Shown here one piece after another: positions 1 through 64,000 of a stretch of DNA of 64,000 bases. Both the position numbers and the translations under genes were made by a program. The stretch comes from Shigella phage vb_GEC_SH_GT. Under the pieces are notes generated by a model. The model was given only the letters and a program-made list of their open reading frames with translations, searched no databases and was not told the origin of the DNA. The stretch is from the sequence record OR887633; one strand, 5' to 3'. Positions within the stretch are counted from its first letter, which is position 1; every line of letters begins with the position of its first letter.

Positions 1-58
1 TCAATCAGTTTAGCTACCGGATTTGGTGTATATTCAGGATTATAATTAAATTTCATAA

Positions 59-598
59 TTATCTCATTTCAATAAAATCTACGAGTTCAGCATGGGATTT
101 ACGGAACATTACTTGGTGCCCGCCAATGATAACTTCATCTTCAGGAACTTCGTATACAGCGAGATAAAATCCTTTAGAAGATAATTCTTCCCGCTCTTCT
201 CGTGTGAACCATCTCATCATATCATATTCACTAGCGAAAGCAAAATGATAAAGAGCTATAAACCATCCTGGAATATGATATTCTACTCCAACATAATCTT
301 TCTTGAACTTAGTATTAATTACTATATTAGCGTTTTTAACTAATAGTTTATCTTCGTGTGGTAAAGGAATTCTTTTATTATTATCGCTATGATGCATAAA
401 ATTAGGTCTGTCATAACCTACGTGTAATAGCCACTCTTCGCTCCATGAATCTATTATACTCCTGTACGGTGTTATTTGAACACAAAGATTTCGACGTATT
501 GTTATAGCATCTTCATAATCAAGAATACTAAACGATGATTCAACACGATAAATTTTCATTTTATTATCCTCAGTAGCTATGGTGTTATAATACCACAA
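59..598 (-). CDS. hypothetical protein (179 aa) downstream of dexA
   Basis: Long ORF in the minus-strand operon immediately after dexA; no motif recognised. Confidence 0.5.
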   Translation of the reverse strand: MWYYNTIATEDNKMKIYRVESSFSILDYEDAITIRRNLCVQITPYRSIIDSWSEEWLLHVGYDRPNFMHHSDNNKRIPLPHEDKLLVKNANIVINTKFKKDYVGVEYHIPGWFIALYHFAFASEYDMMRWFTREEREELSSKGFYLAVYEVPEDEVIIGGHQVMFRKSHAELVDFIEMR

Positions 599-622
599 CT
601 AACCGAGGAAGTAAACAACTTT

Positions 623-1306
623 TTATCGTTTTGTTGGAAGAGATAGAGGATCGCACTCTTCTTCTGACGGAGCATCTTCAAGACCCATAGCATATCGCAA
701 AGCATACTTCATCATCAGGATGTCTTTCGCACAGTCATGAATAGAATCATGCGCAACGAATCCATCTAAAGTTCCCTTTGGAAGAGGACACGTGGTCATA
801 TCACGAACAAGGAGAAGTGCTTCAATTCTGGTACGAATATCACGCTGATTCCAGAATTTACATGGTTCTAACTTAAATGTGTCAAGTTCATTCTCAGAAA
901 CGCCATTAAGACGTTGAATATCGCGAATGAGATCGACTAAAATTGGAAAATCAAACGACATTCCACGGCACCAGCCTTGAGATTTCCAAGGATCGATATT
1001 ATGTGCATTGATGTAATCATTAAATTTTACAATACCATCGATGGTGCTTACATCTTCATCTGATGGTGCAATATTTTTTCGAGCTTCAGGAGACTGATTT
1101 TTCCACCATTCGATAGTGCTTTTAGTAAAAAGACGATGTCCTTTTTGGCTTTTTAAATCAAATTTGATTTTAATGCCACGTGAAACTAATTCATCGAACG
1201 TTTCAACCACTTCTGGATTAGGGTCAAAGGCAATAACAGCCAAATCAATAACAGCTGCCTTTTCACCGCTTCCCATTGTTTCAAAATCTATAATAAAATC
1301 AAACAT
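623..1306 (-). CDS. dexA: exonuclease A (3'-5' DNA exonuclease)
   Basis: 227 aa; N-terminus MFDFIIDFETMG with acidic DEDD-type residues; same length and position next to dda as T4 DexA. Confidence 0.85.
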   Translation of the reverse strand: MFDFIIDFETMGSGEKAAVIDLAVIAFDPNPEVVETFDELVSRGIKIKFDLKSQKGHRLFTKSTIEWWKNQSPEARKNIAPSDEDVSTIDGIVKFNDYINAHNIDPWKSQGWCRGMSFDFPILVDLIRDIQRLNGVSENELDTFKLEPCKFWNQRDIRTRIEALLLVRDMTTCPLPKGTLDGFVAHDSIHDCAKDILMMKYALRYAMGLEDAPSEEECDPLSLPTKR

Positions 1307-1548
1307 TAAATTTTCCTCGCTAAATCGCGAATTTGACCTACAGTATAATCTTGGATATAAACTTTATTAATGGGCTCATCAATAAATTTTTCCATAGATT
1401 CAATATCTTTTTGTATCTCTTCAAGACTGTATACTATCTTTGAAGCTTTTTCGCGAATAGTAACATTATCAGGTCCTGGATTTTCCTCAATGACAGCTTT
1501 AACATTTGTCATAAGAGATTTAAACTGATGCAAACTTAATTCAATCAT
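1306..1548 (-). CDS. small hypothetical protein, paralog of next ORF
   Basis: Track ORF 1306..1581 trimmed to internal Met; C-terminal LEEIQKDI...DYTVGQI mirrors LEEIERDL...DYVLGEI of the next ORF. Confidence 0.45.
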   Translation of the reverse strand: MIELSLHQFKSLMTNVKAVIEENPGPDNVTIREKASKIVYSLEEIQKDIESMEKFIDEPINKVYIQDYTVGQIRDLARKI

Positions 1549-1801
1549 TAATAATCGCCTTATAAAGATGACTAATTTCACCTAAAACATAATCACTGAT
1601 TGTAACAGTTTTCACTTCACCACAAAAGAATTCTAACGCAATCAAATCTCGTTCAATTTCTTCTAGTTGAAGCATTAACTTGCCTGATTTAATTTTTACA
1701 TTTGTACAATTTTTACTATAAGCTATTTCATAAATTTCACTCACTTTATCTTGAAGCAGATAAAACTGGTCTTTAGTTATTTCCACAAATAGCTTCCTCA
1801 A
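1541..1801 (-). CDS. small hypothetical protein (86 aa), paralog of previous
   Basis: ORF in operon between dexA and dda; shared C-terminal motif with 1306..1548. Confidence 0.45.
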   Translation of the reverse strand: MRKLFVEITKDQFYLLQDKVSEIYEIAYSKNCTNVKIKSGKLMLQLEEIERDLIALEFFCGEVKTVTISDYVLGEISHLYKAIIND

Positions 1802-2033
1802 ATTTAATCAGCAGCTTACAGACACTTTCATCTAGCGTAATTACCGTATCTGTATTACTGTGATATGATTGTTTTTCAATTCGTTTAATTGCTAGTATAG
1901 TATCACTTATAAGATTAAGCTTATAAAGGAGCTCAGCTCCTGTTACCATAACACTGAGGTTATCTTGCTTATCAGTATGCTTCTTTATACCATCTATTAG
2001 ACGATTTAAATATTTTGAATTGATGTTAATCAT
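1773..2033 (-). CDS. small hypothetical protein (86 aa)
   Basis: ORF packed directly downstream of dda; start uncertain. Confidence 0.4.
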   Translation of the reverse strand: MININSKYLNRLIDGIKKHTDKQDNLSVMVTGAELLYKLNLISDTILAIKRIEKQSYHSNTDTVITLDESVCKLLIKFEEAICGNN

Positions 2034-2039
2034 ATATCC

Positions 2040-3359
2040 TCACACATAAAACACATCATAACGACCACGAGTGACACCAACATAAAGAAGCTGCTGAGCT
2101 AGTTCAGCATCTGCATAATGAATACAAGGCGTATAAATGAAAGCACGGTCTACAGACATGCCCTGCGCTTTATGGAATGTTGATGCAGGAAGTGCTTTCA
2201 CTTTACTAAACTGTGATTTAGCATCCCAAAAATCACTCCATGGAGCTTTTCCGCCTTTATTCCAATTTTTGTAAGTTTCTGCAGTTTTACCTAAAAATAG
2301 GTTAAACTTATATAGCTCTTCATCAGATGAAATTATTTTAATCTTTTCACGATAATATTCATCATCGCCGTAAGTTTCTACTGTTAAATCCCAATGACGA
2401 ATTAGATATTCTCCAGAAACACCACGAGCTTTAACAAATGTTGATGTATACTCTGCTTCTATAATACGAACTAATTGTCCGTTATTAAAAATAATTTCTG
2501 ACACAGGCTTTCCATCAATTTTATATGTTTTAATTAATGGTTCCTGCATTACAATAATTTCACCAACGATAAAATCTTTATCAGTTTCAAAAATCTTTTT
2601 ACGAATAATGCTATTTAACTTATCAACAGATTTATTCGTAAATGCCATTACGCGATTTTCAAACAAATCATCTAGTGATTTTACGATTGAAAAATAATTT
2701 ACCATAAAATCGCGTAAAGCGGTATCACCAGTAAATCCACGTACTCCATGTCCGTCAACAACTTTATCATAAATCCACTTACCGTTACGAACATCAGTAG
2801 CTACATCAATAATAGGAGCATTACTGCGTTTAACTTCAGTGAGTTCACACTGATAAAAATCTTTGTGCGTAAAGAATGGACTGATATAAGCAGTGTTTTC
2901 TCCTGGGTCAACAGGTCTAATTTGCTTATTATCGCCTATTCCAATTATAGTACACCATGGCGGGATAGTTGAAAGCAGAATTTTAAATAGCTTTCTATCA
3001 TACATTGACACTTCGTCGCAGATTAATACTCTGCATTTAGCCAAATCTGGTACTTCTTTTTGTTCAAAAAGAACGTTTTCTTCGTATGTTACCGGGTTAA
3101 TTTTAAGAATACTGTGAATAGTACTCGCTTCTTTCCCTGATAGTTTTGAAAGAATCTTTTTAGCTGCATGTGTAGGAGCTGCTAAAATAATTCCAGTTTC
3201 GCCTGTAGATATTAAGGCTTCAATGATGAACTTAGTAAGAGTAGTCTTACCAGTACCAGCAGGTCCATTAATAGTTACATGATGTTTCTTTTCTTTGATA
3301 GCCCTCATAACAATGTTAAAGGCATTTTTCTGGCCTTCGGTCAAATCATCAAATGTCAT
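2040..3359 (-). CDS. dda: Dda DNA helicase (SF1B)
   Basis: 439 aa; Walker A GPAGTGKTT, helicase motifs; length and N-terminus MTFDDLTEGQKNAF as T4 Dda. Confidence 0.95.
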   Translation of the reverse strand: MTFDDLTEGQKNAFNIVMRAIKEKKHHVTINGPAGTGKTTLTKFIIEALISTGETGIILAAPTHAAKKILSKLSGKEASTIHSILKINPVTYEENVLFEQKEVPDLAKCRVLICDEVSMYDRKLFKILLSTIPPWCTIIGIGDNKQIRPVDPGENTAYISPFFTHKDFYQCELTEVKRSNAPIIDVATDVRNGKWIYDKVVDGHGVRGFTGDTALRDFMVNYFSIVKSLDDLFENRVMAFTNKSVDKLNSIIRKKIFETDKDFIVGEIIVMQEPLIKTYKIDGKPVSEIIFNNGQLVRIIEAEYTSTFVKARGVSGEYLIRHWDLTVETYGDDEYYREKIKIISSDEELYKFNLFLGKTAETYKNWNKGGKAPWSDFWDAKSQFSKVKALPASTFHKAQGMSVDRAFIYTPCIHYADAELAQQLLYVGVTRGRYDVFYV

Positions 3360-3667
3360 CGTAAATTCCCTGCAATTGGTATACTAACAATACGCCCAGT
3401 ATCTAAAATTCGCCGATATAATCTTTGTGTGTCTACATCAGGCTTAACATGTTTAACTTCTATTTTATTAAACCAAAACTTGCGTGGAGTCTCAACTAAT
3501 CTCGGAATTCCCATACCTAAAGCTAGTTGATACTGCTCTTTAAGAGTAGTAAATACTTTATCAGCAATCTCCCTTTCAAAAAATACAGCAGGACGATGTT
3601 CATCAAGAGGAACAGGCACCGCAAATCCATCTTTATCTCTATACACTATCGCATATACATAAAACAT
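3356..3667 (-). CDS. hypothetical protein (dda.1 position)
   Basis: 103 aa ORF overlapping dda start by 4 nt (translational coupling). Confidence 0.5.
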   Translation of the reverse strand: MFYVYAIVYRDKDGFAVPVPLDEHRPAVFFEREIADKVFTTLKEQYQLALGMGIPRLVETPRKFWFNKIEVKHVKPDVDTQRLYRRILDTGRIVSIPIAGNLR

Positions 3668-3668
3668 A

Positions 3669-4415
3669 TTATCCTCGGATAAGTTTAAAAATTGAACAAT
3701 TTAGCGGGTATCCTCTTTTCAGTTTAAGTTTATCAATAAAAGACAAGTTTTGATACCGCTCTACACCTTGAATAATTTTATCACACATATCATATTGCAT
3801 TTCTGCTTCTGACAACTTTTTCACGGTTTTCCAATCTGAGCCTTTAAGAAGAACATTCAATTTAACAACTTCAGCGCCTTCTGCTATACGAGAACCATCA
3901 ATACGAGCTTTAAGTGCTATAATCGTTAGCTTAACGTCAGAGGTTTGTTTTGATTTAGAAAGCTGAGAAATGTGCTCAATTCGGTTTTCGCGTTTTTTCT
4001 GTATAGCTTTAATTTGATTATAAGTCTTTTTGATTTTAGCCCATTTCTTTTCATCTAAATTTAGTTTATGAACTTTTTTCGCAGATGAACGACCAATTCG
4101 CAAAGCAAATAAATCACGCTTTTCAATCAACTCTTCTAAAGTATAATCAGAACGAAATGTATTATACTTTTTCTTTACAGCAATAACATTCCCTTTAATG
4201 TATCCAACGTTATTATCAAAACGTTCTAATGATAATTTCTCTCCTTCAATACGATTATCAAAAGGTTCTCCCGAGTAAGCACAAACTTTCTGATCTAAAA
4301 TGTTCTTAATGTAATTGAAGTCTAAGTTAAAATCTTTAGAACGTCTTTTAGCAGATGCCTGAGTATGCTCTAGACGACGTGTAATTTTACGAATTTGATT
4401 TTTAGACAGTTTCAT
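3669..4415 (-). CDS. Srd-like protein (putative sigma-related early protein)
   Basis: 248 aa basic protein at the T4 srd position between dda.1 and modA; assignment by synteny and size only. Confidence 0.5.
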   Translation of the reverse strand: MKLSKNQIRKITRRLEHTQASAKRRSKDFNLDFNYIKNILDQKVCAYSGEPFDNRIEGEKLSLERFDNNVGYIKGNVIAVKKKYNTFRSDYTLEELIEKRDLFALRIGRSSAKKVHKLNLDEKKWAKIKKTYNQIKAIQKKRENRIEHISQLSKSKQTSDVKLTIIALKARIDGSRIAEGAEVVKLNVLLKGSDWKTVKKLSEAEMQYDMCDKIIQGVERYQNLSFIDKLKLKRGYPLNCSIFKLIRG

Positions 4416-4445
4416 ATTTTTCTCACGGACGGTTAACTACTTATA

Positions 4446-4476
4446 CTATATCATTTTTACTTCAGCTTGTAAACAA
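4446..4476 (-). promoter_or_regulatory. T4-type early promoter (upstream of srd-like gene)
   Basis: Minus strand -35 GTTTAC and -10 TATAGT-like with ~17 bp spacer. Confidence 0.5.
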
Positions 4477-4530
4477 CTTTATGAAAAATGCTTTAAAACT
4501 TTCATGGTATAATGAATCTAAGTCCTTCCA

Positions 4531-5133
4531 TTATAGATTAAATCCTTCAAAGTCAAGAGTATAGATAGTGTATGTTGAATACTTTTTATACTCGTATCTA
4601 TCCGCAATTCTAAATACACTTCCAGCTGGTATCATTACTTCTTGTTCATCTGAAACTAATTCCATATTACGATAGCGATGGCTATCTGGAAACTTAAAAC
4701 TTGGACTATATTCTTTACAACGTAGAGCTTTTATAGCATACTCCTGAAAATTAAATACCATAGGAGCTTTGAATTCAAAAATAACTTGTGTATTGTATTC
4801 TAATCCAGAAGCAAAATGCAGAGCTATATTTTTATCATATGAAGCTGATACTACTTTATCGAATGTAATAATATCAATTCCTTGATTTAACGCCTGCTTA
4901 GTCTCAACTGGAACACCTCTCCAAAGAGGTTTATCGTTTGGAACCAAACGAGATTTGATTATTTCATTTAACCAAGAATGATCGTCTGGCTTATTAGTAA
5001 TACAATGAATTAAAAGTTCAATTTCAGATAAATTAAATCCTTCAGAAAGTAATTCTTCGCGAATAGAAGCACGCACCGATGCATCCATTGATTTGATTTT
5101 AAAATCTTTTAATTGCATTGCTGAATATTTCAT
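4531..5133 (-). CDS. modA: mono-ADP-ribosyltransferase ModA
   Basis: 200 aa; R-S-E ART triad context (LWRGV, SAS, QEVMIP); position between srd and modB. Confidence 0.8.
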   Translation of the reverse strand: MKYSAMQLKDFKIKSMDASVRASIREELLSEGFNLSEIELLIHCITNKPDDHSWLNEIIKSRLVPNDKPLWRGVPVETKQALNQGIDIITFDKVVSASYDKNIALHFASGLEYNTQVIFEFKAPMVFNFQEYAIKALRCKEYSPSFKFPDSHRYRNMELVSDEQEVMIPAGSVFRIADRYEYKKYSTYTIYTLDFEGFNL

Positions 5134-5765
5134 TCAACTACCTCAATATCATACACTTTAAATGTTCCAAATGAATCGTGTAATTTTTCTTTTGAAATAG
5201 AAGTTATTTTATACTTTCCAATTGGAATCATCCATTCTTGTTCATGTACAATCATCATTAAGTTATCAGTACGTTCTGAATCTAATCCATCGGTATCTTC
5301 ATATGTATACTTAAACTCAGTATTAGGAGAAGAAAGTATAATATCGCTGATATGGTCAGAGTAATTAAAAGCTTTATCAGTTTTTAAGCGAAATATTATT
5401 TCAGTGAAATATTCAGCATAAGAAAAAGAACACGCTGTATGCAAACTAGTAGTAAATGAATCTACTCTGTTCGTTGAAAACACTTCTCCAACTTGTAAAT
5501 CTTTAATGAGTTCTTTTGTCGATTTTGATATACCACGATATAACTGATAAGGTGATTCAGTTAAATGCTTTTTAATGATTTTATTCAACTGCCGATGAAG
5601 AGCTTCATTCTTTTTGGCTTCCATACATTGCCAAAGAACTGACTGTTCAAAGTCAGTAAATTTTTCACAGACCTTTTTATACATATCATATTGAAAATCG
5701 ACACTTTCAGCTTTTATAGATAACTGTTCAACATCTGCAGGATTAATAATCATGATAGCCTCCAT
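5130..5765 (-). CDS. modB: mono-ADP-ribosyltransferase ModB
   Basis: 211 aa paralog of ModA (YRGIS, FSTNR, EQEWMIP); overlaps modA by 4 nt. Confidence 0.75.
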   Translation of the reverse strand: MEAIMIINPADVEQLSIKAESVDFQYDMYKKVCEKFTDFEQSVLWQCMEAKKNEALHRQLNKIIKKHLTESPYQLYRGISKSTKELIKDLQVGEVFSTNRVDSFTTSLHTACSFSYAEYFTEIIFRLKTDKAFNYSDHISDIILSSPNTEFKYTYEDTDGLDSERTDNLMMIVHEQEWMIPIGKYKITSISKEKLHDSFGTFKVYDIEVVE

Positions 5766-5820
5766 ATACTTCAGAAGCTATCATATCATCGTTAGAAAGG
5801 AAAGTAAACAACTTTTTGAA

Positions 5821-6003
5821 TTATTTTGCCCAGGGAGCCCAGGGCGGAGGGTCAAGATGGTATGAAGCTAGTTCTTCTAGAAGAGCATCTGGGGCTTCAA
5901 TTCCATAATTCTGTAATACTATACGGTACTCTTTCTTATAATCACTAGAATCATTCTGGATATTCGTAGAATGATTATCTTCTAACATCTCAAATAAATC
6001 CAT
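5821..6003 (-). CDS. hypothetical protein (60 aa)
   Basis: Small ORF in the modB-soc interval; no motif. Confidence 0.4.
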   Translation of the reverse strand: MDLFEMLEDNHSTNIQNDSSDYKKEYRIVLQNYGIEAPDALLEELASYHLDPPPWAPWAK

Positions 6004-6011
6004 ATTAATTC

Positions 6012-6494
6012 CTAGCGATAAAAACCAAATTGACGATTAGCTTCAATAATCTTTCTTTCTTCTTCGGACATTCTCCAGCGTAGTCCAACATCAAAATGAG
6101 CCCAGACCATCTTAATGAATGCATTTATATCTTTAATATCTTCAATAATGAATGTTTTACTTTTAGAAGGTTGACCTGCTAAATTAAGTGCTAATTTAAC
6201 TTTATCGTCTTCAAACAGGTCAAAAAGACCATATTCATGAGCTCTTTTATAGCCTTTAATAGTTAAAGCTTCAGAAGAAGAAAATGGTGAATCAGTATTC
6301 TGCAAAATATCTTCAGTATGCTTTATAATTAGAATAACATTTTCTGGATATTTTCTTTCTTTTATATCTTTAATTAAAAGATTCGGATTTTCTGCTAAAG
6401 GAATAATTAATGAGCACTTTTTGTCAAGCGTATTTACTGATTTACCTTCTTTAGACATAAATTCTATTGAATATAGTTTTGCTACTTCAATCAT
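6012..6494 (-). CDS. hypothetical protein (160 aa)
   Basis: ORF with SD GGAAA before ATG; modB-soc interval (mrh/srh region of T4). Confidence 0.5.
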
Positions 6495-6647
6495 ATGATT
6501 TCCTCTTGCCTACTAATGGACCGTCAGGAATTTTGTTTTCCTGGATATATTTCTCATTTTCTTCCATCATTTTACTGCCAATTTTAAGAAGCAAATCCAA
6601 TGCTTCATTTGCTTTAGCCTTGGCCTCTTCTAACGTCATATCTTTAT

Positions 6648-6851
6648 TCATGATTTATCCCCATAGATGTCTCTCATCAATTTAAGCGCTGAGCGTTCTA
6701 ATTTCTTTTCTTTCTCAACGCTAATCATTGATTTCATCCATTCTTCTGATTCGTTCTGCATTTCTTTATTTGCTTGTTCAACCCAACCATCATCAATGTA
6801 CATTGAGTTTGGTCTACTGAACCATTCAAACATTTTCTTCAGAACTTTCAT
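6648..6851 (-). CDS. hypothetical protein (67 aa)
   Basis: Small ORF in operon. Confidence 0.4.
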
Positions 6852-7323
6852 TTATTTTACCTAAAACAACAGTAGGAGCATCGTCAAATTTATGAATTTT
6901 GAGTAAATTTGGATTTAAATTATTCCATAAAGAGGTAATAAAATATGATAGCGCATTTTCTTCCGTAATTATAAATTTATTTCCCTTATCTATTTTCCAG
7001 TCATATATTGAATCATATGAATATAATGGCAGCGGTTTATTGTTATAATATGCTTCAGCAACATCAATATAGTTAGATTTAGTAAATGCTTGAATTGACA
7101 TAAATGGAGAATTTCGTACAGTTTCAATAATTCCGATCTTTTTAAGTTTTATTTCAACATCTTCTGGAACTGGCATTGAAATAAAATCTTCTACTAGATA
7201 CATGCTATTATCATATCTTTTATCAATCATTACTGCTACTGTAATTGGAACGTCTTTAGCAAACGACATACTATTACTGCTAATATACATTTCAAACAAA
7301 ATCGCTTCCATAATTTTCCTCAA
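6826..7323 (-). CDS. hypothetical protein (165 aa)
   Basis: ORF in operon; no motif. Confidence 0.5.
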
Positions 7324-7661
7324 TCACAAGATGTAGATGAACAATTAGAATCACAAGAACTTCCACATGAATCGCCCGTCCATACATGAACAGGAACATT
7401 AGTGTCATATGAATCAGAACTAGACTGTGTATTCTGTGTATTAGATGATGTAGTAGGTGTTGACCAGCGCCAAGGATTTTTATAATATTCCTGGGCTTCT
7501 TCATAAGTCATAGTAACTGCTTCTACTGTTCCATCTCCCATATAAACGTATTCAACTACAGTTAAAGGAAGGTAGTCATTTGAAATAGGAACTACACCTT
7601 CTCCGGGAGTTGTAGAGAAAAAATCCGTAAAGAAACTTTTAAACCAATTAAAGATAAACAT
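7320..7661 (-). CDS. hypothetical protein with Ser/Thr-rich linker and Cys-rich C-terminal tail
   Basis: 113 aa; C-terminus [18 protein letters not shown] preceded by a [15 protein letters not shown] low-complexity stretch. Confidence 0.5.
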
Positions 7662-7867
7662 TACAAAAAGCCTCTCTTGAATTCGACTTGCTTCTCGCCA
7701 TAATCATATCGAATCTCTGCATTAAATTCGACAGAACCATCTGCGTACATCATAAATGAATGCACAACAACTTCTGTAGACCATGGCTGCAGTTCATATT
7801 TCTTCATTACATGCCGTGAAATGATAATATCTAAATCTTCGTTTGGTTTAATCCAGCGATTTAACAT
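7661..7867 (-). CDS. hypothetical protein (68 aa)
   Basis: First ORF after an early promoter at 7894..7923. Confidence 0.45.
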   Translation of the reverse strand: MLNRWIKPNEDLDIIISRHVMKKYELQPWSTEVVVHSFMMYADGSVEFNAEIRYDYGEKQVEFKRGFL

Positions 7868-7893
7868 AGTGCTCTCCTCTATAAGATAATTCT

Positions 7894-7923
7894 ATTATAC
7901 CATACTCATTTTAGAAAGTAAAC
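7894..7923 (-). promoter_or_regulatory. T4-type early promoter
   Basis: Minus strand GTTTAC...TGGTATAAT; next to the soc terminator. Confidence 0.6.
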
Positions 7924-7932
7924 CGGTAAAAT

Positions 7933-7957
7933 GAAAAAAGGACTCCCGAAGGAGTCC
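7933..7957 (-). terminator. intrinsic terminator with UUCG tetraloop (after soc)
   Basis: Minus strand GGACUCC-UUCG-GGAGUCC followed by UUUUUU. Confidence 0.7.
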
Positions 7958-7965
7958 TTGAATTA

Positions 7966-8202
7966 TTAACCACCTATTTGTGTAGGCGTAAACATTGCAG
8001 CATTCTTAGTTTTCCAGTCAGCTGCATCAGAAACTACAGTAGAATATGCCGCCTTTTCAGAAGGAAAGGTCTGATAATGAGAATCTGCAATACGGTGTTC
8101 ATTTGAATATACATCAAATGCTACAGAAACTTCCATACCTTTAACTTCTTTGCCTTCACCCGCTGGATGAGTAAAGGTCTTGATGTTAACGAAACCACCC
8201 AT
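7966..8202 (-). CDS. soc: small outer capsid protein Soc
   Basis: 78 aa; YVNIKTF...HYQTFPSEKAAYSTV matches Soc (closer to RB69-type than T4 as I recall); late promoter TATAAATA upstream. Confidence 0.9.
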   Translation of the reverse strand: MGGFVNIKTFTHPAGEGKEVKGMEVSVAFDVYSNEHRIADSHYQTFPSEKAAYSTVVSDAADWKTKNAAMFTPTQIGG

Positions 8203-8233
8203 AATAAACTCCTTTATTGTTTAATTACAAGTG

Positions 8234-8241
8234 TATTTATA
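8234..8241 (-). promoter_or_regulatory. T4-type late promoter TATAAATA for soc
   Basis: Minus-strand TATAAATA about 30 nt upstream of the soc start codon. Confidence 0.6.
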
Positions 8242-9088
8242 AACCATTTTCAAACCTCTTTATCATATTTATATAGTTTTCATCGGGATAACCTAGACTA
8301 ACTGCTAACTTTCTAAAATTGACATATTTAGGTTTGTTGTTATTAATCCATAATTCTCTAAGCTCTTTTTCATAATTCCATTTAAGTTGATTTCTGCGTG
8401 CAGTTTTGCTTAAAGTTTTTCCTTTAGCTTTTAAAGCTTTTTCGGATGATTGTTTTAATTTTTGAATATTTAAAACTTCTTCTATAGATAAATTATTTTC
8501 CTTTGAATACCTTATGCAAAAATCTTTTACTACGGCTATTAGGCAATTTTTGTGAGTACCTAAAATTTCTGGATTATTTTCTTCAACTAAAATTCCCCAA
8601 TATCTTCTGTAGCGAGGCATATCCCTTGAAATCCAGTCATTATACCAAAAATCAAAGTTGGAATACATGAAAGATTTTCTTTTGCGAAGAGTATCTTGGT
8701 TTATCCATTGCTCACGTTTATCAGCCCATAACTTAATAGTAAAGTCTTTCTCTAAGTCAGAAAGCTTCTTAAATTGCGAGCTATTTACTGAGGTCATTCT
8801 CTGGAATGCATTTAGCAATCCAAATCTTCCAGTTGAACATAAGAGATAGTGAACATATATGTGTTGATATATTGGGAGATATACTCTATTCCAAGGATAT
8901 ATTTTAAAATCACTATACTCAGGAAATGCGCATTTAGGAAGTATATGATGGGCTTCTGTTTTAGATTTAATGTGAGTGTTTAACTTATACTTATCTATAA
9001 TTTTTAAGTACTCATCTAAAAGTTCCCATTGCGGGAACTTTTCTTTAAGAGCAGATTTGAAATTAATATCCATTATCTTGACGTTCAA
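8237..9088 (-). CDS. free-standing HNH homing endonuclease (Mob-like)
   Basis: 283 aa; EAHHILPKC...N...H...H spacing matches the HNH motifs of ORFs 25678..26394 and 47340..48119; sits where T4 has segF. Confidence 0.7.
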   Translation of the reverse strand: MNVKIMDINFKSALKEKFPQWELLDEYLKIIDKYKLNTHIKSKTEAHHILPKCAFPEYSDFKIYPWNRVYLPIYQHIYVHYLLCSTGRFGLLNAFQRMTSVNSSQFKKLSDLEKDFTIKLWADKREQWINQDTLRKRKSFMYSNFDFWYNDWISRDMPRYRRYWGILVEENNPEILGTHKNCLIAVVKDFCIRYSKENNLSIEEVLNIQKLKQSSEKALKAKGKTLSKTARRNQLKWNYEKELRELWINNNKPKYVNFRKLAVSLGYPDENYINMIKRFENGL

Positions 9089-9581
9089 AATTATGTTTGT
9101 TCTTCAGGTAATAAAGTTTAAAGATTTCTTCAGCTGTAAGACCAAGACCCTGGAACATATTCAGAACGAAATGAAGAATATCAATCATTTCAAATTTAAT
9201 TTCTAACTGGTCTTGCGGAGACAAATCAGTAATTAGAGTTTCACGGCGTTCACCATGTTGAGCTTTCCAAGGCTTCCATACAGCAGATGCATCTTTTTCG
9301 CCATTGCTCATACCGCCAAGAGAAGTTAGAAGTTCGCGGAATTCATCATCAATATAATCTTTCTGATTGCGCAGCCAATCAACAACTTCACCTGCGGTAG
9401 CCAAATCATCAGGATGACGGTTATATTCAGGTTTATCTTTAGCTAAACGAACCTGTAGAGATTTCTGCATATCAAGCATAACCTGCAGCGGGTCTTTTTC
9501 ATCACCAAGAATATCCCAGTATTCATTTTGAGCTTTATCAACACCTTCGATCAAATGAGCGCATTCATTAAAATATGCCAT
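9063..9581 (-). CDS. 56: dCTP/dCDP pyrophosphatase gp56
   Basis: Start trimmed to MAYFNECAHLIEG; MazG-like all-alpha NTP pyrophosphatase; position soc-56-dam. Confidence 0.85.
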   Translation of the reverse strand: MAYFNECAHLIEGVDKAQNEYWDILGDEKDPLQVMLDMQKSLQVRLAKDKPEYNRHPDDLATAGEVVDWLRNQKDYIDDEFRELLTSLGGMSNGEKDASAVWKPWKAQHGERRETLITDLSPQDQLEIKFEMIDILHFVLNMFQGLGLTAEEIFKLYYLKNKHNFERQDNGY

Positions 9582-9641
9582 TATTTTTCCTTTCAATTCA
9601 TCAATAAGTTAAATAATTATATCATTTGAATATGTAAGCAA

Positions 9642-10430
<789 letters not shown>

Positions 10431-10532
10431 TCATTTATTGCAGCAAAAAACGAATTATATAATTCTTCATCATATGTATTTGATAGTAATACTAACACGT
10501 TTTGCGATAAATATTAATTTAAAGGAGGACAT

Positions 10533-10733
10533 ATGGTACAAAAATTAATGGCACTTGTTAATGCCATCAAAGGTAATAAGAAACGTATAGCTTTTACTAT
10601 TTCTGCTATGATAGGAATTTTACTTTGGAATTTTGTTTTATCGCCAGTTGCTATTGCTCATGGCGTTAGTATTCCAGTAGTTACTCTTGATACATTCGTA
10701 GATTTAGCATTTGCTTTAGTTGGGTTAATTTAA
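10533..10733 (+). CDS. small hydrophobic membrane protein (66 aa), plus strand
   Basis: Strong SD AAAGGAGGA 7 nt before ATG; two predicted TM segments; lies in the dam-61 intergenic gap, opposite to flanking genes. Confidence 0.4.
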   Translation: MVQKLMALVNAIKGNKKRIAFTISAMIGILLWNFVLSPVAIAHGVSIPVVTLDTFVDLAFALVGLI

Positions 10734-11758
10734 ATCTTAGCATATTTAGATAGCCGCATTTTAGCCATTAACCCCTGGGCAATATTATTTTTCATATATT
10801 CCATAATTTGTTCAGGGGTTGCACCTTCCTTTCTAATCATATCATTAACATCTTTTGATTTCCAGGGAGATTTATCCCAAAACATAACCCTTTCTCCTGC
10901 ATCAACTAATTTAGTCATTCGTTTAATAGTGTCAGGGTGACGAGGTTCATTATCTAAAACCCACACTCGTCTATCTTTAAATGGAACAACTTCTAGGTCT
11001 AATTGACCACCCGTAATAGCTATACCATTTTCAATAAAAAGTGAATCTATAGGTCCTTCTAGAACATATACATCACCATCTTTAACTCGTTCGACTCCAT
11101 AGATTTTTGTTGCTTCAGGATAAGCTTTGATGGTGATATATTTTTGAGGAGCATCTTTCTTTAATGCGCGTCCTTGAAAAGACTCAGCTTTTCCATTAGC
11201 ATTATAAATTGGAATAACAAGACGAGGCTCGGGTATTTCCTTTTTATATGTTCCTGGTGCTATACTATTAACTAATTTAGGCCATTCAGTTGTAAACCAA
11301 AGATATTTCCATTTATCCTTTGGAATACAACGAGCTTTTACGTATTTTATAATTGGATGGTCTTCCGCCAGTTTATCCAATCTAATGCATGACGGAAGAG
11401 ATTTAATTATTTTCTTCTCGGGTTGTTTAGGAAGTTCTTTAGGTTTTTCTACTGGACGACTTTTACCTTTTTCTTTTCTTATTTCAAAGATATACTCACG
11501 ATATAAATCAGGTTCAAACTCCTTTAAATATATTCCGATTGGTGCATGATAGTTACAGTTATAACAATGAATATTTCCTTCATTATTATCACCATAATAC
11601 CATCCACGGGCTTTATTTTGGTCGGTTTTTGAATCTCCACAAACAGGGCATCTAAACCGTAATTTAAAAGTTGAACTATTATTTACTTGTGTGAATTTAG
11701 GTAAATGAGCTAATGCACGATATGCAAACTCATTATCAATCCAAGGTATTGATGACAT
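10730..11758 (-). CDS. 61: DNA primase gp61
   Basis: 342 aa; N-terminal Zn ribbon CPVCGDS...CYNC; T4 gp61 length and position. Confidence 0.9.
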   Translation of the reverse strand: MSSIPWIDNEFAYRALAHLPKFTQVNNSSTFKLRFRCPVCGDSKTDQNKARGWYYGDNNEGNIHCYNCNYHAPIGIYLKEFEPDLYREYIFEIRKEKGKSRPVEKPKELPKQPEKKIIKSLPSCIRLDKLAEDHPIIKYVKARCIPKDKWKYLWFTTEWPKLVNSIAPGTYKKEIPEPRLVIPIYNANGKAESFQGRALKKDAPQKYITIKAYPEATKIYGVERVKDGDVYVLEGPIDSLFIENGIAITGGQLDLEVVPFKDRRVWVLDNEPRHPDTIKRMTKLVDAGERVMFWDKSPWKSKDVNDMIRKEGATPEQIMEYMKNNIAQGLMAKMRLSKYAKI

Positions 11759-11761
11759 TTT

Positions 11762-11926
11762 TACTCTTCTTTTTCTTTAGATTCCTCTTTTTTCTTTTTA
11801 GGAATCTGTTCAGGACCTTTATTTACTACAGCGCCTGACGTTGTTCCAGTAGAGATATTTTCAGGATTACCACCTGAATCTCCAGCGACCATATCTTCTT
11901 TAATAAATTCTTTATATGTTTTCATA
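11762..11926 (-). CDS. small hypothetical protein (54 aa, 61.1 position)
   Basis: Hand-translated ORF MKTYKEFIKEDMVAGDSGG...KKKEESKEKEE filling the gap after gene 61; below ORF-track size cutoff. Confidence 0.35.
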
Positions 11927-12283
11927 TTAACCTCTATTCATAAAAGCATTAAAAATTTGGTCATCAATTGATGGAACAGCAACCTTTTCTACATCATTTA
12001 ACAAATCATTAATTTCATCAGATAGCATAACGCATGTACCTTTATTTCCTGTAATTGTTACTGCGCAATTACGAACGTTTTCTTTATCAAATTTTAGGTT
12101 AATATTTTCGTAGTGAAAATCCTTTAATGCCGAATATATTTTTAAAATGAAATTGTCTTTTACTACAATAAACCCAACCTCACTATTAAAACGAGGTTCA
12201 TGGAAGCTGTAATAAACCTTTTCATCTATAAAATCGTATGAAATTTTTTCCATTTTTAAATATGAAAATTCAGAACTATACAT
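11927..12283 (-). CDS. hypothetical protein (118 aa, 61.2 position)
   Basis: ORF between 61.1 and sp; no motif. Confidence 0.5.
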   Translation of the reverse strand: MYSSEFSYLKMEKISYDFIDEKVYYSFHEPRFNSEVGFIVVKDNFILKIYSALKDFHYENINLKFDKENVRNCAVTITGNKGTCVMLSDEINDLLNDVEKVAVPSIDDQIFNAFMNRG

Positions 12284-12295
12284 ATTAACCTCTAA

Positions 12296-12589
12296 TTACT
12301 CACCTACCACTTCAGCGATGATATTTTTATTATTAAAGTTTTTATCGCAATACAAAACGTAATTATACTGCATTACACCACCAGACTTAAGCTGTTTTTG
12401 CACTTCAGCTTTCATTTCAGGACGATCACGCTCAACGATATTCATAATATCTGCTTCAATTTGAGTTTCAACTTCAGTCTGATCTGCAGTCATAGACCAT
12501 TCACACAAGTCTTTATCATAACCCGCCATAGCAGGCTGAGCAGCGCAAGAAGATAAAGCAAAAATTGCAGCAAAGATAAATTTTTTCAT
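12296..12589 (-). CDS. sp: Spackle-like periplasmic protein (superinfection exclusion, lysozyme inhibitor)
   Basis: 97 aa; cleavable signal peptide MKKFIFAAIFALSSCAAQPAMA; size and position as T4 sp (61.3). Confidence 0.75.
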   Translation of the reverse strand: MKKFIFAAIFALSSCAAQPAMAGYDKDLCEWSMTADQTEVETQIEADIMNIVERDRPEMKAEVQKQLKSGGVMQYNYVLYCDKNFNNKNIIAEVVGE

Positions 12590-12694
12590 GATAATCTCCT
12601 CAGTAGTTTATGTTTATATAGTATCTCAATTTTCAACAAAAGTAAACACTAGTAGAAGCAAACAGACAAATTGCAATAATTGGTGATTTCAGTT

Positions 12695-12877
12695 TCATTC
12701 TTCTCCTCCTTCATGTTGATGAACATATTCTTTTTCAAGTCTAGAGCACAAGTTTTCATATTCAACTAATAAGAGTGAATCAAGTGCGTTATTTCTATGC
12801 TGACACCGTTCTTGTAAAGAATCCATCTCTGAACGTTGTTCTTGTGTTAATAATTGATAACCTGATACTTTAGACAT
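12695..12877 (-). CDS. hypothetical protein (60 aa)
   Basis: Track ORF begins at TTG (MENKM artefact); trimmed to ATG after SD; own early promoter 12911..12942. Confidence 0.45.
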   Translation of the reverse strand: MSKVSGYQLLTQEQRSEMDSLQERCQHRNNALDSLLLVEYENLCSRLEKEYVHQHEGGEE

Positions 12878-12910
12878 TTTGTTCTCCATTTACTCGTTTG
12901 TTTTGATAGG

Positions 12911-12942
12911 TCTATAATAACATGTTTAAAACAAAAGTAAAC
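12911..12942 (-). promoter_or_regulatory. T4-type early promoter
   Basis: Minus strand GTTTAC, spacer, TATTATAG. Confidence 0.5.
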
Positions 12943-13196
12943 TATTTTATTTCCTCAAGTTCGTTAATCAATAAAAGTTCTCTGACACTAAAAACAAAGA
13001 AAAATGTGTTCCCATCAACCAGAGCATGACCGCTAATAGAACACCCTCTGCGGAATTTAGAAACTTCACAATCTAGAACTGTAAAGGGTTTTAATCCTAT
13101 GACTTTAGCTGTGCGTCTATTCAGTTCACAACCACTTGCGAATTTTTCCAAATCTTCTTCTGATTTAAACTGATATTCTCTATTAACTAGCATCAT
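12942..13196 (-). CDS. hypothetical protein (84 aa)
   Basis: Own early promoter 13227..13258; no motif. Confidence 0.45.
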   Translation of the reverse strand: MMLVNREYQFKSEEDLEKFASGCELNRRTAKVIGLKPFTVLDCEVSKFRRGCSISGHALVDGNTFFFVFSVRELLLINELEEIK

Positions 13197-13226
13197 TTTC
13201 TTTTCTCCGCGATTAGCTGATAGAAT

Positions 13227-13258
13227 TACTATAACACAACTCTATCAGCTTGTAAACT
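13227..13258 (-). promoter_or_regulatory. T4-type early promoter
   Basis: Minus strand GTTTAC...GTTATAGTA. Confidence 0.5.
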
Positions 13259-13259
13259 A

Positions 13260-13544
13260 CTATTTTACTAGCACCAATAACTGTTTCTCTAACTTGACGA
13301 TTTTACGAAAGTATCTTTTGCATTGGCGAATCTGTCGCTTCGTAGGGCGCACAGCAAACTTAATAAATTCCACTCGACCAAATGGAGGACTTTCTTCTGC
13401 TGGAATATCTAACACCAATTCCCACGTATCTGCAACAAGTGCTTTGAATTGAGTATTTTTCCTGACATTATACGGAGTAGGTTTAAATAAAACAATGTGC
13501 ATATTATCCTCGGCAATCCACTTCGCATACTTTCTTGTCATCAA
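13260..13544 (-). CDS. hypothetical basic protein (94 aa)
   Basis: ORF downstream of dmd, overlapping it by 41 nt (start may be further in). Confidence 0.4.
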   Translation of the reverse strand: MMTRKYAKWIAEDNMHIVLFKPTPYNVRKNTQFKALVADTWELVLDIPAEESPPFGRVEFIKFAVRPTKRQIRQCKRYFRKIVKLEKQLLVLVK

Positions 13545-13686
13545 TGAAAGCTTTAACTAGTGCTTTATTAACTTCAGCATATTGAGTAGTAGCCCATTGA
13601 ACGTCATCTTTCATCATTGTGATTTCTTTAGTAAACATGCTTTCATTCTTAAACCACCCCATAAAAACTACCTTTACCAATTCCAT
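13504..13686 (-). CDS. dmd: Dmd (antitoxin against RnlA/LsoA RNases)
   Basis: 60 aa MELVKVVFMGWFKNESMF...; size and position immediately downstream of gene 41 as T4 dmd (61.5). Confidence 0.85.
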   Translation of the reverse strand: MELVKVVFMGWFKNESMFTKEITMMKDDVQWATTQYAEVNKALVKAFIDDKKVCEVDCRG

Positions 13687-13714
13687 AACAATCTCCCCAT
13701 TTAACCAACAAGAC

Positions 13715-13745
13715 TACTATACCATAGTCTTGTCAGCTTGTAAAC
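13715..13745 (-). promoter_or_regulatory. T4-type early promoter upstream of dmd
   Basis: Minus strand GTTTACAAGCTGACAAGACTATGGTATAGTAG. Confidence 0.6.
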
Positions 13746-15172
13746 TAAAATTTTAATTCATTTGCCAAAGCATCTAACTGAGCTCGAGCCGATTCATTTC
13801 TTTGATAGCGATTCTGCTCAGCTTGAATCTGCTGTGAACCTGCCACTTCGTTCACTTCAGTTGGAGTAGAATCTTGTTCAATTTCTACCCATTTCTGATT
13901 TCCTTTTTGAACACCCATCAAAAACTTATTCCATTTATTCTTATCACCATATCGTGATTTGATTTGCTTAATTAGTTGTTGTTCAGCAGCTGCTAACTCC
14001 TCGGTTTCAATGACCGCAAGCATAAAATCGGCTGTTGCTGGAAGACCGGCAGATTCTGCAATATCGCTCATGTTAACATCAGAAGAATCCCAAGCTTGCT
14101 TACCAACCTGTGCTGCAGTCCAAAGAACAGTTTCGGTTTCAACAGCCAGAGCACGCAATTCTTCTGCGATGGCTTTAACAGTTGTGTAACTATTTTCCGA
14201 ATAAACTCTGATGCGGCAAGATTTACAAATACCCAGATAGTCAACAATAATGATTGTTGGAACAAAATTCTTCTTGAGCTTCAATTCGTTTAAAAGAGAT
14301 CGAAATGTATTAGCGTCTGCTCCACCAGTAGGATACTGTTTAACGATTAAACGACCGAGAGTAGATTTCTCACGCCATTTTTCCATTTTTCCTTTATACT
14401 CAGCATAAGAAATATGCCCATCATCAATGTCATCAAGAGAAACATCAAGCATATTAGCATCAATACGCTTAGCACAAACTTCTTCTGCCATTTCCATGGA
14501 AATGTAAAGAACATTATGTCCGAGCTGCAAATAATCTGCTGCCAATGAACACAGACCTAATGACTTACCAACGTTAACACCAGCCATTAAAACGTTCAGT
14601 GTTCCAGTTTCAGCTCCGCCTTTAGTAATTTTATTTAGAATTTTGAGTTTAAATGGAACCTTACGAGCTTTATTCATATAAGATAGCCAACGTGCTTCGT
14701 AGTCATCCATCCAATCATGACCAACGTAGCTATCAAATGAAATTGATAATGCTTGGCGCATGATGTCAGGAATAGCACCTACATCTGGCATTTTCTTATT
14801 TCGTTTTTCCGGAGGAAGCTCAGCATTAGTTTGAATTTCAATTATTTTAGATGTGGCGTTAAACATCGCCCTTTGCTGAACATATTTTTCTGTTTCTTTT
14901 ACTAACCAGCTGTGGTCTTCCGGAGAATCGGTTAGTTTTGAAATAAGTGTTTTTACACCAGAATATTCTGTTTCAGTAAATGAACTATTTTCTAATGCAA
15001 CATTTAACGCATTAATAGATGGAACGCTATGATACTCGTTAACATGAGATTTAATTAATTTGAATGTATTTTTAGCTGGACCACTTTCAAAATATTCTGA
15101 ATCCATATATGGCCAAACTTTTGAAAAATAAGCTTGATCAAATATGAGATGAGAAAGAATAATTTCTACCAC
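13745..15172 (-). CDS. 41: replicative DNA helicase gp41 (DnaB family)
   Basis: 475 aa; Walker A GVNVGKS, DnaB-like C-terminal domain. Confidence 0.95.
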   Translation of the reverse strand: MVEIILSHLIFDQAYFSKVWPYMDSEYFESGPAKNTFKLIKSHVNEYHSVPSINALNVALENSSFTETEYSGVKTLISKLTDSPEDHSWLVKETEKYVQQRAMFNATSKIIEIQTNAELPPEKRNKKMPDVGAIPDIMRQALSISFDSYVGHDWMDDYEARWLSYMNKARKVPFKLKILNKITKGGAETGTLNVLMAGVNVGKSLGLCSLAADYLQLGHNVLYISMEMAEEVCAKRIDANMLDVSLDDIDDGHISYAEYKGKMEKWREKSTLGRLIVKQYPTGGADANTFRSLLNELKLKKNFVPTIIIVDYLGICKSCRIRVYSENSYTTVKAIAEELRALAVETETVLWTAAQVGKQAWDSSDVNMSDIAESAGLPATADFMLAVIETEELAAAEQQLIKQIKSRYGDKNKWNKFLMGVQKGNQKWVEIEQDSTPTEVNEVAGSQQIQAEQNRYQRNESARAQLDALANELKF

Positions 15173-15181
15173 ACTTACTCC

Positions 15182-15544
15182 TTAAAAGAATTTAAATTTT
15201 TTCTTTGACCTTTTATTAAATGCATCTTGTAGTTGCATTGTAATACATTTTTCTACATGAGGAGCTAACTCAGCTTTTCTTTCTTGGTCAAGAACAGCAA
15301 AGTCCATTACGACTTTTCCATCAACCCAATCTAATTTTGTCACATACACAATGTGTGTAGAACCGTCTTCTAGTTTAATGACAATCTCCTGGATAACATT
15401 TTCCATGGCAGATTTAATTATCTTAAGAGATTCATTAAAAAGACGTTCTTTTCTTTCTTCTTCCCCCTCCGAAGAGGGGGATTCGTCGATAATTTCTAGA
15501 TCTAAATCTAAATCATCTTTATTCATTAAATTCTTCCATATCAC
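15182..15544 (-). CDS. 40: gp40-like protein (head vertex assembly chaperone position)
   Basis: 120 aa acidic protein between uvsX and 41; assigned by synteny. Confidence 0.6.
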   Translation of the reverse strand: MIWKNLMNKDDLDLDLEIIDESPSSEGEEERKERLFNESLKIIKSAMENVIQEIVIKLEDGSTHIVYVTKLDWVDGKVVMDFAVLDQERKAELAPHVEKCITMQLQDAFNKRSKKKFKFF

Positions 15545-16700
15545 TTAACTGATCTAGGTCAGTTTCTAAATCAGCCGCTGATTTACTTTTACTTTCTGGA
15601 GATTTAAATTTTTCAACCTTTGAGTTAATCAATTCATCAACTTCAGCTTCAACAATTTCATTACTATCAATAGCACCTAACTGATAAGCACGTTTAATAG
15701 CATCTCGGAATGGCTGATGCTTAAATAAAGGACCCCAGAATGTAGTGCAATTGGTATCTTTTGCACGCCAAGATTTTTCTTCGCGAATCATCTCACCGGT
15801 TTCTTCATCAAGAAATTCACGAGCATACCAACCATTTTTAGGTTTTACCACAAATCCTAATTCAAGAGCCATATCTAACAATCCAGAATAAGGATCGATA
15901 CCACCGTCAAATTTAACATCAATAAAGAATTTACTTTTTTCTTTGACGGTACGAGATTTTTCTACATTTAGAACAAATTGATACCCCTGAAGATCAGAAC
16001 CATCTTTAATCTGGCGCTTACCGATAATGAATACAGTATCAGCCGAATACATTACGCCTGTACCACCTGTCATCACGGTTTTACTAAACATTTCAATTGT
16101 TTCAATTGTATGGTTAACCGCAACACATGGAATGTTTTTAATACTAAAATAAGGAGTAACAATACGGAATAATGACTTCAGCGATTTAGCACGAGTCATA
16201 TCTGCCACAGATTTTTCATTCAAGGCATCTTCCGTTTCTTTCTTAGAAGCCATATTACCGATTGAGTCGATGAATACAATAACCTTTTCACCACGCTCAA
16301 TAGCTTCAAGCTGATTCACCATATCAATTTTCAGCTGTTCAACTGACTGGATTGGTGTATGAATTACTCGTTCCGGGTCAACTCCCATAGATCGCAAATA
16401 AGCTGGAGTAATACCAAATTCGCTATCATAGAATAAACAAACCGCATCAGGATATTTGTTCAAATACGCCGCAACCATAGTCAAAGACATATTTGATTTA
16501 AAGTGTTTAGAAGGACCTGCAAAAATGGTTAAACCAGACTGCATACCACCGTCAATCGCGCCGGAAATAGCGATATTGAGCATTGGAATTTTTGTACGAA
16601 TTACATCCTTTTCGTTAAAGAATTTAGATGTAGTCAGTTCAGCAGTCATTTTAGAAGTGGAAGCTTTAATCAAACGGGATTTTAAATCTGCAATAGACAT
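15519..16700 (-). CDS. uvsX: UvsX recombinase (RecA/Rad51 family)
   Basis: 393 aa; Walker A GPSKHFKS, RecA core, acidic C-terminus. Confidence 0.95.
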   Translation of the reverse strand: MSIADLKSRLIKASTSKMTAELTTSKFFNEKDVIRTKIPMLNIAISGAIDGGMQSGLTIFAGPSKHFKSNMSLTMVAAYLNKYPDAVCLFYDSEFGITPAYLRSMGVDPERVIHTPIQSVEQLKIDMVNQLEAIERGEKVIVFIDSIGNMASKKETEDALNEKSVADMTRAKSLKSLFRIVTPYFSIKNIPCVAVNHTIETIEMFSKTVMTGGTGVMYSADTVFIIGKRQIKDGSDLQGYQFVLNVEKSRTVKEKSKFFIDVKFDGGIDPYSGLLDMALELGFVVKPKNGWYAREFLDEETGEMIREEKSWRAKDTNCTTFWGPLFKHQPFRDAIKRAYQLGAIDSNEIVEAEVDELINSKVEKFKSPESKSKSAADLETDLDQLSDMEEFNE

Positions 16701-16777
16701 TCATTTTTTCCATAGGCATCATTATATTTTCCTCACTGGTTAAAGATAGAGTAATTATAACACAATAAATTTAGGCA

Positions 16778-17626
16778 TTAATCAACTGCTATTGGATGAA
16801 TAGCATTAAACTTATGAAACGCTTCTGATTTTTCTTTGCGCGAAACACACATGCGAAGAACCTTTAATGGCTCGTCTTCTTCACCTAATGATTTTCGTTT
16901 TTCAATATTAGAAGTTTTCCAACGAGCTTGCTCTGGAAATTCTCTATTGATTTGCTCAAGAGCTCTATTATGTTTTGAATTACTACGAATTGAACTACAT
17001 CCACCCGGAGCCTGCGCTTTTCCAGACACAACCAGATATTTGAACAAGGCCAAATGCGGATAACCTTGATTAATTAAATTGAGAAATGCATACATATCTT
17101 CGCATAAATCAATTTTTCCATACCCAATTTGTTCTGTTGTAAGTTTTCCAAGGTCATACCATGTATTCGTGAATCCATATGAATTTTCACGATAATTACC
17201 CCAAGATGAAGTAATTTTAAAAATTGGTAAACGAGCATGACCATGATAATACCCGCAATCCATGGCATCTTCAACGTATTGAATCAATTCATAGAACTGT
17301 TCACCAGTTAACTGATTAATTTTATCTACGCAGCGACGATCATCTTTCTTTCGCATTGAACTCATACGAATAGTAGTATCATCATCAATCATCCAAATTC
17401 GCTGACCTGCATACATATCAGTAATCGCTTTACGAGTACCAGCAATTCCATTGACATCATCAGGAATAGTTATAATTTTAGCTCTAGACCCATAAGCATC
17501 ATAATAAGCTTTTTCTTCGTGTTCACGTACTACAATATGTGGTTCATAATCAGATGGAAACATATCAAGGGCAGAAACTGCCCCTACGCGTTGATAGCTT
17601 GGAATTACAAATTGAATCATTTCCAC
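16778..17626 (-). CDS. putative glycosyltransferase (GT-A/GT2-like) at the beta-gt locus
   Basis: 282 aa; N-terminal VIPSYQR and hydrophobic-DDD motif (WMIDDDTT); unlike T4 beta-gt; between uvsX and 42. Confidence 0.55.
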   Translation of the reverse strand: MEMIQFVIPSYQRVGAVSALDMFPSDYEPHIVVREHEEKAYYDAYGSRAKIITIPDDVNGIAGTRKAITDMYAGQRIWMIDDDTTIRMSSMRKKDDRRCVDKINQLTGEQFYELIQYVEDAMDCGYYHGHARLPIFKITSSWGNYRENSYGFTNTWYDLGKLTTEQIGYGKIDLCEDMYAFLNLINQGYPHLALFKYLVVSGKAQAPGGCSSIRSNSKHNRALEQINREFPEQARWKTSNIEKRKSLGEEDEPLKVLRMCVSRKEKSEAFHKFNAIHPIAVD

Positions 17627-18357
17627 TCACCGTTATAATCTTTTTTCGCAATATGAGTTTCGCCAGTTTTCCACCAATGGTCAACCAAATAAAAATGACG
17701 AGAATACACATGAAGGCTTCCGACATTCCATATAATGGAACCTGCTTTATACTGACGAGTTGAATCACCTGCATTCAAATCAGATACTAATTTATCTAGT
17801 ACGTATTTTTGCCATGCATAATCATTACGGAATCCGAAGACCACGTCATTTGAACGCATGTTTACTACTGCATTGACTTTCTTGTCACGAATCAGGTACT
17901 GTACTGTATTCGTACACATGAAATCTGACATACCATCTTTGTTGTAGTCAAACTGCATGGATGGACGAGTATAAATCATGATACCACGTCGAGAATCAGG
18001 ATTTTGACCAAGTTCAGCTAAACACATATCATACTGAGCATAGTTATCTTCTGACCAGATGGCCCAACCATAATTTGAGTTAATTTCGCCTTTAGAAGAT
18101 GCTACCTGCTGCCAAATCTTGGGTGTTTCACCTGGAATATCTTTAACAAACAGACTTTGAGACTTATACCATTCAAGTTCACGCTGAATGTATTCATCAT
18201 TAAGAGCGCCAAAAATAAAATGTTCATCTGCTACAAATGATGCACCAATAATTTCAATAGTTTTAACACCGGTTTTATCAATTACGAAATCTTTTTCCTT
18301 TAATGCAAGACCCAAATCAAGACGGATTTCTTCAACTGTCATATAATCGTTAATCAT
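17617..18357 (-). CDS. 42: dCMP hydroxymethylase gp42
   Basis: 246 aa; thymidylate-synthase-like fold signature; T4 gp42 length. Confidence 0.9.
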   Translation of the reverse strand: MINDYMTVEEIRLDLGLALKEKDFVIDKTGVKTIEIIGASFVADEHFIFGALNDEYIQRELEWYKSQSLFVKDIPGETPKIWQQVASSKGEINSNYGWAIWSEDNYAQYDMCLAELGQNPDSRRGIMIYTRPSMQFDYNKDGMSDFMCTNTVQYLIRDKKVNAVVNMRSNDVVFGFRNDYAWQKYVLDKLVSDLNAGDSTRQYKAGSIIWNVGSLHVYSRHFYLVDHWWKTGETHIAKKDYNGEWK

Positions 18358-18364
18358 TTAAACC

Positions 18365-18514
18365 TCAATTGATGCATTCATATTTAATTTGTAACAGTAA
18401 TAAACTCCAACCTATAATAAGTGGCGGAATCATAAGAGGAACTGTTACGCTATAGTATATACTTATTATAATCATCAAGATTAAAAGCAATACTGCTAAA
18501 ATTTTGCTTTTCAT
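18365..18514 (-). CDS. small hydrophobic membrane peptide (49 aa)
   Basis: Hand-translated MKSKILAVLLLILMIIISIYYSVTVPLMIPPLIIGWSLLLLQIKYECIN; ATG overlaps imm stop (ATGA); SD GAGAAGGA. Confidence 0.4.
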   Translation of the reverse strand: MKSKILAVLLLILMIIISIYYSVTVPLMIPPLIIGWSLLLLQIKYECIN

Positions 18515-18762
18515 TCCTTCTCTCTGATGATAATTACTTGATTTTGCTGTACAGATTTTTTAGTTTCACCCGCAATTGACCAAATAAATGTAATAAACCA
18601 ACCAATGATTGACCAGTTAAACAGTAAAGATGTGAAAAAGATTCCTACTGTCGATTTTGACCCACGCATCAAGGCGATGAACCATGGAAGCATGTATATA
18701 ATAATAGCCAACACGCCTGAAACTAAAACCATAAAAATTGAACCTGCTACTAAAGTTTCCAT
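18511..18762 (-). CDS. imm: Imm (immunity to superinfection) membrane protein
   Basis: 83 aa, two TM helices; size and position next to 42. Confidence 0.85.
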   Translation of the reverse strand: METLVAGSIFMVLVSGVLAIIIYMLPWFIALMRGSKSTVGIFFTSLLFNWSIIGWFITFIWSIAGETKKSVQQNQVIIIREKE

Positions 18763-18769
18763 GTTTTCC

Positions 18770-19150
18770 TCACTTAGTCAAATTTTTTACACATGAATTA
18801 TAAGAATTCACTACATACTCCATCGGAGCATTTTTACCAGTACGCCATTGGTAATTATTAGCCCAATTTGCCCAAAGTTCAGCGCAGTAGCTTTCAATTT
18901 TTTCTTCGCGTGTAATTACATCTGAATTACGATATGCTTGGGCAGATTCATCTGGACGAATAGCTTCGTCAAAATTCGCCTGCATTTGTTCTACTGTCTG
19001 TTTTGGAGCCTCTTTATAGCACTTGACGTTAGGATTATAAAATTTGCTTGAACAGTTTACAATTTTTCCTACATCAGACTGATTTACTACCGGTCCTTGA
19101 GCTACACACCCAGTAAGACCCAATGCAATAACCAAAATAGCGATTTTCAT
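18770..19150 (-). CDS. putative lipoprotein (126 aa)
   Basis: Signal peptide with lipobox LGLTGC; several Cys in mature part. Confidence 0.6.
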   Translation of the reverse strand: MKIAILVIALGLTGCVAQGPVVNQSDVGKIVNCSSKFYNPNVKCYKEAPKQTVEQMQANFDEAIRPDESAQAYRNSDVITREEKIESYCAELWANWANNYQWRTGKNAPMEYVVNSYNSCVKNLTK

Positions 19151-19160
19151 AACAATTTCC

Positions 19161-19391
19161 TCAAATACAAGTAGTAATTACTCCAGTAGTGCTTACACAG
19201 GTATTACCTAATTGAACACCCAACGTTCCATTAGTATTCATATGAAGATTATCATCAATTTTTGTTGATACTTTACCATTCATGTGAATAACAGTATTAG
19301 ATTCAATCACATTCTGAGTGCCATTTTCAATAAATGGAACAGTTGCTAATGCAACTAAACACACTGCTAAACATCCATAAACAATTTTCAT
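19161..19391 (-). CDS. small secreted protein (76 aa)
   Basis: Start trimmed from TTG artefact to MKIVYGCLAVCLVALATVPF signal peptide; early promoter 19424..19455. Confidence 0.5.
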   Translation of the reverse strand: MKIVYGCLAVCLVALATVPFIENGTQNVIESNTVIHMNGKVSTKIDDNLHMNTNGTLGVQLGNTCVSTTGVITTCI

Positions 19392-19423
19392 TTTATTCTC
19401 CAAATCCGTATCAGTTGATAGTT

Positions 19424-19455
19424 ATATAGTACCACGGAAGAACAGGGATGTAAAC
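19424..19455 (-). promoter_or_regulatory. T4-type early promoter (repeated cassette copy)
   Basis: Minus strand GTTTACATCCCTGTTCTTCCGTGGTACTATATAAC followed by conserved leader. Confidence 0.6.
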
Positions 19456-19536
19456 AGTTTTGTGAAAAAATTTTTAATGAATTCCAGAGGTCCAGAATCA
19501 TCTATTTTTCCTAAGTATAGATTTATATTACTTGTA

Positions 19537-19559
19537 TGAAAAAGGGACCCGGAGGTCCC
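19537..19559 (-). terminator. intrinsic terminator (after gene 43)
   Basis: Minus strand GGGACCUCCGGGUCCC then CUUUUUC. Confidence 0.65.
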
Positions 19560-19572
19560 TAGATTTATTCTA

Positions 19573-22269
19573 TCAGCCAAACAGGAAGTCTAACGAAGCT
19601 TTTTCTTCATAGTCCATACCCGCCGATTCACACATACCCGCAAGCGGTTTAACAAACGATTTTTGGAACAAAGTTGAGTAGTCAATCCAAGATAGTACGT
19701 CAGAGCGAATTTCTTTTGGAAGCTCCGTCCCCGATGGCCAAGCAATGCACTTGTCACCAAATGGATTTCCCTCACGTAACGGAAGAACCATTACCTTATT
19801 TCCATCCAAAATTGGAGCTACACCTAAACCGCTAACAGCTCGACGATAAGTTAGTACACCACGAATATGGAACGGGCATTTAAACCCTGGCCAACCTTTA
19901 TCATCATATTTCGCTATATCGTTCGCGGTTTTTACTTCAGCAATAACTTTATAATCAAGTTGACGATATTCTTTCTCAAAGTTCTTATAGTATTCTTGGA
20001 CAGACTCTTCGCCTTCCTGAAGAATACGACGAATACTTTCTTCGAGAGCTTCTTGTACTGCTTTTGGTGTTGAACTCTGCTGAGTTTCCATACCCATGAT
20101 TTTTAGATGTGGTTCAGCAAATCGCTTATCTTCCATATCATAAACGTTCAGAGCATAACGTTTTTTCGCTTTCCAAAATCCACCAACACCCTTTGAACCA
20201 AGCGGAGGACAAGAAATAGCTTCACGGTCCATATGCATCAGATGCTCGCGGTTATTCATATAATCACATAACTCACGATATGCAACATCAATCATAGGTT
20301 CCATCTTTTTCTTACCAAACTGATTCATGAATTCAACTAAATCATTTTGTTCTTTAAAGCGGTCAAGACCTACTTTTTCAATTACTTTATCTACACAAAC
20401 ATATACCGAATCAGTATCACCCGCGGCGATGAAATCTTCACCATCAGTTCCACATACTTTATTCAGATATTCATTAATTTTACGAGCAATCCACTGAATA
20501 CCAACTTGACCGAAAATTGTGATAGCAGTAGCATTTCGCAAATCATAGTAACGGAAATGAATATTACCAAGAGCACCATAAAGACTGTTGATAAGAATTT
20601 TACGGTTTAGCTGATTTGTGTTAGCAAGTGTAGCTGCTTTTTCACATTCTTCGATCAGACTATTAAGAACAGATTCAGTGTAATTCGATAATTCATTTAA
20701 GAAATCATCATTGAACTTAACATATCGTTCAACTTCTGGTTTAGTTGAACAAGACCCTGCGCCTTTCATAATAATCTTTTTAATAGCTTCGGCATTCATT
20801 TCTTCGGCGAACATTTTCTTTTTCCAATCTTTACGCTGGAAAAATACTTTAGCGATTTCCTTTGGAATGATACCTTCTTGGTGCTTATCATACATCCATC
20901 CATTCGGAGAACAAGAATATTCATCACTTGGTTTAGGAGCTGTTCCTGCGATGTATTCATGAATTGGATGAACTTTGAACTGTCCGCGAATAGTCTCAGG
21001 ACTAATGTTAACCTGACGAATAATGCTAGGATACAGAGACGTCAGGTCAAAACTCATAATGTATCGACGGGCAATCGCTTTAGGTTCAAACACAAATGCA
21101 CCTGGAAAACTTTGTTTAACGTGCGAACCTTGTTGAGGAATAACCTTATGTTCACCTTTCAGTGAGTTAAAAATAATAGCGTCCCAAGTTTTAATAGGAC
21201 TCATTACACCAGAAAAAGGCATTTTAGCGTAATAAGACATACTTAAAACTAGATCAATAAACCCACGAATTTTATCAATTGCTTGAACTGATTCTACGTC
21301 AATGATGTTATAACTAATGTATCGTTGATGATTATTCTCACGAAGTTTATTAATAGGACCATCGTACGGCAATTTACCTTTTTTGGTTTCGTGCTGAGCA
21401 ACTGATTCCAAAGAGAACGATGGCAAATTAGTAAATGCGAATTTCTTGTACAAATCTAAATAATCAAGAATAGATACGCCATCAATAGAATAAATTTCTT
21501 TGCTACCGTACATATTTTGAATTAGTTTAGATTTTACTCGACCGATTGGAGAGAAGCGTTTCATACTACGTTCGCCGAGAACCATTTTAATACGATTCAT
21601 GATATACGGAACGTCAAATCCCTCAATATTCCAACCGGTAAAAATAGCAGGTCGTTTCTGTTCCCAGAGATTAATATATTCCATGAGCATATCACGCTCA
21701 TTATCGAATGGCATATAAATTACTCGGTCAAGAATTTCTTGAGGAACTTCATCACCACCTTCACAGTCAAGTTTAGCAGCTAACTTTGCATCCCATTTTG
21801 ATACTGAACCGTACATTGAATTCAACAAATCAAAGACGTAAAAACGGTCGTCAATTGAATCATAATGAGTGATAGCATCAATTTCATATTCTGCTTTCAT
21901 TGGGTCAGGAAATTTATCACCAGTAACCTCAATGTCGCAGTTAGCTACACGAACAAATTTTCGGTCATAAACAATTTCTGAACCATATGTATCACTGATA
22001 TAAGCGAGTTTAAAATCGTTCATACCGAGAGCTTCGAGACCGATGTCTTCCATTCGTTTCATCCAATCTCGTGCATCTTTCATTGATGGAAATTTTTGAG
22101 GAGCACAGTTTTTACCATAAATGTCTTTGTATTTTGACTCTTCCTTACAGTGCCTAAACATAGTCGGAAGATATTCTACTTCACGAGTACGTTCCTTTCC
22201 GTTTTCATCAATATAACGCTCAACAATATTATTTCCGACTGTTTCGATAGAGATATAAAATTCTTTCAT
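19573..22269 (-). CDS. 43: DNA polymerase gp43 (family B)
   Basis: 898 aa; exo motifs (FDIE), pol motifs DxxSLYPS, KxxxNSxYG, DTDS; uninterrupted. Confidence 0.97.
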   Translation of the reverse strand: MKEFYISIETVGNNIVERYIDENGKERTREVEYLPTMFRHCKEESKYKDIYGKNCAPQKFPSMKDARDWMKRMEDIGLEALGMNDFKLAYISDTYGSEIVYDRKFVRVANCDIEVTGDKFPDPMKAEYEIDAITHYDSIDDRFYVFDLLNSMYGSVSKWDAKLAAKLDCEGGDEVPQEILDRVIYMPFDNERDMLMEYINLWEQKRPAIFTGWNIEGFDVPYIMNRIKMVLGERSMKRFSPIGRVKSKLIQNMYGSKEIYSIDGVSILDYLDLYKKFAFTNLPSFSLESVAQHETKKGKLPYDGPINKLRENNHQRYISYNIIDVESVQAIDKIRGFIDLVLSMSYYAKMPFSGVMSPIKTWDAIIFNSLKGEHKVIPQQGSHVKQSFPGAFVFEPKAIARRYIMSFDLTSLYPSIIRQVNISPETIRGQFKVHPIHEYIAGTAPKPSDEYSCSPNGWMYDKHQEGIIPKEIAKVFFQRKDWKKKMFAEEMNAEAIKKIIMKGAGSCSTKPEVERYVKFNDDFLNELSNYTESVLNSLIEECEKAATLANTNQLNRKILINSLYGALGNIHFRYYDLRNATAITIFGQVGIQWIARKINEYLNKVCGTDGEDFIAAGDTDSVYVCVDKVIEKVGLDRFKEQNDLVEFMNQFGKKKMEPMIDVAYRELCDYMNNREHLMHMDREAISCPPLGSKGVGGFWKAKKRYALNVYDMEDKRFAEPHLKIMGMETQQSSTPKAVQEALEESIRRILQEGEESVQEYYKNFEKEYRQLDYKVIAEVKTANDIAKYDDKGWPGFKCPFHIRGVLTYRRAVSGLGVAPILDGNKVMVLPLREGNPFGDKCIAWPSGTELPKEIRSDVLSWIDYSTLFQKSFVKPLAGMCESAGMDYEEKASLDFLFG

Positions 22270-22306
22270 AGATATTCCTTAGTTTATAGCCCGAGTTATT
22301 AGGCTC
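22270..22306 (-). promoter_or_regulatory. gene 43 translational operator hairpin (autoregulatory gp43 binding site)
   Basis: mRNA reads GAGCCUAAUAACUCGGGCU-AUAAACUAAGGAAUAUCUAUG: stem-loop directly 5' of the SD and start of gene 43. Confidence 0.7.
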
Positions 22307-22329
22307 TTGATATATTATACTCCAAATAA

Positions 22330-22343
22330 GGGGCCGAAGCCCC
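22330..22343 (-). terminator. UUCG-loop hairpin (terminator/RNA stabiliser) between regA and 43
   Basis: GGGGC-UUCG-GCCCC; weak U tract. Confidence 0.45.
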
Positions 22344-22347
22344 TTGC

Positions 22348-22716
22348 TTAATTGCCAATCGTATATTTAGGAACGAGTTTCCATTCATGTTTTTGTTTAA
22401 AAGAAATAACTCGGAAGTTATTGGTTAAATCTTTCATAAAAGTTCTTTGACCAGGAACGATTTCAATCAGTCCCCAATCTTCTAACAGCCATGCAATCGA
22501 ATCACGACGAACTTCATCTTCTTCTGTCATTTCAACCTGGCGACCATCCATACGAAGCATTTCTTTAAAATGAACGATATAGTATAGTCCTTTTTTCTGA
22601 AGAATATGACAGGACTGATACAGAACTTTATCTTTATTATTAGCAATTCCCATACGAGTCAAAGTTTCTTTTACTTTCAGAAAATCTTCAGGTTTTTTAA
22701 GAGTAATTTCAATCAT
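22348..22716 (-). CDS. regA: translational repressor RegA
   Basis: 122 aa; size and position between 62 and 43. Confidence 0.9.
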   Translation of the reverse strand: MIEITLKKPEDFLKVKETLTRMGIANNKDKVLYQSCHILQKKGLYYIVHFKEMLRMDGRQVEMTEEDEVRRDSIAWLLEDWGLIEIVPGQRTFMKDLTNNFRVISFKQKHEWKLVPKYTIGN

Positions 22717-22717
22717 T

Positions 22718-23281
22718 TTACCATTCCAATGCTAGTTTTTTGAGTTGTTTCTGTTCTTTTACATTCTTAGTCACTTCTTTCAAAAAATCATCCGTGACTA
22801 AACCTTTTAGTTCTTTTAATACTAAAGGAAGTTTTCCATTTTTAGTAAGAATTGATTTATAGTTAATTGCATCATTTGTATTAACTTGATACCGCTTAGC
22901 AAGTAACTTAATAATCAATACTTCGGTAGAATCTTCGACCAGTTTTGCCCATTTACCATATCTTTTACCCCGAGGAACAGCAGCCATCAGATAATTAAAA
23001 TGGGCTTCATCGCTTAAACCTGATCCAATTAAATTCATAGCATATACAGCTGGCATGCACTCCGGAAATTGTGATAATGCATTCTCAACCATGTATTTTG
23101 AATAATCTTTTTGAGCAATAGAGCATTTAGTTTTATTATTGATAGCTCCAATTATTTCAAAAAATTCATTTTCAGCTTTTTCTTTAAAAGAATCAGCAGC
23201 GGATTGGACCGCTGTCCAATCTTTTGAATACCAAGCAACTTGATGCTCGTTTAATTGAATATCATCTTCAAATAAGCTCAT
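22718..23281 (-). CDS. 62: clamp loader small subunit gp62
   Basis: 187 aa; coupled to gp44 stop. Confidence 0.85.
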
Positions 23282-23282
23282 A

Positions 23283-24242
23283 TCACTTCCACTGCATTTC
23301 GCATGCTAATTGAATGAAAAGATATGCTAAATGTAATTCCGTATTAGCCGCAATTCCATGATACTGGTTATTTTCACCAACAATTTCATACATACGAATA
23401 ATACTTTGTGGAGTTACGCGTGTATAGATTTCTTCGGCAAGTTTACCAACGAACCACGAATAATCAGCCGCATATTTTGGTGCTAAAGCTCTGAGTTGTT
23501 TAACATCTTTATTTTTGAGAGACTCAAGAACATCATCAATAGCACCACGATCGTTAGTAACCAGTGATAAAATACCAGCATCCAAAACACCTTTAGACGA
23601 ATAACTATCGAGCTCGCCAATAGTTTTACGAAAATCAGGAAAATTCTTTTTAACCAAAGCTGCTACAACTTTCATATCAGCTATAGCAATTCCTTCATGC
23701 TTACAGATTTCAGTCAATCGACGAATCATCTGCTTCATCATTTCAATTTTATCTTCATCGGTTGGTTGACCGAATGTAATAACTCGACAGCGTGACTGAA
23801 GCGGTTTAATAATACCATCAATATTGTTAGCAGTAATAATAATACTACAGTTTGAACTATAAGCTTCCATAAAGGAACGAAGATGTCGCTGAGACTCTGC
23901 TAACCCTGAACGGTCAAATTCATCAATAACGATTACTTTTTGACGACCATCAAATGAAGCTGCACTAGCAAAATTAGTCAAAGGACCACGAACGAAATCG
24001 ATTTTACAATCTGACCCATTTACAAACATCATATCAGCATTTACATCATGACACAATGCTTTTGCTACAGTTGTTTTACCTGTTCCCGGAGAAGGAGAAT
24101 GAAGAATAATATGTGGAATTTTACCTTTACTTGTAATAGATTTAAAGGTTTCTTTATCAAAGGCGGGAAGAATACATTCATCGATAGTAGATGGACGATA
24201 TTTCTGTTCAAGAATGTGTTCTTTTTCATTTACAGTAATCAT
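23283..24242 (-). CDS. 44: clamp loader ATPase gp44 (AAA+)
   Basis: Start trimmed to MITVNEKEH; Walker A GTGKTT, SRC motif. Confidence 0.9.
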
Positions 24243-24276
24243 AATTTCCTCATTCAAGTTTTAGTGTAAATTATAA

Positions 24277-24290
24277 AGGGCCGAAGCCCT
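24277..24290 (-). terminator. UUCG-loop hairpin between 45 and 44
   Basis: AGGGC-UUCG-GCCCU followed by UUAUAAUUUA. Confidence 0.5.
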
Positions 24291-24293
24291 TTA

Positions 24294-24980
24294 TTAAAAA
24301 TCGTGGGTAGAATCAGCTTCAAGAGCTACTACATAATTCGCGTGTTCACCTTCAAATTTAGCAGCACCTTGTTTACCTTTTGCCCAGAGCAGAAGTTTAT
24401 AATTTCCTGGTTGCATTTTCATATTTGCCATATTGATAATGAAATTAAATGTATTTTCACCATCATAATCACCAAGAGTCAAAGAATATTTAACACGAGT
24501 CAAAGCAGAATCTTCTACTTTATTAAAACCGTTAATTACGATTTTACCTTCTTTTACTGTGATAGCAATTGTATCAATCTGCAGACCACGAGATACACGC
24601 AACAGCTGTTGAAGGTCTTCAGCTTTAATTTCAGTAACAACAGATGCTACCGGGAATGGAATTGGTTTATTAGGAGCAACTACTGTACTCGGATCGGCTG
24701 CTGGCCAAAAAATTGTTGAACGGGCATCAGCAATTTTAATATTACCATCTTCTGACTGGGAAATTTCTGCATCATCATTAACGAGAGACAGAATACCAAG
24801 AAAACCGTTCAAATCGTAAATCGCTACATCAAAATCAATAGTGTCAGAAATATTTGCTTCTGCATAAGTTGTACCATTAACCGCGCGAGTCATAATAAAT
24901 TGACCGGATTTAAGCATAATACCAGAGTTAATAGTAGCGAAATTTTTGAGCAGAGCAGTAGTATCTTTAGACAGTTTCAT
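24294..24980 (-). CDS. 45: sliding clamp gp45
   Basis: 228 aa; T4 gp45 length and position. Confidence 0.9.
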   Translation of the reverse strand: MKLSKDTTALLKNFATINSGIMLKSGQFIMTRAVNGTTYAEANISDTIDFDVAIYDLNGFLGILSLVNDDAEISQSEDGNIKIADARSTIFWPAADPSTVVAPNKPIPFPVASVVTEIKAEDLQQLLRVSRGLQIDTIAITVKEGKIVINGFNKVEDSALTRVKYSLTLGDYDGENTFNFIINMANMKMQPGNYKLLLWAKGKQGAAKFEGEHANYVVALEADSTHDF

Positions 24981-25035
24981 GTAATTTCCTTCAATTCAAA
25001 TGAGATTTAATTTTATAACTAATTTAATAAAGCAA

Positions 25036-25425
25036 TTAACGATTAAAATCAGCAGCAATTGTTTCCGCAACAATTTGAGCAGCAACAATTAGACGTTCAT
25101 CTGCATTACCGCAATAATCATCTTCAAGGCGTTCACCGCATGAAGTCATAATAAATTTAGCACCAGCATTTAGAGATTCTGCCGTATGTTTGCGCATCAG
25201 TTCGATCCATTTATCACTCACTTCACGATCGATAGCTTCATAATACGCATGACGAGCAGGTGCAGATTTAATTTTGCTTTGAATAACTTCCATTGCGTTA
25301 TTAGAAAGAGACAAAACCCATGCTCGACGAATTTTATTTTGGTTTTGTGGATTTGAATCAGAACGCACGTGTTTTGGCTGAATATCTTTTACGTCAACAG
25401 TATAATTCACAGTAATTTTAGTCAT
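25036..25425 (-). CDS. rpbA: RNA polymerase binding protein RpbA
   Basis: 129 aa; assigned by size and position downstream of 45. Confidence 0.7.
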
Positions 25426-25434
25426 AATACACCT

Positions 25435-25626
25435 TTAGTCATAGTAATCAGTAACAGTCCAAGCTTCATTTCTGTTGGACATTATTTTCGTATATTCTGC
25501 TTTAAATGCATTCTTAAGCATAGATTCAGTAACTATATGCTCTTCATTAGAAAAATTATTTCTCAGAATATATCGTTTTATTTCAGGAATAGTTAATAGA
25601 TGCTGTCCAGTTGAATATTCTGCCAC
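25435..25626 (-). CDS. hypothetical protein (45.2 position)
   Basis: 63 aa ORF. Confidence 0.5.
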   Translation of the reverse strand: MAEYSTGQHLLTIPEIKRYILRNNFSNEEHIVTESMLKNAFKAEYTKIMSNRNEAWTVTDYYD

Positions 25627-25636
25627 AGTTCCTCCG

Positions 25637-25644
25637 TATAAATA
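25637..25644 (+). promoter_or_regulatory. T4-type late promoter (TATAAATA) on plus strand
   Basis: Exact TATAAATA about 34 nt upstream of the plus-strand HNH ORF start, followed by SD AAGGA. Confidence 0.55.
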
Positions 25645-25677
25645 TATTTATCACTCGCTGTATCAAAAGGATATGTT

Positions 25678-26394
25678 ATGAATTATAAACTAATTTATGA
25701 AAAGTTAATCTCTAATGCTAAATCTCGAAAACTTGATTGCTATACTGAATCTCATCACATTATACCACGCTGTTTAAATGGCAGCGATGATGCTTCAAAC
25801 TTAGTAGATTTAACACCAGAAGAGCACTATGTAGCTCATCAACTTTTAGTAAAAATTTATCCTTCTGAACCAAAATTAGTCTATGCTGCTAACATGATGA
25901 CAGTTTCCACGAAATACGCTAAACGCAACAATAAAACTTTCGGTTGGATTCGTCGTAAACTCTGGGAAATAGAAAAGAATAAAGAATTCTCCCAGGAGAC
26001 ACGAAAGAAAATGTCTAATGCAGTAGCTAATAAAGCAAGACTAACTTGTCCTCATTGCGGTAAATCTGGATTAAGCGGGAATATGAATCGATGGCATTTT
26101 GATAACTGCCCTAATCACCCTAATCCTAAAGTTAGACCACCGATGTCTAAAGAACACAGAAATAATATCTCAAACGGACTTAAAGCAATCGTTCTTGAAG
26201 AAACATCCTGCGAATTCTGCGGAATGATAGGCAAGAAATGCGTTATCGCAGCGCATAGAAATTTCTGCAAGAAAAATCCAAATGGACGCAAGAAAACTGA
26301 AAAGACTGGTACTTGCGTCCATTGTGGTAAAGTTACCACTTTCGGAAATTTATCAAGGTGGCATAATGATAACTGTAAATATAAACCTAGCTAA
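25678..26394 (+). CDS. free-standing HNH homing endonuclease with triple Zn-finger-like repeats (plus strand)
   Basis: 238 aa; HNH core ESHHIIPRC...N...H; three repeats of C-x2-C...RWH-x-DNC; opposite strand to neighbours; inserted between 45.2 and 46. Confidence 0.8.
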   Translation: MNYKLIYEKLISNAKSRKLDCYTESHHIIPRCLNGSDDASNLVDLTPEEHYVAHQLLVKIYPSEPKLVYAANMMTVSTKYAKRNNKTFGWIRRKLWEIEKNKEFSQETRKKMSNAVANKARLTCPHCGKSGLSGNMNRWHFDNCPNHPNPKVRPPMSKEHRNNISNGLKAIVLEETSCEFCGMIGKKCVIAAHRNFCKKNPNGRKKTEKTGTCVHCGKVTTFGNLSRWHNDNCKYKPS

Positions 26395-28075
26395 TCTTAG
26401 CTAAACTAAATCTACCAACTTTTTCCATCTGAATATGCTGACCATATTCTTGTGGGTCATGGTCTTTATGCGAAATTATGAAGAAGTTGGTATCCTTCAA
26501 ACCATCTAAAATTTTAGCTACATTTTTAATACCTTCAGCATCAAATGCGCCGTCATACACTTCATCAAGAAATAAACAACTTATTTTAACACCTGAAACT
26601 TTTTCAGCAATATCACGCCAAGTAAATAAAAGAGCAATATCAATTCGTGCTTTTTCACCTTGACTAAATGAAGCATAACTAAAATCTTCACGACCACGGG
26701 ATTTAATTGTCTCATTAAATTCTTCATCTAATGTAAACACATAATCCGCTTCCATTATTTTAAGATAATGGTTAATCTGCTTATTAAATAATGGAATGTA
26801 CTTTTTAATAATAGCACCTTTAATACCAGAATCTTTGAGCATATCAGTCAAAATTCCTCTGTGGTATTTTTCCATTACTAAATTAGTTTTTGTCTTAACA
26901 ATTTTATCAAGTTCTTCTTGAAGCAGTGCTATTTCATCGGCATGGTCAATAAACTCAGATGATGCTTTTTCTATAGCCGCTTTAACTTTTTTAGCTTTAT
27001 CTACCGTCGTGATTAAGGATTGCTTTTTATTGCGAATATCATTTGCCAATGACTGTTGGGTTTTAATATTATCTCGGTATTCATCAACAAGAACTTTTAA
27101 ATTATCACGATGTGTTGAAAGCTGTTCAAACGAATGCGTGCATTCAGAAACTTTATCTTTAATTTTAGAAACAACTTTATCACCGGAACTTAATTGTGAC
27201 AAACAGGTTGGACATAATCCACCTTCGTGATACATATTAATGACTTTATTATACGAGTCAATTTTTGATTTAATCAAAACTGCTTCTTGACCGATTTTAT
27301 TAAATGCATCAGTCGGATCTTCATCTAAAACAATATTAACTAATCTTTCATTAGCTTCTTCTATTTCCGATTTTAGCGTTCTAGCTTCCTTTGCCAAATC
27401 ATCATACATATTCTGCAGACGAGTAAGATTGTCACCAGATAATTTTTTCTGACGTTCAACATTATCATTATATATTTTAATTTGTTGGATAATACTATCT
27501 TTTTTAACATCAAGCACTTGGTTTTGTGAATTTAATTCACGTATTAGTGCTTTATTAAGCTTATCCATTTCAGCTAATGTTCCTACTTCGAGCAGGTCTT
27601 CGACAAGCTTTCTTCTTGCAGGAGTGGATAGGCCCATGAAAGGGGTATATCCAGCCGTGCCGAGTACGACGATCTGTTTGAAACTGGCGTATGACATTCC
27701 GATAAGCTGTTCAAATTCTGCTTGGAAATCTTTACTGCTGGCAGATTCATTAAGACGTGTACCGTTAACGGTGATTTCGAAAACATTTGGTTTTTGTCCT
27801 CTTTTGATATAGTACTTTTTCTCATCATATTCCATCCACAGTTCAACTAAAAGCTCTTTCTTATTTGTACTGTTTATTAATTGACCTTTCTTTACATCAC
27901 GAAATGGCTTGCCAAAAAGCCCAAATGTGATGGCTTCTAACATAGTAGACTTACCGCCGCCATTTCGCCCAGTAATAAGAGTTTTTTGAACCTTATCTAG
28001 TTGAATGTCAATAGGATTTCCACCTACTGACATTATATTTTGATACCTAACTCGGTTTAGTTTAAAATTCTTCAC
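26387..28075 (-). CDS. 46: recombination nuclease subunit gp46 (Rad50/SbcC-like ATPase)
   Basis: 562 aa; Walker A GRNGGGKST, long coiled coil with CxxC hook, signature and Walker B at C-terminus. Confidence 0.9.
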   Translation of the reverse strand: MKNFKLNRVRYQNIMSVGGNPIDIQLDKVQKTLITGRNGGGKSTMLEAITFGLFGKPFRDVKKGQLINSTNKKELLVELWMEYDEKKYYIKRGQKPNVFEITVNGTRLNESASSKDFQAEFEQLIGMSYASFKQIVVLGTAGYTPFMGLSTPARRKLVEDLLEVGTLAEMDKLNKALIRELNSQNQVLDVKKDSIIQQIKIYNDNVERQKKLSGDNLTRLQNMYDDLAKEARTLKSEIEEANERLVNIVLDEDPTDAFNKIGQEAVLIKSKIDSYNKVINMYHEGGLCPTCLSQLSSGDKVVSKIKDKVSECTHSFEQLSTHRDNLKVLVDEYRDNIKTQQSLANDIRNKKQSLITTVDKAKKVKAAIEKASSEFIDHADEIALLQEELDKIVKTKTNLVMEKYHRGILTDMLKDSGIKGAIIKKYIPLFNKQINHYLKIMEADYVFTLDEEFNETIKSRGREDFSYASFSQGEKARIDIALLFTWRDIAEKVSGVKISCLFLDEVYDGAFDAEGIKNVAKILDGLKDTNFFIISHKDHDPQEYGQHIQMEKVGRFSLAKIS

Positions 28076-28335
28076 AAAAGATTCCTTTTAATGTATCTTT
28101 TAGACCATTCTATCATATCATCATAATCTAAAAAGTATTCATCAAATTCAGCCATGCAAACAACGCCTTGTGCTGCTTTTGATGTGATATAAATTATTCC
28201 AACATATCTAGAATCTTCTTCGGTATAATCAATATTTGCTATGAATTCATCGTTAATGTCAAATGTCGAAAACTTCACAATATGCATCCTTAATACAAGA
28301 TACAGCCATATCTTGTAATGATTTAGGTGTGTCAT
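28072..28335 (-). CDS. hypothetical protein (46.1 position)
   Basis: 87 aa ORF. Confidence 0.45.
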   Translation of the reverse strand: MTHLNHYKIWLYLVLRMHIVKFSTFDINDEFIANIDYTEEDSRYVGIIYITSKAAQGVVCMAEFDEYFLDYDDMIEWSKRYIKRNLL

Positions 28336-28522
28336 TATCTAAAATGTTGAAGTTAAAAGATACAGCCCAGTCAGTGCAGACCGTAACCTTTTTAATGCAA
28401 TTATCTTCAACCTCTAACGGTTCAAACCAATATTCAATAATTTCTTTATGCCCAATATCATCTTTTACTTCGCATTCAAAATGCTGACTCATCATAACAT
28501 TTTTAAATTCATCAAAAGTCAT
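28259..28522 (-). CDS. hypothetical protein (46.2 position)
   Basis: 87 aa ORF overlapping neighbours. Confidence 0.45.
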   Translation of the reverse strand: MTFDEFKNVMMSQHFECEVKDDIGHKEIIEYWFEPLEVEDNCIKKVTVCTDWAVSFNFNILDNDTPKSLQDMAVSCIKDAYCEVFDI

Positions 28523-29538
28523 TGTGTTGCCTCTACATATAACTGATTTGCATATTGAATAAGTGCTTCACGATCAGAATCAGTGATGTCTGGAATTGCA
28601 TTAATGTATTCTTCCATCAACGTCTGAAGAGATTGAACTTCAACTTCTTCACTATCATCTGACTCGACAGAGTTATCAATCTTTGACACAACTCGTAATG
28701 AATGCACAACTTTTTCTAGTTCAGATTCGAACTTCGTCAGATTTTTGTCTACTTCAGTTACTATAACACGCACTGACAGATTTGTAAAATCTTTATAGTC
28801 AATTTTTCCCTTAAATGGATATTGAATTCGACGATGCCAGGTAGTGTTGTTTGGAATAAATTCCATTCGTTCTGTTTCTGTATCAAACATCCAGAACCCG
28901 CGAGGGTCATTCTCGTCACCTGCAGTTAATGTCCATGGTGTCCCAATATATTTGACATTAGCAGCCTCAGAGATAGTATGGAAGTGACCAGACCACACTT
29001 CTTTGTAAGTCTTAAGGAAATCAGGTTCAAGACCGTGAGATTTCATTCCTTTATAAAAATAAAATCCATTCAGTTCCCAGTGACCAACACAAAAAGAAGC
29101 AGATGAAGTTTTGATGTGTTCAAGAATTTCACCGGTATTTTCTTCGCACATCCAAGGAATTAAATCAATCAAACATCCGTCAAAATCTACTGTAGTAGGC
29201 TTATCATATACTTTAACATTAGGATATTTAGCCAAAAGCTCAGTAGAAGCATTTGGAGTTAAAGTATTTTTAAAGTGCATATCATGGTTTCCTACAACAG
29301 TATGTAGGGTAATACCAGCATCATCAAGCATTTGAACTATTTCACGGGCGAACTCCATAGTTTTATGCGTGATTGCTTTTCGCACATCAAAAATATCACC
29401 GTATTGAATCCATGTAGTAATTCTGTTTTTCTTAGAATATTCTATCGCTTGCTTAATTCCATCCAGCTGAATAGATTGAACCCACTCATCATCAGCTTTA
29501 ACGCCTAAATGCCAATCACCTAAATTTAAAATTTTCAT
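28519..29538 (-). CDS. 47: recombination nuclease subunit gp47 (Mre11/SbcD-like)
   Basis: 339 aa; calcineurin-like phosphoesterase motifs DWHLG, GDIFD, GNHD. Confidence 0.9.
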   Translation of the reverse strand: MKILNLGDWHLGVKADDEWVQSIQLDGIKQAIEYSKKNRITTWIQYGDIFDVRKAITHKTMEFAREIVQMLDDAGITLHTVVGNHDMHFKNTLTPNASTELLAKYPNVKVYDKPTTVDFDGCLIDLIPWMCEENTGEILEHIKTSSASFCVGHWELNGFYFYKGMKSHGLEPDFLKTYKEVWSGHFHTISEAANVKYIGTPWTLTAGDENDPRGFWMFDTETERMEFIPNNTTWHRRIQYPFKGKIDYKDFTNLSVRVIVTEVDKNLTKFESELEKVVHSLRVVSKIDNSVESDDSEEVEVQSLQTLMEEYINAIPDITDSDREALIQYANQLYVEATQ

Positions 29539-29676
29539 ATATCAAGAACCGTCATTGAAATGCAAAATAAAATTATTGAAATAAATCCATCTGGAGTACT
29601 AAAGAACCCAATCCAACACGCTCTGGTGAACAAATAAAACGCTAGAAAAAGTATCACATATCCAAGAAATATCATT
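29536..29676 (-). CDS. small hydrophobic peptide (46 aa, 47.1 position)
   Basis: Hand-translated MIFLGYVILFLAFYLFTRACWIGFF...; stop overlaps gene 47 start. Confidence 0.3.
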
Positions 29677-29700
29677 ATATCAAACTCCGTATAAAGCTAA

Positions 29701-29714
29701 AGGGCCGAAGCCCT
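29701..29714 (-). terminator. UUCG-loop hairpin after agt
   Basis: AGGGC-UUCG-GCCCU immediately after agt stop. Confidence 0.45.
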
Positions 29715-30917
29715 TTATTTTGTAATAATGTCAAACTGTTCTTTAAAGCAGAAGCTTGAATCTTGGTGCTGATACAAAAATTCATAAGCTTTTTCACGTT
29801 CACGGTCATAAAGAGCTCGGTCAGATGACAGTTCTTTAATACGTTCAAATGTTGATTCCATGTCATTTTCATCAAACCAAACGATACCGCTATCATGAGA
29901 AATTAACGGAGTGTTATCAACACGGAATTTTAAATTTTCACCAGTAGATTTCCAAAATACTGGAATTGTTCCACATGCGCCAAGCTCGAGATGAGTATAT
30001 TCTAAAGAACGCTGCAGATATTTTTTGTCCAACTTGCTCAGCTGATAACCAAATCCGGATTTACTCATGCGTTCAAGCATTTCGCTATTTACATAACGGT
30101 CGAGAATTTGCGTTGGCAAATTAGGAGCAATTTTAATTTGGTCTACCTGATGAAGACGATAATACTCATATGGAATTCCTTTTTCTTTAATAGGAATGAA
30201 CGCTGGAGAACGTTCCAGACCTTCCATAATAGTACTTAGTCCTGCAGGTTTAAGATGTTTTTCGTGAAAATCAAACATCTGATAAAATCCTTTCCATGTA
30301 GTAGTACGACCAATCCAACGGTTGATATTCATGTTAATTTCAGAAACATCTTTCCAGTAGGTTGATCGAACCTTCGCAATATCCATAGGAGGCTGAAAGT
30401 TATATACGGTCGGTGCTTCTTCAATATCATCAAACAAAGAAACAGTTTCCGGATACCATTCTTTCATTAAAACTTTATTAAAATCACCATTATCAGAATG
30501 GCTAAAAATAACATCAGCCCGACGAACAGTTTCTTCTAATCCCAAATTTCGACGCAAAGAAAGAGAAGAATGGTCATGTTGATAAACTACAACACGAACC
30601 GAAGGTTTAATGTTATCAATAATTTTTTTATAGTTATTAATAGTGTCTTCTTCGACTGAAGTAGCAGGAACTGAATTGATAACTAGAATATCACAATCAT
30701 TTACCAGCTTAAGTGTTTTATCGTATTCTTTTGCCAATAAAACCGGAATTGAAAATGACTTATAATCATGCGCGCAATTACGGGTAAATGATTTATCTTT
30801 AGCATAAACCAAAGTTACTTCATGACCATTTTTAATAAACCAATCACGCTGCTCAAGAGAAAATTTAGTTACACCGCAACCTTCAAGACCTCGAGCCATA
30901 AAAATGCATACTTTCAT
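29715..30917 (-). CDS. agt: DNA alpha-glucosyltransferase
   Basis: 400 aa; N-terminus CIFMARGLEGCGVTKFSLEQRDWF and C-terminus as T4 alpha-gt. Confidence 0.95.
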   Translation of the reverse strand: MKVCIFMARGLEGCGVTKFSLEQRDWFIKNGHEVTLVYAKDKSFTRNCAHDYKSFSIPVLLAKEYDKTLKLVNDCDILVINSVPATSVEEDTINNYKKIIDNIKPSVRVVVYQHDHSSLSLRRNLGLEETVRRADVIFSHSDNGDFNKVLMKEWYPETVSLFDDIEEAPTVYNFQPPMDIAKVRSTYWKDVSEINMNINRWIGRTTTWKGFYQMFDFHEKHLKPAGLSTIMEGLERSPAFIPIKEKGIPYEYYRLHQVDQIKIAPNLPTQILDRYVNSEMLERMSKSGFGYQLSKLDKKYLQRSLEYTHLELGACGTIPVFWKSTGENLKFRVDNTPLISHDSGIVWFDENDMESTFERIKELSSDRALYDREREKAYEFLYQHQDSSFCFKEQFDIITK

Positions 30918-30970
30918 TTAATATCCTCATTGTTTTGGTTTATTTTACCAAAAATTTATAAAGCAATATA

Positions 30971-30984
30971 GGAGCCGAAGCTCC
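30971..30984 (-). terminator. UUCG-loop hairpin upstream of agt
   Basis: GGAGC-UUCG-GCUCC. Confidence 0.4.
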
Positions 30985-31160
30985 TATCCACATAATACAC
31001 CATACAGAGGCTCATTAGAGCTTCTAAATTTTATGCGCTTATATGTTATAGTTCCTTCTGCTTTAGCTTTATCATGAGACTCTTTAAAGCGTCTCATCAT
31101 TTCTACTTTAGAGGAACGAATTTTATTATAATCTATTTCAGAAGTCTGGGTGTTCATCTT

Positions 31161-31367
31161 TCACAGTTGCCACCATTTTTTGACTTGGTAAGAATCAACC
31201 CACACTTTCATATTAGGGTCTGCTCTTACAATAGGAGGATTAACTTCTTTAATTGAACTATCATGGTATTCTTTTTCAGAAATTTTCACACAAAGATGAC
31301 CGTTCAAAGATTCAGTAAATCCTGCATTAATTTTAAGACGCTTGAATTTTACGTGTGTAAGCATCAA
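31161..31367 (-). CDS. hypothetical protein (68 aa)
   Basis: Small ORF between agt and 55. Confidence 0.35.
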   Translation of the reverse strand: MMLTHVKFKRLKINAGFTESLNGHLCVKISEKEYHDSSIKEVNPPIVRADPNMKVWVDSYQVKKWWQL

Positions 31368-31650
31368 TCATATCCTCAATCTGTGATCTAGTAGTCTTCC
31401 AAAGAATACTAATGAGTTCATCGTTATATGGCTGTTTTAGAATATCCCGACTTTTCTTGATAGCATATTCGTATTGAGCAAAATTATTGTTTTCAGCTGC
31501 AATCTGAGCGTGTTTATAAAGACGGTTCAGTTCGCGTTTGTTTTTAGACAATAACTTATTTGCTTTTCTTTCTGCTTCAAGACGGTTCTTTTCTTCAATA
31601 GAAGAAATAAGCTTTTCCACTTCATCATTAATTTCGGGTTTATCAGTCAT
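31333..31650 (-). CDS. hypothetical protein (105 aa)
   Basis: Helical, basic ORF. Confidence 0.45.
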   Translation of the reverse strand: MTDKPEINDEVEKLISSIEEKNRLEAERKANKLLSKNKRELNRLYKHAQIAAENNNFAQYEYAIKKSRDILKQPYNDELISILWKTTRSQIEDMIDAYTRKIQAS

Positions 31651-31651
31651 A

Positions 31652-31870
31652 TTATTTCTCTAATATAAAATAAAAATCATCATCTGTTAAATGATACCGA
31701 TAGTTTAATTCTACACCATTAGATTTAAAAGCGGTATCATACGGATTTTCTGGATCAATATCAATGTCAAGAGCTAAAACTTCCCTGAGATACATTTTAA
31801 GTAAATAGGGAATAGCTTCAACTTCAGGTATTTCTTCCAAGAATCCGGAGAGGTTAATCGTTAGCCTCAT
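31652..31870 (-). CDS. hypothetical protein (72 aa)
   Basis: ORF coupled to gene 55. Confidence 0.45.
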
Positions 31871-32411
31871 ATAAAAAATCCAAACTAGGAGAATCGTCTA
31901 CAACACTTTTCTTTTCAGCCCCCGGTGTTCTATAGGTTGATTCTTCGTAATGCGTCATTTTATCGTAGATGTCTTGAATAAAAGTTTCATCTACTAACGC
32001 AACCATATCGTCGTCACGACTGTCATAGACATTGTGAACGAAGTAACTGTATTTCTTTGCAACTTCCTTACGTTCTTTTTTAATACGTTGGACGAATGCA
32101 TTAAAACAAGCTTGAGTTATATATGCATGTGGGTTTTTATATTTCGTTTCATCAAAATTATGAAGTCCCTTAATAGAAGCTTCTATACCATCTGCAATCA
32201 TTTCTTGTTTCCAAGACTGGGTGTATCCTGAAAAGTTGAAACGTTTAGATAAGCCTTCTGCAATAAGCATAATGGCTAATCCGATAGTATCATTCTGACG
32301 AACTACTTTATTTGGGTCTTTATTATTTGCTAATTCTGTTTTCCAATCAATAATAGCTTGTAAAAGCTCTTTATTGTTTACGTAATTATATTTAGGCTTA
32401 GTTTCTGACAT
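31854..32411 (-). CDS. 55: late-transcription sigma factor gp55
   Basis: Start trimmed to [17 protein letters not shown]; 185 aa sigma-like. Confidence 0.9.
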
Positions 32412-32489
32412 TTTCACCTCTTAGCTCAATTCATAGATCTATTATATCATAATATTTGAAGATCTATCTTAAAGCATAGAGGATATCAG

Positions 32490-32759
32490 TTATCTAAGTA
32501 AACAGTATGCTTGGAACACTTTCTCCATCATCTTTTTAAATTCATGAATATCTATGTAATGACTAGTTAAATCAGCATGATATAAAAAGTCTAAAAACTT
32601 TTCATGTGTGCTAACATATTCGCTTTCATTTAATTCAGAAACATGGCTTTCCCAATATCCAACACCAGTCTTATTTGGGAAAAATGAAATTTTCATGTAT
32701 TGGTCAACATAGAAAATTCCATAATTTTCAATAGTAATAGAAATATTAATAAATTTCAT
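32490..32759 (-). CDS. hypothetical protein (89 aa)
   Basis: ORF in 55-nrdH interval. Confidence 0.45.
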   Translation of the reverse strand: MKFINISITIENYGIFYVDQYMKISFFPNKTGVGYWESHVSELNESEYVSTHEKFLDFLYHADLTSHYIDIHEFKKMMEKVFQAYCLLR

Positions 32760-32971
32760 ACATTCATCAACTTAGCCGCTTCAAGAGCTGCATCTAGTGA
32801 ATCAAACTGGTCAACATATTCAATCAGTTTACCGTAATTGGCATATAACCACCATTGGCTAAATTCATACTCAAGGATGAATCCGTTTCCTTCAATTTGA
32901 GTTAAACCAATGCCGTTTGTATTTACTTCATATCCGGCAAGACGTAAATCGTTAATAAGAGCTTCGTTCAT
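32756..32971 (-). CDS. hypothetical protein (71 aa)
   Basis: ORF, 4-nt overlap with neighbour. Confidence 0.45.
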   Translation of the reverse strand: MNEALINDLRLAGYEVNTNGIGLTQIEGNGFILEYEFSQWWLYANYGKLIEYVDQFDSLDAALEAAKLMNV

Positions 32972-32973
32972 AA

Positions 32974-33300
32974 TTATGCCTTAGTAATTTTCAGGTCAGC
33001 AAATTTTTTCTTGCGTTGATTTTTCATACGACGAATAGTTTTATCAGAAATTTCATGCTTTTGATAAGCTTTAGATTCTACACCAAAAGCTTTAACATCA
33101 AATTCTGACAGGATATATTGAACCAACAATTCACGGACAGTATTGCGTCCAATTTTCTGATCATTCTGTTTCATCGTCTGATGAAGCTCTTTTTCCCATT
33201 TATCCAAAATTTGAGGAGTTACAATATCGCCTTTTTCTAGCAAAGAAACTACTTTATCATATGCGTAAGAATTGATGGCGTTTTTAATTTGAATAGTCAT
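32974..33300 (-). CDS. hypothetical protein (108 aa)
   Basis: ORF; basic C-terminus. Confidence 0.5.
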   Translation of the reverse strand: MTIQIKNAINSYAYDKVVSLLEKGDIVTPQILDKWEKELHQTMKQNDQKIGRNTVRELLVQYILSEFDVKAFGVESKAYQKHEISDKTIRRMKNQRKKKFADLKITKA

Positions 33301-33334
33301 ACATTATCCTCAATTACATTAAAATTTTATTATC

Positions 33335-33352
33335 CAAAAAGGGCCGAAGCCC
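33335..33352 (-). terminator. intrinsic terminator with UUCG tetraloop
   Basis: GGGC-UUCG-GCCC followed by UUUUUGG. Confidence 0.55.
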
Positions 33353-33553
33353 TTAGCTAAACTTTTTGGCACCCTTCCAGCCTTCGTACATCATTGCGGC
33401 TGATATTAATATTGCTCCTGAGCAACTTGAATATTTGTGATTCCAAAACCAGTTTAGAAAAACTTCGTCATCAATACCCTGGGCTATCATATTTTCAAAG
33501 AACTGACGACGAGCTTCAGCAATTCGTTGCGATAATTTAGATTCAGGATTCAT
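33353..33553 (-). CDS. hypothetical protein (66 aa)
   Basis: ORF after terminator-like hairpin 33341..33352. Confidence 0.45.
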   Translation of the reverse strand: MNPESKLSQRIAEARRQFFENMIAQGIDDEVFLNWFWNHKYSSCSGAILISAAMMYEGWKGAKKFS

Positions 33554-33769
33554 TTAAATTTTCCAGTTACCGTTTTCATCAATGAATTTAATCCAGTCAT
33601 TTACTGACCACTTGGTCGTATCGCCTTTTGGAGCAACATTTAAAGTGTATAATCCTTGTTTAAAAAGCATTCGTTTGATATTCATATTTTCCTCAGCTGT
33701 AACGATAGCACTCGTTTGATTTACGCTTAGCAACTCGTTGAGAAGTATTGTAATCAAAATCATCGTCAA
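33554..33769 (-). CDS. hypothetical protein (71 aa)
   Basis: ORF. Confidence 0.45.
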   Translation of the reverse strand: MTMILITILLNELLSVNQTSAIVTAEENMNIKRMLFKQGLYTLNVAPKGDTTKWSVNDWIKFIDENGNWKI

Positions 33770-33986
33770 TGTAAACTGATTTTTTCAACTTTCTTACTTC
33801 ACCACGTAATTGACGATTTAACTCATCTTTAACTTCTGAATCAATGCCTTTCATTCTACGCCATTTATCTGAGCGAAAAATGTTTTCAACCATATCTTTA
33901 TGACTTACACCATCAGGAGCTTTACGCTTTCCGAAATAGTCATAATCACGCACTTTTAAATCTTTACGACGATACGTTTTACCCAT
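33693..33986 (-). CDS. hypothetical basic protein
   Basis: Track ORF 33693..34025 trimmed to internal Met MGKTYRRKD. Confidence 0.4.
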   Translation of the reverse strand: MGKTYRRKDLKVRDYDYFGKRKAPDGVSHKDMVENIFRSDKWRRMKGIDSEVKDELNRQLRGEVRKLKKSVYIDDDFDYNTSQRVAKRKSNECYRYS

Positions 33987-34161
33987 GGAGTTTAATTTCC
34001 TTAGCAACTGAACTAAATACAGCACGGTCGCAAATCATCTGTTTATGTAACTTGAGTATAAGATAATAAACTTCAAAACCGTTTACATAAGTAACACGAA
34101 CAACATTACCATTAATAAAATAATATTGTCCCTTTTTAATTTCTTTATCAACCACAACCAT
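33979..34161 (-). CDS. hypothetical protein (60 aa)
   Basis: Early promoter 34191..34221 upstream. Confidence 0.4.
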   Translation of the reverse strand: MVVVDKEIKKGQYYFINGNVVRVTYVNGFEVYYLILKLHKQMICDRAVFSSVAKEIKLHG

Positions 34162-34190
34162 ATCAAATCCTCAAAGGCAATTTATATGTT

Positions 34191-34221
34191 AATAATACCA
34201 CAGTTTAAACTTCTTGTAAAC
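34191..34221 (-). promoter_or_regulatory. T4-type early promoter
   Basis: Minus strand GTTTAC...TGTGGTATTATTAAC. Confidence 0.5.
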
Positions 34222-34295
34222 AACTTTGTGAAAATTATTTTAGGGAATGATAAGAAGGGAACGATAGCTTAGAATGGTAATATACAGAATGTGAG

Positions 34296-34316
34296 AAAGA
34301 AAGGCCCAGAGGGCCC
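34296..34316 (-). terminator. intrinsic terminator hairpin
   Basis: GGGCCC-UCUG-GGCCU followed by UUCUUUC. Confidence 0.5.
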
Positions 34317-34319
34317 ATC

Positions 34320-34628
34320 TTAATCTTCTATGATATCTCTATCATATCCAAGTGAAATGAGAGTTTCTTTGAAGTGTTTAATGTTCTTTTGTCTAGAATC
34401 ATTGATGAAAATGACTGGATAACGAATGTTAAGAGATGTGAATCCAGCTCGTTTAGCAAGAGATACAATCAGTGGACGATCATACTCAATCTTACCATTA
34501 TTTGTAAGAACTTTATAGAAAGTAAAAGGAGCATTGAGCTCCTTTAGAAGTTTTGTAACTGATTGACATCCAGGACAACGACCTACTTCATCTGGAATTC
34601 CATAGACTTCAATCTTGTTTTGTTTCAC
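34320..34628 (-). CDS. nrdH: glutaredoxin-like protein NrdH
   Basis: 102 aa; redox motif CPGC near N-terminus. Confidence 0.75.
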   Translation of the reverse strand: MKQNKIEVYGIPDEVGRCPGCQSVTKLLKELNAPFTFYKVLTNNGKIEYDRPLIVSLAKRAGFTSLNIRYPVIFINDSRQKNIKHFKETLISLGYDRDIIED

Positions 34629-34630
34629 AA

Positions 34631-34867
34631 CTATTCCTTACTAAGAGCAGCATTAAGCTTGTTAGTAATTTTATCCAGACGCTCATTGAATTCGCTAGAA
34701 GATAGTCCTTTTTCTGGAGAAATTAAGCTAATCACGAAAAATATAGCAATAAAAGGAATAAGGAAAATAGCTCCAACTGCCATAAACAAAAAGAATGTTA
34801 CGGTTGTAAGAAAATCAGCTAAACCTTTACGAAATTTATACATATTTACCCTTAATTGATTAACCAA
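34631..34867 (-). CDS. small membrane protein (78 aa)
   Basis: Central TM segment FFLFMAVGAIFLIPFIAIFFVISLI. Confidence 0.5.
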   Translation of the reverse strand: MVNQLRVNMYKFRKGLADFLTTVTFFLFMAVGAIFLIPFIAIFFVISLISPEKGLSSSEFNERLDKITNKLNAALSKE

Positions 34868-34957
34868 GCATTGATAAGCACTAAACTGTATTGCGAATAA
34901 AATTCTGGACCAAAATGAAAAATCATATCATTTATAGTGTCCATAATATAATTCAAT

Positions 34958-35428
34958 TTAATCATGTTTCCACACCCCATCGGTATTTGACCAAAGTCGC
35001 TGATTATCTGAACCTCGCCACAGCTTTTTGGTCGGAAGATTTTTCTCATACTTCCCATCAATAATAACATCAACATATTTAAGCATTTCTAGTTTTTTAA
35101 TATCTTCAAACTTGTACCCTGTCCACAACCAAATGCTTTTATTCGGATAAAGATTTTTTACTGTTTGAACAATGCAATGAACAGCATCTCGGTTATCAGG
35201 ATAAAGAGGGTCTCCTCCAGTTATAGTTAATCCTTCTATATAATCATTATTCAAACATTCAATTAATTGTTCTAGTGTTTCACCAGTGAATGGAACGCCA
35301 TTTCTAGCATTCCATGTTGATTTATTATAACACCCTTCGCATTTATGCAAACAACCTGTAACGAAAAGAACGACCCTGCATCCAGGGCCATTCACAAAAT
35401 CGCAGGGATAAAATCTATCGTAATTCAT
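34958..35428 (-). CDS. nrdG: anaerobic ribonucleotide reductase activase NrdG (radical SAM)
   Basis: 156 aa; CxxxCxxC cluster (CLHKCEGC). Confidence 0.9.
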   Translation of the reverse strand: MNYDRFYPCDFVNGPGCRVVLFVTGCLHKCEGCYNKSTWNARNGVPFTGETLEQLIECLNNDYIEGLTITGGDPLYPDNRDAVHCIVQTVKNLYPNKSIWLWTGYKFEDIKKLEMLKYVDVIIDGKYEKNLPTKKLWRGSDNQRLWSNTDGVWKHD

Positions 35429-37242
35429 TGGTGTTTAACCCTATGCATGATTTCTTTATTTTTGCCAAGATTAAATCCGCGCTCGTTCGGATTTCCTAAA
35501 TAGCCGCATGTTCTTCTTATGGTGTTCATCTTTTTAGGATCATTTTCTCCACAAATAGAACAAACAAATCCGTTTTCAGTAGGAGTCATTTCATGGGTAC
35601 TTCCACACGTAAAACATTTATCTACTGGCATATTAACACCAAAATAATCTAAATGTTGTGCAGCATAATCCCATACAGCCTCAAGACCTTTTAGGTTATT
35701 TTTCATATCAGGAAGTTCAACATAAGAAATGTGACCACCTGTCGCAATGAAATGATACGGAGCTTCGCGAGAAATCTTTTCAAACGGAGTAATATTTTCT
35801 TCTACTGAAACGTGGAAACTGTTAGTGTACCAGCCTTTATCGGTAACATCTTTTACACTTCCATATTTTTCGGTATCAAGTTTACAGAAGCGATAGCACA
35901 GGTTTTCAGCAGGAGTAGAATACAAACTAAAAGCAAAACCGGTTCTTTCAGTCCACTGCTTAAGACGAGCATTCATTTTAGTCAAAATTTCCTGTCCAAT
36001 ATCACGACCGACAAGAATATTCAATTCGTGAATACCAATGTATCCTAGGGATACTGAACTTCTACCGTTTTTAAATAACTCAATTATATCGTCATCAGGT
36101 TTAAGACGGACCCCGAATGCACCTTCTTGGTAAAGAATAGGAGCAACAGTAGCTTTAACTCCTTTTAAGGAACTAATTCTACACATCAAAGCTTCAAAAC
36201 ATAAATCCATTCGTTCATTGAACAATTCGGCAAATTTCTGTTCATTGAACTGTGTTCCAATATAAGAATCTAATGCAATACGAGGAAGATTCAGTGTTAC
36301 AACACCAAGATTATTACGTCCATCAAGAATTTCATTACCAGTCGAATCTTTCCATACGCCCAAGAAACTACGGCAACCCATTGGAGAAACAGGAATAGAT
36401 GAACCAGTGATAGCTTTATTGTTCTTAGCCGAAATGATGTCAGGATACATTCTTTTGCTTGCACACTCTAGAGCAAGCTGCTTAATATCATAGTTCGGAT
36501 CGTCTTTATAAAGATTAACACCTTCTTCAACGAACATAACAAGTTTAGGGAAAATAGGAGTTATCCCGTCACGACCAAGACCTTTAATACGATTTTTCAG
36601 AATTGCTTTCTGAATCATTCGTTCAGTCCAGTCAGTTCCCGTACCAAATGTAATTGTTACAAAAGGCGTTTGTCCGTTTGAACTAAAGAGAGTATTTACT
36701 TCATATTCATAAGCTTGGAACGCATCGTATACGTCTTTTTCTGTTTTAGACTGGGCGTAATTCAACGCATCAGCGATTTGCCATTTTTCTGCATCCTCAA
36801 TATGTTTTGCATAGGTGCGTTTAACATAAGGAGAAAGTACTTTGTCTACATTCGCAAAAGTCGTTCCACCGTATTGATGGGAAGCAACCTGTGCAGTAAT
36901 TTGTGCCATAATTGCAGTAGCAACGCCAATTGATTTAGGGGTTTCAATCTGTGCATTACCAAGCTTAAACCCGTTCTCAAGCATTCCTTTTAAATCTACT
37001 AAACAGCAATTAGTAAATGGAAGAGCAGGGGAATAATCAATATCATGGAAATGAATAATTCCGCTTTCATGCGCTTTCATAATAAAAGACGGGACCATAT
37101 TTTTGGCAATGTGTTTAGACACAATACCAGCCATAAGGTCCCGTTGAGTTGGAAAAACACGAGAATCTTTATTAGCATTCTCGTTTAAAAGGTCTTTATT
37201 AGTTTTATGAATCAATCCTTCAATTTCTTTTTCAATTGTCAT
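35425..37242 (-). CDS. nrdD: anaerobic ribonucleoside-triphosphate reductase NrdD
   Basis: 605 aa; C-terminal Zn site CFTCGS...CSIC and glycyl radical motif RTCGYLG; uninterrupted (no intron). Confidence 0.95.
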   Translation of the reverse strand: MTIEKEIEGLIHKTNKDLLNENANKDSRVFPTQRDLMAGIVSKHIAKNMVPSFIMKAHESGIIHFHDIDYSPALPFTNCCLVDLKGMLENGFKLGNAQIETPKSIGVATAIMAQITAQVASHQYGGTTFANVDKVLSPYVKRTYAKHIEDAEKWQIADALNYAQSKTEKDVYDAFQAYEYEVNTLFSSNGQTPFVTITFGTGTDWTERMIQKAILKNRIKGLGRDGITPIFPKLVMFVEEGVNLYKDDPNYDIKQLALECASKRMYPDIISAKNNKAITGSSIPVSPMGCRSFLGVWKDSTGNEILDGRNNLGVVTLNLPRIALDSYIGTQFNEQKFAELFNERMDLCFEALMCRISSLKGVKATVAPILYQEGAFGVRLKPDDDIIELFKNGRSSVSLGYIGIHELNILVGRDIGQEILTKMNARLKQWTERTGFAFSLYSTPAENLCYRFCKLDTEKYGSVKDVTDKGWYTNSFHVSVEENITPFEKISREAPYHFIATGGHISYVELPDMKNNLKGLEAVWDYAAQHLDYFGVNMPVDKCFTCGSTHEMTPTENGFVCSICGENDPKKMNTIRRTCGYLGNPNERGFNLGKNKEIMHRVKHQ

Positions 37243-37712
37243 TTTAAACTCTTTCTAAGCTGCTTCTTAAATGAAGCTATTAATTGTGTTTTAGTGTCAG
37301 ATTCATTATATTCAAATCCTCTTTGAAGCATCTCAGCCATCATTTCATCTTTTCCTAAACGAGAAAATTCCTTTGATTTATCTCCAACAAAGTTAGGGTG
37401 AATATTATTTTGGGTGTAATCGGATTTTAAATAAGTAAGTAAATTTTCTAACCATTCAAGATAATCAACGCCTTGTCCTTTTAAGCCAGAACGATTAAAT
37501 TTATGTTTCATTTGACCTTCTGCAGCATTGCAGAGATTACAGAGCAATCCACGTACCTTTCCAGCTTTCGGTCCATTTAATTCATGGTCATGGTCAAGAT
37601 GATTAGCTTGAACATCAGGATTTAATTCTCGTTGGCAAATTAAGCATTTACCGTTTTGTGCATTATAAAATTTTTGTTTTTCTTCTTTGTATAATTTGCC
37701 AGTCAATAACAT
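37239..37712 (-). CDS. 49: endonuclease VII (Holliday junction resolvase) gp49
   Basis: 157 aa; Zn-binding CLIC...CNLCN and HNH-like core. Confidence 0.9.
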   Translation of the reverse strand: MLLTGKLYKEEKQKFYNAQNGKCLICQRELNPDVQANHLDHDHELNGPKAGKVRGLLCNLCNAAEGQMKHKFNRSGLKGQGVDYLEWLENLLTYLKSDYTQNNIHPNFVGDKSKEFSRLGKDEMMAEMLQRGFEYNESDTKTQLIASFKKQLRKSLK

Positions 37713-37761
37713 AATAAAACCCTTACCTTAAATAGATAAGGGTATTTATTATTTTCAAGTA

Positions 37762-38226
37762 TTAAAACGCTCGGTCAGAAAAAGAAATTTGAGTTTCAAG
37801 CCATTCAATATATTCTGCCGCGGCTTGCATCAAATTTCCTTCATAACCATCGTTATTTTCTTGTGCAGCTAATTTAGCTAATGCATATGAAATGCGTTCA
37901 CCTTGAAAAGCGGCTTTAGGTTTATGAATAGCTTGATCAACTCGTTCTACGACTTCTTCAATTTCGCCATTTTCTACTGATTCAGTATTCCACAAGCACC
38001 AATACGCAATTGGCTTATCGTAGATGTTAATAATCTTTCCATCAGAAAGTTCAATTTCAATAATTCCAGTATCAGGTTCTATATCATCTTCACATTCTTT
38101 TGCAAGTTCACGAACTTTAAAGACAGTACCTGCACTAAGTTCCGGCCAGTAATTACACAGCCCTATATCAGCACGATTAATTCTAAACCACTTATCTACT
38201 GTAATCATGTCCCATCTCCATATCAA
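37762..38226 (-). CDS. hypothetical protein (154 aa; 49.x/pin region)
   Basis: ORF; acidic; no motif. Confidence 0.45.
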   Translation of the reverse strand: MIWRWDMITVDKWFRINRADIGLCNYWPELSAGTVFKVRELAKECEDDIEPDTGIIEIELSDGKIINIYDKPIAYWCLWNTESVENGEIEEVVERVDQAIHKPKAAFQGERISYALAKLAAQENNDGYEGNLMQAAAEYIEWLETQISFSDRAF

Positions 38227-38331
38227 TTAAGTCATTTATCGTAGGTTCATTATATACTGTTTCTTCATCAGTGTAAACCGGTTCTTCCGGCTCTGGCTCT
38301 ACAGTTTCCCATCTAGCCGCCCACCAGGGTT

Positions 38332-38652
38332 TTATAGCGTAATCCATTCTCGTATTGTCTGGGTTACTACACGTTCACGGGGCTCGACTAATTCAACAGT
38401 CGGAACTGCATAATACCAGTCAGAATGGTAAGAACCTGAACGGCATTCATTTACGGAAACATGTACATTATGTTTTGGGCTAAAATAAACACACTGCCGA
38501 TATTGGCATTTGCCATCTTGTACCCAGTCTTCTATTTCGATAGGTTTAAGATAATCCGAAAAATCGAAATCATAATTTTCTGAAAATGCATCATGGTCTT
38601 CAATGATTTCACTAAGAACTGCATCAACATCTAATTTATTTTCAATATTCAT
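38332..38652 (-). CDS. hypothetical protein (106 aa)
   Basis: ORF; acidic N-terminus. Confidence 0.45.
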   Translation of the reverse strand: MNIENKLDVDAVLSEIIEDHDAFSENYDFDFSDYLKPIEIEDWVQDGKCQYRQCVYFSPKHNVHVSVNECRSGSYHSDWYYAVPTVELVEPRERVVTQTIREWITL

Positions 38653-38662
38653 TTTTCACCAC

Positions 38663-38872
38663 TTAATTTCGCAATTTATTAAGTTCTTCATAATCAATCC
38701 AGGATTCTAGTCCTGATGGCAAATCAGATTCAATTTCCCAAAGAAGCTCTTCAATTTTCTGAAGACGATCTAATTCTTCGGCTGGAATAGTAACCATTGA
38801 CGGAGTTCTTGATACACTAATATCGTAAATCATATTTACCCCAGTTTGACCATGCAATCGCCATATTTCCAT
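38663..38872 (-). CDS. hypothetical protein (69 aa)
   Basis: ORF. Confidence 0.45.
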   Translation of the reverse strand: MEIWRLHGQTGVNMIYDISVSRTPSMVTIPAEELDRLQKIEELLWEIESDLPSGLESWIDYEELNKLRN

Positions 38873-39051
38873 TTAGAAATAGACTTTTCACCGTTAGAAT
38901 AATAAACTTCGAGTTTAGCACGATTATTTTTAATTTGAATAACCTTTGCTGTCATCAAAGTTCCATACCCATAATAAACTGCAACCTCATCACCCACATA
39001 TACCGCGCTTCCGCGGTAGTCATGGATATAATCAGTTCCTTCGAGCATCAT
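38836..39051 (-). CDS. hypothetical protein (71 aa)
   Basis: ORF coupled to nrdC. Confidence 0.45.
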   Translation of the reverse strand: MMLEGTDYIHDYRGSAVYVGDEVAVYYGYGTLMTAKVIQIKNNRAKLEVYYSNGEKSISKWKYGDCMVKLG

Positions 39052-39311
39052 TTAAAGTATTCCCGCAATTGGTCAAATCCACCAATATGACTTCCATCAG
39101 GAGCAAATACTTGTGGCATCGTCAGTCCAATTTGAGTATCACGACCTAGTTTCGTCAGAAGCTCAGCGATTTTCTCATCATCAAAAACACCTTTTTCCGG
39201 CATAATGTTGATAAATTCAAACGGCTGTTTCTTTACAGTCAAAAGACGTTTTGCATTATCGCAATACACACATTTATGGATGCTGCTATCATAACCATAT
39301 ACTTTAAACAT
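39048..39311 (-). CDS. nrdC: thioredoxin/glutaredoxin NrdC
   Basis: 87 aa; active site CVYC; T4 NrdC length. Confidence 0.85.
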   Translation of the reverse strand: MFKVYGYDSSIHKCVYCDNAKRLLTVKKQPFEFINIMPEKGVFDDEKIAELLTKLGRDTQIGLTMPQVFAPDGSHIGGFDQLREYFK

Positions 39312-39312
39312 A

Positions 39313-39555
39313 TTATTCCTTAATTCCTAGTACTTGTTTAAAAGTCTCGTCGTAATCAAGACTTTGACCTGTTTGTTCTTTATGTTTGTATATAATATCA
39401 CTTACTTCTGATAGCATATTTTTATATGAACGAGTTAAAGCAGATTTAAGCACGCTGTATCTATCAGGAAATTTACCATGTTCATTATAATAAGCTATTG
39501 CTAATTCACGGACTGCCTTTTCAGCAGTCTCCATATATTCTTTACGCTTTGTCAT
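39313..39555 (-). CDS. hypothetical protein (80 aa)
   Basis: ORF. Confidence 0.45.
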
Positions 39556-39838
39556 TTTCTTCTCGGTTAAATCGGTGTTTGCAATGACGGCATTTATAAC
39601 GAAGATTACTAGTCTGCCAATGGACTAATTGAACCTGTTCAGTACCGCATTCAGGACAATTAGGAACGTTTTTAGAAGCCCTTTCGCGACGTTCAACCAT
39701 AGCCATAATGGCATCCCAAGCCGGAGGTTTAAAATCTAAATCGTCAGTAACTAGCAGTCCTTTATCAAACCCAGCGCATGGAGTCCATTCAGGAAAATCT
39801 GAAGCTTCAGCAATATCTTCTAATAAACGCTTTTTCAT
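39542..39838 (-). CDS. hypothetical protein with C-terminal Zn ribbon
   Basis: 98 aa; CPECG...CRHCKH. Confidence 0.5.
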
Positions 39839-40761
39839 TTTAGTACCTCAATAGCATTACGTAAACCATTTGCTTTGGCGGTTAAAGTCTTAATAACTTT
39901 AGTATGCTCTTCAATCTGTTTTTCAACTTCAATCAAACGGGCACTGAGATATTCGCGTTCTTCTTTCATAGTATCATTCCCATGATTGTGCTTTGGTGTA
40001 GGTTTAAATTTACTAGGGTCCTTTAACTTAATAACAACTTTAGTTTCAAACAGTGAAAGACCATAATTCGTATTATCATCAAAGGATTCAACTACGTCCA
40101 TTTTAGACAATAACGTACGAAGATTATAAGTCAAAGAACGAATCGTTTTATTATGTTTATTAGCTTCACATGGTTTCATATATGGAAGATTTTTATATAT
40201 TTCATGTGGAGCACAAACAATAATTGACAATTCAAATGGTCCATTCTGTGATGATGGAATGAATTTAGCCGTAACCCAATCTTTTACATTTACATTAATA
40301 GTACGGTCATCGCCATGACAAAACAGTCTACGAGAATGCTTAAAAAGCATATTCACATTATTATTGAATTCATGTGAAAACTCACTAGCAAATTTTTCTT
40401 TACTATTTTTAGAAAACCATTCTTCTAAATAAGTTCTTTTCACGTCATTAATAATATTAAATGTAACAACACTAGCATTTGATACATTAGTCTCAATGTA
40501 GTTTGGATACATAAATTTTTTAACATTATTGACAGCTATCACAGAAGATAGTAATCGGGAACGTTTGAACCACTCTAGCAAAGAACCAAGAGAATGTGAA
40601 TACGCATTTTGTGTATCTTTACAAATATGGTTTTCCCATCCAATATAGTCTAAAAAATCACGAAGAATATTATTGATTACTGCTCTATGTCCTATCTGAT
40701 AATTACGATGTTTAGTAATAAGACTGTCAAAATAATCAATATAATGTTTACGAGTTTTCAT
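39835..40761 (-). CDS. coiled-coil-tailed array protein A (308 aa)
   Basis: ~260 aa globular part plus ~45 aa C-terminal heptad-like helix; first of four similar-architecture ORFs. Confidence 0.55.
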   Translation of the reverse strand: MKTRKHYIDYFDSLITKHRNYQIGHRAVINNILRDFLDYIGWENHICKDTQNAYSHSLGSLLEWFKRSRLLSSVIAVNNVKKFMYPNYIETNVSNASVVTFNIINDVKRTYLEEWFSKNSKEKFASEFSHEFNNNVNMLFKHSRRLFCHGDDRTINVNVKDWVTAKFIPSSQNGPFELSIIVCAPHEIYKNLPYMKPCEANKHNKTIRSLTYNLRTLLSKMDVVESFDDNTNYGLSLFETKVVIKLKDPSKFKPTPKHNHGNDTMKEEREYLSARLIEVEKQIEEHTKVIKTLTAKANGLRNAIEVLK

Positions 40762-40813
40762 GTTCTTCTCACTTGGTTAATGATTTATACTCCGAGCCAT
40801 CCTTGGCTTTAAA

Positions 40814-41815
40814 TTACTTAATTAGCTGTAAAGCTTGTTCAAGACGATCCAGACGATTAACAGATTCTTCCCAAATCCTTTTAGCCTTCTCATATTCTTT
40901 CTGCGCTTTATTAGAAATTTCTAGAACTTCTTTATAAGCTTTTTCTAGTGCAATAACTTCTGGACGAATTTCTATCGGTTCAGGCGAATCGTCAAGACAT
41001 TCCATTAGTTCTTCAAGGGTAGTTTCTTCTTTAGGAGTATTCACAATTTCATCACATTTTTGTTGGTAAATTTCTTTATCAGTCGGTGAGTACGTACGTT
41101 TCACTTCACGGAGGCTAATTATAATTTTATATCCTTCCCAACCACACATATTTTTGAAAGGATATGTATGAATACTTTTTACGGTTTCCATACAGCCCAA
41201 AGCCGCCTCTAATTGATAAGTTATAGTGCTAGCAATTGAGAAAAATTTATTAATATTCTTTTGGTTAGCGTTTGGTGTAAAAAATCCATAATTCACAAAA
41301 ATAGCTACTTTATTTTTATCAAGCTCATATTCTTTTACGATAATCATATCAGAAGCCAAAGGATGAATTTGACGATAATTGCCATAACATAATTTAGAAG
41401 CTGATTTTAGAATTTGTCCTTTGAAAAGTCTGAAATTACTAATCCAACGACGAGTAAAAATATTCTCAGGGTCTTCTTTATTATTAAGATGATAAGAATT
41501 AACATCACCGAACCAATTATATCCTACTACATCTTTAGTTCGTTTAATTTCTTTCCCAAATTTACCAAGAATATCTCTGTTGACTAAGTATGAAAGAAGA
41601 CGAGACCCTTTAAAGGTTTTCTTAATGTCATCTTTATCTGTACGACTAGAAATTTCACGAACTTCGTGAATAAATCTGCTGGAAGAAACAATGCTTACAT
41701 CAATATTATTGAGCCATTGATTGATAATAGAAAGAACACTATTCTGACTAGACTTAGGTTTAACTTTATCATCAATAACACTGTTGAATGATTTGATATA
41801 TTCGTTACGAGTCAT
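40814..41815 (-). CDS. coiled-coil-tailed array protein B
   Basis: Start trimmed to MTRNEY (track start lies inside early promoter 41844..41873); SD GAGGAG; C-terminal coiled coil. Confidence 0.55.
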   Translation of the reverse strand: MTRNEYIKSFNSVIDDKVKPKSSQNSVLSIINQWLNNIDVSIVSSSRFIHEVREISSRTDKDDIKKTFKGSRLLSYLVNRDILGKFGKEIKRTKDVVGYNWFGDVNSYHLNNKEDPENIFTRRWISNFRLFKGQILKSASKLCYGNYRQIHPLASDMIIVKEYELDKNKVAIFVNYGFFTPNANQKNINKFFSIASTITYQLEAALGCMETVKSIHTYPFKNMCGWEGYKIIISLREVKRTYSPTDKEIYQQKCDEIVNTPKEETTLEELMECLDDSPEPIEIRPEVIALEKAYKEVLEISNKAQKEYEKAKRIWEESVNRLDRLEQALQLIK

Positions 41816-41843
41816 ATTAATCTCCTCAGTAGAAAGTAAGAAC

Positions 41844-41873
41844 ATTATACCACATCCTTGTGGTAAAGTAAAC
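41844..41873 (-). promoter_or_regulatory. T4-type early promoter inside the coiled-coil array
   Basis: Minus strand GTTTAC...TGTGGTATAATG. Confidence 0.55.
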
Positions 41874-42901
41874 TAGTTCAGTGCATTTAGTGCATTGTTC
41901 AGTTTAGAACGTTGCTTCGTGAGATTTTTGACTTTTTCTTGAGCTTTTTCTAGCATCTTTTCAGCTTCTAGCACTTCATTAGTTGCTTTAACGAGTTCAT
42001 CATCTACTGCCTTGATAGACTTCTCAATCGCATCGGCATGCCATTTTTCAACAGGTTTAAGACTCGGATTTTCAACAGGAAGAAAATTCACTTTATTGAA
42101 TTTCCATGCATCCTTATTACCTGAACTATACATCCAAAATTTAGGATCGTTTGATGAGTAATTGGATAAATTTAAATTTAAGTTATCTTGCACTTCTTGC
42201 TTTTTCTCTTGTGTAACTTCGTCCTTTCTCAAAAAATCGTATTTAAATGAAACGATCATATCAAGTTCATATGTTGTTGTGTCTAATTTAAATCGTTCAA
42301 AACGAGGTAAAATCTTAGACTGAACAGCGGCAACAACATCCATATACTTAAATGCTTCTGTCAACTGCGATTTAAGGCATTCGCAAATTGAAAGAGAATT
42401 TTTTGTATTAGGTTTAAAGCTAATTCGTGCAGTTCTATTATTTTCTTTTAATGGTCTTACTTCCATCTGAAGAGTATAACCATCAAATTTCAGATTCTTT
42501 AAGTTAATATCAGAACCTTTTAATCGACTCGCAGTTGATAAAATTTGCTTTAATTGTCTACGGAACAGAGCAATAAATCTCCATTCAATACGATAATGAT
42601 TTGGATTGAAGAATCCAGATGATAAATCGACCTTACTTTGACCAACGCCTTGAACAAATAGAGGATTTTTATAATCAATAGTTTTACAGAAATCGGTGAG
42701 CTGCTCACGGGCCGTCATTTGTGTAATATACCCTGCTTTACTAAAATTACGCACCCATTCACTGCTATTCGTATACTTAAAGTGATGAATAACACGATTA
42801 ACTTTATCAGGGTCTAAATTATTTTCACACAAAAATGTCATAACATCACGAGTATAGCTGGCATTACGAACCATATCTTCAATTTGAGAACGAGTTTTCA
42901 T
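41873..42901 (-). CDS. coiled-coil-tailed array protein C (342 aa)
   Basis: N-terminus MKTR like protein A; C-terminal coiled coil. Confidence 0.55.
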   Translation of the reverse strand: MKTRSQIEDMVRNASYTRDVMTFLCENNLDPDKVNRVIHHFKYTNSSEWVRNFSKAGYITQMTAREQLTDFCKTIDYKNPLFVQGVGQSKVDLSSGFFNPNHYRIEWRFIALFRRQLKQILSTASRLKGSDINLKNLKFDGYTLQMEVRPLKENNRTARISFKPNTKNSLSICECLKSQLTEAFKYMDVVAAVQSKILPRFERFKLDTTTYELDMIVSFKYDFLRKDEVTQEKKQEVQDNLNLNLSNYSSNDPKFWMYSSGNKDAWKFNKVNFLPVENPSLKPVEKWHADAIEKSIKAVDDELVKATNEVLEAEKMLEKAQEKVKNLTKQRSKLNNALNALN

Positions 42902-42909
42902 GGTATTCC

Positions 42910-43800
42910 TTAAGATTTAAGTAAATCAACGATTTTAATTAACTTTTCACGCTCAGATTTAGCTTTACTACTCAATCCAGATAGTCTGAAAATTTCATCG
43001 TCATATTGTTGAATAGAAATATTCAGCTCTTCAATTTGCTTATTAAAATAATCAATTTGTTCAGAATGTTTTTCGTTACTACGAACTGGTACAGGTTTTG
43101 TAGGCAATTTAGTTGAACTGGATTCATCCGGGCGATAAATTAAAATACAACTTGAACCAATAGGGCATTTTGCACCAGATGAATATTCTAATGTTCCAGC
43201 TTCTTTTAAAACTTCAAAAGCCAAACAGAGATGATGCCCCATATTAACATAATCTGTAGAGTGAGCTCTGATGTAATAATCATCTCCGCGAATACTGAAT
43301 TTAAAGCATTTAAGGTCTTCTGTATTATTGGTCTTAAAAATCATTTGTTTATCTAGACCTTTAGCTAATCGAGCGCCTAATGCTAATAATCGTCGTTGAT
43401 TTTCCCACAAATCCGTTATCATTTGATCGAATGATAATTTTGGCATTAGTCGACCATAAAGGTCATATCCTTTATTATAATTACGAAGAATTTCACTCGC
43501 ATTAATACGAGACAACGCTCCAATTTTATTAAGGGCTTTCATAATGCGATTAGATAAACTCATTCCAGACCCGGTTGTTCGCTGCAAATGTTTTTCTAAT
43601 CCAAATCCAATATCAACTTTAAACTTATCTAAAATTTCTGCATGAACATCTTTGTCGATAACATTCAAATCCAAAGTTGGGTTAAATCTATGAAAAAATT
43701 TATCTGGCTCTCCACGGCGAAGTACAGTCCATTCATTCATCATTTTTTTATTAACTAATGATTTAATTACTGCATTGACATTATTAATTACTACTGACAT
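42910..43800 (-). CDS. coiled-coil-tailed array protein D
   Basis: Start trimmed to MSVVINN after SD GAGG; C-terminal coiled coil. Confidence 0.55.
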   Translation of the reverse strand: MSVVINNVNAVIKSLVNKKMMNEWTVLRRGEPDKFFHRFNPTLDLNVIDKDVHAEILDKFKVDIGFGLEKHLQRTTGSGMSLSNRIMKALNKIGALSRINASEILRNYNKGYDLYGRLMPKLSFDQMITDLWENQRRLLALGARLAKGLDKQMIFKTNNTEDLKCFKFSIRGDDYYIRAHSTDYVNMGHHLCLAFEVLKEAGTLEYSSGAKCPIGSSCILIYRPDESSSTKLPTKPVPVRSNEKHSEQIDYFNKQIEELNISIQQYDDEIFRLSGLSSKAKSEREKLIKIVDLLKS

Positions 43801-43807
43801 ATTTTCC

Positions 43808-44215
43808 TCACTCAATTTCAATTTTACTAAATACACAGAATATGATTGAACAGACTACATAAGCGCCACACACGGATTGAACTAATACCATCCCAAAGAA
43901 CCAAACAATATTATCAAACAGTGTCTGTTTTACGTCGAAAGGACGTAAACTTACAGTAATATTATCACCCTTTTCTATTGAAGAATACATCTCTGGGGAA
44001 ATATATTCACTAAATCTATAACCGTCTTTGAGTTCATATACGGCAATAAACGATAAACTAGACCCTTTTCCTTGTGTTCCTGTAATGGTATTAACTACAG
44101 TAACATCATAATCTTTATAATGCATATAATCATTAATTGCGTAATAACCGTATGCAACTACTACACATAAACAACATATCAATAAATTCAATCTTTTAAT
44201 TATCAACTGTTTCAT
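43808..44215 (-). CDS. membrane protein (135 aa)
   Basis: N-terminal and C-terminal hydrophobic helices. Confidence 0.5.
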   Translation of the reverse strand: MKQLIIKRLNLLICCLCVVVAYGYYAINDYMHYKDYDVTVVNTITGTQGKGSSLSFIAVYELKDGYRFSEYISPEMYSSIEKGDNITVSLRPFDVKQTLFDNIVWFFGMVLVQSVCGAYVVCSIIFCVFSKIEIE

Positions 44216-44270
44216 AATAATCTCAATTAAAAGGGCTTAGAACCATTATACCATCCTTGGTATAAAGCGG

Positions 44271-44798
44271 TTATGCGAGTACCGTCTTTAACCGTTCTTC
44301 AAACTTCCGAAGAGTATTTTGGCGTTCAGCTCTTTGCTTTTTGTAAGTTTCAATACGCTCTGAAATGAGAGTGTATCGTTCATTTACTGATTCTTTCATA
44401 AAATCAGGAATTTCACGAGAAGCTTTAATCTCATCAAATTTATCAATAACAGCTTGCTCTTCAGCAATTAAGTTATCATACATTAAAATATCTTTCTTGA
44501 TGAACTCAATATCTTCTTGAGTTACACGAGACATTTTAGATGCTTTATCCTTTTTGTACTGTTCGTTAGTATCACGAGACCAATGTAATGTACGATTTTT
44601 ATTCGTATTCTTGTAAATTTCTACAATACCAATCTCATCAATAATAACGATCCAATTCCAACGGGATTTGTAAATTTGTCCTCCATCAACAGTGATTTCA
44701 CCTCCGATTGAGATGTCATTAAAGAACTTGCTTTGTGCTTCAGATTTAAATTTACCATCGTTGTAATTTACCAAGTTAAAAATATCTTTAGCGTTCAT
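44271..44798 (-). CDS. hypothetical protein (175 aa)
   Basis: Own early promoter 44814..44846; helical C-terminus. Confidence 0.5.
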   Translation of the reverse strand: MNAKDIFNLVNYNDGKFKSEAQSKFFNDISIGGEITVDGGQIYKSRWNWIVIIDEIGIVEIYKNTNKNRTLHWSRDTNEQYKKDKASKMSRVTQEDIEFIKKDILMYDNLIAEEQAVIDKFDEIKASREIPDFMKESVNERYTLISERIETYKKQRAERQNTLRKFEERLKTVLA

Positions 44799-44813
44799 TT
44801 TCTGTTCCTCCGT

Positions 44814-44846
44814 AGTTGATAGTTGTATAGTACCACAGAGGAACAG
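44814..44846 (-). promoter_or_regulatory. T4-type early promoter (cassette)
   Basis: Minus strand GTTTAC...TGGTACTATACAAC. Confidence 0.55.
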
Positions 44847-44858
44847 TCTTGTAAACCA

Positions 44859-45173
44859 CTAAAAGAAACTTCTTTCACAATTTTTTCCACTGAACCATGC
44901 GCTCACTGCTTTCTTAGTCTCAGGAGCAGTGTTATCCATAAACCATTCAAAGGCAGCCTTTTTATGATTCTGGAGGGCTTCTCGGGCTTTAATCTGCTCA
45001 CGGTCTATTAACACTAACATATGAGCCTTTCTTGTCACCATGGGCTTCTTATGATTTTTTGAATATTCCCAATCATTTGTCCATCGCATCGTTGTTGCGA
45101 ATTGAAGTACAGCTTCTTTAATTTTAGTTTCGTAAATTTCACGAGCCTTTGAGTATAACATCACTACCTCCAT
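44859..45173 (-). CDS. hypothetical protein (104 aa)
   Basis: ORF. Confidence 0.45.
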   Translation of the reverse strand: MEVVMLYSKAREIYETKIKEAVLQFATTMRWTNDWEYSKNHKKPMVTRKAHMLVLIDREQIKAREALQNHKKAAFEWFMDNTAPETKKAVSAWFSGKNCERSFF

Positions 45174-45262
45174 TTACCAGTTTAATTCTAGTCATCTTTT
45201 TAATGGCAGTCCATATAATCTATTTCTGAACTGCCTTTTTGTCATAGAAGTCCTCTTATGAA

Positions 45263-46231
45263 TTATTTCAGAAGAGTAACCTCAGCGATTTCTTCCCAAC
45301 CGTTTTTGTCGGTCATAATAAAGTCAGCAAGATAAAGTGCAGTACGCAGTGAAACATTACGTAAACGGTTAACATTGACTTTCATCCATGATAATGCTTT
45401 GTAAGTTTCTTCATCAGAAAGACCGCGTTTTTGCATCATGTCGGTTGAAAGAATAACATCTTCAACCCTGACCATAATTTCTTCATTAGTGTGAACACCC
45501 AAATCTAAATAAACTGAGCGGGACACTAATGCTTGTAAATGTGGAGCAAGTTTAGTACCACGGTCTAATTCGCGGTCAATGTCAACGTTTGTGATAAAAA
45601 CAATCGTTCCTTTAAATTCAAACTCACGCTCAATGCCTTTTTCTTCTAAGTAAGAAGATGCAGTGCTCCAGCAGACTTTACGGGTCTCTCCAGTGTCCAG
45701 AGCAGCTTTCAGAAGATTAAGAATGTCCATATCAGAGAAAACATCCACATCATCAATCAAAAGGACAGAATTCTCTTCACGATTATTCCAAAGCTGTTCA
45801 TAAAGACCGATACCGGAGATTTTACCGTTAATGCTTTTATATTCAATGTATCCATTGTCATTTGCTTTATTTAAAGCTTTATCTAAAGAATACGTTTTAC
45901 CAATACCCGCCGCACCAGAGATAATTAATGAACGAATGTTTCCGTTAATAATACCATTCGTCATCATTCCCATAACATTAAATCTTTTATTAATGCGGGT
46001 TTTCATATCTTCATATGATTCTTTAACTTCTTCAACTTTTACACCATCATATGAAATGTCTGATTTGTAAACCCAAACACCACGACGTTTACCGTCAATT
46101 TCAACAAAAACTTTACCATCTCCTTGTGCATCTACCGGAGCATTATCCGGGAACCATTCGCCTAAGAGCTCAAAAGTTCCAGAGATTTCTTTACCGAAGT
46201 AGATACCCTTATTGATAGTTACAGTTTTCAT
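45263..46231 (-). CDS. P-loop NTPase (AAA-like)
   Basis: Start trimmed from TTG artefact; Walker A GAAGIGKT and Walker B VLLIDDVD; early promoter 46264..46295. Confidence 0.6.
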   Translation of the reverse strand: MKTVTINKGIYFGKEISGTFELLGEWFPDNAPVDAQGDGKVFVEIDGKRRGVWVYKSDISYDGVKVEEVKESYEDMKTRINKRFNVMGMMTNGIINGNIRSLIISGAAGIGKTYSLDKALNKANDNGYIEYKSINGKISGIGLYEQLWNNREENSVLLIDDVDVFSDMDILNLLKAALDTGETRKVCWSTASSYLEEKGIEREFEFKGTIVFITNVDIDRELDRGTKLAPHLQALVSRSVYLDLGVHTNEEIMVRVEDVILSTDMMQKRGLSDEETYKALSWMKVNVNRLRNVSLRTALYLADFIMTDKNGWEEIAEVTLLK

Positions 46232-46263
46232 TTTATTCTCCAAATCCGTATCAGTTGATAGAT

Positions 46264-46295
46264 GTATAGTACCATAAAGCTTTATGCTTGTAAAC
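46264..46295 (-). promoter_or_regulatory. T4-type early promoter (repeated cassette copy)
   Basis: Minus strand GTTTAC...TACTATACAT; leader identical over 37 nt to the copy at 19381..19420. Confidence 0.6.
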
Positions 46296-46320
46296 AGTTT
46301 TGTGAAAAATTTTTGAAATA

Positions 46321-46343
46321 AAAAAGGGAGCCCGAAGGCTCCC
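46321..46343 (-). terminator. intrinsic terminator with UUCG tetraloop
   Basis: GGGAGCC-UUCG-GGCUCCC followed by UUUUU. Confidence 0.7.
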
Positions 46344-46345
46344 TA

Positions 46346-47392
46346 TCATTTATAATAACTTCGGTGGTTTTCAAGATAGACCTTCTCAAGGAAGTCATCC
46401 CAGAAACTCATGTCTACTTTTTGCTGCATACCGTTCTTAGAAGCTTCAGTAGATGCTGCTTCTACTTGATCGACCACATCTTCCAAAAACTCTTGAACCG
46501 TTTTAAATGGATGTTTACCCAACTTCACGTCGAGAATAAATGGAGCATCTTTGAGTGGATAAACCAAGTCACCAGTTTTGTAAATTTCCAATAGTTGAAG
46601 TCCACCACGACAAGCATGGCTCAAAGCTTTCCAGTCAATACCTTCGTTGGCTTCGGCCTTACGAGCACGTTCACCGTATTCAGCATCTAATTTGTTCAGT
46701 GACTGCTTAAGTTCAATAAGAGAAAGCGTTGTCTGATATTTACGACCCAACACAGTGTAGAACGTTTGTGGGCCTGTTTTCTCATGATTATGGAACACCC
46801 ATTCACAGAATTCGTTTTCTGGAAGACGATGCTTAATATCTTCAACTTTAGTACGACGCTGCTTAATAGAACCATCTTCTTGGTAATCAATCCATTGCTC
46901 AGGGATTTGATTAACTACTTTCAATACATCACGTAATGCAGCCAAACGAGAACCCTTGACGCCATATTTAGAAGCTTGCTTACGGACATATCCTAAATAG
47001 GATTTCATGTTAGTCGTATAAAAACGAGAACGGTTGTCTTGAATAAACTTCCACACATCAGGCAAATCAGATTTAACCACTAGTTCAGGTGGAGTGTGAA
47101 GCATATCCAATGCTACGGTTTCACCATCTGCTGCTAATTTAAAGAAATATTTAAGACTGTATAGTTCATGGTCAATATCATCTTTAGTGTTTTTAGATGA
47201 TGTGTTGTTAGTGTTTTTGCTCATATGCTCTTTGACATTTCCGATAAGAATATCGCGAGCAGGAGGAACAAAGATTTCTTTAAAATCTACATCAGATTCT
47301 GGGGTAGAAGTTCCATAAAGATGACTACCAAAATAAGACTTAACTACAGTTTTCATTATTAGACCTTTCATAATCTTCATTAAATTGTACAA
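46346..47392 (-). CDS. Pol-beta superfamily nucleotidyltransferase-like protein
   Basis: 348 aa; N-terminal GS-x10-DVD motif (GSHLYGTSTPESDVDF); start may be an internal Met. Confidence 0.6.
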   Translation of the reverse strand: MYNLMKIMKGLIMKTVVKSYFGSHLYGTSTPESDVDFKEIFVPPARDILIGNVKEHMSKNTNNTSSKNTKDDIDHELYSLKYFFKLAADGETVALDMLHTPPELVVKSDLPDVWKFIQDNRSRFYTTNMKSYLGYVRKQASKYGVKGSRLAALRDVLKVVNQIPEQWIDYQEDGSIKQRRTKVEDIKHRLPENEFCEWVFHNHEKTGPQTFYTVLGRKYQTTLSLIELKQSLNKLDAEYGERARKAEANEGIDWKALSHACRGGLQLLEIYKTGDLVYPLKDAPFILDVKLGKHPFKTVQEFLEDVVDQVEAASTEASKNGMQQKVDMSFWDDFLEKVYLENHRSYYK

Positions 47393-48119
47393 TCAATCGA
47401 TGATAATTAGATTTTGGATATCCTAATTTACTTATATAAGTTCCGAATGACCCACGTTTAGGTCTATTTAATTTAATCCATAACTTATAAAGTAAGTCAT
47501 AGTCTTGCCAATGTTTACCAGTTCTTTGTCTAATTTTAGATGAATTTGATTGTTTCTTTTTAGTTTCAAAATTATTCAAAGATTTTTTGACTGCAGCAGA
47601 GTGTTTTTCTTTAACTCCCGGCCGTTTAAAAGCAGCTTTCACCCCTTTAGATATTTTTTCTTTAACTTCCGGTTTGTTTTGTGCTTCTAACTGGGATTCT
47701 GAAATTTTAGCCCTTATTTCAGGAAGACTTAATGTTATCGAACGTTTTTCTCTGTATTCATTAGACTTCCACATTTCTTTCATTGTATTAGAATGTATTT
47801 TTGAAAATTTTTCTCTAACTAACTGATATCCTCTTGAAGTTAATTTGAGATTTCTTCCTAAAGAATCTTCTCCAAAATTATAAAATGACCACCATGCATA
47901 AATTAATCCAGGCGAATTATAATGAATTTTAGCTAAAAGCCAATGGGCTATAAAATGCTCTCTAGCTGTTAATAAAACTAGATTATCAGAATCATCATTA
48001 CCACCAATACAAGATGGAATAATATGATGCTTTTCCGTATAAAAATTTAATTTAGATTTATCTAATTTTCTGAGTTTTCCTTTCTTAATTAAATTATTAT
48101 ATACTTTAGTATAATTCAT
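47340..48119 (-). CDS. free-standing HNH homing endonuclease (MobD-like)
   Basis: 259 aa; EKHHIIPSC...NLVLLTAREHFIAH; N-terminus paralogous to ORF 25678..26394. Confidence 0.75.
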   Translation of the reverse strand: MNYTKVYNNLIKKGKLRKLDKSKLNFYTEKHHIIPSCIGGNDDSDNLVLLTAREHFIAHWLLAKIHYNSPGLIYAWWSFYNFGEDSLGRNLKLTSRGYQLVREKFSKIHSNTMKEMWKSNEYREKRSITLSLPEIRAKISESQLEAQNKPEVKEKISKGVKAAFKRPGVKEKHSAAVKKSLNNFETKKKQSNSSKIRQRTGKHWQDYDLLYKLWIKLNRPKRGSFGTYISKLGYPKSNYHRLIVQFNEDYERSNNENCS

Positions 48120-48193
48120 TGGTTCTTCGTCTCATTTAATTTTGCTTTGCATTTATAACACATGTCTGTTCCACTTGAAATAAACATATTTCC

Positions 48194-48727
48194 TCACTTT
48201 GAAATCATAGTTGGAATAACAGAATCAAGATAAGTCTTTAGTGCAATAGCTTCGTCTTTGGTAAATGTGACAATATGTGCTCGAAAATCATCAATTTGAC
48301 GAATAGTTAAGACATCTCCATCTTCATAACATTTTGATACGTTTAAAACAGTTTCATCATTCTGATTACAGGAGTTAGTAATAATAGCATTACATTTTTT
48401 AAACCATTTTAAATTATGTTTTCTTTTAGTAGAATCATAAAAATATTTAATGTTAGTTATAAAATTATCCCAATTATTAATTGATAAGCACATTGACTCG
48501 CTTTTAATATTAAATCCTGGGCATGAAGAATAAAAATGAATTTTATGCTCATCATTAATGCTTACAATTTTATCAGTGTAAGGTTTTTCAATTTGGGTTA
48601 AATGAATAATTTCGCTAGGCGTAAAATATAGCATATCGTCTTCTTGCGTCAAACGATACATATTATTTACTTTTTCTATAGCCAATTCACCAAAAAGTGA
48701 ACTAACTTCTAATACTAATCGTTTCAT
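48194..48727 (-). CDS. hypothetical protein (177 aa)
   Basis: ORF. Confidence 0.5.
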   Translation of the reverse strand: MKRLVLEVSSLFGELAIEKVNNMYRLTQEDDMLYFTPSEIIHLTQIEKPYTDKIVSINDEHKIHFYSSCPGFNIKSESMCLSINNWDNFITNIKYFYDSTKRKHNLKWFKKCNAIITNSCNQNDETVLNVSKCYEDGDVLTIRQIDDFRAHIVTFTKDEAIALKTYLDSVIPTMISK

Positions 48728-48728
48728 A

Positions 48729-49007
48729 TTAATCCTTTTTATTTGCGCTGATTTGTTCTAAAATTTTAGAGTATTCCTTTGTATCAGATTTACGTACAAT
48801 TGATACACTATAAGGCATACTATCGGTGTCTTTTATAAAGCGTTCCAAATGACACTCTAACAAAATTTCTGGATTATAAATCGTGTACATCAAATTACCT
48901 GTTGCTCCACGATATTGGCAGATTTCTACTGATTGAACACCATTCCATAATTTTGTTAAAACTAAGTCACCTACTTCTAATTTAGGAAAACTCATATTAT
49001 TCACCAA
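48729..49007 (-). CDS. hypothetical protein (92 aa)
   Basis: ORF. Confidence 0.45.
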   Translation of the reverse strand: MVNNMSFPKLEVGDLVLTKLWNGVQSVEICQYRGATGNLMYTIYNPEILLECHLERFIKDTDSMPYSVSIVRKSDTKEYSKILEQISANKKD

Positions 49008-49179
49008 TTAAAGTTTCAACAAAATTCACTAAATCGTTCTGACGAGCGTCAACCTGTTTTTCATAGAAATCAGCAGCGCCATCATTTACTGCGTGATAAG
49101 CCACATCATTTAAATCGGTATCGGCTTCACGTAAGTCATGAATAAGGTCCATCAACTTATTGGCTTGTTCACGGGTCAT
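48997..49179 (-). CDS. small acidic helical protein, TREQ family member
   Basis: 60 aa MTREQANKLMDLIHDL...; early promoter 49314..49341. Confidence 0.45.
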   Translation of the reverse strand: MTREQANKLMDLIHDLREADTDLNDVAYHAVNDGAADFYEKQVDARQNDLVNFVETLIGE

Positions 49180-49313
49180 TACATACTCCTTTGAATCATA
49201 TCAATAATATTGTTCACCAGATTATAGGTAAACAAAGGATAATTATATTGAATCATCACATACACAACAAACAAAATTTTCATTCTCTTCTCCCCAGCAG
49301 TTGACAAGATTAT

Positions 49314-49341
49314 GGTATAGTAATCTTGTCAACTTGTAAAC
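49314..49341 (-). promoter_or_regulatory. T4-type early promoter
   Basis: Minus strand GTTTACAAGTTGACAAGATTACTATACCA. Confidence 0.55.
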
Positions 49342-49506
49342 CATTAAATGACGTTTTCAATAAAATTTTGAAGCTTTGTGTGAGCATCAACCATGATTTT
49401 CATTTCTTCTTTGGCGAAAGCTGTACCTCTTTCCCGAGCAGAATACTCATAGTCAGAAACTGCATTAGCATATTCTTCAATTAGCTTCATTAAAAACATC
49501 TGCTTT

Positions 49507-49701
49507 TCAGTTTTCATTATTCCACCTAATCATTTCAAGATATTGAACTAACTTAGCTTTAGATTTATCCAAATCCTTTTTAGCTGCTTCTATACCGTCG
49601 TATGAATATCCTTCACAATGCTCAACTGCTAATTGATATGAATCTATTTCAATATCACGTGCTAATTTAATGATTTTTTCAAACTGTTCACGTGTTAGCA
49701 T
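49507..49701 (-). CDS. small acidic helical protein, TREQ family member
   Basis: 64 aa MLTREQFEKIIKLARDI... Confidence 0.45.
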   Translation of the reverse strand: MLTREQFEKIIKLARDIEIDSYQLAVEHCEGYSYDGIEAAKKDLDKSKAKLVQYLEMIRWNNEN

Positions 49702-49703
49702 AA

Positions 49704-49943
49704 TTAAACTCTCGTATTATGATCGATAATTTCATCAAGAAACATATCTAACGCTTCTAAAGCATTATCAACTTTAGCTTCAAGTTCATCAATGCCTTTA
49801 TTTGCAATGCCTGACGAAAACCAAGCAAAGTCACTAAGTTCCTCGTCTGCTTTACGAATTAAAGCTACCAATTCCTTAATTTTATCCGCTTGTTCGATAC
49901 TAATCATTATTCCACCACATATGAAAGAGAGAATATTGCACAC
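49704..49943 (-). CDS. small acidic helical protein, TREQ family member
   Basis: 79 aa; ...[19 protein letters not shown]... Confidence 0.45.
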
Positions 49944-50140
49944 GCCATGTGAGTTGCAACTTCATCACACATATTATAACGTTTCTTAAGAAGTTCTACA
50001 AGTTCTTCACTAGTAACTTCATCCATGTCGACGAAAAAATCACCATTAATGATGACGTAGATATTTCCTTCTTGATTGAGTGCTTCAATTTTCATGATGT
50101 TCTCCTCTTTATCCGATGGTTGTATAGTATCACAGCTCAA
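49907..50140 (-). CDS. hypothetical protein (77 aa)
   Basis: Early promoter 50121..50153. Confidence 0.45.
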
Positions 50141-50153
50141 ATGGAAAGTAAAC
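50121..50153 (-). promoter_or_regulatory. T4-type early promoter (terminator-promoter cassette)
   Basis: Minus strand GTTTAC...TACTATACAACC; preceded by UUCG-loop terminator. Confidence 0.55.
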
Positions 50154-50163
50154 CGGTAAAATG

Positions 50164-50185
50164 AAAAAAGTCTCCCGAAGGAGAC
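50164..50185 (-). terminator. intrinsic terminator with UUCG tetraloop
   Basis: GUCUCC-UUCG-GGAGAC followed by UUUUUUC; same cassette as 7933..7957. Confidence 0.7.
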
Positions 50186-50190
50186 TAACG

Positions 50191-50577
50191 TTATTCGAGG
50201 GAAAGAAGATACTTACTCTGGTAAAACATTCCAGTAATATCATCTATCGTGCTTTGGATGGCTGGAGGCATTTCTTTATAAATGCTGTTAGATTGGTCTA
50301 GTATGCGATCAATCATTTTAATTGTGTCGGTAGGAAGTTTACTGGCATCTGGAATTGAAGGTGTGTATTTTCTACCAGAATACCCCAAATATTGCTCACC
50401 AAATTTATCAATCAAATCTGGCAACTCGGAGAAAATAAAATCGTATGCTTTGTGTCTAGCATAACTTTTAGTTTCAAAATGTGCAGAATGAAAATAAGCT
50501 TGTGCAGCCATTAATAAACCTAAGTATTCATCTGCCTTTGAAGGTTTTCCACTTTGTGAAAAGTCGCTGAATTTCAT
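50191..50577 (-). CDS. hypothetical protein (128 aa; rI.-1 position)
   Basis: ORF coupled to rI. Confidence 0.5.
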
Positions 50578-50867
50578 TCAGTCTCCAATTTAATGTTCAT
50601 AATTCTAGCGTATGATTGTGCCATCTCCGCGCCTCGCTCTATACATTCAAAATCAGAAGAGCACGGGTCATTTTTATAGGTCGTTCTCATAAAACTATAG
50701 AATTGTTCAGACGATTCTACGCTTTTATTTTCAAAAAGCATATAAACGTGCCTAATACCAGATTCCATAAATTTATCAAAATGAGGATCGACATTCGCTT
50801 CAATCGGTGGAGATAAAGCAAACGCTAATCCTAGCATGGCAAATAGTGCCGTTGCTTTTAAGGCCAT
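50574..50867 (-). CDS. rI: lysis inhibition regulator RI
   Basis: 97 aa; N-terminal signal-anchor MALKATALFAMLGLAFALS; as T4 RI. Confidence 0.9.
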   Translation of the reverse strand: MALKATALFAMLGLAFALSPPIEANVDPHFDKFMESGIRHVYMLFENKSVESSEQFYSFMRTTYKNDPCSSDFECIERGAEMAQSYARIMNIKLETE

Positions 50868-50879
50868 AAAGGCCTCCTA

Positions 50880-51092
50880 TCATTTTTGTCCTGTATTTAC
50901 TTTATGCCGATGCACGGCCTTAACTTTATCAAGGTATTTTTCAAAATTTCGCAATCTAGTATAGTCTGCCGGAGATTGGTTGAGTGATACTTCTCGACGC
51001 AAAGCTGAAATGATATTTCCAACTTCCCTACGAATTTCATCTAATTGAAGAACGGTAAGATTGCGAAGTTGCTTTTCAGTTAATTGTAGCAT
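50880..51092 (-). CDS. hypothetical protein (70 aa; rI.1 position)
   Basis: ORF. Confidence 0.5.
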
Positions 51093-51134
51093 ATATACCC
51101 CTTTAGTTAGATAAACCTATTTATAACTTTTGCA

Positions 51135-51716
51135 CTAACCGAGCTTTTTAGTTAATTCATTCCAATGTTTTCTACACAAAGAAACATAAATTTCATCACC
51201 AATACAGATTTGATTACCTTCTTTAACTGGTGTTCCATCTTCCATTAATCGAGCTGTCATAATAGCTTTTTTACCACAATGACAAACTGCCTTTAGTTCA
51301 ATAAGTTTATCTGCAATCGCTAAAAGTTCTTTAGAACCTTCAAACAATTTTCCAGCGAAATCAGTCCTTAAGCCATAAGCCATAACAGGAACATTATATG
51401 TATCAACAATTCGACTTAATTGATGCACTTGTTCAGTTTTTAAAAACTGAGCTTCATCTACAAATACACAATGAATATCTTTTTGTGCTTCAGCCCATTT
51501 ATAGAACTCGAAAATATCCATATCATCTGTAATAATATTCGCTTCCTGCTTAATTCCAATGCGAGAAACGACTTCGCAGACAGAATCGCGAGTATCAATA
51601 GCAGGCTTAAGAACTAATACACTCATTCCACGTTCTTTATAATTATGTGCAGCAGTCAAAAGAGAAGCAGATTTTCCAGCATTCATTGCTGCATAAGTAA
51701 AAATTAAACTCGCCAT
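51135..51716 (-). CDS. tk: thymidine kinase
   Basis: 193 aa; Walker A AAMNAGKS, C-terminal Zn ribbon CHCGKK...CRKH. Confidence 0.95.
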   Translation of the reverse strand: MASLIFTYAAMNAGKSASLLTAAHNYKERGMSVLVLKPAIDTRDSVCEVVSRIGIKQEANIITDDMDIFEFYKWAEAQKDIHCVFVDEAQFLKTEQVHQLSRIVDTYNVPVMAYGLRTDFAGKLFEGSKELLAIADKLIELKAVCHCGKKAIMTARLMEDGTPVKEGNQICIGDEIYVSLCRKHWNELTKKLG

Positions 51717-51717
51717 T

Positions 51718-51906
51718 TTAGTCCTTAGTTAAATTTTCTAAATATGTTTTTAAATCATTTTCAGCTTTATCGATAGATTTTACTAATTCGTAATATGTTT
51801 CGGCATCTCCATATTCAGAAGATATTTCAAAAGACAAATCCTTTTCTAAACTAATAATTTCACCAACTAAAAATAATATTTCGTTCTTTTGTTCGCGAGT
51901 AATCAT
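51718..51906 (-). CDS. small acidic helical protein, TREQ family member
   Basis: 62 aa MITREQKNEILFLVGEI... Confidence 0.45.
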   Translation of the reverse strand: MITREQKNEILFLVGEIISLEKDLSFEISSEYGDAETYYELVKSIDKAENDLKTYLENLTKD

Positions 51907-52094
51907 AAGGAATTTATATAATTAATGAGTTCTTGTTCTTTATTATCAAATTCTTTGGAAAGTTCTTCATATTCATTTGCGCTAAAAGGACCGCATTCAT
52001 CACAAACTTTTTCTAATTCACTATTTTTATCCATAATTTCGTGGATAAGAGAAAAGAGTTTGTCTTTTTGTTCTTTGCTTAAACTCATAACCAT
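51903..52094 (-). CDS. small acidic helical protein, TREQ family member
   Basis: 63 aa; ...SKEQKDKLFSLIHEI... Confidence 0.45.
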   Translation of the reverse strand: MVMSLSKEQKDKLFSLIHEIMDKNSELEKVCDECGPFSANEYEELSKEFDNKEQELINYINSL

Positions 52095-52312
52095 GTCACC
52101 TTTAAGCAGTATTCTTCTACATGCTGTTTACGACCTTTCTTATCAATAAAGGTATATTCAACGAATGTTCCAATGTAGTCTTTATCTACATCATGTGGAC
52201 TATTAATTGGACATTTAGTACGGCAAATGCGTTCCCATTGACGAATAATTACTGCCTTATTCTTTGGGTCATATGGATGTGGATAATGTATATTCATAAT
52301 AATGGTTCCCAA
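52085..52312 (-). CDS. hypothetical protein (75 aa)
   Basis: ORF. Confidence 0.45.
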   Translation of the reverse strand: MGTIIMNIHYPHPYDPKNKAVIIRQWERICRTKCPINSPHDVDKDYIGTFVEYTFIDKKGRKQHVEEYCLKVTWL

Positions 52313-52761
52313 TCAACAATCACAATTTCTAATTTAGAGGAATACGTATCTAAAATATCTTCAATAATATCCCAGTTCCCTTTACCTATGCCTGCACCAA
52401 TCCTAGGCATATAGATTGTAGGTTTAATCAGTTTATTTTCACCAAACTCATTTAATTCTAACATACAATTCATTAAAGCGGAATACTCAAAATTTGGCCC
52501 TGGTTGAAATTGAGTATAAAGGTTGAAGCAATACGCTTTATGAGTCCTAAAGTATTTTTCATAGACTGAGTAAGAACCGAGTTTAGTTACATCACCCCAT
52601 TCAGTCTGTAATTTATCAGCTTCCAAAATTTTAGGGAAAGCTTTGGTTAATTGACCTGCTACGCCTGAACCCATAGTATGAAAACAATTGCATCCATGCG
52701 CAATATTTTTACCTTCAGCGAAAAGGGCGACAATATCGCCCTTGATATATTTTACAATCAT
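52294..52761 (-). CDS. macro-domain-like protein
   Basis: 155 aa; GDIVAL...NIAHGCNC...MGSGVAG and later GAGIGKG resemble macro-domain ADP-ribose-binding loops. Confidence 0.55.
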   Translation of the reverse strand: MIVKYIKGDIVALFAEGKNIAHGCNCFHTMGSGVAGQLTKAFPKILEADKLQTEWGDVTKLGSYSVYEKYFRTHKAYCFNLYTQFQPGPNFEYSALMNCMLELNEFGENKLIKPTIYMPRIGAGIGKGNWDIIEDILDTYSSKLEIVIVDWEPLL

Positions 52762-53105
52762 CTAGTACTCAATCCTCGATTATAAGAATCTACCAAACGG
52801 TCAACCATTGAATGACAAGCGGCTTTATCTTTCTCCTCCGCAACTGAACATTCTAAGGTATTCCACTTTTTAGCATATCGTTTTAATAATGTATCGTTTT
52901 TGTATCTGCTTGATTTATCTCTTTCTCCGTCTTTATATGCATATATTAATTTCTGTGCAAATTCAGCTTGGCATGCTTTATTTTTCCCACAATAATCTGC
53001 CGCAGTGCGGTTTACATATTCTCTAATTTCAGTATATGATGTATCTGCTGACGCAGAAGCAGAAAATGAAATTAATCCTATACATAAAACCAAAATTTTA
53101 GTCAT
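52758..53105 (-). CDS. secreted Cys-containing protein (vs position)
   Basis: 115 aa; signal peptide MTKILVLCIGLISFSASASA; 4 Cys. Confidence 0.5.
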   Translation of the reverse strand: MTKILVLCIGLISFSASASADTSYTEIREYVNRTAADYCGKNKACQAEFAQKLIYAYKDGERDKSSRYKNDTLLKRYAKKWNTLECSVAEEKDKAACHSMVDRLVDSYNRGLSTR

Positions 53106-53643
53106 TTACTATTTCCAAAAGTTTATTATTTTTAAGGTAATTAGCCTTTTCTAGGACTTCAGAAGCATATTTAGAACCAGCTTTAACATTCCATCCCGAA
53201 TTATAAGAGGATATTGCTTTTCTTATATCGCCCTTATGTATATTTAACCAATAAGAAAGTTCAATGTACGCCCAGGAAGCTGAATTGGACCGTTTATTCA
53301 ACATTCTTTTTATTTCAGCATCGGTCATATTATAACCAAGTTCCTTAACTCTTGCTCGCATAGTAGGCAAATAATTTTGGAACATTCCGTAGGCGTGATG
53401 CTTTGGTTTAGATTTTAAATTAACTCCGCCAGAGCTTTCTTGCCATAAAATAGCAGCCATTATATGACCTAATCCGCTCTTGTGGATATTTTTGTGTGTT
53501 TTATATTTTCCATCCTTAGAAAATTGTTCCCCGAATTGATACGCGTAACGCATGTTATCGAGTTGGACATTACTGAAAGTATGCTCGGAGCTATGTGCCA
53601 TCATTGAAATGGCCAATAGACCAGCGAGTAGTGCTTTTCTCAT
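53098..53643 (-). CDS. secreted lytic transglycosylase-like protein (SLT domain)
   Basis: 181 aa; signal peptide; LWQESSGG...YGMFQ catalytic Glu-Ser-Ser motif. Confidence 0.7.
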   Translation of the reverse strand: MRKALLAGLLAISMMAHSSEHTFSNVQLDNMRYAYQFGEQFSKDGKYKTHKNIHKSGLGHIMAAILWQESSGGVNLKSKPKHHAYGMFQNYLPTMRARVKELGYNMTDAEIKRMLNKRSNSASWAYIELSYWLNIHKGDIRKAISSYNSGWNVKAGSKYASEVLEKANYLKNNKLLEIVND

Positions 53644-53650
53644 GCTTACC

Positions 53651-54112
53651 TCATTGAGTTTTAATTACTGCTTTAGAAGCCTTTCCTGGTAAACGACGAC
53701 TGTTAATAATTGCCATCCTACATTGAAGTGACGGGTCTTTGAACTTCTCATTAGGTTTACAAACTGTAAATCCAAGCCAAAGATTTCCATCTGTGATTTC
53801 TAAACGTCCAGGACGATATTCAATTCCATCAATAAAATCCTCGTCAATGTCAGGACGCGGAGGCATACTCAGGAATTCATTAACTTCTAAAACATGGTCT
53901 TTTATTTTATGGAATAATTCAAAAACATATGTCTCATCAATCTCCCGTTGAATTGCACGATCAAGAAGATGCTGAGAATATTTTAGATGAAACGATGAGA
54001 CTCCTGCTGCTTTTGATGCCTCACGAATCTCATTGTTAATTTGACGAAACTCCGACTCAAAGTGACGACGAAGCTTATTTCGACGGATAAAAACTTCTGT
54101 ATTGATAGTCAT
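53651..54112 (-). CDS. regB: endoribonuclease RegB
   Basis: 153 aa; N-terminus MTINTEVFIRRNKL as T4 RegB; early promoter 54140..54169. Confidence 0.9.
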   Translation of the reverse strand: MTINTEVFIRRNKLRRHFESEFRQINNEIREASKAAGVSSFHLKYSQHLLDRAIQREIDETYVFELFHKIKDHVLEVNEFLSMPPRPDIDEDFIDGIEYRPGRLEITDGNLWLGFTVCKPNEKFKDPSLQCRMAIINSRRLPGKASKAVIKTQ

Positions 54113-54139
54113 GTTGTTCTCCTCTTAACTGATAGAAAA

Positions 54140-54169
54140 ATTATACCACAGTCAAGAGGAAAAGTAAAC
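54140..54169 (-). promoter_or_regulatory. T4-type early promoter upstream of regB
   Basis: Minus strand GTTTAC...TGTGGTATAAT. Confidence 0.6.
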
Positions 54170-54171
54170 AG

Positions 54172-54492
54172 TTATTCTTTAAATCTAATCAATTTATTCA
54201 TAGACTTTGAAACTTCCGCACGAATCTCATGTAGATTTTTGAGCTGTTCAAGACGCTGCGTATAGTAAGCAATTTCATCTTCTTCGAGACAGTCCTGCGA
54301 ATCTTCTTTAAGATAACGTGCATAGTCCTGGAAAGCTTTACGGACTACTTCCTGGAAGTCATCAAGACTTTGAATTTTCTTAGGAGCAACAGATACACGA
54401 CGAGGGGCAGTATAATACTCATAACCAAACCCTGCGCTTAATTGAGCCATTAGTATTTTTCCTCTGGTTGGAACACAGCACGGCAAGCCCAC
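54172..54492 (-). CDS. hypothetical protein (106 aa; vs.3 position)
   Basis: ORF. Confidence 0.45.
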
Positions 54493-54752
54493 ATACTTGC
54501 TTCTTTGAGTTTCGTTTTAGCAATAGTTAACTGATCGAGGCTTTCGGCGTAATTCTTCGCGAGTTCATCATCTTCACAGCTATCAAATGCTTCCCAAAAT
54601 TCATCGTATAAAGCATCAAAGATAAGTCCTAAACGAACTTCAGCATCTTTAATAGCATTTACTTTACCGATTTTTTCGTCGGTATGTGGCTTATAACCTT
54701 TAATATCTTCAATCATATTTGACTTCCTCACCAGTACATAAATCGTATTCAA
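54450..54752 (-). CDS. hypothetical protein (vs.4 position)
   Basis: ~90-100 aa ORF; occupies the slot I recall as vs.4 in T4; no motif recognised. Confidence 0.45.
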
Positions 54753-54930
54753 CTAAACGAATAGGTTCATGAATGCCATATCCCTGAACAGAAATTTCTG
54801 TCGTAGGATAAATTCCACTAATATCACCCATGTTCCATGCTTCGTTAAATTGCTGTTCGCCTGAATTACTAAACCATTCGGCGAAAGCATTTAGCGCATC
54901 TTCAGAACCTTCAATAATTATCTTTGCCAT
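54709..54930 (-). CDS. hypothetical protein (73 aa)
   Basis: ORF. Confidence 0.4.
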   Translation of the reverse strand: MAKIIIEGSEDALNAFAEWFSNSGEQQFNEAWNMGDISGIYPTTEISVQGYGIHEPIRLVEYDLCTGEEVKYD

Positions 54931-55292
54931 TACAAACTCTCGGTAAAGGTACGAGCGATAACATCGCGCTGCTGTTCCGGAGTCAGAGAGTTAAAGCGAA
55001 CTGCATAACCGGATACACGGATGGTCAGCTGCGGATATTTTTCCGGATGCTTAACTGCATCTTCCAGAGTTTCACGACGCAGAACGTTAACGTTCAGGTG
55101 TTGACCACCTTCAATTTTAACTGTAGGCTGTGGCTCAATTTCAATTTCACGGGCATGCAAACCATAGAAAATTTCTGGGTCTACAAAAGAGTCCTCTTTA
55201 AAGGTTTTAGAGACAATAATTCGTGCTTGAATACCATCTTCAAAATAAATAGTACCTTTATGTGTGCCTTCAAGAATTTGATATGCTTTCAT
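54930..55292 (-). CDS. autonomous glycyl-radical cofactor (GrcA/YfiD-like)
   Basis: 120 aa; C-terminal ...[42 protein letters not shown]... with glycyl radical motif RVSGYAV. Confidence 0.85.
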
Positions 55293-55299
55293 ATAAACC

Positions 55300-55629
55300 T
55301 CAATTAGAAAATAAATTTATCCAAGATTGTTCTTTAATTAAAAATGGCTCAGAATCATATGCCATTAAACTCTGTGTGATTAGTCCTTTAAAAGGCCCAT
55401 CAATAAATTCCATGGTAAAATATGGAATTTTATTCATTAGCCGTGCATTAGGAGCAGTACACAAAACTCTGCATCCTTTGAATACGCCTTTTTGTAATTT
55501 GTATTGCTTAGGATAAAATTCGCTCAAGACGTTGTTATTTGCCAAAATTTCAAAATGATTCACCAATTTATTTTTAATAGTTTTTGGCGAAAAATAAAGA
55601 TATTCGAAAAGCTGTGTGTCTGTCATCAT
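55300..55629 (-). CDS. hypothetical protein
   Basis: Track ORF trimmed to ATG overlapping upstream stop (ATGA). Confidence 0.45.
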
Positions 55630-56165
55630 TGCATTCCGATTACGAAAAACTGCGGACGAGTAATACCACCAATGCAACATTTAATATTACAGCAGTAGTG
55701 TACAGTGTCAATATGGACGCTATAAATCTTATCCATATCAGGAGATTTAACAGGCTCATCAATTATATACAAAATCCGCGAAAGCGATAAACCTCTGAAC
55801 TTGCTTCCTTTATTACCGATAAAACTACGGACAGAATCGGTAAATAAGCGGAATCGAATATCATCGCTAGAATAACGAGAAAATTCCTTTTTAATGTTAT
55901 TTGCAGAAATTTTAGCGTAAGCTGAAGTATTAGAAAGAACAATAACTGTTCCGCCATCATACAACCAATTAGCAGCAAAGTTAGTCACAGCAATTGATTT
56001 ACCAGATTGACGTCCACCATCTAGTCGAAGTGTGCAGTACTGTTTAAGTAATTCTTCAAATGGCGGGATATAATCGTTTTTACAAATTTCTTCTACTCTA
56101 GCATCAGAATGGTGTGTAAAAGCATTCATCAGGGATAGATAAGGACCAGTTAAAAATGTTCTCAT
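55626..56165 (-). CDS. hypothetical protein with P-loop-like motif
   Basis: Start trimmed to MRTFLTGPY after SD GAGAGAA; GGRQSGKS. Confidence 0.5.
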   Translation of the reverse strand: MRTFLTGPYLSLMNAFTHHSDARVEEICKNDYIPPFEELLKQYCTLRLDGGRQSGKSIAVTNFAANWLYDGGTVIVLSNTSAYAKISANNIKKEFSRYSSDDIRFRLFTDSVRSFIGNKGSKFRGLSLSRILYIIDEPVKSPDMDKIYSVHIDTVHYCCNIKCCIGGITRPQFFVIGMQ

Positions 56166-56318
56166 TTTATTCTCTCTAAATTTGGGCCATTCCATGGCGC
56201 ATGAATTGTCCATTTCTGTATTTACCCATTACCGCACTTGGGCTCGACCTTATTACAGGTTGGCGGGAATCCCTCATAGAATCATGAGGTCCAGCTTGTT
56301 CCCATATTTCTTATTTGC

Positions 56319-56792
56319 TTATTTGAATGATTTGACGTACTGAATAGAACCTTTACTATTCACGAAAGCGATTTTACCATTTTTATTATACATGGTAGCA
56401 GTACGCTGATAGCCATAAGTTTGTTTACCAGATTGATAACCAACTAATGCGAAATTATCTTCACCCATTTTATTCTGTTTAGAGCGAATACGTTCATGAC
56501 CGTGTGCCATAAGAACCTTAGCATCACCAGTTGAAATTGATCTACGAGTTTTTTCATCTTCAACTGTATTAACAAAGTCGTCAAATGAATCAAATTTAGC
56601 ATGGGATTTATTATACAGTTTTCCATCTACTGCATAATTATATCCCTGTACATCCATCTCAACTTCTGTACCATCATCCAATACAGCAGTAATTTTTTGA
56701 CCTTTTTTAAATTTCAAAAGATCAGTAAAAGATTCAGCAATAATTTGAGAATTAATAGCTGCTTCAGTGATAAATTCTTGATATGTTTTCAT
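56319..56792 (-). CDS. internal head protein (IP-like) with capsid targeting sequence
   Basis: N-terminus MKTYQEFITEAAINSQIIAE is a T4-type CTS cut by the prohead protease after the L-x-E motif. Confidence 0.6.
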   Translation of the reverse strand: MKTYQEFITEAAINSQIIAESFTDLLKFKKGQKITAVLDDGTEVEMDVQGYNYAVDGKLYNKSHAKFDSFDDFVNTVEDEKTRRSISTGDAKVLMAHGHERIRSKQNKMGEDNFALVGYQSGKQTYGYQRTATMYNKNGKIAFVNSKGSIQYVKSFK

Positions 56793-56801
56793 ATGTTTCC
56801 T

Positions 56802-57218
56802 TTAAATGTAAATATTTTTGCCGTAATACTTGTACCAGTGTGGCTTCATTAAAATTTTTTCATCGAGTCGTTGTTGACTCAATTTAATAGCTGATTTGCA
56901 TGGATTATAATCATTTTTCCATTCTGCTGGAATATCGCTGATGTCAGGAACTTCAGTATCTTTTATACTAAACCCACGTTTTAAGCATTCCGTTATAATG
57001 TCTGATTGACGCTTTCGCAAAAATTCTAACTTATCGTAAAAGAACGTAACATGACCAGAGCCTAAAATAAACTCGGAAGATATTTTAAAATCTTTAACCC
57101 GCTTACCATTTGCCACATGTTTACGAACTATACCAAAAACACGCGGCAATTCACGATACTCAGCCATAAGATGTTGGTCGGTCAGTTCAGAAACAAGTGT
57201 TAAATTGATACGAGTCAT
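56802..57218 (-). CDS. denV: endonuclease V (pyrimidine dimer DNA glycosylase) DenV
   Basis: Start trimmed to [12 protein letters not shown]...; 138 aa as T4 DenV; early promoter 57243..57275. Confidence 0.95.
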
Positions 57219-57242
57219 AATTTCCTCCAAGTAGTTGATGAA

Positions 57243-57275
57243 TGTATAGTATCAAAACCCTTGGAGGAAGTAAAC
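57243..57275 (-). promoter_or_regulatory. T4-type early promoter upstream of denV
   Basis: Minus strand GTTTAC...TACTATACAT. Confidence 0.55.
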
Positions 57276-57277
57276 AA

Positions 57278-58518
<1,241 letters not shown>

Positions 58519-58522
<4 letters not shown>

Positions 58523-59007
58523 TTTAATTTCCTGCATTCAGTGATAAAGCTATTTAAATTTTGAGCATATTTCTTTTCATCATAAATCTTTTGCTGTCTG
58601 CGTAAACGCCATGGCATTTCAATGAACACGCACCATATTCCTGATAGTACTGCTGCTGTAAAAATATTAACAAGTATAATTAAAAGAATCCAATCTTCCG
58701 TTCTGCCTACTGGACTTTCTCCAAAGAAGCAAAATACAAATGATGTCACAGGAAAACTAATAATATACCACAGAATAACCTTCTTATCTGTGAACCAATC
58801 AGCGTTCGTTAACTTAGCACGACCATTTTGAATACACACGAATTTATCATCTGTTACAGTAGATGGCTTAACTGCTTGATATCCCATTCTAAACTCCCTA
58901 ATCAGCAAATTTTTCATATCTTCGGAACAGCCATTCCAGTCAACTCTATCAACTGAAATGCCATCATCCCCATCATCTAAATCATACCAGCGAGTTTTTA
59001 AAATCAT
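58519..59007 (-). CDS. 2-TM membrane protein, ECR-tail family member 1
   Basis: 162 aa; two TM helices then cytoplasmic tail ending NSFITECRKLK. Confidence 0.5.
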
Positions 59008-59378
59008 TTGATTTTCCTACAATCATTCACGAATTCTTTCATTGATTCATTTTCAATATAAGACATGTAGTTATTATATTCTTTTAATTGTATTTTGTAA
59101 TCCTTTTTTCTTTGCCAATTTATTTTAAAATTATCATAATGAAAATATAAAATAATACCAAAGAATGAAAATAATGAAATCGCTATAGTATAATGAAGTT
59201 CACTCCAAACTTCTATTATATCTACTATACCGCTGACATTACTGCGGATGTTTAAAATAATACAGTCAATCATTAATCCAATAAGACTACCCGCAAGAGC
59301 TGCAGCCAACGCCACAGCAAAAATTAAAAATGACTCAGAAAACGAATATTTGACTTTATTTAGTTTTGGCTTTTGCAT
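59004..59378 (-). CDS. 2-TM membrane protein, ECR-tail family member 2
   Basis: 124 aa; two TM helices; tail ending KEFVNDCRKIK. Confidence 0.5.
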   Translation of the reverse strand: MQKPKLNKVKYSFSESFLIFAVALAAALAGSLIGLMIDCIILNIRSNVSGIVDIIEVWSELHYTIAISLFSFFGIILYFHYDNFKINWQRKKDYKIQLKEYNNYMSYIENESMKEFVNDCRKIK

Positions 59379-59773
59379 CGTGATTCCTTAACAAATTTCA
59401 TAATTTCATCAAATTCATACGCGGCAAGTTTAAGCTGATGTTCCTTTTTAATCTTTTTACACTGTGCTTTCCAATCACGTACACGTTTACGATAATGTCT
59501 TCCTTGATACCAATATCCTATCCAATTTACAGGTACTAATAAAAGTGGAACTATTAATGGAAGAATTAGCATTAACACAAGTATTTCGCCAGAATCAATA
59601 TCAGTCATAACATCTAAAACACCTCCAATAATCAATAGAATTACAAATGATATGAGTATAACAGGACCTATTAACACATCAGTAGAAATTATCTGGCGCT
59701 TTAATTCATACTTTAAGGGTTTACTTGGAAGATACATTGATGGCTTTGACATATTCTCTACATTCCTTAACAA
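59360..59773 (-). CDS. 2-TM membrane protein, ECR-tail family member 3
   Basis: 137 aa; two TM helices; tail ending MKFVKESRCKSQN. Confidence 0.5.
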   Translation of the reverse strand: MLRNVENMSKPSMYLPSKPLKYELKRQIISTDVLIGPVILISFVILLIIGGVLDVMTDIDSGEILVLMLILPLIVPLLLVPVNWIGYWYQGRHYRKRVRDWKAQCKKIKKEHQLKLAAYEFDEIMKFVKESRCKSQN

Positions 59774-60329
59774 ATTTTTCTAGTAATAAATCGCTTTCAA
59801 AACTAGGATTTTCCACGAATTTATCAAAAAGATCATCAACAATAGTTAAGACATTCTTTTTACTAAGAATACGTTTATTTTCATGCTTCGTTTCAGAATC
59901 AACTATAAGAGTAAAGAAATATTTCTTTCCCTGAAATTTTACTGTAGTATCAATATAGAATAAATTTGACTTTTGTAAGTTACGTTTAAACCATGCGTCA
60001 CTTAAACTATAAACACCGAGATAATCAAAATCGTCGTTTAAATAACAAACTGTCCATTCAGGAGAAATGAAATCAGTAAATTCAACATCAAAATCGCATG
60101 TCAATGAATAAATTGATTCAATACTGTTAATAAGTATTCCAGGACGTATTAAAGACTTTTTACCTCTGGAAAATCTTCCAGAAAGACTTTCATCAGTTTC
60201 ATATGAAGAACCCCAATAATAATTACGTCCTTCTGCCAGGCGTTTAAGAGCATTTAGTAATTGGTCTGGAACATCAACCTGTCTTTGGAACTCTTCAAAC
60301 ATTGAATTGAAATCACTTTGCATTTTCAT
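59721..60329 (-). CDS. soluble protein, ECR-tail family member 4
   Basis: 202 aa, no TM; C-terminus LEKFVKECREYVKAI shares the tail motif. Confidence 0.5.
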   Translation of the reverse strand: MKMQSDFNSMFEEFQRQVDVPDQLLNALKRLAEGRNYYWGSSYETDESLSGRFSRGKKSLIRPGILINSIESIYSLTCDFDVEFTDFISPEWTVCYLNDDFDYLGVYSLSDAWFKRNLQKSNLFYIDTTVKFQGKKYFFTLIVDSETKHENKRILSKKNVLTIVDDLFDKFVENPSFESDLLLEKFVKECREYVKAINVSSK

Positions 60330-60350
60330 TCCTATTTACTCCAAGTAATA

Positions 60351-60364
60351 GGGGCCGAAGCCCC
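60351..60364 (-). terminator. UUCG-loop hairpin
   Basis: GGGGC-UUCG-GCCCC. Confidence 0.4.
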
Positions 60365-60370
60365 TTATCA

Positions 60371-60964
60371 TTATTTCAGAGAATTAATATATTCCTGAAC
60401 ATCGGCAGAGGTAGTTTCAACCCCAGAAATATTACCATTAAAGGTTTCAACTCGAGCAAGAGTATCTTCAATATCAACCTTAGTCAGCGCTGCAATTTCA
60501 ACTACATCATCAGCAGTACTAATTCCAAGTGCATTCGCTGCACGAGTTTCACGGATATATTCCAATTTAACTGCAAGTTCTTGGCGAGCATCATCTAACT
60601 CAACTACTTTCTTGGCGATTTCAATTCGCATTTCAGCATAACCATCAGCTTTAGTAGTCAGCTGTTCAGCTGTTCGACGATATAGCAAACCGAGTTTAGC
60701 ATGCATTGTTACATCTTGACCTTCGGAAAGAAGCTTGCGAATTTCACGCTCTTTTGATTCAGCCTGTTTATTCTTTTCAACGATAAGTTCACGAATACGT
60801 TTTTCTTCATTAATAGATTTAACAGAAGCAGTTTTTAGATCTTTAATTTTATCAAGCAGTTTTGCTGCTGCGGCAGTATACTGTTCTTCAACAGATAGAT
60901 TTTTAGCCATAGCAGAACCAAGTTTAGTGCGAATAAACTCAACAATTTTCTTCAGTGTGTTCAT
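60371..60964 (-). CDS. coiled-coil protein (possible PspA/ESCRT-III-like)
   Basis: 197 aa almost entirely helical with heptad patterning and amphipathic N-terminus; family call is tentative. Confidence 0.45.
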
Positions 60965-61009
60965 AGTATTTCCTTAGGTTAATTAAGATTTAAAATCCAT
61001 GAGAGTATT

Positions 61010-61183
61010 ATACTCCGGATAGTTTGTAAACTATTTCAACATCGCCTTTTGCTGCTTTATAACCTTCAGCCCAAGATACAACCGAGTTTTTATCTGAAGA
61101 TTCAAATTCTGGCATTGGGCTTTCGCCAATGTTCACGCAGTATGTTTCTTCATTTTCGTCGAACCAAATAATTAAAGTAGTCA
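61010..61183 (-). CDS. small hypothetical protein (57 aa)
   Basis: Hand-translated MTTLIIWFDENEETYCVNIGESP...; below track cutoff. Confidence 0.3.
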
Positions 61184-61252
61184 TTTATTTCTCCGTTTCT
61201 GTATTTGTTTTGATAAGTCTATAATAACACCGTCCTTGGTGTTTGTACACAA

Positions 61253-61516
61253 TTATTTCATATTATTGAAATATTCTTCTGCGATTTCGTCGTTATCATG
61301 GTAAACTTTAGAAGACAGTTTAACATAACCTTCTGCCGTGAACATGTTAATCACAACCTTTACGGTATACCACTGACCGTCTTCATTACCCATTACTGCA
61401 TAGGTTTCAAACATCGGATGGTCAGGACCGATAACTTTAATATCATTCACTGTACGACCAAAATCTTCTGAAACACATTTCATAAAGAAGTTGAACAGTT
61501 CACCGTAATTATCCAT
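61253..61516 (-). CDS. hypothetical protein (87 aa)
   Basis: Start trimmed from TTG artefact; early promoter 61557..61589. Confidence 0.5.
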   Translation of the reverse strand: MDNYGELFNFFMKCVSEDFGRTVNDIKVIGPDHPMFETYAVMGNEDGQWYTVKVVINMFTAEGYVKLSSKVYHDNDEIAEEYFNNMK

Positions 61517-61556
61517 TTTATTCTCCAAGTTGTTTTCTGTATCAGTAGTTGATAGT

Positions 61557-61589
61557 TGTATAGTACCATGGAAGAACAGGGATGTAAAC
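61557..61589 (-). promoter_or_regulatory. T4-type early promoter (cassette copy)
   Basis: Minus strand GTTTACATCCCTGTTCTTCCATGGTACTATACAAC. Confidence 0.55.
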
Positions 61590-61689
61590 AGTTTAATGAA
61601 AAAATTTTAAAAAAGTTTTAGGGAATTTTAGGGCGAGGAGGGGTAATTAAAAGATAGGATAATATATTATAAAGGGTAGAAACTAAATG

Positions 61690-62060
61690 ATGCCTAGAGA
61701 GGCCCGGAAAGGCCTAGATACCAAAAAGCCCCAACCTTTCGGTCAGGGCTAAGCCTTGCGGCAACCTTGTCGGGGTTCCACCTGCTAAGGCAAGTGTTTG
61801 TACGAAACGCCGGGATTTGAACCCGGTTATTAAGTAGTTGACGCTACTCAATATTTTTAAAAGGCCATATCTCGACCATATCCGAACGTTCCGTCAAAAA
61901 CGCTACTCGGCTTATGGCAAAGATATTTCCTCGAATCGATAATTCGGTGCGCCGTTTCTGCTGTGATATAAGGGGGCATTAACAAAACATAAAGATTTAT
62001 TAATGCCAGTCCTTAAACAGGGAACATCAGTCCGACGACTTGCCGGTAGCGACCCGGCTT
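61690..62060 (-). ncRNA. putative structured small RNA(s) downstream of tRNA-Arg (T4 RNA C/D-like region)
   Basis: No ORF; GC-rich stems; a tRNA-like acceptor/T-arm fragment (ccggg-atttgaa-cccgg at 61810..61826) without a canonical anticodon arm. Confidence 0.3.
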
Positions 62061-62065
62061 CTTGT

Positions 62066-62142
62066 CTGGTCGAGGCAGTAGGGATCGAACCTACGACCCA
62101 GGACTTAGAAGGTCCTTGCTCTTCCTTCTGAGCTATGCCTCG
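62066..62142 (-). tRNA. tRNA-Arg (anticodon UCU)
   Basis: Hand-folded cloverleaf; T-arm GGUUCGAUCC; anticodon loop CUUCUAA; CCA encoded. Confidence 0.85.
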
Positions 62143-62146
62143 TATT

Positions 62147-62221
62147 TGGCGGACGTGATAGGATTCGAACCTATAACCAATCGCTTAACAGGCGATCGCT
62201 CTGCCATTGAGCTACACATCC
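62147..62221 (-). tRNA. tRNA-Asn (anticodon GUU)
   Basis: Hand-folded; acceptor GGAUGUG/CACGUCC; anticodon loop CUGUUAA; CCA encoded. Confidence 0.75.
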
Positions 62222-62225
62222 AAAT

Positions 62226-62312
62226 TGGTGGGGAGTGATGGAGTCGAACCACCCGAGTCGCAATGACAATGGATTTACAGTCCACACCGCTACCTCTACG
62301 GGATAACTCCCC
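62226..62312 (-). tRNA. tRNA-Tyr (anticodon GUA), long variable arm
   Basis: Hand-folded; anticodon loop CUGUAAA; 14-nt variable arm; CCA encoded. Confidence 0.7.
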
Positions 62313-62321
62313 AAATTAATT

Positions 62322-62396
62322 TGGTGGCCCTGGGTGGAATTGAACCACCATCTGGCGATTATGAGTCGCTTGCTTGAACCTTCCAGCTACAGGGCC
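62322..62396 (-). tRNA. tRNA with CAU anticodon (Met or lysidine-modified Ile)
   Basis: Hand-folded; anticodon loop CUCAUAA; CCA encoded; corresponds positionally to T4 tRNA-Ile. Confidence 0.75.
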
Positions 62397-62397
62397 T

Positions 62398-62473
62398 TGG
62401 TGCTGATTGACGGAATCGAACCGCCGACGTCCTCATTACAAGTGAGGTGCTCTACCTACTGAGCTAAATCAGC
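62398..62473 (-). tRNA. tRNA-Thr (anticodon UGU)
   Basis: Hand-folded; anticodon loop CUUGUAA; CCA encoded. Confidence 0.85.
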
Positions 62474-62478
62474 AAAAC

Positions 62479-62568
62479 TGGCGGAGGCGATAGGATTTGA
62501 ACCTATGAGTCGCCGGAGCGACTGCCGATTTTCAAGACCGGTGCATTAAACCACTCTGCCACGCCTCC
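62479..62568 (-). tRNA. tRNA-Ser (anticodon UGA), long variable arm
   Basis: Hand-folded; anticodon loop CUUGAAA; 18-nt variable arm; CCA encoded. Confidence 0.8.
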
Positions 62569-62570
62569 AG

Positions 62571-62644
62571 TCTCCGCGGCAGGATTTGAACCTGCGACAT
62601 TCTGCTCCCAAAGCAGACGCTCTACCAAACTGAGCTACACGGAG
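62571..62644 (-). tRNA. tRNA-Pro (anticodon UGG), CCA not encoded
   Basis: Hand-folded; anticodon loop UUUGGGA; ends at discriminator. Confidence 0.8.
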
Positions 62645-62654
62645 TAAATTAAAT

Positions 62655-62728
<74 letters not shown>

Positions 62729-62733
62729 AAATT

Positions 62734-62820
62734 TGGTGCGAGAAGTGGGACTCGAACCCACAAGGAAATCATTCCGCAGCATTTTAAGTGCTGTGCCTTT
62801 ACCAATTTGACCATTCTCGC
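62734..62820 (-). tRNA. tRNA-Leu (anticodon UAA), long variable arm
   Basis: Hand-folded; anticodon loop CUUAAAA; CCA encoded. Confidence 0.8.
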
Positions 62821-62826
62821 GCTATA

Positions 62827-63435
62827 TTATTTATTACGTGAAAAAGACTGTTCTATCAATTCTGGACACTTTCGTTCTATCCATTTTCTAGCTTTTTGTG
62901 GGCTTATACCTATTATTTTAGCAGCTTTACTAACCCATCCAAATTTAGAATAATCGATTTTAACTAATTCTTCGTAAATTTCATCAGTTAAAATCTTTTC
63001 ATTAATATTTACCAGTAAATGATATAATTTATTATCATTAGCAATTTTAATGAATCTTTTATAGTTTCCGCCTTTACTTAAACCTAATGAAGTAATTGCA
63101 GATGATATAGTAGCTGAATTTAATAGTGCGTTTAAAATTTCTTCATCACTAACATTATAACGCTTTTTATTATTTTTAATATTTTTACCAGCAAAAGTAT
63201 CAGTTTGCGAATGGCAATTTGGACATAATAATCTTAAATTTGATTTAAGATGATTTTTATTATTTCCATCAATGTGGTCTAATTGCAGAACAATATGCTT
63301 ATTTTGCCATTTTGAAATTTTACAAATTGCACACTCATATGGAAAAATATTTTCTTTTATTATTTTGTCTTTCAGCTTTCCTGTACTAAAATTTGGATGT
63401 TTTCCTTCAAAAATTTCAGCTAATTTAGTATCCAT
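62827..63435 (-). CDS. free-standing HNH homing endonuclease abutting the tRNA array
   Basis: Start trimmed to MDTKLAEI; HNH-Zn motif CAICK...LQLDHIDGNNKNH...LLCPNCH; stop 6 nt from tRNA-Leu. Confidence 0.75.
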   Translation of the reverse strand: MDTKLAEIFEGKHPNFSTGKLKDKIIKENIFPYECAICKISKWQNKHIVLQLDHIDGNNKNHLKSNLRLLCPNCHSQTDTFAGKNIKNNKKRYNVSDEEILNALLNSATISSAITSLGLSKGGNYKRFIKIANDNKLYHLLVNINEKILTDEIYEELVKIDYSKFGWVSKAAKIIGISPQKARKWIERKCPELIEQSFSRNK

Positions 63436-63499
63436 AATATAATTCCCAATTATTAACAAAGGCTCTCAAACAAGAACCCTTGATGATAGAGGGTATTAA

Positions 63500-63535
63500 T
63501 CAGTGCGGTATGAGTTAATAATAACAAATAATTCT
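63500..63535 (-). promoter_or_regulatory. putative MotA-dependent middle promoter for the HNH gene
   Basis: Minus strand reads ATGCTTTAA (MotA box TGCTTtA), 12-nt spacer, TATTAT -10-like. Confidence 0.4.
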
Positions 63536-63545
63536 TAAAGCATAT

Positions 63546-63833
63546 TTACCATTTATGATGATACGTATTTACGATACATTCAAGACCCAAAGGATTCTTG
63601 AAAATATCATATTCAAGAGGACCTTTTTCTGTTTCAATAAAGAAATCAAAATTTACTGTATTAAATTTACGGTCTTCCTTCACTAATTTAACCTGAGAAG
63701 ATGAACGGTCAATGTAAACCTTTTCAACTTCAAAACATGTTAAAATGCCATAATCATCAATCAAGGCTTTAGCTGCTTCTTGATCATATTTATATCCATT
63801 TTCAATGGATGATACTTTAGCATAAAGAATCAT
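63546..63833 (-). CDS. hypothetical protein (95 aa)
   Basis: ORF. Confidence 0.5.
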   Translation of the reverse strand: MILYAKVSSIENGYKYDQEAAKALIDDYGILTCFEVEKVYIDRSSSQVKLVKEDRKFNTVNFDFFIETEKGPLEYDIFKNPLGLECIVNTYHHKW

Positions 63834-63835
63834 TA

Positions 63836-64000
63836 TCAGCCTCTATCAACAATAGCATGAGTATGGGCATTTACGATTTGCCACCAGTCGAAACGATTGG
63901 AACCATAATCTGGTTTATTTTCATTTTCTTTAATGATATCACGCAGTTTATCTTCTGTTTCAGCATACGCAATTAAATCATCATATCCACCACAAGGATA
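63836..64000 (-). CDS. hypothetical protein, 5'-truncated by window edge
   Basis: Open frame running to the window end; C-terminus ...DWWQIVNAHTHAIVDRG. Confidence 0.4.
   Translation of the reverse strand, partial: YPCGGYDDLIAYAETEDKLRDIIKENENKPDYGSNRFDWWQIVNAHTHAIVDRG

Follow-up and report, generated by a model that had tools for sequence, protein, structure and literature searches.

A mosaic vs.6 gene in a T4-like Shigella phage: probable autonomous glycyl-radical cofactor for host PflB with a 3' half derived from Escherichia coli grcA

The DNA analysed here, hereafter the window, is the whole 64,000-nucleotide stretch taken from Shigella phage vb_GEC_SH_GT (sequence record OR887633). Positions 54930..55292 of its minus strand are occupied exactly, as the initial annotation had placed it, by a coding sequence of 120 codons plus a TAA stop, delimited by the list of open reading frames, the sequence itself, the alignment with phage T4 and the phrog_1209 profile. 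The start codon ATG lies at 55292..55290 and the stop codon at 54932..54930, and the product has 120 amino acids and 13.8 kDa. A GAGG Shine-Dalgarno sequence, read from the sequence at 55298..55301 on the minus strand, precedes the ATG by 5 nt and shares bases with the TGA that ends the preceding gene, vs.7 (55300..55302), while base 54930 is common to the stop of this gene and the ATG of the following one, vs.5. The gene, which corresponds to vs.6 of T4, thus lies in a tightly packed, co-directional array with the order vs.8-vs.7-vs.6-vs.5-vs.4, and the same synteny is found in T4, slur03 and PhAPEC2. A consensus scan for a promoter or terminator belonging to vs.6 itself gave no excess over shuffled sequence (19 versus 18.3 promoter-like and 5 versus 3.0 terminator-like matches). 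Over the 6 kb surrounding the gene, the window is 97-98% identical to Tequatrovirus genomes.

The neighbouring reading frames show some features of their own. The mechanical call for vs.7 (55300..55680, minus strand) yields 126 amino acids from the first ATG, whereas the T4 annotation has 109, and phrog_2049 covers the 109-residue version (55303..55629), which the reading frame in the vs.8 position (55626..56213) would overlap by 4 nt. Two genes downstream of vs.6, the reading frame in the vs.4 position (54450..54752, minus strand; 100 amino acids by mechanical call) matches the Acb2/Tad1 hairpin domain PF24729 of Pfam (E 1.4e-19), the family of the phage sponges that take up cyclic-nucleotide immune signals. 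A further reading frame, of 157 amino acids (56319..56792, minus strand), is situated between the positions of vs.8 and denV, where it is present in slur03 and has no counterpart in T4; it matches phrog_3155, 'internal virion protein', with E 2e-101.

In T4 (NC_000866) the gene between vs.7 and vs.5, at 63557-63919, is vs.6, which bears the annotation 'autonomous glycyl radical cofactor GrcA'. Both proteins have 120 amino acids and share 119 of them, together with 358 of 363 nucleotides. The single amino acid that differs, among five nucleotide differences, is H73 in T4 and R73 in the window, the latter being the residue of E. coli GrcA (R80); compared with T4 vs.6, the window gene also departs from E. 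coli at three further synonymous sites towards the 3' end, gene nt 330, 351 and 354. The phrog_1209 profile is matched over its full length (residues 1-120, E 1.2e-62), and this match and the vs.7-vs.6-vs.5-vs.4 order are together those of the T4-like vs.6 family. An exact-sequence look-up identifies the T4 protein (NP_049730.1) as UniProt P13316, GRCA_BPT4, which falls in the same 90% cluster as the window protein. We equate vs.6 with the protein called Y06I in the literature because it is the sole GrcA-annotated gene in the T4 region inspected and because UniProt lists it as the autonomous glycyl radical cofactor of T4. Judged by alignment and gene order, then, the window gene is the ortholog of T4 vs.6 (Y06I, GRCA_BPT4), and hence an already known gene whose T4 counterpart has been biochemically characterised in the literature since 2001. 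In the comparison of T4-like genomes by Nolan et al. (2006), vs.6 is one of only 11 uncharacterised ORFs that were conserved throughout, and these authors speculated on a role in nucleotide metabolism.

The exact window protein is found on 187 public contigs under the name autonomous glycyl radical cofactor. Identical or near-identical proteins of 120 amino acids have also been deposited as 'Escherichia coli' or 'Salmonella enterica' on contigs of 165-169 kb, which are probably T4-like phage genomes within bacterial assemblies, and a fragment of 60 amino acids in the protein cluster, labelled Enterococcus faecalis and located on a contig of 410 bp, is probably a contamination.

The C-terminal half of the protein is a copy of a host domain. 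Residues 61-120 are identical to residues 68-127 of E. coli GrcA at all 60 positions; the initial annotation had put the match at some 65 residues, and it is the identity that stands and the extent that shrinks, the preceding residues 50-60 being weakly similar. The expected glycyl-radical motif RVSGYAVRF is present at residues 92-100, and its predicted radical glycine, Gly95 (codon GGT at 55008..55010, minus strand), is equivalent to G102 of GrcA and G734 of PflB according to the alignments and PMC12338860. Residues 61-101 match the Pfam family Gly_radical (PF01228, E 2.8e-18). Among solved structures, the best match is E. coli GrcA itself (PDB 6OWR, E 8.6e-42, residues 22-120 of vs.6), followed in the phmmer search by the C-terminus of PflB, residues 697-759 (E 5e-26).

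A comparison with the known members of this group places vs.6 more precisely. With E. coli GrcA/YfiD (P68066, 6OWR) it shares the 60 C-terminal residues, 55 of the 60 corresponding codons, the motif and a similar overall size; it differs in a N-terminal half that is 7 residues shorter, with scattered identities and no detectable DNA similarity, and in its location, the host gene residing at the ung-grcA locus and the phage gene in an early-region array. Residues 58-120 are homologous to the C-terminal domain of PflB (PDB 2PFL / 1H16, residues 697-759), but vs.6 is a stand-alone protein of 14 kDa without the catalytic barrel of 690 residues. The short GrcA2 and GrcA3 proteins (NCBIfam NF008341 and NF038360) match in the glycyl-radical domain (E 6.8e-27 and 5.6e-31), yet they have about 80 amino acids and no N-terminal half, and vs.6 scores below the cutoffs of both families. 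The top NCBIfam match is TIGR04365 (IPR011140), the GrcA equivalog, with 153.3 bits against a cutoff of 170, a shortfall due to the divergence of the N-terminal half. By this cutoff vs.6 would be a GrcA-like relative and not an equivalog, although RefSeq nonetheless names the T4 protein GrcA. Three traits of the GrcA/YfiD type are found in vs.6, namely a stand-alone size of about 120-130 amino acids, the RVSGYAV motif with its radical glycine and a copy of the PFL C-terminus, and these comparisons support its classification as a GrcA-type autonomous glycyl-radical cofactor.

The N-terminal half has a different history. Codons 1-60 (55113..55292, minus strand) are AT-rich, with a GC3 of 0.20, and gene nt 1-178 have no blastn match in 5426 complete E. 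coli genomes. Their counterpart in YfiD is the disordered half on which binding to cleaved PFL depends, and protein similarity to GrcA residues 28-67 is weak: HMMER alignments to GrcA reach back to residues 20-22 of vs.6, with several gaps and scattered identities (at AR.IV.K and F.ED positions). Among T4-like phages, this half is kept, with a dN/dS of about 0.1-0.2 for codons 1-60 between most genera and of 0.42 against Karamvirus. The dN/dS ratio is well below 1 in both halves of vs.6, indicating purifying selection on each of them. The 5' half is thus old, phage-specific and selectively maintained, and the proposal that the gene is a captured host module holds for the 3' half, which is host-derived at the DNA level, and not for this one. 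In YfiD, the half corresponding to this diverged one has been implicated in the recognition of cleaved PFL, so that the phage protein could differ from GrcA in its binding or regulation, and any peculiarity of the phage in recognition or timing could sit in the N-terminal half.

The 3' half is a patch of E. coli DNA. Spanning gene nt 179-353 and codons 61-118 (54940..55114, minus strand), it encodes the structured glycyl-radical domain that equals YfiD 68-125 and the C-terminal region of PflB. Its longest exact substring shared with E. coli grcA, computed directly, is a perfect run of 151 nt (54964..55114, minus strand) against grcA nt 200-350, and the 49 codons from 61 to 109 are identical to those of grcA at every base, synonymous sites included. 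The BLAST search that had been suggested as a check on the resemblance bears it out, for gene nt 179-363 match grcA with 97.3% identity in every one of the 5426 complete E. coli genomes searched by blastn. Base composition follows the same division: GC3 is 0.20 in the 5' half and climbs to 0.43, equal to that of E. coli, in the 3' half, and the GC content is 0.49 in the patch but 0.34 both in the remainder of the gene and in the window. No E. coli homology was found beyond the vs.6 stop codon. When the 64-kb window was compared as a whole with the 5426 genomes by megablast, the grcA patch was the only chromosomal match. The other E. coli match fell in a tRNA-Tyr region (about 62223..62315), with 90.5% identity to a tRNA-Tyr on an O111:H8 plasmid record; this region belongs to a cluster of nine tRNA genes (62067..62820, minus strand) for Arg, Asn, Tyr, Met(CAT), Thr, Ser, Pro, Gly and Leu.

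The same segment of grcA shows 84% identity and a dS of 1.0 between E. coli and Salmonella, and 93% identity between E. coli and Citrobacter amalonaticus, whereas the phage copies of the patch differ from E. coli by a dS of 0.05-0.12. On the scale set by the divergence of E. coli and Salmonella, this makes Escherichia the donor and the transfer a recent one. Across the 3' part, an identity of 95% or more to E. coli grcA is reached by some 505 phage records. Nine copies of the patch were aligned, five of them from Mosigvirus (PhAPEC2, AV110, RPN187 and ChristianSchoenbein among those named) and the rest from Tequatrovirus, including the window, T4 and fPS-90. All nine have the left breakpoint in common, at nt 178/179, and within the patch they show only private single-base differences; their last 2-4 codons carry phage-type synonymous states that are also found in RB16 and Slopekvirus. 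BLAST matches starting at nt 155-162 in some Mosigviruses could have been taken for a different conversion tract, but the alignment attributes them to extension through low-identity sequence, with the same breakpoint. PhAPEC2 and the window share 62-88% identity in the flanking genes and 89% in the 5' half of vs.6, whereas they share 97-100% in the patch, whose conservation between the two genera is 96-100%. The patch must hence be younger than the split between Tequatrovirus and Mosigvirus, and gene conversion from host to phage after that split is well supported by these comparisons. The shared left breakpoint fits equally a single conversion followed by exchange among phages and several conversions that ended where nucleotide homology stops.

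A published description of the vs.6/grcA mosaic was not found in the searchable literature, outside which lie the key older papers (Wagner 2001, Miller 2003 and Bowman 2019), and we do not claim newness for the mosaic as an evolutionary detail.

GrcA-like homologs are widespread in other phages, occurring in about 1500 phage records, 845 of which cover at least 80% of the gene. Those of RB16, Slopekvirus, Jiaodavirus, Karamvirus, Krischvirus and T5-like, Aeromonas and Vibrio phages resemble vs.6 in combining a variable N-terminal half with the RVSGYAVRF domain, but differ from it in lacking the E. coli patch, their 3' halves being 74-89% identical to E. coli grcA DNA. The vs.6 gene of the E. 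coli phage RB16 (260-622 of its locus) encodes a C-terminal 60-mer identical to that of E. coli GrcA at 60 of 60 residues, in DNA that is 83% identical and saturated at synonymous sites (dS of about 2). The exact host match of RB16 hence appears to be maintained by selection and not to stem from recent transfer. Similarly, the Klebsiella Slopekvirus proteins and that of phage ER45 match the Klebsiella-type 60-mer (LLDAVEH) at all 60 positions and Jiaodavirus at 59 of them. Such matching is not general: 5-12 of the 60 residues depart from the host type in Karamvirus, Krischvirus and T5-like phages or, when the Aeromonas phage is included, 3-12 from the closest host type. The complete matches of the RB16 and Slopekvirus type, in RB16 despite saturated synonymous sites, indicate that several lineages are under selection to fit the protein of the host exactly. 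Conversion at the DNA level is demonstrated only for phages of E. coli: with Salmonella grcA, an identity of 95% or more is reached by no phage record, and the same holds for the grcA of Klebsiella sp., to which 17 records are 90-95% identical; the latter was the Klebsiella gene compared, the 80 loci returned including neither of the true host species, K. pneumoniae and K. aerogenes. The location of the gene varies as well. In two unrelated or distant phages, Bf23 (T5-like; 2320-2688 of its locus) and Aeromonas phage avDM1 (1317-1685), it lies inside the tRNA cluster, flanked by tRNA genes, whereas in T4-like coliphages it resides in the vs array.

The function of such proteins is known from E. 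coli and T4. According to PMC8683613, which summarises the work of Knappe and co-workers (Wagner et al. 2001, pmid 11444864), two proteins of about 14 kDa, YfiD of E. coli and Y06I of T4, are radicalised by the PFL-activating enzyme and restore PFL that has been cleaved by O2. The same source names them as the only two validated spare-part proteins and states that YfiD 61-127 duplicates PFL 693-759 and that YfiD 1-60, though disordered, must be present for binding to cleaved PFL to be measurable and for the radical to be installed efficiently. The G102 radical of GrcA, in turn, passes to C419 of PflB (PMC12338860). Because vs.6 contains an exact copy of YfiD 68-127, its docking and radical chemistry should match those of YfiD.

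Taken with these reports, the evidence makes it very likely that vs.6 is a phage autonomous glycyl-radical cofactor for host PflB whose 3' half has been overwritten by E. coli grcA DNA. During infection at low oxygen, host PflB that meets O2 would be cleaved at its radical glycine G734 and lose its C-terminal tip. The C-terminal domain of vs.6, equal to GrcA 68-127 and to the fold of PflB 693-759, would dock into the damaged enzyme, host PFL-activating enzyme PflA would install a radical on G95, and this radical would be passed to Cys419 of PflB, restoring the reaction that turns pyruvate into acetyl-CoA together with formate. From docking onwards these steps are described in vitro in the literature for the T4 protein and YfiD, and sequence identity extends them to the window protein. 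For the phage, the benefit would presumably be a sustained supply of ATP and acetyl-CoA, and also of formate. In evolutionary terms, an old and complete grcA homolog of T4-like phages would have kept its own N-terminal half, while in the E. coli-infecting genera Tequatrovirus and Mosigvirus, once these had diverged, homologous recombination would have put E. coli grcA DNA in the place of the 3' half.

A more far-reaching extension of this scenario strikes us as possible, if doubtful. The catalytic half would be kept identical to that of the host by recent and possibly recurrent conversion, yielding a chimera of a phage recognition half and a host-exact radical domain under selection for host matching. 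E. coli DNA would then repeatedly overwrite nt 179-353 in a phage that degrades host DNA, and the amino acid matches of RB16 and Slopekvirus would be due to selection favouring a spare part suited exactly to PflB and PflA of the current host, with recombination acting as a shortcut.

Several other explanations have to be weighed against the role of spare part for PflB. It seems unlikely, but merits attention, that vs.6 modulates or hijacks host PFL, its N-terminal half altering the docking (to intact or inactive PflB, or to TdcE) or titrating PflA, so that the flux of pyruvate and formate is re-routed. The N-terminal half is indeed unlike that of YfiD, yet conserved and under purifying selection in T4-like phages, and in YfiD this half controls how cleaved PFL is bound and how efficiently the radical is installed (PMC8683613). 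The host has a GrcA of its own, beside which a mere second copy would seem superfluous, and GrcA is also reported to activate full-length inactive PflB in vivo (Kammel and Sawers 2022; PflB-G734A data in PMC12338860). Against this, Y06I is reported in PMC8683613 to behave like YfiD in vitro, and the altered specificity that the explanation supposes is hypothetical. Since host gene expression is shut off by T4, the phage copy may, moreover, simply replace a host GrcA supply that has stopped.

The initial annotation had linked vs.6 to the glycyl-radical enzyme NrdD and its activase NrdG, both of which the phage does encode in the same window (35425..37242 and 34958..35428, respectively, both on the minus strand). 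As a spare part for NrdD, vs.6 would be activated by NrdG and replace the C-terminal tip of NrdD after cleavage by oxygen. NrdD is a glycyl-radical enzyme too (Pfam Gly_radical, E 5.4e-26; Pfam NRDD, E 4.5e-171), the role in nucleotide metabolism speculated by Nolan et al. (2006) would agree with such a link, and spare parts for glycyl-radical enzymes other than PFL remain conceivable according to PMC8683613. The two proteins, however, share little: BLASTP aligns vs.6 and NrdD with an E of 2.5 and leaves the radical loops unaligned. The NrdD tail (...CSICGENDPKKMNTIRRTCGYLGNPNERGFNLGKNKEIMHRVKHQ, CSIC...RRTCGYLG) has a Cys-rich zinc site ahead of the radical loop, while vs.6 has no cysteine at all and hence could not form a zinc site of the NrdD type; it does not carry a copy of the NrdD radical domain with the zinc-site cysteines, and is instead identical to GrcA at 60 of 60 residues and close to PflB 697-759. 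The genes, besides, lie 18 kb apart from nrdD and nrdG, and the biochemistry reported for Y06I in PMC8683613 is that of PFL and PFL-AE. A direct role for vs.6 in the repair of NrdD is thus very improbable; the broader proposal, repair of glycyl-radical enzymes damaged by oxygen, survives for PFL, for which it is reported in the T4 ortholog. In a group of class III reductases that includes E. coli NrdD, formate is the overall reductant, as stated in PMC11226230 with reference to Mulliez (1995), and the link between vs.6 and NrdD is probably at most indirect, through the formate made by PFL.

Finally, the notion that the gene is a neutral passenger, recently captured host DNA without function for the phage, to which the 175 nt of near-identity to the host and the host-like GC content might lend themselves, can be set aside as extremely improbable, given that the patch has been substituted, in frame, for the homologous part of a gene that was already there and intact, that the reading frame is intact in hundreds of phages of several genera (the 845 records noted above), that dN/dS is low in both halves and that vs.6 belongs to the conserved set of Nolan et al. 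(2006).

The gene itself, present in hundreds of sequenced T4-like phages, adds nothing new, but the identification of its partner as host PflB and PflA, and not phage NrdD and NrdG, provides a useful correction. The mosaic structure of vs.6 constitutes a compact natural case of gene conversion from a host to a lytic phage, with a left boundary that can be placed to the base, and the patch could serve as a marker for the frequency with which T4-like phages recombine with the chromosomes of their hosts. More generally, as a very likely cofactor for PflB, vs.6 would provide a clean example of a phage that maintains an enzyme of host central metabolism, PFL, under fluctuating oxygen.

Follow-up and report, generated by a model that had tools for sequence, protein, structure and literature searches.

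Profile comparisons and the predicted structure place the product of gene e.6, from a T4-type phage, in the PspA/Vipp1 (IM30) branch of the ESCRT-III superfamily, as a strongly diverged member carried by the phage. The gene occupies positions 60371..60964 on the minus strand of the window, the 64,000-nucleotide stretch of DNA that was analyzed, and in the ORF list it codes for 197 amino acids plus a stop codon. Its product is 100% identical to T4 e.6 (msp3) and belongs to phrog_1203 (E = 8e-88), and the window that encodes it is that of a Tequatrovirus. Profile, Pfam-transitive, hhalign and Foldseek comparisons link the protein to Vipp1/PspA. Bacteria induce PspA, the "phage shock protein", when their inner membrane is damaged and must be kept sealed. 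With somewhat better than even confidence we propose that e.6 is an early phage protein of the PspA/Vipp1 type that keeps the infected membrane sealed, with a group of tail-bearing proteins encoded downstream as its candidate partners.

The resemblance of phrog_1203 to PspA is already known, having been pointed out in 2021 and 2022. The family was called PspA-like and was accompanied by an anti-Abi hypothesis (PMC9409062), and the PspA homology of e.6 orthologs was recognized by HHpred or pdb70, without experiments (PMC7862958, PMC9409062). Neither of these two papers contains profile evidence for the family as a whole or reports the tail-bearing genes described below, and the linkage of e.6 to genes with an F-[IV]-x-x-C-R tail seems to be new. 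In databases the e.6 family is listed without a function or under the mistaken name "host specificity protein"; the latter label, present in some GenBank/UniRef records, was unsupported by every search, and a correct annotation would be useful.

The original prediction, made from the letters alone, had described an almost entirely helical protein with heptad periodicity and an amphipathic N-terminus, and all three features were borne out. Two AF2 models (pLDDT 74 and 81; pTM 0.65 for the better one) contain six helices, at residues 2–22, 25–80, 86–145, 151–160, 166–175 and 186–196, and the protein is devoid of Pro, Cys and Trp. The hydrophobic Fourier power at a period of 3.5 is 1.84, against 0.25 ± 0.25 for shuffled sequences, and only 0.15% of the shuffles reach that value. 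Helix α0 (residues 2–22; 60899..60961, minus strand) is predicted to be amphipathic, cationic and putatively membrane binding. The hydrophobic moment of residues 2–20 is 0.40 (0.44 for E. coli PspA and 0.55 for Vipp1), a value matched by 11% of shuffles and on its own only suggestive; residues 1–25 carry a net charge of +4, and the helix aligns column by column with α0 of PspA/Vipp1.

The following segment, residues 25–145 (60530..60892, minus strand), is modeled as a hairpin composed of α1 (25–80), a loop (81–85) and a continuous α2-3 (86–145), and it aligns in register with Vipp1. Blockwise pLDDT within this segment is about 76–97, with 88–97 for residues 31–130, and a conserved 10-residue segment (residues 88–97) lies within it. 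As modeled, this hairpin is the core ESCRT-III-type fold. The C-terminal part, residues 146–197 (60374..60529, minus strand), has a hinge at G147 and the last three helices, which are predicted at lower confidence (blockwise pLDDT about 47–82, below 50 for residues 175–181). G147 and Y192, the latter in the terminal helix, are near-invariant in the family, and the protein ends in SLK. The α4/α5 region, whose helices make contacts between subunits of the polymer in the PspA/IM30 family, is approximately 25 residues shorter than that of PspA and is poorly predicted; the hhalign alignment, which extends to residue 176, matches LARVETF of e.6 with MARFESF of PspA α4.

As a single sequence, e.6 has no PspA/PF04012 match in Pfam (E <= 1), NCBIfam or PDB. 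It was therefore not accepted as a Pfam-threshold member of PF04012, its own sequence falling below that level, and was filed as a divergent superfamily member. The missing match is a limit of sensitivity, as comparisons with family profiles indicate. A profile of the T4-proximal members (A1; sequences at least 48% identical, with the distant members P0187 and P0186 left out) gave only non-significant matches to Vipp1 (E 1–2.4), and distant members were thus needed. A 43-member family profile (A2), to which an exhaustive search had added such members, matched Vipp1 with E = 7e-5 (8qfv) to 2e-3, in register over residues 1–146 against 1–147, and Vipp1/PspA accounted for eight of the nine best matches. 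These values are not far above noise, since the search also matched prefoldin, a coiled coil of no relation, with E = 9e-4 over 71 residues. Reversed-sequence controls scored below all forward matches: the forward Vipp1 match was 28 bits, and no reversed target appeared at E <= 1000.

The distant members themselves provide a second connection. P0187 and P0186, which match profile A1 over their full length (E = 2.4e-20 and 2.7e-21, respectively) and reside on contigs of T4-like phage encoding UvsX, a gp41-type helicase and ligase, score 39.0 and 35.1 bits against PF04012, above its gathering score of 33.9, with residues 6–146 aligned to profile positions 2–143. Comparison of the e.6 family with a PspA + Vipp1 alignment by hhalign gave 91.4% probability and E = 9.3e-7 over 170 columns, the PspA side being a low-diversity set of near-identical enterobacterial sequences plus one Vipp1 fragment from the A2/PDB alignment; E. 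coli PspA used as a query retrieved near-identical enterobacterial sequences only. In Foldseek, Vipp1 filled the first ten places for the better model (E = 2.4e-4 to 1.8e-2) and the archaeal ESCRT-III protein CdvB2 came next, and with both models the top 8 were all Vipp1, with CdvB2 after them. Further down the ranking of the better model were CHMP1B (rank 27) and PspA 7abk (rank 43); the matches to CdvB2 and CHMP1B were weak (E 0.03–0.3).

Could e.6 instead be a generic coiled-coil scaffold or adaptor whose likeness to PspA/Vipp1 is convergent or compositional? We consider this extremely improbable, because the alignment runs end to end and in register from Met1 across the α0/α1 junction, and several family members retain at that junction the invariant Pro of PspA/Vipp1. 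The failure of the reversed-sequence controls, the passage of P0187 and P0186 over a curated PF04012 threshold and the exclusively Vipp1 top 10 in Foldseek all argue the same way, as does an independent HHpred result for the e.6 homolog of Klebsiella phage Metamorpho, which matched E. coli PspA 4WHE at 99.9% (PMC7862958). The assignment to a PspA/ESCRT-III-like family, which the original prediction had offered as speculation, is thus supported, and the two outcomes that it had named as contrary, a lack of profile matches to PspA/ESCRT-III and a non-hairpin structure, were not observed: profile matches to Vipp1/PspA exist, and the predicted structure is α0 followed by the α1/α2-3 hairpin. Enterobacterial PspA itself is only weakly linked to e.6 by sequence. 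Profile A2 matched 4whe with E = 2.5, and the scores for enterobacterial PspA were 4–16 bits, values to which reversed coiled-coil controls also came (up to 13.5 bits) in the reverse-direction test.

The gene has an ATG start, and the region upstream of it (60971..61031, minus strand) holds a Shine-Dalgarno sequence AAGGA (60971–60975), 7 nt 5' of the ATG, and the -35 element GTTTACA (61025–61031) of a T4-type early promoter. Both -35 and -10 signals are annotated 5' of msp3 in the T4 record L13089.1; upon alignment with T4 the -35 is kept in the window, and the T4 -10 TATTAT is replaced by TACTCT. The site was not called by a simple sigma-70 scan of the window. In T4, the e.6 mRNA is classed as early and the protein as middle, and the protein was detected (PMC9697503 supplement). 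Downstream, the 41-nt spacer between e.6 and e.5 contains the hairpin GGGGCTTCGGCCCC (GGGGCUUCGGCCCC, with a UUCG loop; 60350..60365, minus strand), behind which comes a weak U tract. The terminator-like scan matched it on the opposite (+) strand but not on the minus strand, where the tail falls short of the T-run rule of the scan. The T4 record marks it as a putative stem-loop, and it is listed as a predicted terminator after e.6 (PMC5931544). The weak tract leaves two readings of the hairpin, a partial terminator or an mRNA-stabilizing 3' structure.

For the role that we favor, maintenance of a sealed membrane, the sequence of events would be as follows. Soon after infection e.6 would bind the inner membrane on its cytoplasmic side, by means of the cationic amphipathic α0 and the hairpin, and would form carpets, rings or rods there, as PspA and Vipp1 do. 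The polymer would keep the membrane sealed and energized while the σ54/PspF-dependent Psp response of the host is weak or off. The leak might be caused by phage injection, superinfection, phage membrane proteins, or membrane-depolarizing abortive-infection effectors of the host. The downstream proteins e.5, e.4, e.3 and e.2, with their amphipathic F-[IV]-x-x-C-R tails, may act as partners or anchors, on the model of PspB/PspC and LiaI.

A different use of the protein would draw on the homology and fold evidence given above: in it, e.6 polymerizes in an ESCRT-III-like manner and shapes, tubulates or buds the inner membrane for the purposes of the phage itself and not for leak repair; this might serve membrane-protein sites, head assembly, lysis timing or lysis inhibition. 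The closest solved relatives are membrane-remodelling Vipp1 rings and filaments, and e.6 is tightly linked to several small membrane proteins. However, the neighbors of e.6 include neither a Vps4-like ATPase nor any other recognized disassembly partner, and we know of no T4 process that requires a membrane-remodelling factor. Knock-down of T4 e.6 by CRISPRi was scored "Not Fit", i.e., it had no laboratory fitness cost (PMC11879866 supplement), which speaks against such a function and counts against the membrane-sealing proposal as well; we regard membrane remodelling for the phage's own use as unlikely. The score comes from the supplement of the CRISPRi-ART paper; neither that paper nor the HIDEN-SEQ paper mentions e.6 in its main text.

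The behavior of the host psp operon, which T4 induces weakly or partially, unlike ΦX174 (PMC12795941), bears on a further alternative. Since PspA serves as an effector and also holds PspF in check as its anti-activator (PMC9409062), e.6 could be a regulatory mimic that binds PspF or PspB/PspC and keeps the psp regulon off or hijacks its signaling. Yet the weak induction is already explained by the general host shut-off of T4, and the identity to E. coli PspA, approximately 14% in the hhalign alignment, is poor for precise mimicry of a surface. The sequence link of e.6 to Vipp1 is stronger than that to enterobacterial PspA, and phages that infect Aeromonas or other hosts carry the family too; mimicry is in our view decidedly unlikely. 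The low identity to host PspA also argues against recognition by a PspA-specific enzyme, and so against e.6 as an anti-defense decoy replacing host PspA as a target or sensor platform, for example for CBASS Cap2. Such a decoy is suggested by the finding that PspA is the sole protein to which a type II CBASS cyclase is conjugated in cells without infection (PMC11153139), and by the frequent anti-defense function of accessory early genes of T4 (HIDEN-SEQ preprint), but the CBASS-PspA link was demonstrated for Bacillus PspA, and a PADLOC search with e.6 returned no related model. We judge a decoy very unlikely.

The genes downstream of e.6 give the membrane-sealing proposal its candidate partners. 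It had been stated that e.6 lies immediately upstream of three genes for two-TM proteins, which proved inexact, as the 41-nt spacer with its hairpin and the gene for a soluble protein, e.5, intervene. Four tail-bearing genes in a row thus come after e.6. The product of e.5 (59721..60329, minus strand; 202 residues), a conserved neighbor adjoining e.6 downstream, has no TM segment but carries the same "ECR" tail as the two-TM proteins, FVKECR at residues 186–191 (59757–59774, minus strand). Neither F186 nor C190 varies in an alignment of nine e.5 sequences that spans Pseudotevenvirus, and its family profile gave no match in the PDB. The three small two-TM membrane proteins follow, all on the minus strand. 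The first, e.4 (59360..59773; phrog_2604), has hydropathy segments at residues 27–45 and 55–73 and a basic cytoplasmic C-terminal region ending in FVKESRCKSQN. The second, e.3 (59004..59378), ends in FVNDCRKIK, and the third, e.2 (58519..59007; 162 residues; phrog_2203, "membrane protein"), ends in FITECRKLK. No Pfam or NCBIfam match to PspB/PspC was found among the four proteins.

Linkage of such tails to e.6 spans genera and genome positions. An ORF with an F[IVL]xxCR tail starts no more than 120 nt 3' of e.6 at 35 of 40 viral loci, many of which come from related phages and are not independent events. Tail carriers make up 109 of 690 same-strand downstream ORFs, as opposed to none of 633 upstream, and the opposite strand has a single one among 977 ORFs (Fisher p = 2.5e-33). 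The e.6/e.5-like pair is kept in Aeromonas phages despite a different neighborhood, and the tail motif is absent from the most distant e.6 lineages (L003, L012, L014 and L016). Synonymous codons for the invariant F, C and R of the tail vary freely, including both Arg codon families, so the constraint acts at the protein level, and the idea of the "ECR tail" as a nucleotide signal was rejected because all synonymous codons of these residues are in use. That idea had come from the position of the tail-coding stretches, each of which overlaps the start of the next gene or lies shortly 5' of it, and from the K-E codons, which read AAGGAA. The prohead protease of T4 recognizes the motif L/I-x-E; the tail was rejected as a site of this enzyme, its invariant residues being F, I/V, C and R, and not Glu.

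On the strength of gene adjacency, and by analogy, e.5, e.4, e.3 and e.2 are the leading candidates for partners of e.6 or for its membrane anchors. A more specific form of the proposal is that e.6 and the next genes constitute a Psp-like membrane module of the phage, in which a short amphipathic helix at the C-terminus, φ-x-x-F-[IV]-x-x-C-R, docks e.5 and a variable set of small two-TM proteins on the ESCRT-III-like e.6 polymer and the whole keeps the membrane energized against abortive-infection pores of the host. We consider it unlikely; if true, it would represent a new adaptor/ESCRT-III pairing.

An early-expressed PspA copy of their own in T4, which has been studied more than any other lytic phage, and in more than 1,000 related phage genomes suggests that membrane maintenance may be supplied by the phage. 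Two reasons for such a copy are plausible: host transcription stops, and the Psp response with it, or abortive-infection systems kill by depolarizing the membrane. The e.6/e.5 pair and the common tail also open inexpensive experiments on the "e.x" ORFs of T4, which have been without a function for 30 years.

Among known systems, archaeal and eukaryotic ESCRT-III proteins (CdvB2, Snf7, CHMP1B) differ from e.6 in that there is no significant sequence match between them. The protein is not ESCRT-III proper: it has no Pfam match to Snf7 (PF03357), no AAA ATPase is encoded near e.6 in the ORF list of the window, and neither a Vps4/MIT partner nor a MIM motif was identified. The e.6 locus is not a canonical Psp system either. 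It resembles pspABC in having a PspA-like gene first and small inner-membrane proteins after it, and E. coli PspA is similar in size (222 residues) with a common α0–α5 plan, but e.6 is under a T4 early promoter in place of PspF/σ54 control, the downstream phage proteins have no detectable similarity to PspB/PspC, and the soluble e.5 intervenes. In Bacillus subtilis the PspA homolog LiaH is recruited by the small two-TM anchor LiaI, a conceptual parallel to a PspA-family gene beside small two-TM proteins that could be anchors; the gene order is the opposite in the phage, and the F-[IV]-x-x-C-R tail is, to our knowledge, not known from LiaI. The best match in both sequence and Foldseek comparisons is Vipp1/IM30 (Synechocystis sll0617; PDB 7o3w, 8qfv and 6zvr). 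The two proteins differ in identity (14–18%) and in length (197 residues for e.6, 267 for Vipp1); e.6 lacks the Vipp1-specific C-terminal extension, has a shortened and split α4, and is phage encoded and early expressed outside any thylakoid context. They have in common α0, a 56-residue α1, a loop near residue 82 and a continuous α2/α3, at the start of which lies a conserved LAReAL-rKK-like stretch, represented in e.6 by its conserved 10-residue segment. Gp163 of Klebsiella phage Metamorpho and Gp_125 of the Salmonella Kuttervirus SeF3a, both of phrog_1203, are orthologs of e.6.

The 197-aa ORF at 60371-60964 on the minus strand is gene e.6, encoding a protein 100% identical to T4 e.6, which was named msp3 in the original T4 submission (L13089.1). 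At the DNA level the surrounding region is 95-97% identical to hundreds of Tequatrovirus (T4-like) genomes. The gene starts with ATG, preceded 7 nt upstream by the ribosome-binding site AAGGA, and its product contains no Pro, Cys or Trp. Its sole match in PHROGs is phrog_1203, a family of "unknown function" (E = 8e-88). On the minus strand the order is the tRNA cluster, then e.8, e.7 and e.6, a hairpin, e.5, e.4, e.3 and e.2, and finally nudE and the lysozyme gene e. The original prediction had placed e.6 immediately upstream of three 2-TM genes; it does lie upstream of them, not immediately so, as a 41-nt spacer with the hairpin GGGGCTTCGGCCCC and then the soluble 202-aa e.5 intervene before e.4, e.3 and e.2.

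Several differences among relatives were observed in this neighbourhood. The tRNA cluster is a tight minus-strand array of nine genes at 62067-62820 (Arg, Asn, Tyr, Met, Thr, Ser, Pro, Gly, Leu); Asn and Tyr are present here, and Gln is missing, in comparison with the T4 set examined. Just upstream of it is a 210-aa ORF for an HNH-motif endonuclease (62827-63459); T4 has the homing endonuclease SegB inside the tRNA region. The e.7 of the window (61008-61184) has 58 aa and belongs to phrog_5461, as against 111 aa and phrog_7266 in T4. In RB43, "e.6" (3851-4447 of the locus compared) is annotated at only 97 aa and the homologous upstream frame is broken by a stop, so that the RB43 gene appears to be truncated or disrupted, or to contain a sequencing error; the related phage GAP161 has an intact 198-aa copy.

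The protein had been predicted from its sequence to be almost entirely helical, and two AlphaFold2 models, one from a 34-sequence alignment (pLDDT 74) and a better one from 43 sequences (pLDDT 81, pTM 0.65), concur on six helices, residues 2-22, 25-80, 86-145, 151-160, 166-175 and 186-196. The proposed heptad periodicity is borne out by a hydrophobic periodicity at 3.5 residues of 1.84, against 0.25 +/- 0.25 in shuffled sequences, 0.15% of which equal it. The N-terminus is amphipathic as proposed, with a hydrophobic moment of 0.40 over 20 residues, similar to that of α0 in PspA (0.44) and Vipp1 (0.55), and a net charge of +4 over the first 25; the moment alone is statistically unremarkable because 11% of shuffles attain it. 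When the models were compared with 350,542 PDB chains by Foldseek (3Di+AA), Vipp1 occupied ranks 1-8 for the first model (E = 3e-3 to 1.5e-2) and ranks 1-10 for the second (E = 2.4e-4 to 1.8e-2, probability 1.00), followed by archaeal ESCRT-III CdvB2 filaments, CHMP1B (rank 27) and PspA 7abk (rank 43). Hairpin geometry is common to many coiled coils, and the fold assignment leans on sequence-aware methods.

Searched as a single sequence, e.6 gave no PspA match in Pfam (E <= 1) or NCBIfam and no match in the PDB. A profile of close relatives (members >= 48% identical) placed Vipp1 in perfect register at a non-significant E of 1-2.4. When 1.84 billion representatives were searched exhaustively with a profile, only 45 relatives emerged, the full-length ones all about 200 aa, and the family is therefore narrow; the contigs inspected have a T4-like phage context (UvsX, gp41-type helicase, ligase, NrdD). 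With distant members included, at identities down to 18%, a 43-sequence profile matched Synechocystis Vipp1 (E = 7e-5, 1.7e-4, 2.2e-4 and 3.8e-4) and Nostoc Vipp1 (E = 2e-3), all matches aligning profile positions 1-146 with Vipp1 residues 1-147; E. coli PspA (4whe) was in register at E = 2.5 only. Scanned singly, 5 of the 43 members match Pfam PspA_IM30, and two of these from T4-like phage contigs, P0187 (39.0 bits) and P0186 (35.1 bits), exceed its curated gathering score of 33.9. Both are matched over their full length (E ~1e-20) by the profile of close relatives, which was built without them. In hhalign, the 43-member alignment matched a PspA+Vipp1 alignment with 91.4% probability (E = 9.3e-7) over 170 columns from Met1, reaching as far as e.6 LARVETF opposite MARFESF of PspA α4. 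Several distant members retain a Pro (S-P-E-D) where α0 meets α1, aligned with P25, which is invariant in PspA/Vipp1.

Since coiled coils can inflate such scores, forward and reversed PspA/Vipp1 sequences were searched as a control: the e.6 profile scored 28.4 bits against forward Vipp1, and no reversed sequence was reported even at E <= 1000. Enterobacterial PspA scored 4-16 bits, overlapping the range of reversed controls (up to 13.5 bits in the reverse-direction test), so that the sequence bridge is provided by Vipp1 and the Pfam model, not by E. coli PspA directly. The Vipp1 profile matches, the two members above the gathering score, hhalign and Foldseek together support the PspA/ESCRT-III-like assignment that was initially speculative, and this combined sequence and structural evidence makes it unlikely that e.6 is a generic coiled coil.

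The relationship has been published before, at the level of annotation. The announcement of the Klebsiella phage Metamorpho genome describes gp163 as "a homolog of T4 protein e.6" with a 99.9% HHpred alignment to E. coli PspA 4WHE_A (PMC7862958), and Gp_125 of Kuttervirus SeF3a, a phrog_1203 member, was called a PspA homolog in a Salmonella phage study (PMC9409062). Novelty is low, since e.6 is a T4 gene whose homology has been published; literature searches brought up no experiments on it. In GenBank and UniRef, various phage records and clusters call e.6 homologs "host specificity protein". The label has no support here and seems to be an annotation error passed on between records of a PspA-like protein.

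The four genes directly after e.6 (58519-60329) are the only ones in the 64-kb window with F-[IVL]-x-[DE]-[CS]-R at a C-terminus: e.5 (FVKECREYV...), e.4 (FVKESRCKSQN), e.3 (FVNDCRKIK) and e.2 (FITECRKLK). No such tail occurs in the first 50 kb of T4. Of 40 viral-contig loci with e.6 homologs 49-99% identical, 35 have an ORF that ends in F[IVL]xxCR and whose start lies <=120 nt downstream of e.6; tail-bearing ORFs number 109/690 downstream on the same strand, 0/633 upstream and 1/977 on the opposite strand (Fisher p = 2.5e-33), counts that are non-independent as many of the loci are related phages. The first downstream gene invariably encodes a soluble e.5-like protein (about 150-290 aa), and many of the tail-bearing genes beyond it encode small 2-TM proteins. 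Some Karamvirus-like loci (L046-L049) have five tail-bearing genes in a row. The e.6/e.5-like pair is retained despite a changed neighbourhood: in Aeromonas phage 65 it adjoins gene 31, in AhFM11 it lies downstream of nrdD, and in Pseudotevenvirus, with F-I-H-S-C-K as the motif, it is flanked by nrdD and nrdG. We have found no earlier description of this e.6/e.5/tail-motif module.

The tail consensus, φ(-3)-[END]-x-F-[IV]-x-x-C-R-[KRG], has the spacing of one face of an amphipathic helix. Because each tail is encoded immediately before the start of the following gene or across it, conservation at the nucleotide level was considered; it was rejected, as F, C and R use all synonymous codons (for Arg, CGT 33, AGA 30, AGG 18, CGA 10, CGC 9, CGG 2). 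Since the C-terminal regions after the second TM segment are basic, the positive-inside rule suggests that the tails of e.4, e.3 and e.2 are cytoplasmic, in the same compartment as e.6. No relatives of known function were detected for e.5 (59721-60329); its homologs carry the precomputed Pfam accession PF26876.1, and a Pfam scan with a set without that family gave no e.5 match. T4 e.2 (5947-6255 of the T4 locus) is annotated at 102 aa, with the last TM segment and FITECRKLK in a separate 63-aa ORF (6243-6434); the window (58519-59007) and other relatives have a single intact 162-aa 2-TM e.2, and the T4 copy looks frameshifted or split. The motif is absent from the most distant e.6 lineages. 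In a distant PF04012-positive lineage (L003 6650-7210, L012 6661-7666, L014 6690-7223) the gene after the e.6 homolog has an N-terminal TM segment, and recurrent but different C-termini, ...ESILARARGQE, VVESILANARERR and, in the second downstream gene of L012, which has no predicted TM segment, VVKAIVHRARLE, may represent an analogous tail.

T4 omics data list e.6 (P39224) as "early RNA, middle protein", so T4 makes the protein and mass spectrometry detects it, and e.5 and e.4 as early/early (PMC9697503 supplement). In CRISPRi-ART, the e.6 knock-down was "Not Fit", that is, without fitness effect (score 0.30, p 0.195), as were those of e.2 through e.8 (PMC11879866 supplement); e.6 is a dispensable accessory gene under laboratory conditions. 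The Salmonella phage study proposed that a phage PspA might counter abortive-infection systems that dissipate proton-motive force (PMC9409062), and T4 infection, unlike ΦX174, induces the host psp operon weakly (PMC12795941). As rival explanations, e.6 might remodel membrane for phage purposes, mimic PspA towards PspF or PspBC, or serve as a decoy for a PspA-linked defence such as CBASS Cap2 (PMC11153139).

The residual interest lies in the putative membrane function of e.6 and in the conserved module, which offers a direct experimental handle. The homology of e.6, its predicted architecture, early expression, laboratory dispensability and conserved proximity to genes for tail-bearing proteins, most of them membrane proteins, are shown; its mechanism we infer from the established behaviour of PspA and Vipp1. 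These bind membranes through α0 and the hairpin, polymerise as carpets, rings and rods, and repair proton leakage. By analogy, e.6 would be made early in infection, attach to the inner membrane on its cytoplasmic side, polymerise there and keep it tight and energised at a time when the host Psp response is weak, countering damage that might be caused by the phage itself or by host abortive infection. The downstream tail proteins could then be anchors or clients of e.6, as PspB/PspC and LiaI are of their PspA homologs.

Follow-up and report, generated by a model that had tools for sequence, protein, structure and literature searches.

Phage tRNA genes are thought to help against the codon bias of the host and against host defences that destroy tRNAs, and for that reason tRNA differences between close relatives are a live question. 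The tRNA operon of Shigella phage vb_GEC_SH_GT (OR887633) presents such a difference: an HNH endonuclease gene stands where a T4-like array begins with tRNA-Gln. How did a nuclease gene come to hold a tRNA slot, and could its own mobility account for the loss of the tRNA? We analysed a 64,000-nt stretch of this genome (the window) together with related phages. In our view the product of the ORF is likely to be a free-standing HNH homing endonuclease of the F-TflIV type, with an N-terminal nuclease and a predicted C-terminal bipartite HTH region, whose spread deletes tRNA-Gln.

The final 3 kb of the window are taken up by a tRNA operon of T4-like (genus Tequatrovirus) type, encoded wholly on the minus strand (Table 1). 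Best GenBank matches are 94–97% identical over 2.5 kb. In the order of transcription it runs from a trna.2 homologue through a 107-nt spacer, the HNH ORF, nine tRNAs, rnaD, rnaC and a terminator-like hairpin to an e.8 homologue; the hairpin is probably the end of the transcription unit. T4 has the order trna.2, tRNA-Gln, tRNA-Leu where the window has trna.2 homologue, HNH, tRNA-Leu. The initial annotation had put the HNH stop codon 6 nt from tRNA-Leu and the gene in the slot of a T4-like tRNA-Gln, and both placements hold. The start at ATG is shared by orthologues and GenBank annotations; an in-frame TTG at 63459, upstream of that ATG, is a possible alternative. The gene is already labelled 'HNH endonuclease', 'HNH homing endonuclease' or 'F-TflIV' in many GenBank records. 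In the literature searched we found no paper on this HNH gene, its replacement of tRNA-Gln or its enzymology, and no biochemical or genetic test.

Table 1. Features of the HNH locus and tRNA operon, in order of transcription (positions in the 64,000-nt window)
Feature	Coordinates	Strand	Evidence	Remarks
trna.2 homologue	63546..63833	minus	PHROG 2023	95 aa; conserved upstream neighbour, left flank, outside the element
MotA box TGCTTTA	63536..63542	minus	pattern match, T4 identity	middle promoter of the tRNA operon; starts 3 nt past trna.2 stop codon
-10 element TATTAT	63518..63523	minus		12 nt downstream of MotA box
Predicted leader hairpin	63457..63482	minus	RNA fold	in ~76-nt leader; also in T4, with one base difference
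tRNA-Gln relic	63440..63448	minus	T4 alignment, RB3 BLAST	first 9 nt of tRNA-Gln, TGGGAATTA, then TATT, then HNH ATG
HNH cassette	62824..63439	minus		616-nt heterology in place of the 62-nt tRNA-Gln body (nt 10–71)
HNH endonuclease ORF	62827..63435	minus		202 aa + stop; ATG 63435..63433, TAA 62829..62827
Zinc-finger HNH core	63211..63333	minus	motif scan	C35-x2-C38...D53 H54...N66...C71-P-N73-C74-H75
Spacer TATAGC	62821..62826	minus		6 nt, from HNH stop codon to tRNA-Leu 5' end
tRNA-Leu(taa)	62734..62820	minus		now first tRNA of the array
Eight further tRNAs	62067..62728	minus	collinear with RB3	Gly, Pro, Ser, Thr, Met(CAT), Tyr, Asn, Arg
rnaD	61946..62065	minus	100% identity to RB3 rnaD	small stable RNA at operon end
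rnaC	61801..61939	minus	97.8% identity to RB3 rnaC	small stable RNA at operon end
Terminator-like hairpin and T-run	61727..61750	minus	consensus scan	after rnaC

The gene had been described as abutting the array. It does adjoin tRNA-Leu, but this is not mere abutment: the body of tRNA-Gln has been overwritten. In the alignment with T4, homology extends through nt 9 of tRNA-Gln and resumes at AGC, 3 nt before tRNA-Leu. BLAST against phage RB3 aligned 63559..63440 (99.2%) and 62823..61206 (97.5%), leaving 62 RB3 nt unaligned between them, opposite 616 nt of the window. A comparison of the tRNA region with T-even relatives had been proposed at the outset; run as these T4 and RB3 alignments, it gave the same replacement boundaries from both phages, and T2L has the window's tRNA order. 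The junctions are identical in the six other HNH carriers examined (seven carriers with the window), and ARAGORN located no tRNA-Gln anywhere in the window. The AGC that closes the spacer before tRNA-Leu corresponds to the two final nt of T4 tRNA-Gln followed by the single nt between Gln and Leu, a match that for 3 nt could be due to chance. By these alignments, the HNH cassette is a replacement of nt 10–71 of tRNA-Gln, which heads the T-even tRNA operon. The cassette is nearly all ORF: 4 nt (TATT) precede the ATG, 3 nt follow the stop, and there are no regulatory signals of its own.

A MotA-dependent middle promoter has the form (a/t)(a/t)(a/t)TGCTT(t/c)A about 12 nt upstream of TAnnnT, with no -35 element. 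The window matches this pattern (ATATGCTTTA, 12 nt, TATTAT), with the HNH ORF 76–107 nt downstream of the MotA-box/-10 pair; the spacing would place the transcription start near 63511. The pattern is over-represented in the window, with seven occurrences where 1.4 are expected, a count attained by none of 100 shuffles. The initial annotation had credited the HNH gene with a MotA-box/-10 arrangement upstream. The arrangement is present (63542..63518), but it is not the gene's own. The promoter is identical base for base in T4 at the same place, and T4 has no HNH gene there (alignment, NC_000866). The 3' end of trna.2 and the leader are also essentially the same in T4, one leader base differing, and the T4 leader runs directly into tRNA-Gln. 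We therefore rejected the idea that the nuclease brought the promoter with it. The upper coordinate first assigned to the feature, 63535, ends just short of the MotA box.

According to PMC2330249, citing Broida and Abelson, a middle promoter immediately before the T4 tRNA cluster accounts for most transcription of the cluster and segB; the T4 tRNA-cluster transcript is put at ∼1.75 kb, ending after species I RNA. On this comparison, the MotA-box promoter is the resident promoter of the tRNA operon, with the HNH cassette placed downstream of it.

The element had further been suggested to be linked to the tRNA changes of this array. That stands for the loss of tRNA-Gln and for no other difference. 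The RB3 array is the window's array (Leu to Arg, rnaD, rnaC) headed by tRNA-Gln instead of HNH. The HNH allele, for its part, sits on RB3/T2L-type arrays (window, VEc74), on the same type with an added tRNA-His (Ozark, KarlGJung), on a T4-type array with segB (T4_ev151), on a Tyr-segB-Arg array (BP32) and on an array where a GIY-YIG gene replaces tRNA-Pro (CM8). It was thus seen on at least five array types and in two upstream contexts, with or without segB. Arrays of the RB3, slur11 and T4/RB32 types are known also with tRNA-Gln, and the CM8 type has a Gln-bearing relative in KIT03, which keeps extra tRNAs. The upstream contexts, with or without an extra RB32ORF135c ORF, are each found with either allele. 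Linkage of HNH to other tRNA differences was rejected because RB3 has the same array with tRNA-Gln and HNH co-occurs with segB. Across the arrays compared, tRNA-Gln loss is the sole tRNA change tied to HNH; the lack of segB and the Met/Tyr/Asn arrangement are traits of the RB3/T2L-type array. Natural pairs that differ only at the HNH/tRNA-Gln slot are the window with RB3, and KarlGJung/Ozark with slur11.

Of Tequatrovirus genomes, about 1000 records matched the tRNA region. The slot between promoter and tRNA-Leu was then scored over a phage collection. HNH occupied it in 63 records and tRNA-Gln in 446, figures that count records, including RefSeq/GenBank duplicates, rather than independent phages. 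The HNH allele is thus in ∼12% of records, and ∼88% of related phages have this operon but lack the gene. In 58 records the protein shows at least 99% identity. Seven carriers compared with one another share 99.1% identity over the cassette (0–9 differences in 629 nt), as against 93–97% for the adjacent trna.2 gene in the same seven (8–20 of 300 positions differ). GC content of the ORF is 25.8% compared with a window mean of 34.3%, in the lowest 0.3% of windows of its size. A cassette that is sporadic, near-uniform and foreign in composition, with sharp boundaries at a single locus, is what one would expect of a homing endonuclease gene that has been spreading recently. The proposal that the element was acquired independently is borne out to this extent: presence/absence polymorphism, low diversity and foreign base composition are all there.

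More distant relatives of the protein also reside in tRNA clusters. Orthologues of 68% and 58% identity are in metagenomic T4-like contigs at the same syntenic place (gp2, gp3, gp1, 57A, 57B, trna.4/.3/.2, HNH, tRNAs). The contig with the 68% orthologue (L008) has an intact tRNA-Gln directly upstream, ending 14 nt short of the HNH start, so the target need not be inside tRNA-Gln. Because tRNA-Gln is intact there, the original insertion of the lineage was probably at the Gln/Leu boundary; in the Tequatrovirus allele the body of tRNA-Gln would then have been lost later, or the cassette would have come in by replacement. A candidate tRNA-Leu relic after HNH in L008 is doubtful: its first ∼25 nt are weakly alike, ARAGORN and Rfam called no tRNA, and its fold was not significant.

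A wider search for homologues gave 3127 hits. Five full-length homologues of 40–43% identity come from unrelated phage contigs, one of 465 kb. All five are inside tRNA clusters, with the nearest tRNA 11–260 nt away and one overlapping a tRNA. Altogether tRNA genes were near HNH in 10 of the 10 contexts examined (the window, L008–L010, L018, L020, L022, L024, L026 and T5), within 260 nt in nine and at 515 nt in L010. A scan of IMG/VR with the HNH protein confirmed no relatives, and tblastn with the 68% orthologue brought up no closer GenBank phage.

These patterns bear on the first alternative, that the nuclease is active but the cassette is not self-driven, having been acquired once and moved by T-even recombination while its real role lies elsewhere, for example in damaging the DNA of competing phages or of the host (exclusion). 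T-even phages recombine very freely, so that shuffling of the allele over backgrounds alone is no proof of nuclease-driven drive. Further, the flanks of 13 loci held no SNP separating carriers from non-carriers, and hence no co-conversion tract was seen. A variant tRNA-Pro haplotype appeared linked to HNH in a small sample (4 of 6 carriers, 0 of 5 non-carriers), but it proved common, occurring in ∼200 records that include known non-carriers, and the linkage was discarded. Marker exclusion by the Seg and Mob enzymes of T4 also amounts to competition (PMC2330249). Against this, the cassette is 3–7 times less diverse than the adjacent gene, and it is on many backgrounds even though so few records have it. 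The tRNA-cluster location of relatives in unrelated phages likewise fits a target-specific insertion habit better than passive carriage. We regard this alternative as unlikely, though it is the strongest of those considered, and prefer a homing endonuclease that drives its own spread.

Is the enzyme intact? The ORF matches PHROG 14736 'HNH endonuclease' end to end (E 5.5e-124), the best of ten PHROG HNH/endonuclease families that match it, so it is not a chance ORF; with its HNH motif intact, the original naming of the gene as an HNH nuclease was sound. A further match, to the NCBIfam IscB model, covers the HNH part (E 4.7e-6). Within the 64 kb, CAIC...DH...N...CPNCH is the sole motif of its kind (motif scan). 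We aligned 59 homologues, reaching down to 37% identity. C35, C38, H54, G57, N66, C71, P72, N73, C74, H75 and T78 are invariant among them, and D53, which precedes the catalytic H54, is kept in at least 90%. The invariant set includes C35, C38, C71 and C74, forming a structural zinc site CxxC...CxxC as in HNH domains of the McrA and Cas9/IscB-type subgroup, and the catalytic/metal-site residues H54, N66, N73 and H75, which align with the core of T5 F-TflIV. Absence of catalytic residues on alignment had been named as grounds against the nuclease assignment; all eight of these catalytic and zinc residues are there.

An AlphaFold2 model built on the same alignment had a pLDDT of 90.8 and a pTM of 0.52, the latter pointing to two domains. 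Residues 1 to ∼85 form the HNH domain, and residues ∼95–202 form two three-helix HTH-like modules. The predicted N-terminal domain resembles solved HNH domains, and all its fold matches are DNA nucleases; searching the PDB by sequence or profile returned no solved structure matching the protein. The last C-terminal module, WVSKAAKIIGISPQKARKWIER, has Pfam HTH matches below threshold. This C-terminal, putatively DNA-binding region is conserved in orthologues (41–69% identity).

Homing endonuclease genes often degenerate once fixed, and a second alternative is that HNH is a decaying, inactive remnant persisting in a dispensable part of the genome. Its Pfam PF01844 (HNH) score of 17.3 bits, below the gathering cut-off of 21.4, could be read that way. 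So could its weak Shine-Dalgarno: GGGA of the tRNA-Gln relic is the sole Shine-Dalgarno-like sequence available to HNH, and may act as a weak one. But the allele is rare rather than fixed, and its ORF is intact and full-length in all eight carrier sequences read directly, with full-length tblastn matches (covering at least 80% of the query) in 82 records. The near-complete conservation of the active-site residues and of the C-terminal region also argues for a working protein, and we consider decay improbable, more so than passive carriage. A third notion, that the protein acts on RNA or on expression of the tRNA operon as a processing factor or HTH repressor, would suit its co-transcription with the tRNAs, its stop codon adjoining a tRNA and HTH modules that could bind the operon's own DNA, but it is barely credible given the many related phages that run the same operon without HNH, the DNA-nuclease fold of the N-terminal domain, a leader no more stable as a whole than shuffles (RNA fold, z −0.77), and an Rfam search of leader and HNH gene that found no special RNA element, only tRNAs.

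For the preferred reading, a homing endonuclease that displaces tRNA-Gln, we propose the following course; nuclease activity, target site and homing are inferred from allele structure, distribution and family. By homology with T4, HNH would be transcribed from the operon's MotA-dependent middle promoter as the 5' cistron of a long pre-tRNA transcript, and probably also by read-through from upstream early promoters. If segB is a guide, RNase P would define where the HNH mRNA ends by cutting in front of tRNA-Leu, 6 nt beyond the stop codon, and pre-tRNA processing would probably hold HNH expression low. Limitation of expression by tRNA processing has been proposed for segB and for the T5 F-Tfl genes (PMC2330249). 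When carrier and non-carrier infect together, the enzyme would attack the allele without HNH, nicking or cutting it at or close to tRNA-Gln, the sole sequence missing from the carrier allele. Recombinational repair from the carrier genome would then copy the cassette in and remove tRNA-Gln from the recipient.

On that account the locus shows, to the base, a selfish nuclease gene that could not spread without deleting a tRNA gene, each conversion from a carrier removing tRNA-Gln. The matched pairs offer a clean system for asking whether homing elements, rather than translational selection, drive tRNA loss, and also whether the T5 F-TflIV family reads tRNA genes. More speculatively, and with less than even confidence, we suggest that a widespread HNH homing lineage is specialised for phage tRNA arrays, with sites inside tRNA genes, overwriting dispensable tRNAs, and that together with SegB-type genes it may be a main cause of the rapid turnover in tRNA repertoires, its dosage set by RNase P. 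If true, such nucleases would be natural gene-drive knock-outs, neither inserting between genes nor hiding in introns. The turnover would then cover T-even and other phages; a GIY-YIG gene is seen replacing tRNA-Pro likewise. Two points are modestly new here: an ORF-only cassette has overwritten a tRNA gene with base precision, and the family consistently resides in tRNA clusters. A homing endonuclease in the T-even tRNA operon (SegB, PMC2330249) and HNH genes in the T5 tRNA region are already known, and the general picture of homing endonucleases is unchanged by this locus.

Several known systems invite comparison. PMC5966550 (citing Pope 2014) and PMC7589089 describe HNH genes as the most widespread coding sequences inside the tRNA arrays of mycobacteriophages and Mycobacterium plasmids, and suggest that they diversify the tRNA repertoire. 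The likeness is by description: hosts and phages are unrelated, and the reports are correlative, without base-precise tRNA replacement. Closer in phage group are MobA–E of T4 and its relatives, which belong to the same class of element, free-standing HNH homing endonucleases, and of which MobE has been shown to home (PMC2988022). They are found at other loci (nrd genes, gene 39 and others), between genes, with none overwritten.

SegB of T4 shares the operon and the middle promoter with HNH. Like HNH it is squeezed between tRNA genes, its stop codon 5 nt from the next tRNA, and is missing from close relatives. Experiments have shown SegB to cleave within tRNA genes and to cause the region to be inherited preferentially (PMC2330249). 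The initial annotation took HNH for a different nuclease family at a different site, and correctly so. SegB is a GIY-YIG enzyme of unrelated fold; BLASTP gave no similarity between it and the HNH protein (E 2.8), and Pfam detected no GIY-YIG domain in the latter. The segB site is between tRNA-Ile and tRNA-Arg, as against the tRNA-Gln slot for HNH, and co-occurrence of the two genes in some phages marks them as independent elements.

The closest characterised relative is F-TflIV (HegA) of phage T5, the two proteins being 35% identical over 170 aa (pairwise E 2e-22). What aligns is the zinc-finger HNH core (LxLxH.DGN...NL.LLCPNCH) and a short C-terminal HTH match, with mostly gapped sequence between. 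The specificity of F-TflIV is reportedly described in a 2004 paper by Akulenko. At 227 aa, F-TflIV has an extra N-terminal HTH of LuxR/GerE type (residues 8–42) that the window's protein lacks, and the middle helical module of the latter has no counterpart in the alignment. T5 belongs to another family, the Demerecviridae. His-Me finger group 1 takes in both F-TflIV and the T4 Mob proteins (PMC5714182). Across that distance the setting is the same: F-TflIV, too, is a free-standing HNH endonuclease inside a tRNA region, 23 nt after tRNA-Ile2, just as the window's HNH gene is lodged in a tRNA cluster.

The metagenomic contig L008, which is T4-like and carries the 68% identical orthologue of the window's HNH gene, has an operon in the order tRNA-Met, intact tRNA-Gln and then HNH. 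A strong Shine-Dalgarno sequence, AAAGGGGAG, precedes this HNH gene. The ∼25 nt 3' of its stop codon bear a weak likeness to the 5' end of tRNA-Leu, and no tRNA was detected there.

HNH homologues also lie within tRNA clusters in phage contigs unrelated to the window. In one (L020), tRNA-Lys(ttt) starts at 3564 and the open reading frame of homologue P0008 reaches 3573, placing the end of the frame within the 5' acceptor stem. Because the frame ends inside the tRNA, RNase P cleavage would remove the P0008 stop codon. Two further contigs (L018 and L022) have, 3' of the homologue's stop codon, sequence that looks like the anticodon arm of a 5'-truncated tRNA-Lys.

Coordinates of features compared in and around the tRNA arrays
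Feature	Location	Source or context
Terminator-like hairpin	window 61727-61750	3' of rnaC
rnaD and rnaC	window 61801-62065	3' of tRNA-Arg; identity to RB3 100% (rnaD), 97.8% (rnaC)
tRNA-Met (anticodon CAT)	window 62322-62396	ARAGORN
tRNA-Pro	window 62570-62644	window copy
Operon start with 68% HNH orthologue	L008:3828-4700	T4-like metagenomic contig
P0008 and tRNA-Lys(ttt) region	L020:3001-3637	metagenomic phage contig
RB32ORF135c, extra 516-bp ORF	L002:3537-4052	VEc74
RB32ORF135c, extra 516-bp ORF	L004:3005-3520	CM8
RB32ORF135c, extra 516-bp ORF	L014:2005-2520	RB32
RB32ORF135c, extra 516-bp ORF	L017:2005-2520	KIT03
tRNA array (Gln, Leu, Gly, Thr, Met, Tyr, 666-bp ORF, Arg)	L013:2610-3901	T6
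GIY-YIG homing-type gene at tRNA-Pro slot	L004:4447-5055	Shigella phage CM8
GIY-YIG homing-type gene at tRNA-Pro slot	L017:2851-3501	KIT03
GIY-YIG homing-type gene at tRNA-Pro slot	L012:2898-3506	PEC04

RB32ORF135c, found after trna.2 and before the tRNA promoter in some phages and absent from both the window and T4, is a further presence/absence polymorphism, separated by ∼10 nt from the MotA box downstream of it and independent of HNH state. The T6 array is missing tRNA-Pro and tRNA-Ser; where segB would lie it has a 666-bp ORF that bears the annotation 'serine recombinase', a label that is probably wrong and stands for a SegB-like gene. GenBank records split the homologues of the CAT-anticodon tRNA gene among Met, Ile and Ile2, and the RB32 record describes a CAU anticodon with tRNA-Ile identity elements. 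Rfam has no family for the T4 small stable RNAs rnaD and rnaC.

Two tRNA-Pro haplotypes occur among these phages, differing at about a dozen positions, apparently in the anticodon and T arms (arms judged by eye). The window-type haplotype is present in ∼200 records and shows no linkage to HNH.

In CM8, KIT03 and PEC04, tRNA-Pro is itself replaced by a second homing-type gene, of the GIY-YIG family. A stretch of some 20 nt similar to the 5' end of tRNA-Pro survives ahead of its ATG, and tRNA-Ser begins 6 nt past its stop codon. Over 24 aa, the HTH of the encoded protein shares 50% identity with the HTH at the C terminus of the HNH protein in the window. From sequence comparison, it looks like domains have been shuffled between GIY-YIG and HNH genes, two nuclease families within one tRNA operon. 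T4 SegB is 83% identical to the tRNA-Pro-replacing protein across the latter's first 115 aa, whereas the C-terminal half of that protein, consisting of NUMOD3 and the HTH, has no relation to SegB.
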